In this document: one piece after another, positions 1-14,055 of the stretch | Position numbering within the stretch: the first letter of the stretch is position 1 | How the letters are laid out: each line of letters starts with the position of its first letter | IMG/VR virus record: IMGVR_UViG_3300038530_001701 | Source of the DNA: a virus | Lineage: Duplodnaviria > Heunggongvirae > Uroviricota > Caudoviricetes | Strand: one strand, 5' to 3' | DNA length: 14,055 bases | Made by a program: the position numbers and the translations under genes | Notes under the pieces: model-generated | The model's input: the letters and a program-made list of their open reading frames with translations, nothing else | Databases searched by the model: none | Told to the model about the DNA's origin: nothing

Positions 1-81
1 AAAGGGGGTTCTGATGAAGACCCCGAGGAAGAAGAAGATGATGGAACTCAGAAGGGTAAACTCGCTTTCTTCTCTAAGTAA
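1..81 (+). CDS. 3' end of a truncated ORF with an acidic C-terminus (...KGGSDEDPEEEEDDGTQKGKLAFFSK*); product unknown
   Basis: Frame 1 is open from base 1 to TAA at 79-81, followed by an AT-rich intergenic region and a promoter. Only 26 codons are visible. Confidence 0.6.
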   Translation, partial: KGGSDEDPEEEEDDGTQKGKLAFFSK

Positions 82-111
82 AAATAATTCTAACTTTTTT
101 CCTCCCTCCTG

Positions 112-140
112 TTGACAATAAGTAAGAATTGAGGTTTAAT
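112..140 (+). promoter_or_regulatory. sigma70-like promoter upstream of the tRNA array
   Basis: TTGACA (112-117), 17 bp spacer, TTTAAT (135-140), AT-rich upstream tract; predicted start ~147. Confidence 0.75.
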
Positions 141-146
141 AGCCTC

Positions 147-270
147 ACTGACATCGCAACGGTGTCACAAAGAATACCAGCGGGTCTGGTATCTTAGCCT
201 TCTCCCGAGGCATTTGTTAGGTGGTTCTGATTCTGTAAGGTAATTGAGATTTCTCCCCACCTAACATCTT
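147..270 (+). ncRNA. Structured leader or small RNA with four consecutive helices
   Basis: TGACATC/GGTGTCA (149-167); ATACCAG/CTGGTAT (174-192); GCCT/AGGC (197-211); perfect 10 bp TGTTAGGTGG/CCACCTAACA (215-266). Confidence 0.45.
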
Positions 271-280
271 ATTTTACAAA

Positions 281-356
281 CGGTGCGTGGTGTAATTGGC
301 TGCACATCAGGCTTTTAACCTGACTGGTGAGAGTTCGAGTCTCTCCGCACCGACCA
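281..356 (+). tRNA. trnK: tRNA-Lys(UUU)
   Basis: Acceptor CGGTGCG/CGCACCG; anticodon arm TCAGG-CTTTTAA-CCTGA; T loop TTCGAGT; A73 + CCA. Confidence 0.96.
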
Positions 357-357
357 T

Positions 358-432
358 TGTTCCATAGTTCAATTGGTAGAACGCTCGGCTGATAACCGTG
401 TAATACAGGTTCGAGTCCTGTTGGAACAACCA
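358..432 (+). tRNA. trnI: tRNA-Ile(GAU)
   Basis: Acceptor TGTTCCA/TGGAACA; loop CTGATAA; T arm ACAGG-TTCGAGT-CCTGT; CCA. Confidence 0.95.
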
Positions 433-468
433 TTCTAAAGAATTTTGTTGACAGAGTTCTTCAGAATG
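431..468 (+). repeat. Spacer hairpin copy 1 (ATTCTAAA...TTCAGAAT)
   Basis: 17-position stem with one A.C mismatch and a TTGA loop; same register as 3618-3652. Confidence 0.6.
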
Positions 469-476
469 ATTAATAT

Positions 477-550
477 AGCCCTGCGGGTGGATTCCCCGAC
501 TCCGGCCTACGAAGCTGGAAGGCTAGGTTCGATTCCTAGTAGGGCTGCCA
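477..550 (+). tRNA. trnR: tRNA-Arg(ACG) with an atypical D arm
   Basis: Acceptor AGCCCTG/TAGGGCT; anticodon arm CCGGC-CTACGAA-GCTGG; T arm CTAGG-TTCGATT-CCTAG; G73 + CCA. No U8; D stem CGGG/CCCG starts directly after the acceptor. Confidence 0.85.
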
Positions 551-558
551 AATTATTT

Positions 559-634
559 ACTCGTCTGGCAGAGCGGCAGATGCACTACTCTTACAAAGTA
601 GATTAGGTAGGTTCGATTCCTACGGCGAGTACCA
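559..634 (+). tRNA. trnV: tRNA-Val(UAC)
   Basis: Acceptor ACTCGTC/GGCGAGT; CTACT-CTTACAA-AGTAG; T arm GTAGG-TTCGATT-CCTAC; CCA. Confidence 0.95.
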
Positions 635-640
635 AGTTTT

Positions 641-716
641 GGGCTGATAGTAGCAATTGGTAAAATCTCAGGCTTGCACCTTGAAGTTCCGGGTTCGAAT
701 CCCGGTCGGTCCACCA
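641..716 (+). tRNA. trnA: tRNA-Ala(UGC)
   Basis: Acceptor GGGCTGA/TCGGTCC with the G3.U70 Ala identity pair; loop CTTGCAC; A73 + CCA. Confidence 0.96.
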
Positions 717-729
717 TATTAAAAAGTAC

Positions 730-804
730 AGGTAGTCAAACTTAATGACAAGTCGCTCTTGATCTTAGGCATCTATGGTGATAAACTATATCCACTACCT
801 ACAA
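730..804 (+). ncRNA. Degenerate tRNA-like cloverleaf (pseudo-tRNA or tRNA mimic)
   Basis: 7 bp AGGTAGT/ACTACCT followed by ACAA; internal arms ACTT/AAGT, GAT-CTTAGGC-ATC and TATGG-TGATAAA-CTATA; no TTCGA T loop. Confidence 0.35.
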
Positions 805-841
805 CTGTAGTGCCGAGGCTCGCAACCCAGGTGTTGCAGTA

Positions 842-873
842 AATCTACAAATAAGTTTGATATTTTGTAGATT
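842..873 (+). other. Spacer hairpin
   Basis: Perfect 10 bp AATCTACAAA (842-851)/TTTGTAGATT (864-873). Confidence 0.5.
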
Positions 874-885
874 AACCTTATTTAA

Positions 886-960
886 GGGTCTATAGCTTAT
901 TGGTAAAAGCCACCGACTCATAATCGGTTGAATCAGGTTCGATTCCTTTTAGACCCACCA
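886..960 (+). tRNA. tRNA with CAU anticodon, probably Ile2 (lysidine type) rather than elongator Met
   Basis: Acceptor GGGTCTA/TAGACCC; ACCGA-CTCATAA-TCGGT resembles the bacterial Ile2 anticodon arm; weak T stem (TCAGG/CCTTT); CCA. Ile2 versus Met is inferred. Confidence 0.85.
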
Positions 961-966
961 ATTAAT

Positions 967-1043
967 CTCCCGGTAGCTCAATGGACTAGAGCAAAAGGTT
1001 TCTACCCTTTAGGTTGGGGGTTCGAGTCCCTCTCGGGAGGCCA
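967..1043 (+). tRNA. trnR: tRNA-Arg(UCU)
   Basis: Acceptor CTCCCGG/TCGGGAG; AAAGG-TTTCTAC-CCTTT; T loop TTCGAGT; CCA. Confidence 0.95.
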
Positions 1044-1058
1044 AATAAAGGTTGACAA

Positions 1059-1286
1059 ATGCTAGTAACTGCTTTAATATTGCTCGTAGCATTTATGATA
1101 TTACCAGCAGCACTTGGAACATTAGTTTTGTTTCATACTCTGGTTAGAAAGAAAAGTCCCCCAGTGGATGAGTCAAATAGAATCAACCATTTCAGATTAG
1201 TCTGGTTTGCGTTGACAAGGGAAGATAAGTTTGTTAAGCTCTTTCCGTGGCTCTCAAAAGATGAGTGGGACAATTTAAATAAATAA
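1059..1286 (+). CDS. Small hypothetical membrane protein (75 aa)
   Basis: Hydrophobic N-terminal segment (LILLVAFMILPAALGTLVLF) followed by basic RKK; AAGG 7 nt before the ATG; fills the gap between tRNA-Arg and the next ORF. Confidence 0.7.
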   Translation: MLVTALILLVAFMILPAALGTLVLFHTLVRKKSPPVDESNRINHFRLVWFALTREDKFVKLFPWLSKDEWDNLNK

Positions 1287-1303
1287 TTAAGGAGGATCAA
1301 CTA

Positions 1304-1819
1304 ATGGTTGACATAGAAGAAGTAAAAGAGTATATTCGTAATAGCTCAGACCAATCTAGTGTCTACATTGGTTGTGACTCAAAACGATTTGGTCGAAAGA
1401 ATAAAAGATTTGTTGCATACGCTTGCGTAGTTCTGATACACTTAGACAGTAAGCATGGAGCTAAGATGTTTAGCTTCAAACGAATCGAAAGAGATTTTGG
1501 ACAACTAAGACAAAGAATGGTTAATGAAGCTATTTTCGCTTGTGAAATTGGTTACGAGTTGAAAGAAGCTTGCGGTGATAGAACATTTGAAATTCACCTT
1601 GACATTAACCCTGACAAGAAACATGCTTCTTCTGTTGCATTGAAAGAAGCCTCTGGTATGGTCTTAGGTATGTTCGGTGAAAATCCAAAGGTTAAGCCTG
1701 AAGCGTTTGCCGCTTCTACCGCAGCAGATAAATTAGTCTGCGAATATGGTGGAAGAAAGAATTTTAAAAAATTCCTTGACAAACTGAAAAACGGTGTTAA
1801 ACTAGAGGATATGAAATAA
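1304..1819 (+). CDS. RNase H-like YkuK (DUF458) family protein
   Basis: Strong SD (AAGGAGG); motifs VYIGCDS, RMVNEA, EIHLDINP and KPEAFAASTAAD recognised as the YkuK RNase H-like pattern (from memory, no HMM run). Confidence 0.8.
   Translation: MVDIEEVKEYIRNSSDQSSVYIGCDSKRFGRKNKRFVAYACVVLIHLDSKHGAKMFSFKRIERDFGQLRQRMVNEAIFACEIGYELKEACGDRTFEIHLDINPDKKHASSVALKEASGMVLGMFGENPKVKPEAFAASTAADKLVCEYGGRKNFKKFLDKLKNGVKLEDMK
1776..1803 (+). promoter_or_regulatory. sigma70-like promoter inside the 3' end of the YkuK-like gene
   Basis: A/T tract, TTGACA (1776-1781), 16 bp spacer, TG-T-TAAACT extended -10 (1795-1803); predicted start ~1810, just upstream of the CAGCAA elements. Confidence 0.6.
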
Positions 1820-1826
1820 AGAATTA

Positions 1827-1889
1827 AGGCTGCTTTCAGCAACTTACAAAACTTCTAACCATTAATCTAGAACTTAAGTAATGCAGCCT
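1827..1889 (+). ncRNA. CAGCAA stem element, copy 1
   Basis: AGGCTGC/GCAGCCT terminal stem; TTTCAGCAA next to the 5' strand; internal TTCTA/TAGAA hairpin. Confidence 0.55.
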
Positions 1890-1899
1890 GTTAAAAATT

Positions 1900-2008
1900 T
1901 GGATGAGTACAGCAACTAAACTCAAATACTTTCTGTAAAAAAGTCCCTAACGGTTCGACTCCGGTTGCCTCGTAAGTGGTGGTCACGGGAAAGAGGCATT
2001 CTCATCCA
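1900..2008 (+). ncRNA. CAGCAA stem element, copy 2, with a permuted tRNA-like domain (Y RNA/YrlA-like hypothesis)
   Basis: TGGATGAG/CTCATCCA terminal stem; TACAGCAA; ACTTT-CTGTAAA-AAAGT anticodon-like arm; CGG-TTCGACT-CCG T arm; downstream AGTGGTGGTCAC D-loop-like segment. Confidence 0.6.
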
Positions 2009-2031
2009 GTATCTATTTTAAAAGTTTTAAA

Positions 2032-2105
2032 CTCCCTCTGGCGTAGTGGTAGCGTGTGTGGTTTGGGGCCATAAGGTGAAGGTTCGATTCCTTCGGGGGA
2101 GACCA
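2032..2105 (+). tRNA. trnP: tRNA-Pro(UGG)
   Basis: Acceptor CTCCCTC/GGGGGAG; TGTGG-TTTGGGG-CCATA; T arm GAAGG-TTCGATT-CCTTC; CCA. Confidence 0.95.
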
Positions 2106-2110
2106 ATTTT

Positions 2111-2197
2111 GGGGCAAGCGCAGAGACGGGTCGGCTGCATCGGACTGTAAATCCGATACCTTTGGTTTTCTAGGTTCGAATCCTAGTTGTCCCACCA
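2111..2197 (+). tRNA. trnY: tRNA-Tyr(GUA)
   Basis: Acceptor GGGGCAA/TTGTCCC; TCGGA-CTGTAAA-TCCGA; long variable arm; A73 + CCA. Confidence 0.94.
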
Positions 2198-2202
2198 ATT
2201 TT

Positions 2203-2269
2203 AGGATGCTTACAGCAAACATATTATATACTTTTCTATTGGAAGAAAACTAAGTAAATAATGCATCCT
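2203..2269 (+). ncRNA. CAGCAA stem element, copy 3
   Basis: AGGATGC/GCATCCT terminal stem; TTACAGCAA; internal TTTTCT/AGAAAA hairpin; 3' segment similar to copy 1. Confidence 0.55.
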
Positions 2270-2281
2270 TATTTTATTAAT

Positions 2282-2357
2282 GTTGGCGTGGCTGAATGGT
2301 CTTAGGCACTTGGCTGCAACCCTTGTCATGCAGGTTCGAATCCTGTCGCCAACTCCA
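2282..2357 (+). tRNA. trnC: tRNA-Cys(GCA)
   Basis: Acceptor GTTGGCG/CGCCAAC; loop CTGCAAC; U73 (Cys identity) + CCA; two U.U mismatches in the anticodon stem. Confidence 0.92.
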
Positions 2358-2364
2358 AAGTTTT

Positions 2365-2442
2365 GCCTTGCGAAGCATTTATCTGGATGATGTCGGCCTT
2401 TGTAACGCCGGGAATAGAGTTCGATTCTCTGCCAAGGCACCA
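2365..2442 (+). tRNA. trnT: tRNA-Thr(UGU), atypical
   Basis: Acceptor GCCTTGC/CCAAGGC (C7.C66 mismatch); CGGCC-TTTGTAA-CGCCG (C31.C39 mismatch); T arm TAGAG-TTCGATT-CTCTG; CCA. Confidence 0.8.
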
Positions 2443-2457
2443 ATTTAGGAGGTTTTT

Positions 2458-2808
2458 TTGAAAAATTGTACAAGATGTTTAGAAGAAAAACCTCTATCAG
2501 AGTATTATACAAAAGGTAATAGACTACACTCTGAATGTAAGACTTGCTTCATTAAAAGAAAAATTGAAGAAAGACAAGTTAAAAAAGCTTACATAAGGCA
2601 ATTAGCTGGTAGTCAGTGTACATTATGTGGTTACGATAGGTGTACAGACGCTTTAGAGTTACATCACAGAGACCCAACAAAGAAAGAATTCAGAGTCTCT
2701 GGTATGTGGAGTTTCTCTAAAGAGAGGATTAAAAAAGAGGTTGAAAAGTGTGTTCTACTATGTTCTAATTGTCATAGAGAAGTTCACGCAGGAATCTCTA
2801 AAGTTTAA
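2458..2808 (+). CDS. HNH endonuclease with CxxC zinc-binding motifs (116 aa, TTG start)
   Basis: AGGAGG SD at 2447-2452; CTRC, CKTC, CTLC; ALELHHRDP...CVLLCSNCHREVH HNH signature. Confidence 0.88.
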   Translation: MKNCTRCLEEKPLSEYYTKGNRLHSECKTCFIKRKIEERQVKKAYIRQLAGSQCTLCGYDRCTDALELHHRDPTKKEFRVSGMWSFSKERIKKEVEKCVLLCSNCHREVHAGISKV

Positions 2809-2810
2809 AT

Positions 2811-2886
2811 GGCGTCGTAGTTTAATGGTGAGAATACCGGGCCTTCAACCCGAGTGATGACGGTTCGAATCCGTTCGACGCTACCA
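2811..2886 (+). tRNA. trnE: tRNA-Glu(UUC) with C33
   Basis: Acceptor GGCGTCG/CGACGCT; CGGG-CCTTCAA-CCCG; T arm GACGG-TTCGAAT-CCGTT; CCA. Confidence 0.82.
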
Positions 2887-2893
2887 ATTTAAT

Positions 2894-2969
2894 GCGGCTG
2901 TAGCTCAACTGGTAGAGCACTACCCTGTCAAGGTAGAAGGTGCGGGTTCGACTCCCGTTAGTCGCGCCA
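2894..2969 (+). tRNA. trnD: tRNA-Asp(GUC)
   Basis: Acceptor GCGGCTG/TAGTCGC; CTACC-CTGTCAA-GGTAG; G73 + CCA. Confidence 0.96.
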
Positions 2970-2976
2970 CTTTTGT

Positions 2977-3052
2977 TGCGGTGTAGCTCAATTGGCAGAG
3001 CGCGTGACTTTGACTCACGAGGTTGAGAGTTCGAACCTCTCCACCGTTTCCA
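2977..3052 (+). tRNA. trnQ: tRNA-Gln(UUG)
   Basis: Acceptor TGCGGTG/CACCGTT (U1.U72 mismatch); CGTGA-CTTTGAC-TCACG; T arm GAGAG-TTCGAAC-CTCTC; CCA. Confidence 0.92.
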
Positions 3053-3069
3053 TTTAGAGTATTCTTTGT

Positions 3070-3148
3070 GGTGTACTTAGTTTAACTGGACAAAAACTCT
3101 CGGATGTGACCCGAGCAGATGCGAGTTCGAATCTCGTAGTACACCCCA
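3070..3148 (+). tRNA. trnH: tRNA-His(GUG) with encoded G-1
   Basis: 8 bp GGTGTACT/AGTACACC including G-1:C73; CTCGG-ATGTGAC-CCGAG; CCA. Confidence 0.95.
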
Positions 3149-3159
3149 AAGAGTATTTC

Positions 3160-3234
3160 GCGGAGTTGGTATAACGGTATTATTTCGGTCTTCCAAACCG
3201 TAAGATTAGGGTTCGAATCCCTAACTCCGCACCA
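3160..3234 (+). tRNA. trnG: tRNA-Gly(UCC)
   Basis: Acceptor GCGGAGT/ACTCCGC; CGGT-CTTCCAA-ACCG; A73 + CCA. Confidence 0.93.
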
Positions 3235-3241
3235 ATTTTAT

Positions 3242-3319
3242 TCCGGTATAGCAATCAAGGTGAATGCAACTCGCTGTTAACGAGTATGGAGGCAGGTTCG
3301 ATGCCTGCTACCGGAGCCA
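3242..3319 (+). tRNA. trnN: tRNA-Asn(GUU)
   Basis: Acceptor TCCGGTA/TACCGGA; ACTCG-CTGTTAA-CGAGT; G73 + CCA. Confidence 0.95.
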
Positions 3320-3325
3320 ATTTGA

Positions 3326-3403
3326 CGCAGAGTGGACTGGAGGCGGTTCCAGCTTGGTCTCATAAGCCAAATTACGCGGGTTCGAGTCCCGCCTCTGCAA
3401 CCA
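3326..3403 (+). tRNA. trnfM: Initiator-type tRNA-Met(CAU)
   Basis: C1.A72 mismatch (CGCAGAG/CTCTGCA); TTGGT-CTCATAA-GCCAA; A73 + CCA. Confidence 0.9.
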
Positions 3404-3410
3404 ATTTAAA

Positions 3411-3488
3411 GATTGTCAGGTAGCTCCTGAATGAACTGAGGATTTGCAGGAGACCCTCAGAGAGATTAACAAAAAATCCTGCCCAATT
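3411..3488 (+). ncRNA. ATGAACTGAGG pseudoknot-capable element A
   Basis: TCAGG/CCTGA hairpin; ATGAA linker; CTGAGG/CCTCAG stem; loop GCAGGA (3446-3451) complementary to TCCTGC (3477-3482); GATTG/CAATT closing helix. Confidence 0.55.
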
Positions 3489-3493
3489 TCATT

Positions 3494-3594
3494 AGTCAGT
3501 TTATTTAGAATGATTCGGAAAGAGTCCGTATGAACTGAGGGCGACACCTGCCTACTGATAGCCCTGATCAGGTGAATGGGTTAGTGGTGTGACT
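3494..3594 (+). ncRNA. ATGAACTGAGG pseudoknot-capable element B
   Basis: CGGA/TCCG hairpin; ATGAA linker; CTGA/TCAG plus GGGC/GCCC stem; loop ACACC (3544-3548) complementary to GGTGT (3586-3590); AGTC/GACT closing helix. Confidence 0.5.
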
Positions 3595-3617
3595 CGTGCA
3601 GGAGAGAACTGCACTCG

Positions 3618-3652
3618 ATTCTAAAAAGTTTTCTTAGAGAGTTTTTCAGAAT
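3618..3652 (+). repeat. Spacer hairpin copy 2 (ATTCTAAA...TTCAGAAT)
   Basis: 16-position stem with the A.C mismatch and two U.G wobbles at the same positions as in 431-468. Confidence 0.6.
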
Positions 3653-3655
3653 ACT

Positions 3656-3731
3656 GGAGCTTTGGTAGATGTGGTCACTACGTCTGTTTGAAGCACAGAA
3701 GAACACGGTTCGATTCCGTGAGGCTCCACCA
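3656..3731 (+). tRNA. trnF: tRNA-Phe(GAA)
   Basis: Acceptor GGAGCTT/AGGCTCC; TCTGT-TTGAAGC-ACAGA; CCA. Confidence 0.95.
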
Positions 3732-3737
3732 AAATTC

Positions 3738-3829
3738 GGAAGATAATCCTACAAGGTTGTAGGGAACGCCTGCTAAGCGTGTCGCATTGTGATGAACAGT
3801 GTCTGGATCGTTACCAGTATCTTCCTCCA
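3738..3829 (+). tRNA. trnS: tRNA-Ser(GCU) with a non-canonical T loop
   Basis: Acceptor GGAAGAT/ATCTTCC; ACGC-CTGCTAA-GCGT; long variable arm; T loop ATCGTTA; extended D stem CCTAC/GTAGG; U73 + CCA. Confidence 0.88.
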
Positions 3830-3836
3830 ATTTTAT

Positions 3837-3913
3837 GCTCAGGTGCGCTAATTGGCAAAGCGGTAAGATTTAGAATCTTATGAGTGTGGGTTCGACTCCC
3901 ACCCTGAGTACCA
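3837..3913 (+). tRNA. trnL: tRNA-Leu(UAG), short variable loop
   Basis: Acceptor GCTCAGG/CCTGAGT; TAAGA-TTTAGAA-TCTTA; A73 + CCA. Confidence 0.94.
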
Positions 3914-3920
3914 TTTTAAT

Positions 3921-3999
3921 GCTGGTGTGGCCTAATTGGCATAGGCGGCTCTCTCAAAAGGAGTGACATTTGTCGGTTCGACTCCGACCACCAGTACCA
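3921..3999 (+). tRNA. trnL: tRNA-Leu(CAA), short variable loop
   Basis: Acceptor GCTGGTG/CACCAGT; GCTCT-CTCAAAA-GGAGT; A73 + CCA. Confidence 0.92.
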
Positions 4000-4015
4000 G
4001 AACAAAGGATAATTT

Positions 4016-4168
4016 ATAAGTATCTTTGAAAAACGTCAAAAAGAAAAAGACGAAAAACGTATGTCTGACTATAAGAATCCAGACTACGCTAAAGGTATGG
4101 AAGAATTATTCAAACTTGTTCGTGAAGGTAAAATACAAGTACCTCAAAGAGCAAGATTAAAGTTTTAA
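4016..4168 (+). CDS. Small basic hypothetical protein (50 aa from an ATA start; 35 aa from ATG 4061)
   Basis: Open frame SIFEKRQKEKDEKRMSDYKNPDYAKGMEELFKLVREGKIQVPQRARLKF* fills the spacer between two tRNAs; AAGGA SD (4005-4009) lies 6 nt before ATA; in-frame TAA at 4010-4012. Confidence 0.55.
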   Translation: MSIFEKRQKEKDEKRMSDYKNPDYAKGMEELFKLVREGKIQVPQRARLKF

Positions 4169-4169
4169 T

Positions 4170-4258
4170 GGAAGGTAGCGGCTCGTGGGAGCCAATCGGT
4201 CTTGAAAACCGACATGCCAGTGGAAACGCTGTCAGTTCGACTCTGATTCCTTCCTCCA
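4170..4258 (+). tRNA. trnS: tRNA-Ser(UGA)
   Basis: Acceptor GGAAGGT/TCCTTCC; TCGGT-CTTGAAA-ACCGA; long variable arm; CCA. Confidence 0.93.
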
Positions 4259-4265
4259 ATTCTAT

Positions 4266-4336
4266 GCAGGACGATCTGGTGATCAAGCGAGATTCCAAAC
4301 CTTGCTAGTAGGGTTCGATACCTTAGTTCTGTGCCA
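4266..4336 (+). tRNA. trnW: tRNA-Trp(CCA), 71 nt with a reduced D arm
   Basis: Acceptor GCAGGAC/GTTCTGT; loop TTCCAAA; T arm TAGGG-TTCGATA-CCTTA; G73 + CCA; D region only GATCTGGTGATC. Confidence 0.8.
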
Positions 4337-4337
4337 T

Positions 4338-4414
4338 GCTCCGGTACGCTAATTGGCAAAGCGGGGAGATTTAAAATCTCTTGATTGTGAGTTCGACTCT
4401 CACTCGGAGTACCA
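4338..4414 (+). tRNA. trnL: tRNA-Leu(UAA), short variable loop
   Basis: Acceptor GCTCCGG/TCGGAGT; GGAGA-TTTAAAA-TCTCT; A73 + CCA. Confidence 0.94.
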
Positions 4415-4444
4415 AATTATTTTAATTAATTTCACTTCAACCCC

Positions 4445-4472
4445 TTGACAAATAGAAAATATCATGTAAAAT
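4445..4472 (+). promoter_or_regulatory. sigma70-like promoter upstream of the terminase gene
   Basis: TTGACA (4445-4450), 16 bp spacer, TAAAAT (4467-4472); overlapped by a 10 bp inverted repeat. Confidence 0.65.
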
Positions 4473-4510
4473 ATTAGTATATTCTATTTGTTCATTTCTG
4501 AGGAAATAGT

Positions 4511-5932
4511 ATGTCAGACAAAATAGGCCCTGCCAGTCCAAGGCAAGAAGACTTCCTATTGAGCGAAGCTGACATTACAGTATTTGGTGGAGCAGCCGGT
4601 TCAGGTAAGTCTTTCGTAGGTTTAATGACTCCACTTCTTTTCGTAGATGATCCATTCTTTCGTGGTGTAATTTTCCGTAGAACAATGCCAGAGATTACTG
4701 CTGGTGGTGGTCTGTGGGATACTGCACAACACATGTATAAACAATTTGATAAGAATGTAAAGTTCAGAGAAAAGGACAAGGTAGTAGTTTTCCCTTCAGG
4801 CGCTCAGATTAAATTCTCACACCTTGAAATGGAAAAAGACAAGTATTCGCATCAGGGTGCACAGTACAGCTTCGTTCTCTTTGATGAGGGTACTCACTTC
4901 TCTGAAACTATGATTGATTACTTGCGTTCTCGTCTTCGTGCTCCGAAGTCAAAATACAAAACTCAAATGAAGATCACTTGTAACCCCGACTACGATAGTT
5001 TCTTACGTAAGTGGGTAGAGTGGTATCTAGACCCAGAAACAGGCATCCCAGACCCCGAGAAGGCTGGTGTCATGCGTTACTTTGTTCGTAACGGTGAAGA
5101 ACTTGTTTGGGCAGATACTAGAGAAGAACTTGAAGAAATATATGGAGGCGGGCCTGAAAGTGGTATCGTTTCTTTTGTATTTCACCCTGCAACAATTTAT
5201 GACAACCCGCCTCTAATGGAGGCCGATCCTAGCTACGTATCTCGTCTTAAATCACTTACTCGTGTTGAGAAAGAGAGACTTCTTTACGGTTCTTGGTATG
5301 CAAGACCTGAAGAATCTGGTTACTGGAAAAAAGAATGGGTTTCATTTATCCCACAAAAACCTCTTAAAGTTAAAAAGAGAGTTAGAGCATGGGATATTTC
5401 TGGTAGTATTCCTTCTGAAACTTATCCCAACCCCGACTGGACGGTTGGCGTTCTGATGAGCCTAGATCAAGATAACAACTATATCGTTGAAGATGTATGT
5501 AGATTCCGTGATCGATTCCAAGGTGTGTTCCAGCAAATTGTAAAATGTGCCAAAGAAGATGGTGTAGATACTCAGATTATCATTCCTGCTGACCCCGGTG
5601 CTGCTGGTAAAGCTTACGCTCAACAACTTGTAAGAGACTTGGCAGACTTAGGGTTCTATTCAAAGATCAAACAAACAAACCAAAACAAGCTTACACGCTT
5701 TGCTCCTTATGCTTCTGTATCTGAAGCTGGTTTTGTTAAGATCGTACAAGCTCCTTGGAATGATACCTACGTAGATGAATTGGAAGCATTTGATGGGGAT
5801 AGAAACAGGAAGGACGACCAAGTTGACGCATCATCTGATGCTTATTGGGCTTTGACTCAGGCTATTACATTACCTGACTTTAAGTTACCAAGCTTTACAC
5901 AGTCCAACCCATTCACACTAACTTATACTTGA
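4511..5932 (+). CDS. terL: Terminase large subunit
   Basis: Walker A GGAAGSGKS; Walker B FVLFDEGTHF; motif C TCNP; C-terminal nuclease motifs RAWDIS and DDQVDASSDA; SD GAGGA. Confidence 0.97.
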   Translation: MSDKIGPASPRQEDFLLSEADITVFGGAAGSGKSFVGLMTPLLFVDDPFFRGVIFRRTMPEITAGGGLWDTAQHMYKQFDKNVKFREKDKVVVFPSGAQIKFSHLEMEKDKYSHQGAQYSFVLFDEGTHFSETMIDYLRSRLRAPKSKYKTQMKITCNPDYDSFLRKWVEWYLDPETGIPDPEKAGVMRYFVRNGEELVWADTREELEEIYGGGPESGIVSFVFHPATIYDNPPLMEADPSYVSRLKSLTRVEKERLLYGSWYARPEESGYWKKEWVSFIPQKPLKVKKRVRAWDISGSIPSETYPNPDWTVGVLMSLDQDNNYIVEDVCRFRDRFQGVFQQIVKCAKEDGVDTQIIIPADPGAAGKAYAQQLVRDLADLGFYSKIKQTNQNKLTRFAPYASVSEAGFVKIVQAPWNDTYVDELEAFDGDRNRKDDQVDASSDAYWALTQAITLPDFKLPSFTQSNPFTLTYT

Positions 5933-5939
5933 GGGATAT

Positions 5940-7412
5940 ATGGCAGAAGAAAAATTGAATTTACAATCTGGCGATGCAACACCCCCAAGACTTAGAATGG
6001 GTGAAATGTCCACTGTAGGTCTTAAAGTAAGTAATGACCGTATCTACGAGGAAATGAAGAAAGAACTTCGTTGGCCTGCTGTAGTCACTACTTACAAGCA
6101 AATGGGCTACGATGCCACAATTGCTGCTGCTCTTGAACTATTTGAAATGATGATAGCAAGAGTAGAATGGGAAGTCAAGCCTCCTAAAGACGCTACTGAA
6201 GACCAGAAGAAAAAAGCAAGATTCATTGAACAGTGTAAAGATGATATGGAGCATACTTGGATGAACTTCATTCAAGAAGTTACCAGCTTCCTTACATACG
6301 GCTTCAGCGTCCATGAGAAGGTCTACAGACGCCGTTTGAAAGATCAAGGGTCTAAGTACAGCGATGGTCTAATCGGCTGGAGGAAGCTCCCTGTACGCTC
6401 TCAGGACACTATCGAGAAGTTCTTGTTCTCTGAAGATGGTCGAGAGGTAATCGGAGTCGAGCAAGACCTTTCTGCAAGTTATGATCTACAACGATTCAGA
6501 AACATTCTTACAAACTCAAATAAGATTGAGATTCCACGTAAGAAGTTCCTACTATTCAGAACTAACCCTAAGCGAAACAATCCAGAAGGTAACAGCCCTC
6601 TGAAGAAAGCTTATTTCGCTTGGAAGTACAGAAGTATCATTGAAGAACAAGAGGCTATTGGTATCAGCCGTGATATGGTTGGTATGCCAGTTATTAAGAT
6701 TCCGCCTCGCTATATGTCAGAAGACGCTACTCCTGAAGAAAAAGCGATCTACGAGCATTACCAGAAAATCATTCGTAACATTCATCATAACGAACAAGCT
6801 GGTATCGTTCTTCCACAAGCTCACGACCCTGAATCAAGACAACCTCTTTTCGACTTTGAATTGATGGGTGTTCAAGGTGGTAAGCAATATGATACTGATA
6901 CTATCATTAAGCGTTGGGATAATAAAATCCTTACTTTGCTTTTTGCTGACTTCCTTAAAATGGGTCAAGACCAAGTAGGTTCTTTTGCTCTTGCTGGTGA
7001 AAAGACTAGCCTCATGTCTATGGCTATTGAAGCAAGACTTAGAGAAATCTCTGACGTTCTAAACAATGACTTGATTCCTCAAACATTCGCATTGAATGGA
7101 TGGGACGACACTGATCTTCCACAATTCCAATTTGGTGATCTTACTGAAGTCGATCTTGAAGAATTCTCTAAAGCAATTCAACGTATCTTCTCTGTTAACG
7201 CTATTGAAGCTGACAGACCTGTTATGAACAAGATCAGAACAGTTGCTTTCGGTGTTGACCCTAAGCCTGACGACGAAGCTATCGATAAAGATGCCTTGCC
7301 TAAGCAAGAGTCGAGATCAGGTGATGGAATGGCTGCTGGTAGTGGTAATGGAACTTCTACAAGTGCTGCCTCTACCGACAACTCATCTAACAATGCAGAT
7401 AATACGGGGTAA
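5940..7412 (+). CDS. Portal protein
   Basis: 490 aa directly after terL; GNSPLKKAY and GSFALA segments typical of DUF935/Mu gp29-like portals; low-complexity Ser/Gly/Asn tail. Confidence 0.92.
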   Translation: MAEEKLNLQSGDATPPRLRMGEMSTVGLKVSNDRIYEEMKKELRWPAVVTTYKQMGYDATIAAALELFEMMIARVEWEVKPPKDATEDQKKKARFIEQCKDDMEHTWMNFIQEVTSFLTYGFSVHEKVYRRRLKDQGSKYSDGLIGWRKLPVRSQDTIEKFLFSEDGREVIGVEQDLSASYDLQRFRNILTNSNKIEIPRKKFLLFRTNPKRNNPEGNSPLKKAYFAWKYRSIIEEQEAIGISRDMVGMPVIKIPPRYMSEDATPEEKAIYEHYQKIIRNIHHNEQAGIVLPQAHDPESRQPLFDFELMGVQGGKQYDTDTIIKRWDNKILTLLFADFLKMGQDQVGSFALAGEKTSLMSMAIEARLREISDVLNNDLIPQTFALNGWDDTDLPQFQFGDLTEVDLEEFSKAIQRIFSVNAIEADRPVMNKIRTVAFGVDPKPDDEAIDKDALPKQESRSGDGMAAGSGNGTSTSAASTDNSSNNADNTG

Positions 7413-7420
7413 CAACATAT

Positions 7421-7900
7421 ATGGATAATGCAAAATTTCTGGAGGGTTTAACAGCCCTCCTGCAAAAATGTTTTGGAGAAGCTGAAGAAGGCCCTCGCCA
7501 CGAAGAATCAACAGAATCTAAAGATGGCATTCCAGTCTCTAAAGCTCTCGATGAAGAACTTAAGCAAGCGACTTTCCTAGTTCTTGCTCCTGATGAAGTA
7601 GACCTTCATGGTGATGTTTACGATGCCGATGAAATTCGTAAAGCTTGCCACAATTTCCAAGTCCACTGCCGAAAAGCAAACCTTTTCCACGCAACTGAGA
7701 CAGACCTAGCAACTATTGTTGAATCTTATATTGCTCCTTCCGACTTTTATCTTGGAGAACAGTTTATCGCAAAAGGTAGCTGGTTGCAAGTTTGGCAAGT
7801 AGAGGATGATGAGATTTGGGATTATATCAAGAAAGGTGAAATCAATGGTGTTAGCATTGGTTGTGCCGCTAACTATGAGGTTTTAGAAGATAATGACTAA
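7421..7900 (+). CDS. XkdF-like putative prohead serine protease
   Basis: LVLAPDEVDLHGD, ANLFH, IVESYIAP, KGSWL and IKKGEINGVSIG match the XkdF-like protease pattern; located after the portal. Confidence 0.85.
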   Translation: MDNAKFLEGLTALLQKCFGEAEEGPRHEESTESKDGIPVSKALDEELKQATFLVLAPDEVDLHGDVYDADEIRKACHNFQVHCRKANLFHATETDLATIVESYIAPSDFYLGEQFIAKGSWLQVWQVEDDEIWDYIKKGEINGVSIGCAANYEVLEDND

Positions 7901-8789
7901 GGCTAAACGCAGACTTAAGAATTTTAACTTCGAAGCTGACGGTTCTCACGTAGCTCTTGTCGGTAAGCATCAAGGTGGCCCTGCTAATGGTTATACCACA
8001 TTGATTACCAAGTCTACTGAAGGAATCCCACAAGCATTCGTTGAAAAAGCGGATATGGTCAGAGTAACAATGACCATTCAAGAATTTCTGAGAAGGTTCT
8101 TCGGACTATACTACGAAGATGCAGAGATTCTTGCTCGTATCCTTGGTTATGATACCGAAATGGAAGATAACGATGTTACTTCCTATGAGGAATATATCCA
8201 ATCAAAAATTGATTCTGTGGAGATTATGAAATCTCTATTTAAAGCAGAAGATATGACCAAGGCTCTCTCAGAAGTAACCGAAGAACAATTCGACAAACTT
8301 CTACAAGATCAACTTATGATCGAAAAAGCTATGTCCTCAGAGGGTGAACCTCAAGAGGGCGTTTCTAAACAAAACGTAAATAAAACCAAAGAGGACGTAA
8401 CTCCGATGGATGAAAATAAAGATATGATTCAAAAATCAGAAGTTGAATCACTTATCGAGAAAGCCGTTAGCGAACTTAAGACTGATCTTCAGAAAGCTAA
8501 CGAAACTATCGAAACTTATAAAGCAAAAGAAGCAGAGCGTGTTGCTGAAACTCGTAAAGCACTTTTGAAAGATGCTGTTAAAGATGAAGAAAAAGCTGAG
8601 AAGCTGTTTAAGTCTTTTGAAGGCATGAGCGATGAGTCTTTCGCTGAAGCTGTTGATACTCTTAAAGCAATGTCTGCTGCTGCTGATGCAGGAGAGATGT
8701 TCACTGAGAAGGGTGCTGACGCTGAACAGGAAGAACCTGCTGCTAAACATTCTGCAACTATGGAATTGCTTAGAAAGCAATACGCATAA
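7893..8789 (+). CDS. Capsid scaffold/assembly protein with an N-terminal protease-like segment
   Basis: N-terminal RRLKNF...HVALV...GPANG; C-terminal Glu/Lys/Ala-rich coiled-coil-like region; located before the decoration and capsid genes. Confidence 0.75.
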   Translation: MTKAKRRLKNFNFEADGSHVALVGKHQGGPANGYTTLITKSTEGIPQAFVEKADMVRVTMTIQEFLRRFFGLYYEDAEILARILGYDTEMEDNDVTSYEEYIQSKIDSVEIMKSLFKAEDMTKALSEVTEEQFDKLLQDQLMIEKAMSSEGEPQEGVSKQNVNKTKEDVTPMDENKDMIQKSEVESLIEKAVSELKTDLQKANETIETYKAKEAERVAETRKALLKDAVKDEEKAEKLFKSFEGMSDESFAEAVDTLKAMSAAADAGEMFTEKGADAEQEEPAAKHSATMELLRKQYA

Positions 8790-8832
8790 TTCGAATAAAC
8801 CTTAATAATACGTATTATTGGAGAAAATAAAT

Positions 8833-9219
8833 ATGGCTCTTATTGCAAGTGATGCTCCGCGTCTTTCAAATATGTTGAAACGCGAACTGTGGTCTGAACA
8901 AGGCTACTGCCGCCTAGCTGTTACTGTTAACGAAGCTTCTGCTGTTGATTATAAAATCGGTGAAGTTCTTGGTAAAGTAACTGCTTCAGGTAAATACGTT
9001 CAGTATGACGAAACTGCTGTTGACGGTTCTGAAACCGCTGCTGCTATCGTTCTACAGGACATTTCTATTCCTGCTGCTACAGATACTACTGTTCTTGTGC
9101 TGGTTAAAGGCCCTGCTATTGTAGCTGACGGTGGTCTGGTATTCAAGGCTGGTGTTGACGAAGCTGCTGCTAAAGCCCAGATTGAAGCCCTTGGCATCAA
9201 CGTAGACACACAAATTTAA
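8833..9219 (+). CDS. Head decoration protein (lambda gpD-like), 128 aa
   Basis: YKIGEVLGKVTASGKY...DGSETAAAIV...VLVKGPA pattern; start revised from TTG 8818 to ATG 8833 because SD GGAGA lies at 8820-8824. Confidence 0.88.
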   Translation: MALIASDAPRLSNMLKRELWSEQGYCRLAVTVNEASAVDYKIGEVLGKVTASGKYVQYDETAVDGSETAAAIVLQDISIPAATDTTVLVLVKGPAIVADGGLVFKAGVDEAAAKAQIEALGINVDTQI

Positions 9220-9239
9220 TAATAAATTAGGAGTAACTA

Positions 9240-10256
9240 ATGGCTACAATTCGTAGTTTTGACAAACCTTTTGAGTTAGTCGATTATACTGAAGAACTTT
9301 TGGTAATCCCGAATACTTGGGGTCTTGTAAACCAAATGGGTATCTTCAACAATGAAGGTGTTGCTCAACATAGCATCACTGTTGAAAAAATTGATCAGTC
9401 TCTGGCGTTGATTTCTGACCGTGTTCGCGGTGAACGTAACAACATGAACAAAGACGATCTGCGCGAACTACACAGCTTCGCTATCCCTCACTTCCCACTT
9501 GATGACTACATCAAGCCAGAGGACGTACAGGGTAAACGCGCTTATGGTGAAGCAAACGCTGAAGAACAAGTTGCTGCCGTTCGTGCACGTAAACTTGCTC
9601 GTATCCGTCGTAACCACGCTGTAACTCTTGAAGCTGCACGTTGTCAAGCTCTTACTCAGGGTACTGCTTACGCTCCGAACAACACAATCGTAACTGATTG
9701 GTATAGCTCTTTCGGTATTACCCGTAAAGAAGTTGACTTTGTTCTTGGTACTGCTGGTACTGATGTTATCGCTAAGGGTGAGGAAGTAATTGCTCATATC
9801 CAAGATAACATCCTGAGTGGTGATTTGGTAACTGAAATTGTTGCTCTATGTTCACCTGAGTACTTCGGTAAGCTTATCAGCCAAGCTGGTGTTAAAGAAG
9901 CTTACAAGTACTACACTTCTACTCAGGAACCTGCTCGTGACCGTCTAGGAAGCGGCCTGTACCGTGAGTTTGTACACGGTGGTATCCGTTACATTGAGTA
10001 CCGTGGTAAGTACAACGGTTCTGCTCTGATTCCTGCTGGCGATGCATACTTCCTCCCAATGGGTGTTGAAGATATGTTCATGACTTACTTCTCACCTGCT
10101 AACAAGTTTAGCTTTGTTAACACAACTGGTGAAGAAGCTTACGTCTTTGAATACAGCGGAAGCCGTGACGAAGAAATCGTACTTCAGTCTGAGTCTAACT
10201 TCATCAACATGCTGCGTAGACCGCAAATTGTTGTTCGTGGTTTCAGCTCTAACTAA
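9240..10256 (+). CDS. Major capsid protein (lambda gpE-like)
   Basis: 338 aa; SD AGGAG; FAIPHFPLDD, RKLARIRRNHAVTLE and F.HGGIRYIEYRG patterns; follows the decoration gene and precedes a terminator. Confidence 0.93.
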   Translation: MATIRSFDKPFELVDYTEELLVIPNTWGLVNQMGIFNNEGVAQHSITVEKIDQSLALISDRVRGERNNMNKDDLRELHSFAIPHFPLDDYIKPEDVQGKRAYGEANAEEQVAAVRARKLARIRRNHAVTLEAARCQALTQGTAYAPNNTIVTDWYSSFGITRKEVDFVLGTAGTDVIAKGEEVIAHIQDNILSGDLVTEIVALCSPEYFGKLISQAGVKEAYKYYTSTQEPARDRLGSGLYREFVHGGIRYIEYRGKYNGSALIPAGDAYFLPMGVEDMFMTYFSPANKFSFVNTTGEEAYVFEYSGSRDEEIVLQSESNFINMLRRPQIVVRGFSSN

Positions 10257-10273
10257 TAGAAGTCTGATCGAGT

Positions 10274-10304
10274 AAAGGGGGAGGGTTCGCCCTCTCCTTT
10301 TCTT
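10274..10304 (+). terminator. Rho-independent terminator after the major capsid gene
   Basis: GGGGGAGGG-TTCG-CCCTCTCCT stem with a UUCG loop, followed by TTTTCTT. Confidence 0.9.
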
Positions 10305-10365
10305 GTATTATAGAGAGCATTTATAAGTGTTCTGTATAATATAAGAAATAACCTAGGAGAGTTAT

Positions 10366-10812
10366 ATGGCATTCACAGGTGATCCAGTAAACAATGCATT
10401 AGATAGGGTTCGTCTGATCACAGGTGATACTGACCCTAATTATGTGTTTCTTGAAGATGCAACCTATCAATACGTTCTTGATAAAAACAATCAAAACGAA
10501 AAGCAATCTGCTATTGAAGCTGCTAGGTACATTCTAGCTAACATCACTAGATACACAAGAGAACGTACAGGCGATATTGAAGTTTATGGTAATGAGTTCT
10601 TCAAGAACTACAGAGATTACCTTCTTGAACTTGTTAATAATCCAAACTTCAGCAACATTCTACCTATGCCCTATGCTGGTGGTATCTCTAAGAAAGATAT
10701 GTTGGAGAATGATTCAGACCCTGACAATGTTCGTCCTACTCCTTATCGTGGCTTCTCTATCGATGAACACGTATATGAGGATATAGACTATGACGGGCCG
10801 TTTGAAGTCTAA
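10366..10812 (+). CDS. Head-tail adaptor/neck protein
   Basis: 148 aa; SD AGGAG; VRLITGDTD...PMPYAGGISK pattern; first gene after the capsid. Confidence 0.75.
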   Translation: MAFTGDPVNNALDRVRLITGDTDPNYVFLEDATYQYVLDKNNQNEKQSAIEAARYILANITRYTRERTGDIEVYGNEFFKNYRDYLLELVNNPNFSNILPMPYAGGISKKDMLENDSDPDNVRPTPYRGFSIDEHVYEDIDYDGPFEV

Positions 10813-11260
10813 TCGTAGAGGTTGGGAACAACTTAAAAAGCGATTAATGAAGTTTGATCAAAGGTCTGTAGACGTAGGTTTCTTTAAACGTGAACGCTAC
10901 GGGCCTGACAACGACAATATGTACGTTTCTGAAGTTGCTTGGATGAACGATCAAGGTACAAGTCAAGTACCTCCCAGACCGTTTATGACAGTAGACTTCC
11001 AACAATATGCTTCCAAGAACTTTAAGAAAAGAGCGAAGAATTTATTCTATCTACTTCTATACAAGAAGAACGTACCTTTCCTAAAAGAGTTGAATAAAAT
11101 CGGTGATGATTTCTCAAATGAATTGAAGACAATTATCTACGATTATCCGGGTAGCAACTCTGATTGGTGGGCTGACGCTAAAGGCTTTAATGACCCACTT
11201 TACCACACTGGCGTTATGGTTAACGCAGTTGATTATCGAATTGTAAGAGGGTCTGATTAA
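10790..11260 (+). CDS. Neck/virion morphogenesis protein (HK97 gp10-like)
   Basis: VDVGFF...VAWMNDQGT..VPPRPF...KGFNDPLYHTG pattern; SD GAGGA at 10777-10781. Confidence 0.72.
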   Translation: MTGRLKSNRRGWEQLKKRLMKFDQRSVDVGFFKRERYGPDNDNMYVSEVAWMNDQGTSQVPPRPFMTVDFQQYASKNFKKRAKNLFYLLLYKKNVPFLKELNKIGDDFSNELKTIIYDYPGSNSDWWADAKGFNDPLYHTGVMVNAVDYRIVRGSD

Positions 11261-11664
11261 TGTTTACAAGTAAGTTTATTGGTTTAAACGCTACAGGTAA
11301 AGTACCATTAACTTTATATAGACCCTCTAACTTCAACGGTGGTGGTTCTTATGTTGATGGTATTTGGGTAGAGGCTGAAGCAAGCCGTGTTGAGATTATG
11401 GCAAACATTCAGCCAGTTGGTTATAAGGAAACTATGATTGTTGAGGAAGCAGACCGATCTAAAAAGATGGTTAAGGTCTACTCAAGCTCTCCAATCTACA
11501 GTGAAGAAGAAAATGAGAATGGCCCAGACGAATTTGAATGGGAGGGTGACAGATACCGTGTAATGAAAGTTCTTAATTACAGCATGGGCATCTTAAACCA
11601 TTACAAGGCCATTGGAGTTATGAAAGAGAAGATTAACGAAGAACCAGAGGTTATTCCAAGATGA
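11260..11664 (+). CDS. Head closure/head-tail joining protein
   Basis: 134 aa, beta-rich; GGGSYVDGIW...ANIQP...DEFEWEGDRYRV pattern; translationally coupled to the previous gene (TAATG). Confidence 0.7.
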   Translation: MFTSKFIGLNATGKVPLTLYRPSNFNGGGSYVDGIWVEAEASRVEIMANIQPVGYKETMIVEEADRSKKMVKVYSSSPIYSEEENENGPDEFEWEGDRYRVMKVLNYSMGILNHYKAIGVMKEKINEEPEVIPR

Positions 11665-12152
11665 ATGTATATGATTTGGTAAGAACCGCTCTTTATAACT
11701 CTAGTAAGAAAATTATCACAGATAATCAGGTAATCCACTCACATCAAGGTGGGCAGGAGCCTAGAGGCACTTATTGTGCTATTAATGTTCTAAGAGCTGA
11801 TAAGATCGGTATGGAGTATAACTCTACTTATGCCGGTTATTATAATGACAACTTAGAAATACTTTCCCGAAACGAGTATGAGACAATCGTAAGATTCATG
11901 TTCGTAGGTAAAGATGCAGGTGATCTAGCGTATCACTTTGAAGCGGTAATGGATAACGCTGCATCTAGATTCCATTTCGGTACAGAAAACCTTGCTGTTA
12001 TGCGTAAGAGTGAGGTTCGCAGAGTACCTGAAAAGAGAGATACAACTTGGGTGGCTAGTTTCACACTTGATGTAACCTTCTCATACGCTGTTGAAATAAC
12101 ACAAGCAATCGATATTATCGAAGACGTTTCTTGGAACGCAACTATAAATTAA
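11661..12152 (+). CDS. Tail completion/terminator protein
   Basis: 163 aa; ATGA overlap; directly upstream of the sheath gene. Function inferred from synteny. Confidence 0.65.
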   Translation: MNVYDLVRTALYNSSKKIITDNQVIHSHQGGQEPRGTYCAINVLRADKIGMEYNSTYAGYYNDNLEILSRNEYETIVRFMFVGKDAGDLAYHFEAVMDNAASRFHFGTENLAVMRKSEVRRVPEKRDTTWVASFTLDVTFSYAVEITQAIDIIEDVSWNATIN

Positions 12153-12172
12153 CCTTAGCTAAGGAGTAATAT

Positions 12173-13462
12173 ATGACTGTCCTTACAGACATCATTGACA
12201 TTCAAATCTCAAGGGAGACAACTGCTGTTTCAAGAGCAGCTTTCAATATCCCTATGTTCCTTGCAACACACGCAAACTTCACTGAAAGATCACGCTCTTA
12301 TTCAAGCCTACAAGCTTTGAGTGCAGACTTCGATTCTGAGAGTGATGTATACGCTGCTGCAAGTAAACTATTTGGTCAAGAAATTAGACCGCCTCAAATT
12401 GTAATCGGTAAGCGTTACGCAGACAGCGTTGATGTTTCACTTGATTCAGTTAGTGGAAATGCCGTACTGACTTATGAAGGTCAGGAAGTAACTACAGATA
12501 TTTCTGGTGCTGTTGACGCTACTGCTGCCGTTGCATTGGTAAAAACTGATTTTGATAGTGCTGGTATCAGTACAATCACCTTCACAGATAACCTTGACGG
12601 TACATTCAGCATTGCCCCTGCATCTGCTGGTGATCAGTACAGCTTCACATACTCTAGCCAATTCTCTGCTACATACAATGCTACAGAAACTTGGGTAGAA
12701 GCTCTTGATGCAGTTAGCAACGAGAATAACGAGTGGTATGCACTTACAGCAGGAACTCATACAGAAGCTGATATTCTAGCTCTGGCTGGCGCTGTTGAAG
12801 CTCGTAAGAAAATCTACGGTACTTCTTCTAGTGATGCTGAAATTCTAAATGCTTCTTCTACAAACGACATTGCTACTCAGCTTTTCGATCTTGGATACCA
12901 GAGAACATTTATTGTTTACTCAGCAAACGCTGATACTCAGTATCCAGAAGCTGCATGGATTGGTGGACAACTACCAGAACAACCGGGTTCTAATACTTGG
13001 AAGTTCAAGTCTCTTGCTGGCGTAACTGTTAGTGCTTTGAACTCTACTCAGGCAAATGCTGCTAAAGATAAGAATGCTAATACTTACGAGCGTGTAGGTG
13101 GAGTTAGCATCGTATCTGAAGGTACAATGGCTGGTGGTGAGTTTATCGATGTTATCATCTTCGTTGACTGGCTGGAAGCACGTATGCGTGAAAGCATCTT
13201 CTTCCGTCTTGTAAACACTAAGAAGATTCCTTACACACAAGCTGGTGTAACAATCATCGAAAACGAAATCCGCAGAGTACTTGCAGAAGGTATTACAAAC
13301 GGTGGTCTTGCACCTAACCCGCAACCAACTGTTAGCGTACCTAACGTCCTTGCACTTGACCCGAACCTACGTGCTACACGTACTCTTGAAGGTATTTCCT
13401 TTGAAGGTCGTCTGGCAGGTGCTATTCACTTTGTTAAAGTACGCGGTACTGTTACAGTCTAA
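12173..13462 (+). CDS. Contractile tail sheath protein (DUF3383-like)
   Basis: WKFKSLAGV, DWLEARM, KIPYTQAGV and AGAIHFVKVRGTV motifs; SD AAGGAG. Confidence 0.88.
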   Translation: MTVLTDIIDIQISRETTAVSRAAFNIPMFLATHANFTERSRSYSSLQALSADFDSESDVYAAASKLFGQEIRPPQIVIGKRYADSVDVSLDSVSGNAVLTYEGQEVTTDISGAVDATAAVALVKTDFDSAGISTITFTDNLDGTFSIAPASAGDQYSFTYSSQFSATYNATETWVEALDAVSNENNEWYALTAGTHTEADILALAGAVEARKKIYGTSSSDAEILNASSTNDIATQLFDLGYQRTFIVYSANADTQYPEAAWIGGQLPEQPGSNTWKFKSLAGVTVSALNSTQANAAKDKNANTYERVGGVSIVSEGTMAGGEFIDVIIFVDWLEARMRESIFFRLVNTKKIPYTQAGVTIIENEIRRVLAEGITNGGLAPNPQPTVSVPNVLALDPNLRATRTLEGISFEGRLAGAIHFVKVRGTVTV

Positions 13463-13474
13463 TAGGAGTAAATA

Positions 13475-13996
13475 ATGGCTAGTAAATATACATCTACATT
13501 CAGCCCACAAGACGTAACTGTTGTTATTTCGCAAGGAGACTTCTCTCATATTGTGAGCGGATTCTCTGAAGACAGTATTGTAACAGTTGAGCGTAACAGC
13601 GATACATTCACTCTGTATACTGGTGCTGATGATACTAATACTCGTATCTATCAATCAAATACATCATCAATGATTACTCTGCCTTTGCAGCAAACATCAA
13701 ACAGTAACGACATTCTATCACAGATTTATGCTAATGATAGAGCATCTAGAGATTCTTCTGGTATGTTCTCTATCACTATTAAAGATAACTCTGGTAGAAG
13801 CTTGTTCTTTGCTGAAGAAGCATTCATCGGTCGTGTACCTGATGCTTCGTTTGGTAACACTATGCAACTGCGTGAGTGGCAGATTCAAGCTGTTCGTCTT
13901 GATGTTATCTTTGGTGGTAACGCCAACTTTACACCTGAAGACGCTGCTTCTTTCGAGCAACTTGGTGGTACAGTAGAAGACAAGTGGAGAGCGTAA
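13475..13996 (+). CDS. Tail tube protein (DUF3277-like)
   Basis: TFSPQDVTV...GFSEDS.VTVER...GADD...ITLPLQQTSNSN...IKDNSG...REWQI pattern; follows the sheath gene. Confidence 0.85.
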   Translation: MASKYTSTFSPQDVTVVISQGDFSHIVSGFSEDSIVTVERNSDTFTLYTGADDTNTRIYQSNTSSMITLPLQQTSNSNDILSQIYANDRASRDSSGMFSITIKDNSGRSLFFAEEAFIGRVPDASFGNTMQLREWQIQAVRLDVIFGGNANFTPEDAASFEQLGGTVEDKWRA

Positions 13997-14015
13997 TAGC
14001 TTTCTAAATTCCTAA

Positions 14016-14055
14016 AGGGAGGGGAAGGAGACTTCCCTTCTCTTTTTTTTTTTTT
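14016..14055 (+). terminator. Rho-independent terminator after the tail tube gene
   Basis: AGGGAGGGGAAG-GAGA-CTTCCCTTCTCT stem with a GNRA loop, followed by a T run to the window end. Confidence 0.88.

What the first reader, a model, noticed from the sequence alone, without database searches (positions are those of the whole stretch)
1827..2269. Three-copy family of stem-closed CAGCAA RNAs inside the tRNA array
Seen: three non-tRNA elements (1827-1889, 1900-2008, 2203-2269) share one architecture. Each has a 7-8 bp terminal stem whose sequence differs between copies while pairing is kept (AGGCTGC/GCAGCCT, TGGATGAG/CTCATCCA, AGGATGC/GCATCCT), an invariant CAGCAA just after the 5' strand, and an A-rich interior. 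Copies 1 and 3 also share an internal TTCT/AGAA hairpin and a similar 3' segment (AGAACTTAAGTAATGCA vs AGAAAACTAAGTAAATAATGCA). A TTGACA promoter at 1776-1803 points straight at copy 1. Inference: compensatory stem changes around a fixed single-stranded motif suggest a protein-bound small RNA family processed from the tRNA polycistron. A closed terminal stem with an internal effector domain is the general design of bacterial Y RNAs (Ro60/Rsr partners), but no Ro60/TROVE gene is in this window.
Basis: partly seen in the sequence, partly recalled or inferred. Interest (0 to 1): 0.85.

Follow-up and report, generated by a model that had tools for sequence, protein, structure and literature searches.

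The report
Phage Y-RNA-like "CAGCAA-handle" small RNAs
Three small non-tRNA genes in this phage's tRNA operon belong to a widespread small-RNA family, apparently undescribed, that shares a short closing stem plus the word CAGCAA, usually sits beside a phage gene for a Ro60-shaped RNA-binding protein, and so most likely works like the Y RNAs of bacteria and animals.

Summary
1827-1889, 1900-2008 and 2203-2269 each have a perfectly paired 7-8 bp closing stem, a fixed 3-nt spacer, then CAGCAA. A covariance model built without copy 2 recovers it (E 6.6e-4) and finds nothing else in the window.

Relatives in IMG/VR keep the elements at the same sites. In 14 short members, 96 of 96 stem cells pair and 5 of 7 pairs change on both sides. 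In relatives, the same handle carries a T-arm, closed acceptor hairpin and D-arm body that matches Rfam YrlA below threshold (about 39 bits, E about 1e-7).

The handle RNAs flank a DUF2828/DUF7788 gene in Felix O1, Campylobacter CP8, Listeria LP-124, mycobacteriophage Whirlwind and 44 of 76 IMG/VR loci, always on the gene's strand. A model of that protein matches only Ro60 structures over its full length.

The Y-RNA reading is therefore supported in design, but these are not YrlA: the GNCGAA motif, the Rfam threshold and a TROVE gene are all missing. Expression, processing and binding are untested, and no partner gene lies in this window.

This scan has reported the same family before, on other genomes and elsewhere in this genome. 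I found no Rfam family or paper describing it.

The parts
1776..1803 (+). sigma-70-like promoter candidate (TTGACA, 16 nt, TAAACT, with TG before the second hexamer) about 25 nt upstream of copy 1, inside the 3' end of the PF04308 ORF
   Evidence: Consensus scan, 10 of 12 matches. The sequence is kept in relatives, but it is also coding, so conservation does not prove promoter function.
1827..1889 (+). Copy 1, 63 nt. Handle: AGGCUGC / GCAGCCU, spacer UUU, CAGCAA 1837-1842. A/U-rich body with hairpin UUCUA 1853-1857 / UAGAA 1868-1872. G follows the 3' strand.
   Evidence: 67.1 bits. The ortholog in L002/L026 3234-3296 is 89% identical. Its inner hairpin changes from UUCUA/UAGAA to UUCAAA/UUUGAA, a change on both sides.
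1900..2008 (+). Copy 2, 109 nt. Handle: UGGAUGAG / CUCAUCCA, spacer UA, CAGCAA 1910-1915. The body holds an anticodon-arm-like hairpin at 1928-1944 (ACUUU CUGUAAA AAAGU), a T-loop-like hairpin at 1951-1963 (CGG UUCGACU CCG), and a GUG GUGGU CAC hairpin at 1976-1986 inside the stem 1966-1971/1993-1998.
   Evidence: R1 finds it although it was not in the seed (24.5 bits, E 6.6e-4). The L002 ortholog changes the handle pair G-C to A-U on both sides and keeps the T-loop and GUGGUGGUCAC. No Rfam tRNA or YrlA hit.
2203..2269 (+). Copy 3, 67 nt, between tRNA-Tyr and tRNA-Cys. Handle: AGGAUGC / GCAUCCU, spacer UUA, CAGCAA 2213-2218. Body hairpin about 2232-2246. It lacks the usual G after the 3' strand.
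   Evidence: z -2.9; 59.6 bits. The syntenic element in six relatives has the stem AGGUUGC/GCAACCU, where the A-U pair becomes U-A.
1304..1819 (+). Neighbour, not shown to be part of the system: a 171-aa RNase H-fold protein (PF04308, YkuK-like) directly upstream of copy 1.
   Evidence: Pfam E 2.4e-23. A PF04308 gene lies next to the DUF2828 gene in Vibrio phage 1.081.O and within 4 kb of it in 4 of 80 IMG/VR DUF2828 loci. In L188 and L192 the order is PF04308, handle RNAs, DUF2828.

Best explanation
The three elements are genes for small non-coding RNAs of about 63, 109 and 67 nt. They belong to a large phage family defined by a 'handle'. The handle has a 7-bp closing stem whose first two pairs are nearly fixed (A1-U, G2-C) while pairs 3-7 covary freely. 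Three spacer nucleotides follow (N-U-A/U), then single-stranded CAGCAA. At the other end, the 3' strand is followed by G(U). The body between the two ends is free to vary. Most likely mechanism: the RNAs are transcribed with the tRNAs from the + strand promoters of the array and trimmed out by host tRNA-processing nucleases (inferred). The handle is the docking site for a phage-encoded ring protein of the DUF2828/DUF7788 type, which folds like Ro60 (genomic coupling and fold are shown; binding is inferred). The variable body then acts as the effector or adaptor module, as in Y RNAs, where it tethers or gates Ro60 towards other RNAs or nucleases. Copy 2 and the longer paralogs in relatives offer tRNA-like surfaces. 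Copies 1 and 3 are minimal forms. Published data place the protein's role in counter-defence: the Bas63 homologue gp130 counters the Ppl system (PMC11482910).
For: 1) Real and specific: model R1 finds exactly these three in the window. 2) Conserved at the same sites in IMG/VR relatives with compensated stem changes. On 14 short members, 96/96 cells pair, 5/7 pairs change on both sides (27 cells), and the slid controls pair at 21-46%. 3) Across 1.48 Mb of fetched loci, 100 unique elements with the full handle lie on the strand of the query genes and 0 on the opposite strand, with 51 distinct stems. 4) The same handle carries a T-arm, closed acceptor hairpin and D-arm body in relatives, matching Rfam YrlA at 38-40 bits, E 5e-7 to 7e-8. 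Distant phages carry both tRNA-like orientations (L076, L060). 5) Coupling to the protein gene. Felix O1 has four handle RNAs at 23872-24704, starting about 340 nt after ORF42, which is DUF2828+DUF7788. CP8, LP-124 and Whirlwind have handle RNAs about 20-340 nt from the gene. In 44 of 76 IMG/VR loci centred on the gene, R1 gives hits at E<=0.1; all 54 hits are on the gene's strand and nearly all lie within about 0.8 kb. In the loci not chosen for that gene (98 sources in all), outside the window's own clade and Felix O1 only L076 and L100-L102 had hits. 6) The protein model (pLDDT 87.7, pTM 0.88) has Ro60 as all 13 top PDB hits (E 4e-8 to 6e-6, TM up to 0.65). Ro60 is also the top Swiss-Prot hit. 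7) Literature: Bas63 gp130 is Ro60-like, lies upstream of the tRNA genes and counters Ppl.
Against: No DUF2828 or TROVE gene lies in the window. The genome is not held, so the partner gene in this phage rests only on an earlier, untested scan note. The relatives' contigs that I could search lack the gene, but all except one are fragments. The nearly complete 163-kb contig G004 and the complete Pseudomonas phage M5.1, the closest cultured relative by terminase (55%), have no DUF2828 gene (positive control). No handle RNA turned up in the L028 stretch of G004 or in the first 50 kb of M5.1 that I scanned. About 40% of DUF2828 loci gave no R1 hit. Copy 3 lacks the 3' G. Folding energies are unremarkable. 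Binding of the handle to the protein has never been shown.
Confidence: 0.6

Rival explanations
1. They are decaying tRNA-derived remnants or spacers of the tRNA array with no function of their own. The stems would be leftover acceptor stems.
For: They sit among tRNAs. Copy 2 keeps T-loop-like and anticodon-arm-like hairpins. Its stem GGAUGAG/CUCAUCC equals the acceptor stem of tRNA-Tyr in relative L023. Bodies diverge fast between relatives (75-89% identity). In L021/L023/L024 the element between tRNA-Cys and tRNA-Thr has lost its 3' strand.
Against: The handle is kept in one register with compensated changes across phages of Proteobacteria, Firmicutes, Campylobacter and Actinobacteria. It also occurs outside tRNA arrays: in Whirlwind it follows the Ro-like gene. 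It is strictly strand-specific (100 versus 0). Neutral remnants would not keep CAGCAA invariant while the stems change.
Confidence: 0.08
2. They are cis-acting processing or stability signals of the tRNA polycistron, such as acceptor-stem mimics that recruit RNase P, RNase E or RNase Z, or that protect neighbouring tRNAs. On this reading they are not trans-acting RNP RNAs.
For: A 7-bp stem with A/U-rich flanks resembles a tRNA acceptor stem. M. smegmatis YrlA is cut by RNase P (heading of section 8 in PMC4201824). The elements are interleaved with tRNAs.
Against: This does not explain the invariant single-stranded CAGCAA. It does not explain the tight same-strand coupling to a Ro60-like gene in 44 of 76 loci. 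It also does not explain their presence where no tRNA array follows.
Confidence: 0.1
3. They are functional small RNAs of this family, but the handle is read by another partner, for example a host protein, the neighbouring PF04308 RNase H-fold protein, or an RRM protein as reported for Dictyostelium Class I RNAs. The Ro60-like protein would then not be the partner.
For: In this window the nearest gene is PF04308, not DUF2828. PF04308 recurs near the system. A Class I RNA with the same handle was reported to bind the RRM protein Rnp1A/CIBP directly (PMC7919456). No binding data exist for the phage protein.
Against: PF04308 is absent from Felix O1, Whirlwind, LP-124 and CP8, all of which have the RNAs, and lies near only 4 of 80 DUF2828 loci. 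The DUF2828 coupling is far stronger.
Confidence: 0.15
4. They act at the DNA level, as inverted-repeat elements such as homing-endonuclease targets, recombination sites or miniature mobile elements.
For: HNH endonuclease genes move around these arrays. The elements are bounded by inverted repeats.
Against: The repeat arms differ between copies while complementarity is kept, which indicates selection on RNA pairing. G-U pairs are tolerated in other family members. Orientation is strictly tied to the direction of transcription. No target-site duplications or identical copies were seen.
Confidence: 0.03

Closest known systems
YrlA / bacterial and phage Y RNAs bound by Ro60 (Rsr): Rfam RF02553; Chen et al. 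2014, PMC4201824
   Same: The 5' and 3' ends pair to close the RNA. A short conserved motif sits on the 5' side next to that stem. The inner module is variable and in some members is a tRNA mimic in the order T-arm, closed acceptor hairpin, D-arm (seen in this phage's relatives). The genes lie next to, and on the strand of, a Ro60-fold protein gene in related systems.
   Different: The motif is CAGCAA rather than GNCGAA(N)G. The three window copies give no Rfam YrlA hit, and the long paralogs reach only about 39 bits against a threshold of 69. The associated protein is DUF2828+DUF7788, which is not TROVE by Pfam and has no sequence match to Ro60 in the PDB. Most members are minimal RNAs of about 50-70 nt with no tRNA-like body.
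Thermus phage phiLo Ro60 with Yrl1/Yrl2 (PMC12135203; PDB 9KOP, 9L5Y)
   Same: A phage-encoded Ro60-fold protein with small stem-closed RNAs encoded just upstream. 9KOP is the top structural match of the DUF2828 model.
   Different: The phiLo protein is a canonical TROVE Ro60, and its RNAs were picked by a CGAA motif in an internal bulge. Binding was shown there by experiment; here it was not.
Dictyostelium Class I RNAs: Rfam RF01414; Kjellin et al. 2021, PMC7919456
   Same: Near-identical architecture and motif. A short stem joins the ends, the 5' G is conserved, the Rfam consensus reads CUUACAGCAA right after the 5' strand, the body is variable and A/U-rich, the 3' end reads C-UG(U), and the length is about 60 nt. 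Sub-threshold Rfam hits: 21.5 and 19.8 bits in the window, 29.3 and 27.8 bits in relatives.
   Different: Class I RNAs are eukaryotic, transcribed from DUSE promoters and reported as unique to dictyostelids. Their known direct binder is an RRM protein. All hits here fall below the gathering score of 41.5 bits. I could not test whether the likeness is common descent or convergence.
Escherichia phage Bas63 gp130 (PhageMaP preprint, PMC11482910)
   Same: A Felix O1-type phage. The Ro60-like protein is encoded directly upstream of the tRNA genes. The authors suggest that some annotated tRNAs may be Y RNAs. gp130 counters the Ppl defence.
   Different: The RNAs themselves, the handle and its motif are not identified there. 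I did not check that gp130 is the ORF42 homologue; I infer it from the genus.
T4 stable RNAs species 1 and 2 (rnaC, rnaD) in the T4 tRNA cluster (from my own knowledge, not tested here)
   Same: Small stable non-tRNA RNAs encoded within, and processed from, a phage tRNA operon, with no known function.
   Different: No sequence or motif comparison was made here, and no Ro60-like partner is known to me for them.

Membership tests
YrlA / bacterial Y RNA (RF02553) | Closing stem formed by the 5' and 3' ends | tested here: met
   Perfect 7-8 bp stems in all three copies; the stem covaries in the family.
YrlA / bacterial Y RNA (RF02553) | GNCGAA(N0-1)G motif near the 5' end, the proposed Rsr contact (Chen et al. 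2014) | tested here: not met
   All three copies have N-U-W-CAGCAA at that place, and 100 of 100 family members have CAGCAA by construction of the search.
YrlA / bacterial Y RNA (RF02553) | tRNA-like domain with T arm, acceptor-like hairpin and D arm | tested here: not met
   Copies 1 and 3 have none. Copy 2 has only a T-loop-like hairpin and a GUGGUGGUCAC hairpin, with no acceptor hairpin. The domain is present in the long paralog of relatives.
YrlA / bacterial Y RNA (RF02553) | Score at or above Rfam's gathering threshold (69 bits) | tested here: not met
   No YrlA hit on any of the three even at E<=10. Relatives' long paralogs score 38-40 bits.
YrlA / bacterial Y RNA (RF02553) | Encoded within about 4 kb of a TROVE-domain Ro60 gene on the same strand | tested here: not met
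   No TROVE or DUF2828 ORF in the 14-kb window. No TROVE gene in four related contigs.
YrlA / bacterial Y RNA (RF02553) | Bound by Ro60/Rsr in vivo | not testable with these tools
   Needs RIP or EMSA.
CAGCAA-handle RNAs beside DUF2828/DUF7788 genes (uncatalogued; defined here by use) | Handle in fixed register: 7-bp stem with (A/U)1 and G2-C, 3-nt spacer N-U-W, CAGCAA, then G after the 3' strand | tested here: met
   Copies 1 and 2 fit fully (copy 2 has U1-A). Copy 3 fits except that U follows the 3' strand where G is usual.
CAGCAA-handle RNAs beside DUF2828/DUF7788 genes (uncatalogued; defined here by use) | Recognised by a covariance model of the family | tested here: met
   R1 scores are 67.1, 59.6 and 24.5 bits. 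Copy 2 was not in the seed. The same model finds the RNAs next to DUF2828 genes in unrelated phages.
CAGCAA-handle RNAs beside DUF2828/DUF7788 genes (uncatalogued; defined here by use) | A DUF2828/DUF7788 (Ro60-fold) gene in the same genome, usually adjacent | tested here: inconclusive
   Not in the window, and the genome is not held. An earlier scan note places such a gene, with seven handle RNAs, about 27 kb upstream; I did not verify this.
Dictyostelium Class I RNA (RF01414) | Short terminal stem plus the conserved 11-nt motif next to the 5' strand, with a variable body | tested here: met
   The Rfam consensus is GaUcuC CUUACAGCAAU ... GagAuC UG. Copy 3 reads GGAUGC UUACAGCAAAC and copy 1 reads GGCUGC UUUCAGCAACU ... 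GCAGCC UG.
Dictyostelium Class I RNA (RF01414) | Rfam gathering score (41.5 bits) and dictyostelid origin with a DUSE promoter | tested here: not met
   21.5 and 19.8 bits (E 0.14, 0.4). The context is a phage with sigma-70-type promoters.
tRNA (RF00005) | Cloverleaf recognised by ARAGORN or the Rfam tRNA model | tested here: not met
   No call on the three elements.

The most novel reading that the evidence does not exclude
The CAGCAA handle marks a second Ro-type ribonucleoprotein system, distinct from TROVE Ro60 with YrlA. In it, a DUF2828/DUF7788 ring protein is loaded with interchangeable small RNAs. Their bodies (tRNA mimics, anticodon-arm look-alikes, minimal hairpins) would act as adaptors or decoys in phage counter-defence. 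The near-identical handle of Dictyostelium Class I RNAs would then mean that those unexplained eukaryotic RNAs are members of the same ancient RNP family.
Probability: 0.12. Interest if true: 0.88.

Novelty: new variant of a known kind. Interest (0 to 1): 0.68.

Why it matters
Ro60 and its Y RNAs are a classic RNA-surveillance particle, but in bacteria and phages only the TROVE/YrlA version has been described. The evidence here points to a parallel version that is much more common in phages. The protein has homologues in 710 phage records and more than 2,500 protein clusters. Felix O1, Listeria P100-type, Campylobacter, KVP40-type and mycobacterial phages all carry the protein, and the RNA partners, found beside it in four of the five phages examined, have gone unannotated among tRNA genes.

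A published screen already ties the protein to escape from a bacterial defence (Ppl). Naming the RNA partner therefore makes the mechanism directly testable in cultured model phages.

For genome annotation, these elements explain many "empty" gaps in phage tRNA arrays. The match to the Class I RNAs of social amoebae gives a concrete hypothesis for RNAs whose function has been open for two decades.

Tried and rejected
- **No close phage record.** Megablast and blastn of the region against 50,697 phage records found only tRNA and HNH similarity.
- **Genome and reads unavailable.** So I could not look for the partner gene in this phage or for expression.
- **Partner gene in relatives.** TROVE and DUF2828 searches of the relatives' IMG/VR contigs were negative. 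Most are 15-29% fragments, so this says little. A positive control for the DUF2828 search was added later.
- **Closest cultured relative.** The closest by terminase, Pseudomonas phage M5.1, has no DUF2828 gene and, in the first 50 kb including its tRNA array, no handle RNA. The system is therefore not universal in this lineage.
- **L125.** This DUF2828 contig comes from the same sample as relative L003 and has the same expected genome size. It could not be tied to this phage and has only a doubtful mini-hairpin with CAGCAA.
- **Loose descriptors.** Any 7-bp stem at any offset near CAGCA was too noisy to use. The fixed-register descriptor and the covariance model replaced it.
- **Copy 2 as a permuted tRNA-Tyr.** The best local alignment to circularised tRNA-Tyr genes scores 21, against a shuffle mean of 13.2 and maximum of 22, and other tRNAs score higher. 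The 'GUA' loop reads CUGGUAA in the ortholog. Descent from tRNA-Tyr is not demonstrable.
- **PF04308 as the partner protein.** Rejected: it is absent from four phages that have the RNAs and lies near only 4 of 80 DUF2828 loci.
- **Protein sequence against the PDB.** The sequence search of the DUF2828 protein found nothing; only the fold comparison shows Ro60.
- **AlphaFold cluster search.** It hid organism names, so I could not check whether dictyostelids have the protein.
- **Retron, terminator, type III toxin-antitoxin and CRISPR-like readings.** Considered and dropped: there is no RT gene, no T-tract, and no tandem identical repeats.
Full report
**What is in the window.** The window is a fragment of an uncultured tailed phage. 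It holds a + strand tRNA array of 24 ARAGORN calls (281-4414; one of them, at 298-372, is a spurious - strand call overlapping two + strand tRNAs), interrupted by a few small ORFs. It continues into terminase, portal, protease, decoration protein, major capsid and neck/tail genes. No phage record is close at the DNA level. The best cultured relatives by terminase are Pseudomonas Otagovirus phages at about 55% identity.

**Check of the observation.** The three flagged elements are as described. In one common register each has:
- a 7-bp closing stem (AGGCUGC/GCAGCCU, UGGAUGA/UCAUCCA, AGGAUGC/GCAUCCU; copy 2 pairs one base further);
- three spacer bases (UUU, GUA, UUA);
- CAGCAA (1837-1842, 1910-1915, 2213-2218);
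- an A/U-rich body.

None is called as a tRNA, and no Rfam family reaches its threshold on them. Folding energy alone is unremarkable (z -1.7, -1.1, -2.9). A TTGACA-16-TAAACT site with an extended -10 TG lies at 1776-1803. It is one of several + strand TTGACA sites in the array.

**Relatives.** Terminase and the upstream PF04308 protein retrieved 28 IMG/VR loci and 80 metagenome loci.
- One relative (L002/L026) has all three copies at the same sites, at 89, 80 and 75% identity.
- Six others keep an element between tRNA-Tyr and tRNA-Cys with the stem AGGUUGC/GCAACCU, where the window has AGGAUGC/GCAUCCU.
- They also add a member between tRNA-Cys and tRNA-Thr (AGAAUGU.../...ACAUUCU).
- Before tRNA-Pro they carry a long member with the stem AGAUUCA/UGAAUCU.
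- Between the window and L002, copy 2 changes a stem pair from G-C to A-U, and the inner hairpin of copy 1 changes from U-A to A-U.

On an alignment of 14 short members (this clade, L076 and Felix O1), all 96 stem cells pair. Five of seven pairs change on both sides (27 cells), and the first two pairs (A-U, G-C) never vary. Sliding the partner strand by one to three columns drops pairing to 21-46%.

**Family model.** Covariance model R1 was built from those 14 sequences, with only the closing stem as structure and without copy 2. It recovers copy 2 at 24.5 bits (E 6.6e-4). Nothing else in the window, on either strand, scores below E 1. So there are exactly three members here.

It found 100 unique elements with the full handle (G2, and G after the 3' strand) on the strand of the query genes and none on the other strand. 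These have 51 different stems and a median length of 66.5 nt. The consensus is (W)A-G-R-N-U-N-N / N-U-A / CAGCAA-A-Y ... N-N-A-N-Y-C-U / G-U.

**Link to Y RNAs.** The long member in the relatives reads as follows: handle, short anticodon-arm-like hairpin, T arm (GUUGG UUCGAGU CCAAC), a closed 7-bp acceptor-like hairpin, UA, D arm (GCUC AGCGGGUA GAGC), handle. That is the circular order of the YrlA tRNA-like domain. Rfam YrlA matches it at 38.2-39.6 bits, E 7.6e-7 to 7.4e-8 depending on the stretch searched, which is below the gathering score of 69.

More distant phages carry the same handle on other bodies:
- a tRNA-like body in the normal D-anticodon-T order (L076 1022-1124);
- a permuted tRNA with an encoded CCA in the acceptor loop (L060 4161-4298);
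- a CUGCAA variant (L100-L102).

Chen et al. describe both orientations of the tRNA-like module among Y RNAs (YrlA versus Yrn1). They define YrlA by a GNCGAA(N)G motif near the 5' end, the tRNA-like domain and proximity to a TROVE gene. The window's copies fail those tests. They share the design but are not family members.

**The likely protein partner.** Earlier notes of this scan pointed to DUF2828 and Felix O1, and I tested that lead.
- **Felix O1.** ORF42 (22118-23533) is DUF2828 plus DUF7788. It is followed by four handle RNAs at 23872-24704, interleaved with the first tRNAs. The fourth has a YrlA-type body.
- **Distribution.** ORF42 homologues occur in 710 phage records. These include mycobacteriophages, where the protein is annotated 'Ro-like RNA binding protein', and it falls in more than 2,500 protein clusters.
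- **Four distant carriers.** R1 and direct reading find two handle RNAs just upstream of the gene in Campylobacter phage CP8, three just upstream in Listeria phage LP-124, and three just downstream in mycobacteriophage Whirlwind (one of them YrlA-type). Vibrio phage 1.081.O gave only a weak hit.
- **IMG/VR loci centred on the gene.** These proteins are 38-45% identical to Felix O1's. R1 gave 54 hits at E<=0.1 in 44 of 76 loci. All are on the gene's strand, and nearly all lie within about 0.8 kb of it.
- **Comparison set.** The loci not chosen for this gene (98 sources in all) were rich in tRNA arrays. Outside the window's own clade and Felix O1, only L076 and L100-L102 had hits.
- **Fold.** An AlphaFold model of the Felix O1-type protein (pLDDT 87.7, pTM 0.88) has Ro60 structures as its 13 best PDB matches, among them phiLo, Xenopus, human and Deinococcus Ro60, at E 3.6e-8 to 5.7e-6 and TM up to 0.65 over the full length. 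The next matches cover only the vWA half. Swiss-Prot models give Ro60 as well. Sequence alone finds no PDB relative.

**Literature.**
- The PhageMaP preprint reports that Bas63 gp130 resembles Ro60 in structure, lies directly upstream of the tRNA genes and counters the Ppl defence. It speculates that some annotated tRNAs are Y RNAs, but it does not identify the RNAs (PMC11482910).
- Thermus phage phiLo Ro60 binds two upstream Y-like RNAs that carry a CGAA motif (PMC12135203).
- Searches for DUF2828 and for the motif text found no description of this RNA family.
- The handle is almost the same as that of Dictyostelium Class I RNAs: a short stem, a conserved 5' G, CUUACAGCAA, a variable body and a 3' C-UGU (PMC7919456; Rfam alignment). 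All Rfam scores against that family are below threshold (19.8-29.3 bits).

**Most likely mechanism.**
- *Shown:* the sequence family, its covariation, its strand bias, its coupling to the DUF2828 gene, and the Ro60-like fold of that protein.
- *Inferred:* the RNAs are transcribed with the tRNAs and cut out by host tRNA-processing enzymes. The handle docks on the Ro60-like ring. The body serves as adaptor, gate or decoy, in the manner of Y RNAs.
- *Not available:* any expression data for this phage, and the partner gene in this genome. An earlier scan note places the gene, with seven more handle RNAs, about 27 kb upstream of the window. I could not verify this because the genome is not held.

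**Rivals.** The rivals are tRNA debris, cis-acting processing signals, another binding partner, and DNA-level repeats. They are weighed in their own section. The strand-specific coupling to the protein gene, and the invariant motif beside covarying stems, argue against all but the 'other partner' reading.

**Novelty.** The design is that of Y RNAs, but the motif, the protein family and the predominance of minimal forms are different. I found neither an Rfam family nor a paper describing it. This scan has reported the same family repeatedly on other genomes and elsewhere in this genome. I rate it a new variant of a known kind.

Noticed in passing
window 3732-3826: A stem-closed element GGAAGAU ... 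AUCUUCC followed by UCCA, with a hairpin whose 7-nt loop reads CUGCUAA (anticodon GCU). ARAGORN and Rfam do not call it. It may be an unusual tRNA-Ser(GCU), and a similar sequence stands in relative L024 after tRNA-Phe.
   Followed up: no
window 730-801: Another stem-closed element (AGGUAGU / ACUACCU, starting AGG like the handles) without CAGCAA. R1 does not match it. It may be a degenerate tRNA-like element or a lapsed family member.
   Followed up: partly
window 3404-3655: A 250-nt gap between tRNA-Met and tRNA-Phe with no ORF and a repeated AUGAACUGAGG. The relatives' gap (L024 7771-7993) has one related word, CAUGAACUGAG, at the same place, so another structured RNA is likely there.
   Followed up: no
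window 1304-1819; L114 6483-7001; L188 2603-3040; L192 2994-3425: The PF04308 (YkuK-like, RNase H fold) gene that precedes copy 1 also lies right after the DUF2828 gene in Vibrio phage 1.081.O. In two IMG/VR loci it precedes the handle RNAs and the DUF2828 gene. It is a recurrent but infrequent neighbour (4 of 80 loci).
   Followed up: partly
L023 1375-1458 versus window 1900-2008: The acceptor stem of tRNA-Tyr in relative L023 (GGAUGAG/CUCAUCC) is identical to the closing stem of copy 2. This hints that handles and tRNA acceptor stems exchange or share descent. The overall alignment of copy 2 to tRNA-Tyr is not significant.
   Followed up: partly
window 2458-2808 and relatives: HNH-type endonuclease ORFs sit at different positions of the tRNA array in different relatives: after Pro, His, Thr or Asn. 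That is typical of mobile homing genes reshuffling the array. The window's copy has no Pfam hit but carries the CxxC ... CSNCH motif.
   Followed up: no
L060 4161-4298: A handle RNA (CAGCAC variant) whose body is a circularly permuted tRNA with an encoded ACCA in the loop that closes the acceptor stem. RNase P and CCA-end chemistry could act on it, as reported for M. smegmatis YrlA.
   Followed up: no
L112 7815-9026 and 10586-11458; L109 13399-15106: RNA-repair genes lie close to the DUF2828 gene in Listeria phage LP-124 (an RtcB-like ligase and an RNA ligase). The Otagovirus M5.1, which lacks the DUF2828 system, carries polynucleotide kinase and RNA ligase instead. This fits a shared theme of RNA damage and repair.
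   Followed up: no

What the first reader, a model, noticed from the sequence alone, without database searches (positions are those of the whole stretch)
1900..2008. Circularly permuted tRNA-Tyr-like domain inside CAGCAA copy 2
Seen: inside the terminal stem the order is an anticodon-like arm ACTTT-CTGTAAA-AAAGT (1928-1944; loop identical to the real tRNA-Tyr(GUA) at 2111-2197), a 4-nt CCCT linker, a T arm with GGTTCGACTCC (1952-1962), then a GG-containing D-loop-like segment (1971-1987). There is no free acceptor end and no CCA. The order anticodon, T, D is a circular permutation of tRNA. Established: YrlA-type Y RNAs mimic tRNA with a permuted, capped-acceptor domain, and some host defences cleave specific tRNAs in the anticodon loop (colicin E5 targets include tRNA-Tyr). 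Inference: an unchargeable tRNA-Tyr mimic acting as a decoy, tether or repair-enzyme guide. The acceptor/D region has alternative pairings (GCCTC/GAGGC; TCCC/GGGA), so that part of the fold is uncertain.
Basis: partly seen in the sequence, partly recalled or inferred. Interest (0 to 1): 0.85.

Follow-up and report, generated by a model that had tools for sequence, protein, structure and literature searches.

The report
Phage Y-RNA-like tRNA mimic
The 110-base element is a real small phage RNA: a stripped-down tRNA look-alike on a conserved stem-plus-UACAGCAA handle, and it is probably a partner of a Ro60-like ring protein that the same phage encodes rather than a tyrosine-tRNA decoy.

Summary
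At 1899-2009 a 9-bp closing stem and UACAGCAA enclose an anticodon-like hairpin, a T arm and a small GG-containing D-like hairpin. There is no tRNA call and no acceptor end.

It belongs to a large family. More than 117 viral contigs carry the same handle. The clear members are complete circularly permuted tRNAs: anticodon arm, variable region, T arm, capped 7-bp acceptor stem, D arm. Covariation is strong (93.7% of cells paired against 63% when shuffled).

A model built without the window finds all three window copies. The window copy is a reduced member whose acceptor/D fold is unresolved.

28 of 29 large contigs chosen by the RNA pattern alone encode one DUF2828/DUF7788 protein. Its model matches Ro60 over its full length. 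The window's own phage encodes it, with seven more copies of the RNA just upstream.

So a Y-RNA-like reading is supported, by analogy rather than membership. Rfam YrlA does not match this copy, and the motif differs from GNCGAA.

The tRNA-Tyr decoy idea is not supported. The only ortholog has GGU in place of GUA, and loops across the family are diverse.

Binding and function are inferred. The scan has noted this family before, in this genome and at least 36 others. I found no description in Rfam 15 or the papers searched.

The parts
1899..1907 (+). P1 closing stem, 5' strand (UUGGAUGAG)
   Evidence: It pairs with 2001-2009. In the family all 7 P1 pairs show compensatory changes.
1908..1915 (+). 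UACAGCAA handle motif, directly 3' of the P1 5' strand
   Evidence: It is invariant in the 43-sequence alignment, though the search pattern required it. It is also present in relatives found through a protein and not through the motif, and in 7 further copies in the same genome.
1916..1927 (+). Variable linker between the motif and the tRNA-like body
   Evidence: Length and sequence vary across the family.
1928..1944 (+). Anticodon-like hairpin ACUUU-CUGUAAA-AAAGU
   Evidence: Read directly. The stem is identical in ortholog L006, where the loop is CUGGUAA. L121 shares the 15-nt stretch CUUUCUGUAAAAAAG.
1945..1948 (+). Variable-region-like linker CCCU. CCC 1945-1947 may pair with GGG 1987-1989.
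   Evidence: The ortholog has CUC/GAG at the same places, which is one compensatory change.
1949..1965 (+). T arm AACGG-UUCGACU-CCGGU
   Evidence: It matches the T arm of model R1. The loop is identical in the ortholog and the stem changes keep pairing (A-G becomes G-U).
1966..1975 (+). Segment in the place of the acceptor stem. UGCCUC 1966-1971 can pair with GAGGCA 1993-1998.
   Evidence: This helix is favoured by energy in the window (-25.8 against -17.3 kcal/mol) but is weakened in the ortholog. The model's acceptor hairpin is not matched.
1976..1986 (+). Reduced D-like hairpin GUG-GUGGU-CAC with the GG dinucleotide
   Evidence: It is identical in the ortholog. It aligns with the GUG-UAAUGGUAG-CAC D arms of the L121 group.
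1987..2000 (+). 3' joining strand (GGGAAAGAGGCAUU)
   Evidence: It holds both alternative pairing partners. In-genome paralog L155 3364-3459 has GAAAGA at this place.
2001..2009 (+). P1 closing stem, 3' strand (CUCAUCCAG)
   Evidence: Complementary to 1899-1907.
1827..1889 (+). Sister copy 1: P1 + UUUCAGCAA, with no tRNA-like body
   Evidence: R1 scores 22.3 bits. Rfam Dicty_Class_I_RNA gives a weak hit at E 0.16. It is conserved in L006/L143.
2203..2269 (+). Sister copy 3: P1 + UUACAGCAA, with no tRNA-like body
   Evidence: R1 scores 33.9 bits. Rfam Dicty_Class_I_RNA gives a weak hit at E 0.45.

Best explanation
Window 1899-2009 encodes a small non-coding RNA of a widespread phage family with two modules.

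Module 1 is a handle: a 7-9 bp stem joining the 5' and 3' ends, followed on the 5' strand by single-stranded UACAGCAA.

Module 2 is variable. In the full members it is a whole tRNA body, circularly permuted so that the handle enters near the D-stem/anticodon-stem junction and the acceptor stem is capped by a loop. In this copy the body is reduced to an anticodon-like hairpin, a T arm and a mini D hairpin with GG. These are enough for a tRNA-like elbow, but there is no acceptor stem, so it cannot be charged.

Inferred mechanism:
1. The RNA is made with the tRNA array and trimmed to the closed stem.
2. The handle docks on the phage's Ro60-like ring protein (DUF2828/DUF7788, encoded about 28 kb away in the same genome).
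3. The tRNA-like module recruits or occupies a factor that recognises tRNA shape, such as a processing or modification enzyme, an exonuclease or a tRNA-directed nuclease. In this it works like a Y RNA of the YrlA type.

The likely biological setting is RNA quality control or counter-defence during infection.

Shown here: the sequence features, family membership, the covarying structure of the family, the gene co-occurrence and the Ro60 fold of the protein.
Inferred: expression, processing, binding and the recruited factor.
For: Family and structure:
- A pattern of the motif plus a T loop finds more than 117 viral contigs.
- RNAalifold on 43 of these elements independently predicts P1, the T arm, an abutting 7-bp capped acceptor stem and the D arm. 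21 of 23 pairs have compensatory changes.
- 93.7% of cells are paired, against 63% when shuffled and about 41% when slid. The covariation score is 0.838 against 0.24.

Membership of the window copy:
- Model R1, built without window sequence, hits 1900-2008 (31.7 bits), 1827-1889 (22.3) and 2203-2269 (33.9) end to end.

Protein partner:
- 42 of 117 loci of at most 14 kb carry a roughly 480-aa DUF2828+DUF7788 gene on the same strand.
- 28 of 29 whole contigs chosen by the RNA pattern have exactly one such gene, and 18 of 18 among those at least 90% complete.
- By contrast, 710 of 50,697 phage records carry it.
- The window's own genome has the gene (L130 217-1629), with 7 handle RNAs directly upstream of it.

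Ro60 likeness:
- The AlphaFold model has pLDDT 89.6.
- The top 13 PDB hits are all Ro60/TROVE, full length, E 1e-9, TM 0.63. Swiss-Prot Ro60 proteins top that list as well.

Y-RNA analogy:
- Canonical family members give sub-threshold YrlA hits (E about 5e-5).
- Ro60 partners carry a conserved 5'-strand motif next to a terminal stem, and YrlA carries a T-AS-D tRNA-like domain (PMC4201824; PMC12135203).

Function lead:
- A Ro60-like gp130 at the head of the tRNA array of Felix-O1-like phage Bas63 counters the Ppl defence. Its authors guessed that some neighbouring 'tRNAs' are Y RNAs (bioRxiv 10.1101/2024.10.10.617714).
- A Felixounavirus homolog has an unannotated R1 hit of 75 bits 1 kb downstream of the gene.
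Against: - No experiment or read data show that the RNA is made or bound.
- In this genome the gene lies about 28 kb from this copy.
- The window copy scores in the same range as false hits of R1 on junctions between neighbouring tRNAs (about 33 bits). Only its end-to-end match with handle and motif sets it apart.
- Its acceptor and D parts do not fit the family model, and its fold is not unusually stable (z -1.14).
- P1 pairing and the motif were selection criteria for the family set, so their conservation there is partly by construction.
- Bas63 gp130 rescued T7 on Ppl hosts without any phage RNA, so the RNAs may not be needed for that activity.
Confidence: 0.68

Rival explanations
1. A tRNA-Tyr-specific decoy. 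The GUA loop mimics tRNA-Tyr and soaks up or misdirects a Tyr-specific anticodon nuclease, independently of any Ro60-like protein.
For: - The loop CUGUAAA is identical to that of the phage's own tRNA-Tyr.
- The same loop and stem core recur in L121 and L046.
- From general knowledge, nucleases that cut tRNA-Tyr exist.
Against: - The only ortholog has CUGGUAA (GGU) with the stem unchanged.
- L121 against L111/L101 differ GUA/GGA.
- Only about 40% of family members have a canonical anticodon-like hairpin. Those show 24 different triplets with no dominant one.
- If CCC/GGG stacks on the hairpin, the arm is 3-4 bp longer than a tRNA anticodon arm.
- Sister copies 1 and 3 have the handle but no tRNA part.
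Confidence: 0.08
2. A decaying tRNA pseudogene or rearranged tRNA fragment in the array, with no function of its own.
For: - It lies within a tRNA array.
- The acceptor stem is missing, the D loop is shrunk and the T stem has a mismatch.
- The thermodynamic signal is weak.
Against: - It keeps the closing stem and the UACAGCAA motif of a family with strong covariation.
- It is conserved with a compensatory change in the ortholog.
- Similar acceptor-less copies sit beside the DUF2828 gene of the same genome.
Confidence: 0.07
3. A permuted or split tRNA gene. Cleavage in the acceptor cap and CCA trimming would turn it into a chargeable two-piece tRNA held together by P1.
For: - Several relatives have a 7-bp acceptor stem followed by N-CCA inside the cap loop, for example L130 13-141, L035, L028 and L094.
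- M. smegmatis YrlA is cut by RNase P and receives CCA (PMC4201824).
Against: - This copy has no acceptor stem and no CCA in that place.
- Many relatives cap the stem with 3-4-nt loops that have no CCA.
- No splicing-type junction was seen.
Confidence: 0.03
4. A cis-acting processing or transcription signal of the tRNA operon (an RNase entry site or attenuator) and not a stable RNA.
For: - It lies between genes in a polycistronic array.
- There is a promoter-like site at 1776-1803 just upstream.
Against: - Copies occur outside tRNA arrays, directly beside the DUF2828 gene, for example in mycobacteriophage Lolly9, which has one tRNA nearby.
- The tRNA-like body with its covarying capped acceptor stem is not explained by a cleavage signal.
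Confidence: 0.05

Closest known systems
YrlA / YrlB Y RNAs bound by bacterial and mycobacteriophage Ro60 (Rsr); Rfam RF02553; Chen et al. 2014, PMC4201824
   Same: - The design is modular: a terminal stem with a conserved 5'-strand motif, plus a tRNA-like domain in the order T arm, capped acceptor-like stem, D arm.
- Shorter partners lack the tRNA part, as YrlB does and as copies 1 and 3 do.
- The RNAs are encoded near, and on the same strand as, a Ro60-fold protein.
- Canonical family members give weak YrlA hits (38 bits, E about 5e-5).
   Different: - The motif is UACAGCAA, not GNCGAA(N)G.
- The protein is DUF2828/DUF7788, with no TROVE Pfam match in 29 contigs.
- Many members also keep an anticodon-like hairpin.
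- This copy lacks the acceptor-like stem and gets no YrlA hit even at E 10.
Thermus phage phiLo Ro60 with Yrl1/Yrl2 (PMC12135203; PDB 9KOP, 9L5Y)
   Same: - A phage-encoded Ro60-fold protein with small RNAs encoded just upstream.
- The motif in the bulge next to the terminal stem is needed for binding.
- 9KOP and 9L5Y are among the top structural matches of the DUF2828 model.
   Different: - The phiLo RNAs carry CGAA and are not described there as tRNA-like ('tRNA-like' occurs 0 times in the text).
- Binding to host PNPase is shown there. Nothing is shown for this family.
Bas63 gp130, Ro60-like counter of the Ppl defence (PhageMaP preprint, 10.1101/2024.10.10.617714)
   Same: It is a Felix-O1-like phage with a Ro60-like gene directly upstream of the tRNA array. 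The authors speculated that some annotated tRNAs are Y RNAs.
   Different: - No RNA was identified or tested there.
- gp130 alone sufficed in T7.
- That gp130 belongs to DUF2828 is my inference from a Felixounavirus homolog. I did not check it on the Bas63 record itself.
Class I RNAs of Dictyostelia (Rfam RF01414; PMC7919456)
   Same: [quoted passage not shown] Copies 1 and 3 of the window give the only non-tRNA Rfam hits in the region, to this family (21.5 and 19.8 bits).
   Different: - The scores are far below the gathering score (41.5).
- Class I RNAs are eukaryotic, have no tRNA-like body, and their shown binder is an RRM protein.
- Copy 2, the finding itself, gets no hit.
- Homology is untested.
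Circularly permuted tRNA genes of red algae and some archaea (general knowledge)
   Same: The 3' half of the tRNA body precedes the 5' half in the gene.
   Different: Those mature, through a splicing-type junction and a circular intermediate, into normal chargeable tRNAs. Here the acceptor is capped or absent and the ends are held in a conserved handle.

Membership tests
Handle RNA family (P1 + UACAGCAA) associated with DUF2828/DUF7788; unnamed, not in Rfam 15 | A closing stem of 6-9 bp joins the 5' and 3' ends | tested here: met
   1899-1907 pairs with 2001-2009, 9 bp.
Handle RNA family (P1 + UACAGCAA) associated with DUF2828/DUF7788; unnamed, not in Rfam 15 | (U)UACAGCAA immediately 3' of the 5' strand of the stem | tested here: met
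   1908-1915.
Handle RNA family (P1 + UACAGCAA) associated with DUF2828/DUF7788; unnamed, not in Rfam 15 | End-to-end match to a covariance model built from other phages' members | tested here: met
   R1 gives 31.7 bits over model positions 1-120. The acceptor and D segments fit poorly.
Handle RNA family (P1 + UACAGCAA) associated with DUF2828/DUF7788; unnamed, not in Rfam 15 | The same genome encodes a DUF2828/DUF7788 (Ro60-fold) protein | tested here: met
   L130 217-1629 in the window's own 86.6-kb contig carries PF11443+PF25043. A relative's model matches Ro60.
YrlA (Rfam RF02553) | Score at or above the Rfam gathering threshold (69 bits) | tested here: not met
   No YrlA hit on 1780-2300 even at E 10. 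Canonical relatives reach 38 bits.
YrlA (Rfam RF02553) | GNCGAA(N0-1)G motif near the 5' end (PMC4201824) | tested here: not met
   The motif here is UACAGCAA.
YrlA (Rfam RF02553) | tRNA-like domain with T arm, acceptor-like stem-loop and D arm, in that order | tested here: inconclusive
   The T arm is present. The acceptor-like stem is absent or replaced by UGCCUC/GAGGCA enclosing the D hairpin, and the D loop is reduced. Full relatives meet this feature.
YrlA (Rfam RF02553) | Encoded within about 4 kb of, and on the same strand as, a TROVE-domain Ro60 | tested here: not met
   No PF05731 match in 29 related contigs. The Ro60-like gene of this genome is DUF2828 and lies about 28 kb away.
tRNA (RF00005 / ARAGORN) | Cloverleaf with an acceptor stem formed by the 5' and 3' ends | tested here: not met
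   No call at 1900-2008 by ARAGORN or Rfam.
Dictyostelid Class I RNA (RF01414) | Score at or above the gathering threshold (41.5 bits) | tested here: not met
   No hit for 1900-2008. Copies 1 and 3 score 21.5 and 19.8 bits.
Any Ro60/Y-RNA-type ribonucleoprotein | Direct binding of the RNA by the ring protein | not testable with these tools
   It needs a gel-shift assay, pull-down or structure. The complex predictor handles proteins only.

The most novel reading that the evidence does not exclude
The stem-plus-UACAGCAA handle is the docking code of an ancient, unrecognised branch of Ro60-type particles (DUF2828/DUF7788 proteins). The branch would be shared by thousands of phages and by eukaryotes, and the orphan Class I RNAs of Dictyostelium would be its eukaryotic members. 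In phages the interchangeable tRNA-like bodies, with free-varying anticodon-like loops, would serve as tethers or decoys for host enzymes and defence nucleases that read tRNA shape.
Probability: 0.2. Interest if true: 0.9.

Novelty: new variant of a known kind. Interest (0 to 1): 0.66.

Why it matters
Ro60 and its Y RNAs are a classic but still poorly understood RNA-surveillance particle. In bacteria and phages only the TROVE/YrlA branch has been described.

This element belongs to a second and much larger branch. More than 7,800 protein clusters and 710 cultured phage genomes carry the protein, including Felix-O1-like coliphages, Listeria, Staphylococcus, Vibrio and mycobacterial phages. The RNA partners of this branch are unannotated and sit hidden in tRNA arrays.

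A member of what appears to be the same protein family already has a counter-defence phenotype (anti-Ppl). Knowing the RNAs therefore makes the mechanism testable in ordinary E. coli phage systems.

The reduced copy studied here shows which tRNA features are kept when the acceptor is lost: the T loop, the GG of the D loop and an anticodon-like hairpin. That points to recognition of the tRNA elbow and not to aminoacylation.

Tried and rejected
- **Similarity to known phages.** Near and distant DNA searches of 1700-2500 against 50,697 phage records found nothing beyond tRNA fragments.
- **Whole genome.** None is held for the window. I reached the rest of the genome by four exact-protein look-ups.
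- **TROVE Pfam.** A search in 29 related contigs gave 0 hits, so the partner is not a recognisable TROVE protein by sequence.
- **More orthologs of this subtype.**
  - A metagenome scan with the neighbouring RNaseH-like protein gave only the lineages already known.
  - A pattern for the T loop plus GUGGUGGUCAC gave only the known ortholog and one unrelated site.
  - So the acceptor/D fold could not be settled by covariation.
- **Energy comparison of the two folds.** It favours UGCCUC/GAGGCA in the window but is a tie in the ortholog.
- **RNaseH-like gene (PF04308) as a third core component.** Rejected: it is present in only 4 of 29 contigs.
- **Link to Dictyostelium.**
  - The profile search was swamped by phage and metagenome proteins.
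  - AlphaFold DB cluster rows carried no organism names.
  - Papers give no domain content for DDB_G0281243.
  - The question remains open.
- **Bas63 record.** A guessed accession returned a different phage, so I dropped that check.
- **Automatic parsing of D arms.** For the composite anticodon-stem test it was unreliable. Only the correctly parsed cases are quoted.

Full report
**Setting.** The window is part of an uncultured phage. It holds 24 tRNA genes on the + strand at 281-4414. Terminase, portal, capsid and tail genes follow. A gene for an RNaseH-like protein (PF04308) ends at 1819. Three stem-closed elements with a CAGCAA motif lie at 1827-1889, 1899-2009 and 2203-2269. The finding is the middle one.

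**Observation.** All features are at the stated coordinates.
- Closing stem: 1899-1907 with 2001-2009.
- UACAGCAA: 1908-1915.
- Hairpin ACUUU-CUGUAAA-AAAGU: 1928-1944.
- CCCU: 1945-1948.
- T arm AACGG-UUCGACU-CCGGU: 1949-1965.
- Mini hairpin GUG-GUGGU-CAC: 1976-1986.

Neither ARAGORN nor Rfam calls a tRNA there. The free-energy fold is not exceptional (z -1.14). The minimum-energy structure pairs UACAG of the motif with CUGUA of the loop. I regard that pairing as incidental.

**Relatives make the anatomy clear.** I looked for contigs that encode a relative of the neighbouring RNaseH-like protein. At the same position they carry elements of this form: P1, UACAGCAA, a short anticodon-like hairpin, a 5-nt variable region, a T arm, a 7-bp stem capped by a tetraloop, UA, a canonical D arm (GCUC-AGCGGGUA-GAGC), ACGUAAAA, P1. 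That is a whole tRNA body, circularly permuted and with a closed acceptor end.

I parsed these hits.

On 43 of them RNAalifold independently predicted P1, the T arm, the abutting acceptor hairpin and the D arm. 21 of 23 pairs showed compensatory changes. In a formal count 93.7% of cells are paired, against 63% after shuffling and about 41% after sliding the partners. The covariation score is 0.838 against 0.24.

One caveat applies. P1 pairing, the motif and the two G-C pairs of the T stem were selection criteria. The acceptor and D helices were not.

**The window copy is a member, but a reduced one.** Model R1 was built from those 43 sequences, none of them from the window or its ortholog. It matches 1900-2008 end to end (31.7 bits), and also 1827-1889 and 2203-2269 with the body deleted. 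Junctions between neighbouring tRNAs give partial false hits of similar score. What counts is therefore the end-to-end match that includes the handle.

In the alignment to the model, the acceptor hairpin is not formed and the D arm is skipped. The nearest full relatives are the L121 group. They share the 15-nt core CUUUCUGUAAAAAAG of the hairpin, and their D arm is GUG-UAAUGGUAG-CAC. The window copy looks like such an RNA that has lost the acceptor hairpin and shortened the D loop to GUGGU.

**Unresolved part of the fold.** Two helices compete.
- UGCCUC 1966-1971 with GAGGCA 1993-1998. This helix would stack on the T arm like an acceptor stem, but it encloses the D hairpin.
- CCC 1945-1947 with GGG 1987-1989. 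This helix would join the D hairpin to the base of the anticodon-like hairpin.

The first is favoured by energy in the window (-25.8 against -17.3 kcal/mol). In the ortholog it shrinks to 3-4 bp with a bulge, and the two folds tie.

The second has one compensatory change in the ortholog (CUC/GAG). It also fits the family logic. In paralog L155 3951-4056 of the same genome, CCCGA after the D arm pairs with UCGGG before the variable region. In canonical members with short hairpins, the bases after the D arm pair with those after the hairpin.

One ortholog is too few to decide between them.

**Protein partner.** I clustered all ORFs of at least 150 aa in the RNA-selected loci. One family of about 480 aa occurs in 42 loci on the same strand as the RNA. 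It is DUF2828 (PF11443) plus DUF7788 (PF25043, vWA-like).

A 33-sequence alignment gave a confident model (pLDDT 89.6). Its 13 best PDB matches are all Ro60/TROVE structures over the full length, among them Thermus phage phiLo Ro60. Swiss-Prot Ro60 proteins head the AlphaFold list.

TROVE Pfam finds nothing in 29 large RNA-selected contigs. The DUF2828 profile finds exactly one gene in 28 of the 29, and in 18 of 18 that are near complete. Among cultured phages, 710 of 50,697 records have the protein.

Exact-protein look-ups reached the window's own 86.6-kb contig. It encodes the protein (L130 217-1629), with seven handle RNAs directly upstream. These include a 73-bit canonical permuted tRNA with CCA in its cap and two acceptor-less copies.

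**Comparison with known systems.** YrlA has the same T, acceptor-like, D order and a 5' motif next to a terminal stem (PMC4201824). Canonical members of this family give only 38-bit YrlA hits and the window copy gives none. The motif differs from GNCGAA/CGAA, and the protein is not a recognisable TROVE protein. So the element works like a Y RNA but is not a YrlA member.

A preprint reports that the Ro60-like gp130 of Felix-O1-like phage Bas63 counters the Ppl defence. It guesses that some neighbouring tRNAs are Y RNAs. In a Felixounavirus record the homologous gene is followed by an unannotated 75-bit element. The same holds in mycobacteriophage Lolly9, next to its 'Ro-like RNA binding protein'.

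The handle also resembles the Class I RNAs of Dictyostelium: a stem followed by CCUUACAGCAA. Whether that reflects homology is open.

**The tRNA-Tyr idea.** The ortholog keeps the hairpin stem and the T loop, but its loop reads CUGGUAA. L121 differs from L111 and L101 as GUA against GGA. Across 104 elements, 41 have a canonical anticodon-like hairpin. They carry 24 different triplets, and the most frequent (UCU) occurs only five times. A function tied to tyrosine is therefore unlikely. A function that uses the general shape of an anticodon arm is not excluded.

**Verdict.** The permuted tRNA and Y-RNA-like reading is supported as an analogy. The Tyr-decoy reading is not supported. This is a reduced member of a large phage RNA family that is not in Rfam 15 or in the papers I searched, and that pairs with a Ro60-fold DUF2828 protein. 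Expression, binding and the recruited factor remain inferences. Earlier reports of this scan reached the same family-level reading in this genome and in at least 36 others. I re-tested the main claims here.

Noticed in passing
window 1827-1889 and 2203-2269: Two sister RNAs have the same stem and (U)UNCAGCAA handle but no tRNA-like body. They play the YrlB role to copy 2's YrlA role. Their only non-tRNA Rfam similarity is a weak one to Dictyostelium Class I RNA (21.5 and 19.8 bits).
   Followed up: partly
L001, L005, L039, L072, L076, L084, L019, L038, L063, L065 (canonical relatives): The anticodon stem seems to be built from three strands. A 3-bp hairpin plus 2 bp (or 2 bp plus 3 bp) formed with the bases just after the D arm (ACG...) always sums to 5 bp, and L084 has a GG/CC swap. 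So the handle would enter inside the 5' strand of the anticodon stem. This rests on manual reading, because the automatic parse was noisy.
   Followed up: partly
L130 13-141 (own genome), L035, L028, L094, L065, L019, L022: In several full members the 7-bp acceptor 3' strand is followed by a discriminator base and CCA inside the cap loop. This suggests descent from CCA-encoding tRNA genes and possible RNase P cleavage, as reported for M. smegmatis YrlA.
   Followed up: no
window 1304-1819: An RNaseH-like (PF04308, YkuK-type) gene lies directly upstream of the RNAs. It recurs near the DUF2828 gene in some unrelated contigs (G003, G012), but in only 4 of 29 contigs overall, so it is an accessory neighbour and not a core part.
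   Followed up: yes
window 1908-1912 and 1933-1937: UACAG of the handle is perfectly complementary to CUGUA of the anticodon-like loop, and the minimum-energy fold uses this pairing. UAC is also the Tyr codon read by GUA. This is probably coincidence, since the ortholog pairs only with a bulge.
   Followed up: partly
window 1776-1803: There is a promoter-like site (TTGACA, 16 nt, TG-TAAACT) inside the end of the RNaseH-like gene, just upstream of copy 1. It is a consensus match only.
   Followed up: no
window 2458-2808: A 116-aa cysteine-rich ORF sits inside the tRNA array and has no Pfam match. Similar small Cys-rich ORFs interrupt the array in relatives (L006, L007).
   Followed up: no
window 298-372 (- strand): ARAGORN calls a tRNA-Ser(cga) on the minus strand that overlaps tRNA-Lys and tRNA-Ile on the plus strand. 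Rfam gives no minus-strand tRNA match there at its gathering score, so this is probably a false call.
   Followed up: no
L154 7359-7484 (Escherichia phage fjerdesal) and L153 4044-4172 (Mycobacterium phage Lolly9): Cultured phages carry unannotated full permuted-tRNA handle RNAs (75 bits each) next to their vWFA or 'Ro-like RNA binding protein' genes. Some Felix-O1-like records annotate 'tRNA-OTHER' or 'tRNA-pseudo' features somewhere in this gene-plus-tRNA stretch; I did not check whether they coincide with the element.
   Followed up: partly

What the first reader, a model, noticed from the sequence alone, without database searches (positions are those of the whole stretch)
3411..3594. Two tandem pseudoknot-capable RNA elements sharing ATGAACTGAGG
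Seen: the ~250 nt gap between tRNA-fMet and tRNA-Phe has no ORF in the track but carries an identical 11-mer ATGAACTGAGG twice (3431-3441, 3530-3540) in the same structural context. In both, a small hairpin with a 5-nt loop (TCAGG/CCTGA; CGGA/TCCG) is followed by an ATGAA linker and a CTGAGG-initiated stem. The loop of that stem is complementary to a segment next to the 3' closing helix (GCAGGA/TCCTGC; ACACC/GGTGT). Primary sequences otherwise differ. Inference: a conserved three-way junction plus pseudoknot fold, which could be a ligand-binding RNA, a self-cleaving processing element, or a protein decoy. Context: the rV5-like phage phiTE uses pseudoknotted pseudo-ToxI RNAs against ToxIN, and HDV-like theta ribozymes occur next to phage tRNAs. 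I could not fit either known fold here.
Basis: partly seen in the sequence, partly recalled or inferred. Interest (0 to 1): 0.8.

Follow-up and report, generated by a model that had tools for sequence, protein, structure and literature searches.

The report
Two unrelated RNA cassettes in phage tRNA array
The gap between two tRNA genes of this phage holds two different conserved folded RNAs, a new tRNA-sized pseudoknot RNA ending in CCA and one copy of a motif found in many phages, and not two copies of one fold.

Summary
The 11-mer ATGAACTGAGG does occur twice, at 3431 and 3530. Only the first copy is conserved in relatives.

**Module A (3416-3485).** It has a covarying hairpin and an invariant AUGAACUGAG..CUCAGNGAGAU..ACAAAA core. 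It also has an H-type pseudoknot seen in 12 different complementary versions, followed by CCA, or ACA in a few. It has 33 distinct homologs, all in phage or metagenome contigs. In tRNA arrays it sits 4-15 nt after one tRNA and 0-5 nt before the next. It is absent from Rfam, from GenBank phages and from the one-genome-per-species prokaryote collection scanned by pattern.

**Module B (3541-3614).** This is a single copy of a widespread phage motif: GNGACACCUKCC, a variable domain, AGUGGUGUGAC, then a covarying hairpin with a GAGAGA loop. I found more than 150 copies, in arrays of up to five, and in prophages of several phyla. It is not in Rfam. This scan has noted what appears to be the same motif before on other DNA.

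**The second 11-mer.** It is the 3' strand of a clade-specific hairpin in front of module B.

**Reading.** The RNAs are real, and the pseudoknot is real for module A. The idea of two copies of one fold is rejected. Function is untested. My best guess is that both are co-processed small RNAs like T4 rnaC/rnaD, with module A mimicking a tRNA acceptor arm.

The parts
3326..3403 (+). Upstream tRNA-Met(CAU) ending in CCA. It forms the left boundary of the cassette region.
   Evidence: ARAGORN and Rfam tRNA model.
3416..3430 (+). Module A hairpin H1: UCAGG-UAGCU-CCUGA.
   Evidence: Four of 5 pairs change on both sides across 33 distinct homologs, and 0 of 500 shuffles reach the score. The loop reads U, then AGC/CGC/CAU/AAU, then one more base (G, U or A).
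3431..3435 (+). Module A linker AUGAA. This is the first half of the conserved 11-mer.
   Evidence: UGAA is invariant and the leading A nearly invariant in alignments A3 and A5.
3436..3460 (+). Module A stem S1 (CUGAGG 3436-3441 with CCUCAG 3455-3460). Its loop carries the 5' strand of the pseudoknot, GCAGGA at 3446-3451.
   Evidence: The inner five pairs (CUGAG/CUCAG) are essentially invariant in sequence and always complementary; the sixth pair forms in 17 of 33 distinct rows. It appears in the minimum-free-energy fold.
3461..3476 (+). Module A A-rich connector AGAGAUUAACAAAAAA (loop 3 of the pseudoknot).
   Evidence: GAGAU..ACAAAA is invariant or nearly so in all homologs.
3477..3485 (+). 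Module A pseudoknot 3' strand UCCUGC (3477-3482) followed by CCA (3483-3485).
   Evidence: There are 12 distinct complementary loop/tail versions. In a permutation test 0 of 5000 reach the observed value. CCA follows in about 17 of 21 classes and ACA in 4.
3496..3538 (+). Clade-specific hairpin P0 in front of module B. The outer helix is UCAGUUUAU (3496-3504) with AUGAACUGA (3530-3538), and it encloses a small inner hairpin. It contains the second copy of the 11-mer.
   Evidence: Fold result. Relatives have a helix at the same place with other sequences: CCAACAA/UUGUUGG, AGCAUC/GAUGCU and AAGG/CCUU.
3541..3593 (+). Module B core. The P1 helix is G3541 with C3593 and ACACC 3544-3548 with GGUGU 3586-3590. 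Junction residues are UGCC 3549-3552 and AGU 3583-3585. The variable domain spans 3553-3582.
   Evidence: The covariance model R1 scores 51.7 bits, E 5e-11. The blocks GACACCUKCC and AGUGGUGUGAC are invariant in at least 119 viral stretches.
3596..3614 (+). Module B hairpin GUGCAG-GAGAGAA-CUGCAC, with the conserved GAGAG loop.
   Evidence: All 5 pairs covary, with 185 cells changed on both sides, and 0 of 500 shuffles reach the observed score for the whole structure.
3618..3652 (+). AU-rich hairpin just before tRNA-Phe. It is present in some relatives and precisely absent in others.
   Evidence: Alignment A1 and fold. Its thermodynamic support is weak (z -0.35).
3656..3731 (+). Downstream tRNA-Phe(GAA). 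It forms the right boundary.

Best explanation
**What is there.** The spacer between tRNA-Met and tRNA-Phe is a string of separate RNA cassettes inserted into the phage's polycistronic tRNA operon. It is not a duplicated element.

**Cassette A (3416-3485).** It belongs to a previously uncatalogued phage RNA family of tRNA size. The order of parts is a hairpin, the invariant AUGAA, and then an H-type pseudoknot. The two stems of the pseudoknot (5-6 bp and 4-7 bp) can stack into a helix of about 9-13 bp that ends in single-stranded CCA. This is the geometry of a tRNA acceptor/T arm, as in plant-virus tRNA-like structures.

**Cassette B (3541-3614, with its clade-specific leader hairpin 3496-3538).** It is one copy of a pan-phage motif. 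A sequence-invariant helix (GNGACACC/GGUGUGAC) closes a variable domain and abuts a covarying hairpin with a GAGAGA loop.

**Shown.** Both folds, their conservation, their independence from each other, and their cassette-like presence or absence are shown.

**Inferred.** Both are transcribed with the tRNAs. The host tRNA-processing enzymes (RNase P at the next tRNA, RNase E and exonucleases in the AU-rich spacers) release them as small stable RNAs, like T4 rnaC and rnaD. Cassette A is handled through its CCA-ended pseudoknot by enzymes that read tRNA 3' ends; RNase P can cut such pseudoknots in loop 1. Cassette B acts as a portable module that binds a universally conserved host machine. What each RNA finally does is not known.
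For: **Independence and cassette behaviour**
- Relatives found through the terminase gene show every combination: no insert at all (L002, the two tRNAs 5 nt apart), B only (L009), A+B, and A+B+B (L006).
- The window has one copy of each. A scores 84 bits and B scores 51.7 bits.
- The second 11-mer region scores 8.4 bits with the A model.
- Other lineages that carry A lack B.

**Module A**
- There are 43 hits, 33 of them distinct.
- H1 covaries.
- The pseudoknot exists in 12 complementary versions, with 0 of 5000 permutations reaching the observed value.
- CCA or ACA always follows the pseudoknot.
- In nine other tRNA-array contexts it lies 4-15 nt after a tRNA, where one is called upstream, and 0-5 nt before the next tRNA or tRNA-like 5' end; the downstream tRNA is ARAGORN-called in six of the nine and read by eye in three.
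- In the window, CCAATTT flanks it on both sides, as it does the tRNAs.
- ACCA is kept even where neighbouring tRNA genes lack an encoded CCA.

**Module B**
- At least 119 viral stretches carry it, and there are 155 model hits in 100 loci.
- The hairpin covaries.
- G-U pairs fit the + strand.

**Transcription and precedents**
- There is no promoter-like or terminator-like site inside the gap.
- RNase P cleaves H-type pseudoknots in loop 1 if they carry 3' RCCA (PMC12710915).
- T4 encodes two small stable RNAs of unknown function directly after tRNA-Arg (PMC9697503).
Against: - No RNA data could be consulted.
- The window's tail is CCCA rather than the RCCA preferred by RNase P. Four module-A classes have ACA instead of CCA.
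- The nucleotide before the predicted cleavage site is U in only about 5 of 14 classes.
- About 30 nt of module A are invariant. That is more than a shape mimic needs, and it fits a catalytic or ligand- or protein-binding core equally well.
- Several module-A copies lie outside tRNA arrays.
- Only 14 of 156 module-B copies have a tRNA within 120 nt downstream.
- Folding energies are not unusual (z -0.9 to -1.8).
Confidence: 0.55

Rival explanations
1. Cassette A, and possibly B, is a new class of self-cleaving ribozyme. It would cut the tRNA-array transcript next to itself and free the neighbouring tRNA ends, as the HDV-like theta ribozymes are proposed to do.
For: - The pattern is typical of ribozymes: invariant junction nucleotides surrounded by freely covarying helices.
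- The position between tRNAs is tight, 4-15 nt after one and 0-5 nt before the next.
- Conservation of B begins exactly at the first nucleotide of P1, and units abut head to tail in arrays.
- There is a precedent: theta ribozymes lie 3' of phage tRNAs (PMC10879173).
Against: - No Rfam ribozyme model matches at E<=10.
- The topology of A (hairpin plus a single H-type pseudoknot) differs from the nested double pseudoknot of HDV-like ribozymes.
- No cleavage data exist.
- RNase P already explains 5' processing of the tRNA downstream.
Confidence: 0.2
2. Cassette B is a cis-acting RNA that binds RNA polymerase, like HK022 put. It would keep transcription going through long untranslated or terminator-containing stretches, here the roughly 4-kb tRNA operon.
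For: - The architecture is two adjacent stem-loops, the same general plan as put (PMC9378689).
- Near-identical sequence in prophages of several phyla suggests a universal partner.
- In Cronobacter phage CS01 the core lies just behind a sigma70-like promoter and upstream of the terminase genes.
- It follows major-capsid genes in 68 of 143 loci.
Against: - There is no sequence similarity to put, and no model was available to test membership.
- Arrays of 4-5 abutting units with different, recurrent variable domains are not expected of an antiterminator.
- No terminator-like site lies downstream on the + strand of the window's tRNA array beyond 2376.
Confidence: 0.15
3. The two elements are tandem copies of one pseudoknotted fold defined by the shared ATGAACTGAGG, acting as a ligand sensor, a ribozyme pair, or a ToxI-like decoy array.
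For: The exact 11-mer repeat is uncommon by chance (234 of 20000 shuffles). Both regions contain stems next to it.
Against: - The second region scores 8.4 bits against 84 bits with the module-A model.
- Relatives read TGATGG, TAGGGG or TGGAGG in place of the second 11-mer.
- In the closest relative only ATGAAC is shared there. The GG belongs to the conserved start of module B, so only about 3 nt of the identity need chance.
- In the tRNA region, two of the three ORFs scanned hit other Pfam families (RNaseH_like, HNH), the third hits none, and none resembles ToxN.
Confidence: 0.03
4. The gap holds decayed tRNA genes or neutral spacer, and the structures are leftovers without function.
For: - Default ARAGORN does miss two real tRNAs elsewhere in the window.
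- Folding energies in the gap are unremarkable.
Against: - No cloverleaf is found even at relaxed threshold.
- Both modules are conserved with compensatory changes across very divergent contigs.
Confidence: 0.02

Closest known systems
Phage T4 rnaC and rnaD (species 1 and species 2 RNAs)
   Same: - They are small stable non-tRNA RNAs encoded inside a phage tRNA cluster. rnaD starts 1 nt after tRNA-Arg and rnaC follows 6 nt later.
- Their function is still unknown (PMC9697503).
- The 5' hairpin of rnaD, CCGG-GUCGCUA-CCGG, matches 14 of 15 nt of the H1 hairpin of one module-A group, CCGG-UUCGCUA-CCGG.
   Different: - Neither covariance model hits the T4 region (best 6.6 and 2.7 bits).
- rnaD appears to be a nested fold without the AUGAACUGAG core.
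- The ACCA end of T4 rnaD is not conserved in other T-even phages.
Plant-virus tRNA-like structures (TYMV type) and pseudoknot model substrates of RNase P
   Same: An acceptor-like helix is built by pairing the 3' strand with a hairpin loop, and it ends in CCA. RNase P cuts such pseudoknots in loop 1 when RCCA is present (PMC12710915).
   Different: - There is no D- or T-loop mimicry.
- No Rfam tRNA-like model matches.
- The RNA is encoded in a DNA phage inside a tRNA array.
- The window's tail is CCCA, not RCCA.
- Aminoacylation and RNase P cleavage are untested.
HDV-like theta ribozymes next to phage tRNAs (PMC10879173)
   Same: They are small pseudoknotted RNAs placed directly beside phage tRNA genes, with a proposed role in tRNA end processing.
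   Different: - Theta ribozymes have a nested double pseudoknot. Module A has a hairpin plus a single H-type pseudoknot, and module B has no pseudoknot.
- No HDV-type Rfam model matches.
HK022 put RNA
   Same: Module B is also made of two adjacent stem-loops of about 70-100 nt on the sense strand of phage operons.
   Different: There is no sequence similarity. Module B occurs in multi-unit arrays, and its binding to RNA polymerase is untested.
The 'GAGAGA-hairpin' phage motif noted earlier in this scan (e1-3505758, e1-5349263, e1-3165478)
   Same: By description it is the same object as module B: a small two-hairpin motif with a GAGAGA loop, widespread in phages and absent from Rfam.
   Different: Those notes described leader and operon-end contexts. 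Here it sits inside a tRNA array, with a clade-specific extra hairpin. I did not see their sequences, so identity is inferred from the description.

Membership tests
Module A family (model R2, built here) | H1 hairpin, AUGAACUGAG, CUCAGNGAGAU..ACAAAA, loop-to-tail pseudoknot, and an (N)CCA tail. | tested here: met
   Region 3406-3490 scores 84 bits, E 6e-22. All features can be read in the sequence.
Module A family, second 11-mer element as a second member | The same model over 3515-3571. | tested here: not met
   It scores 8.4 bits, E about 0.9, as a partial match only.
Module B family (model R1, built here; the scan's GAGAGA-hairpin motif) | GNGACACCUKCC, a variable domain, AGUGGUGUGAC, then a hairpin with a GAGAG loop. 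| tested here: met
   Region 3537-3626 scores 51.7 bits, E 5e-11.
tRNA | A cloverleaf recognised by ARAGORN or by Rfam RF00005. | tested here: not met
   Nothing is found in 3404-3655 with default settings or at the relaxed threshold, which did recover tRNA-Ser(GCU) and tRNA-Trp elsewhere.
HDV-like / theta ribozyme | A nested double pseudoknot (P1, P1.1, P2, P3). | tested here: not met
   The helix order in module A is hairpin, then S1-S2-S1'-S2', with no P3 or P4 in place. No Rfam hit at E<=10.
HDV-like / theta ribozyme | Self-cleavage at the 5' end of P1. | not testable with these tools
   This needs in vitro transcription.
ToxI / pseudo-ToxI | Tandem direct repeats of a unit of about 36 nt. 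| tested here: not met
   Only an 11-mer is shared, and the two regions otherwise differ.
ToxI / pseudo-ToxI | An adjacent ToxN-type endoribonuclease gene. | tested here: not met
   Of the three ORFs scanned in the tRNA region, two hit RNaseH_like and HNH and one hits nothing in Pfam. There is no ToxN match.
tRNA-like structure with pseudoknotted acceptor | A 3' strand paired to a hairpin loop, stacked on that hairpin's stem, with a single-stranded CCA end. | tested here: met
   The pseudoknot covaries. S1 plus S2 give 9-13 bp. CCA follows in most classes.
tRNA-like structure with pseudoknotted acceptor | Recognition by RNase P, the CCA-adding enzyme or an aminoacyl-tRNA synthetase. | not testable with these tools
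   Biochemical assays are required.
T4 rnaD | Sequence or structure homology. | tested here: inconclusive
   The models give no hit, but the 5' hairpin is near-identical to one H1 variant and the position after a tRNA is the same.
HK022 put | Binding to the beta' zinc-binding domain and antitermination in cis. | not testable with these tools
   Only the two-stem-loop architecture could be compared.

The most novel reading that the evidence does not exclude
Module A founds a new class of phage RNA that impersonates the CCA-bearing acceptor arm of a tRNA by means of a pseudoknot. On one reading it serves as a decoy or competitive substrate for host enzymes or defence toxins that attack tRNA 3' ends. 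On the other it is a new self-cleaving ribozyme class that punctuates tRNA arrays. T4's 50-year-old orphan species 2 RNA would then be a distant relative.
Probability: 0.2. Interest if true: 0.85.

Novelty: new variant of a known kind. Interest (0 to 1): 0.62.

Why it matters
- Phage tRNA arrays are now seen as counter-measures to tRNA-targeting host defences. Non-tRNA RNAs embedded in them have been unexplained since T4 species 1 and 2 were found.
- Module A is a well-supported, uncatalogued RNA family with a clear and testable architecture, a pseudoknot that presents a CCA end.
- Module B is among the most widespread unnamed phage RNA motifs. It has near-identical sequence in prophages of several bacterial phyla.
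- Module B also occurs in cultured phages (Cronobacter CS01, Acinetobacter Alexa, Pseudomonas Medea1, Synechococcus MinM2), so its function can be tested directly at the bench.

Tried and rejected
- **Rfam.** I ran the gathering threshold on the window and E<=10 on 3380-3680. I also scanned a four-unit module-B array and eight module-A loci. Only tRNAs and one chance hit came back.
- **tRNA.** ARAGORN found nothing in the gap with default or relaxed settings.
- **Coding.** The only ORFs in the gap are 29 aa (3444-3533, TTG start) and 43 aa on the minus strand. Relatives differ there by indels and whole-helix replacements, so I dropped this reading.
- **Internal promoter.** The TTGACA inside module A's connector has no matching -10 in the window, and a matching -10 appears only in some relatives by eye. 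I treat it as incidental.
- **HDV-like and pistol-like mapping of module A.** I attempted this by hand and the helix order does not fit.
- **Close relatives in GenBank phages.** None were found for the window or for module A.
- **Module A in the one-genome-per-species prokaryote collection.** The pattern gave no match.
- **Supplements of the 10,006-csRNA paper.** They are not held, so I could not check whether either module is among those unnamed candidates.
- **Closing helix for module A.** I looked for pairing between its 5' flank and the CCA tail and found none that is consistent.
- **Module B tertiary pairing.** I looked for a partner of its GAGAG loop and found none.

Full report
**Setting.** The window is a tailed-phage fragment. 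It carries terminase large subunit, portal, protease, major head and tail sheath genes from 4511 onward. These follow an array of 24 tRNAs called by ARAGORN at 281-4414. Relaxed ARAGORN adds tRNA-Ser(GCU) at 3741-3829 and tRNA-Trp at 4266-4336. The finding lies in the 252-nt gap between tRNA-Met (3326-3403) and tRNA-Phe (3656-3731). No close relative exists in the GenBank phage collection. No genome or sequencing runs were available.

**Observation.** ATGAACTGAGG occurs exactly at 3431 and 3530. An exact 11-mer repeat appears in 234 of 20000 dinucleotide shuffles of the gap. The stems named for the first element are all present. Rfam finds nothing in the gap at E<=10, and relaxed ARAGORN finds no tRNA there.

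**Relatives.** The terminase gene recovered 20 related viral contigs. Their tRNA arrays are collinear with the window, but the Met-Phe gap varies:
- 5 nt in L002, with no insert;
- 137 nt in L009;
- 211-279 nt in most;
- 469 nt in L006.

The alignment resolves two modules. L009 has only the second, and L006 has the first plus two copies of the second. In the window, CCAATTT (a tRNA 3' end plus spacer) stands on both sides of the first module. That module therefore ends as the tRNA genes do.

**Module A (3416-3485).**
- A pattern scan of viral contigs and metagenomes gave divergent members.
- A covariance model (R2) finds 43 copies, 33 of them distinct, at 49-92 bits. It finds one copy in the window at 84 bits.
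- Hairpin H1 covaries at 4 of 5 pairs, with 30 cells changed on both sides. None of 500 shuffles reach the score.
- The inner five pairs of stem S1 (CUGAG/CUCAG) are invariant.
- The pairing of the loop with the tail exists in 12 distinct complementary versions. Examples are GCAGGA/UCCUGC, GCAGGC/GCCUGC, UCGG/CCGA, ACAGG/CCUGU, UGAGGG/CCCUCA, GCGGGC/GCCCGC, CGGGG/CCCCG, UGCG/CGCA and UCCC/GGGA.
- Reassigning tails among loops never reaches the observed complementarity (0 of 5000).
- The helix is followed by CCA or ACCA in most classes and by ACA in four.
- In arrays the module lies 4-15 nt after a tRNA, where one is called upstream, and 0-5 nt before the next tRNA or tRNA-like 5' end (six ARAGORN-called, three read by eye). 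This holds in L142, L156, L166, L148, L150, L137, L154, L171 and L174. It keeps ACCA where neighbouring tRNA genes lack an encoded CCA.
- Other copies lie between ordinary phage genes.
- The pattern is absent from the one-genome-per-species prokaryote collection and module A from GenBank phages at BLAST sensitivity.
- The connectivity from H1 onward resembles the 3' two-thirds of a tRNA. H1 would be an arm with a U-led loop, AUGAA a 5-nt linker, and S1 a stem. The 3' strand then pairs back into the S1 loop to make an acceptor-like helix with a CCA tail. This tRNA reading is my inference.

**Module B (3541-3614).**
- A model (R1) finds one copy in the window at 51.7 bits. It finds 155 copies in 100 loci, often as 3-5 abutting units, for example L029 410-899 and L077 4011-4358.
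- The hairpin with the GAGAGA loop covaries at all five pairs (185 cells). The closing helix is almost invariant.
- 68 of 143 loci place it right after one family of major-capsid genes.
- 14 of 156 copies have a tRNA within 120 nt downstream.
- It occurs in 26 prokaryote genomes, mostly metagenome bins. They include Bryobacteraceae, Pseudomonadales, Burkholderiales, Chthoniobacter, Acidimicrobiales, Planctomycetes, Spirochaetes and Flavobacteriales.
- It is found unannotated in cultured phages such as Cronobacter CS01, where it follows a promoter-like site upstream of the terminase genes.
- Rfam has no match.
- Earlier notes of this scan describe what appears to be the same motif on other DNA.
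- Module-A loci of other lineages lack module B.

**The second 11-mer.** In the window AUGAACUGA (3530-3538) pairs with UCAGUUUAU (3496-3504) to make a hairpin directly in front of module B. Relatives have a helix at that place with unrelated sequences. The closest relative shares only ATGAAC there. The final GG belongs to the conserved start of module B in this clade. The 11-nt identity therefore needs about three chance matches and is not a shared functional core.

**Mechanism.**
- *Shown:* two real, unrelated and independently distributed RNA structures on the + strand, inside a stretch with no promoter-like or terminator-like site.
- *Inferred:* co-transcription with the tRNAs and release by RNase P, RNase E and exonucleases as small RNAs. 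T4's rnaD and rnaC are the precedent. They follow tRNA-Arg by 1 nt and 6 nt, and their function is still unknown.
- RNase P is known to cut H-type pseudoknots in loop 1 when a 3' RCCA is present. For module A this predicts a cut before G3446.
- *Against this reading:* the window has CCCA, some members have ACA, and about 30 invariant nucleotides suggest a more specific core.
- A new self-cleaving ribozyme (for A or B) and a put-like polymerase-binding role (for B) remain live rivals.

**T4 link.** The 5' hairpin of rnaD, CCGG-GUCGCUA-CCGG, is nearly identical to the H1 of one module-A group. It sits at the same distance from a tRNA. The models do not match T4, however. The alignment of T-even rnaD points to a nested fold whose ACCA end is not conserved.

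**Verdict.** Module A is a new, well-supported RNA family. Module B is a further occurrence of a widespread uncatalogued motif. Function is untested for both.

Noticed in passing
window 3741-3829 and 4266-4336: tRNA-Ser(GCU) and tRNA-Trp(CCA) are missed by default ARAGORN and by Rfam at gathering score, but are found with a relaxed ARAGORN threshold. The relative L003 has a tRNA-Ser(gct) that aligns there at 75% identity.
   Followed up: partly
window 1304-1819 (+): A 171-aa ORF inside the tRNA array matches Pfam PF04308 (RNaseH_like, E 2e-23) and the function-unknown phrog_11311. An HNH endonuclease ORF lies at 2458-2808.
   Followed up: no
L206 2554-2672 (-) = phage T4 rnaD: T4 species 2 RNA begins with the hairpin CCGG-GUCGCUA-CCGG, 9 nt after tRNA-Arg. 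It matches 14 of 15 nt of the module-A H1 hairpin of the L147 group. The first 45 nt or so and the last 30 nt or so of rnaD are invariant among six T-even phages, while the middle is replaced.
   Followed up: partly
L029 410-899; L077 4011-4358; L076 5098-5381; L055 6790-7132: Module B forms head-to-tail arrays of 4-5 units. The variable domains differ within an array, but the same subtypes recur in different phages, rather like isoacceptor sets.
   Followed up: partly
L002 4493-4651: A relative with 91% identical terminase has tRNA-Met and tRNA-Phe only 5 nt apart, so the whole 250-nt insert is dispensable in that lineage.
   Followed up: yes
window 3618-3652: The AU-rich hairpin before tRNA-Phe is present in the window, L003, L006, L007 and L008. 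It is cleanly absent in L009, L013, L014, L015 and L020, where ATTC is followed directly by AGAAT. This looks like a small insertion or deletion between ATTC repeats.
   Followed up: no
window 717-885 and 4000-4169: Two further gaps of about 170 nt in the tRNA array have no tRNA even at the relaxed threshold and no hit to either model. Their content is unexplained.
   Followed up: no
L150 3755-4053: ARAGORN calls a tmRNA (tag GSSNQALGLGLV) overlapping a tRNA-Ser call in a metagenomic phage-like tRNA array that also carries module A.
   Followed up: no
L204 1420-1540 (Cronobacter phage CS01): TTGACT-17 nt-TAAGCT (read by eye) is followed about 50 nt later by the module-B core: GAC, then hairpin AGCCGG-GAGAGA-CCGGC, then ACAAAC. 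It lies in a 380-nt unannotated gap upstream of the small terminase gene.
   Followed up: partly
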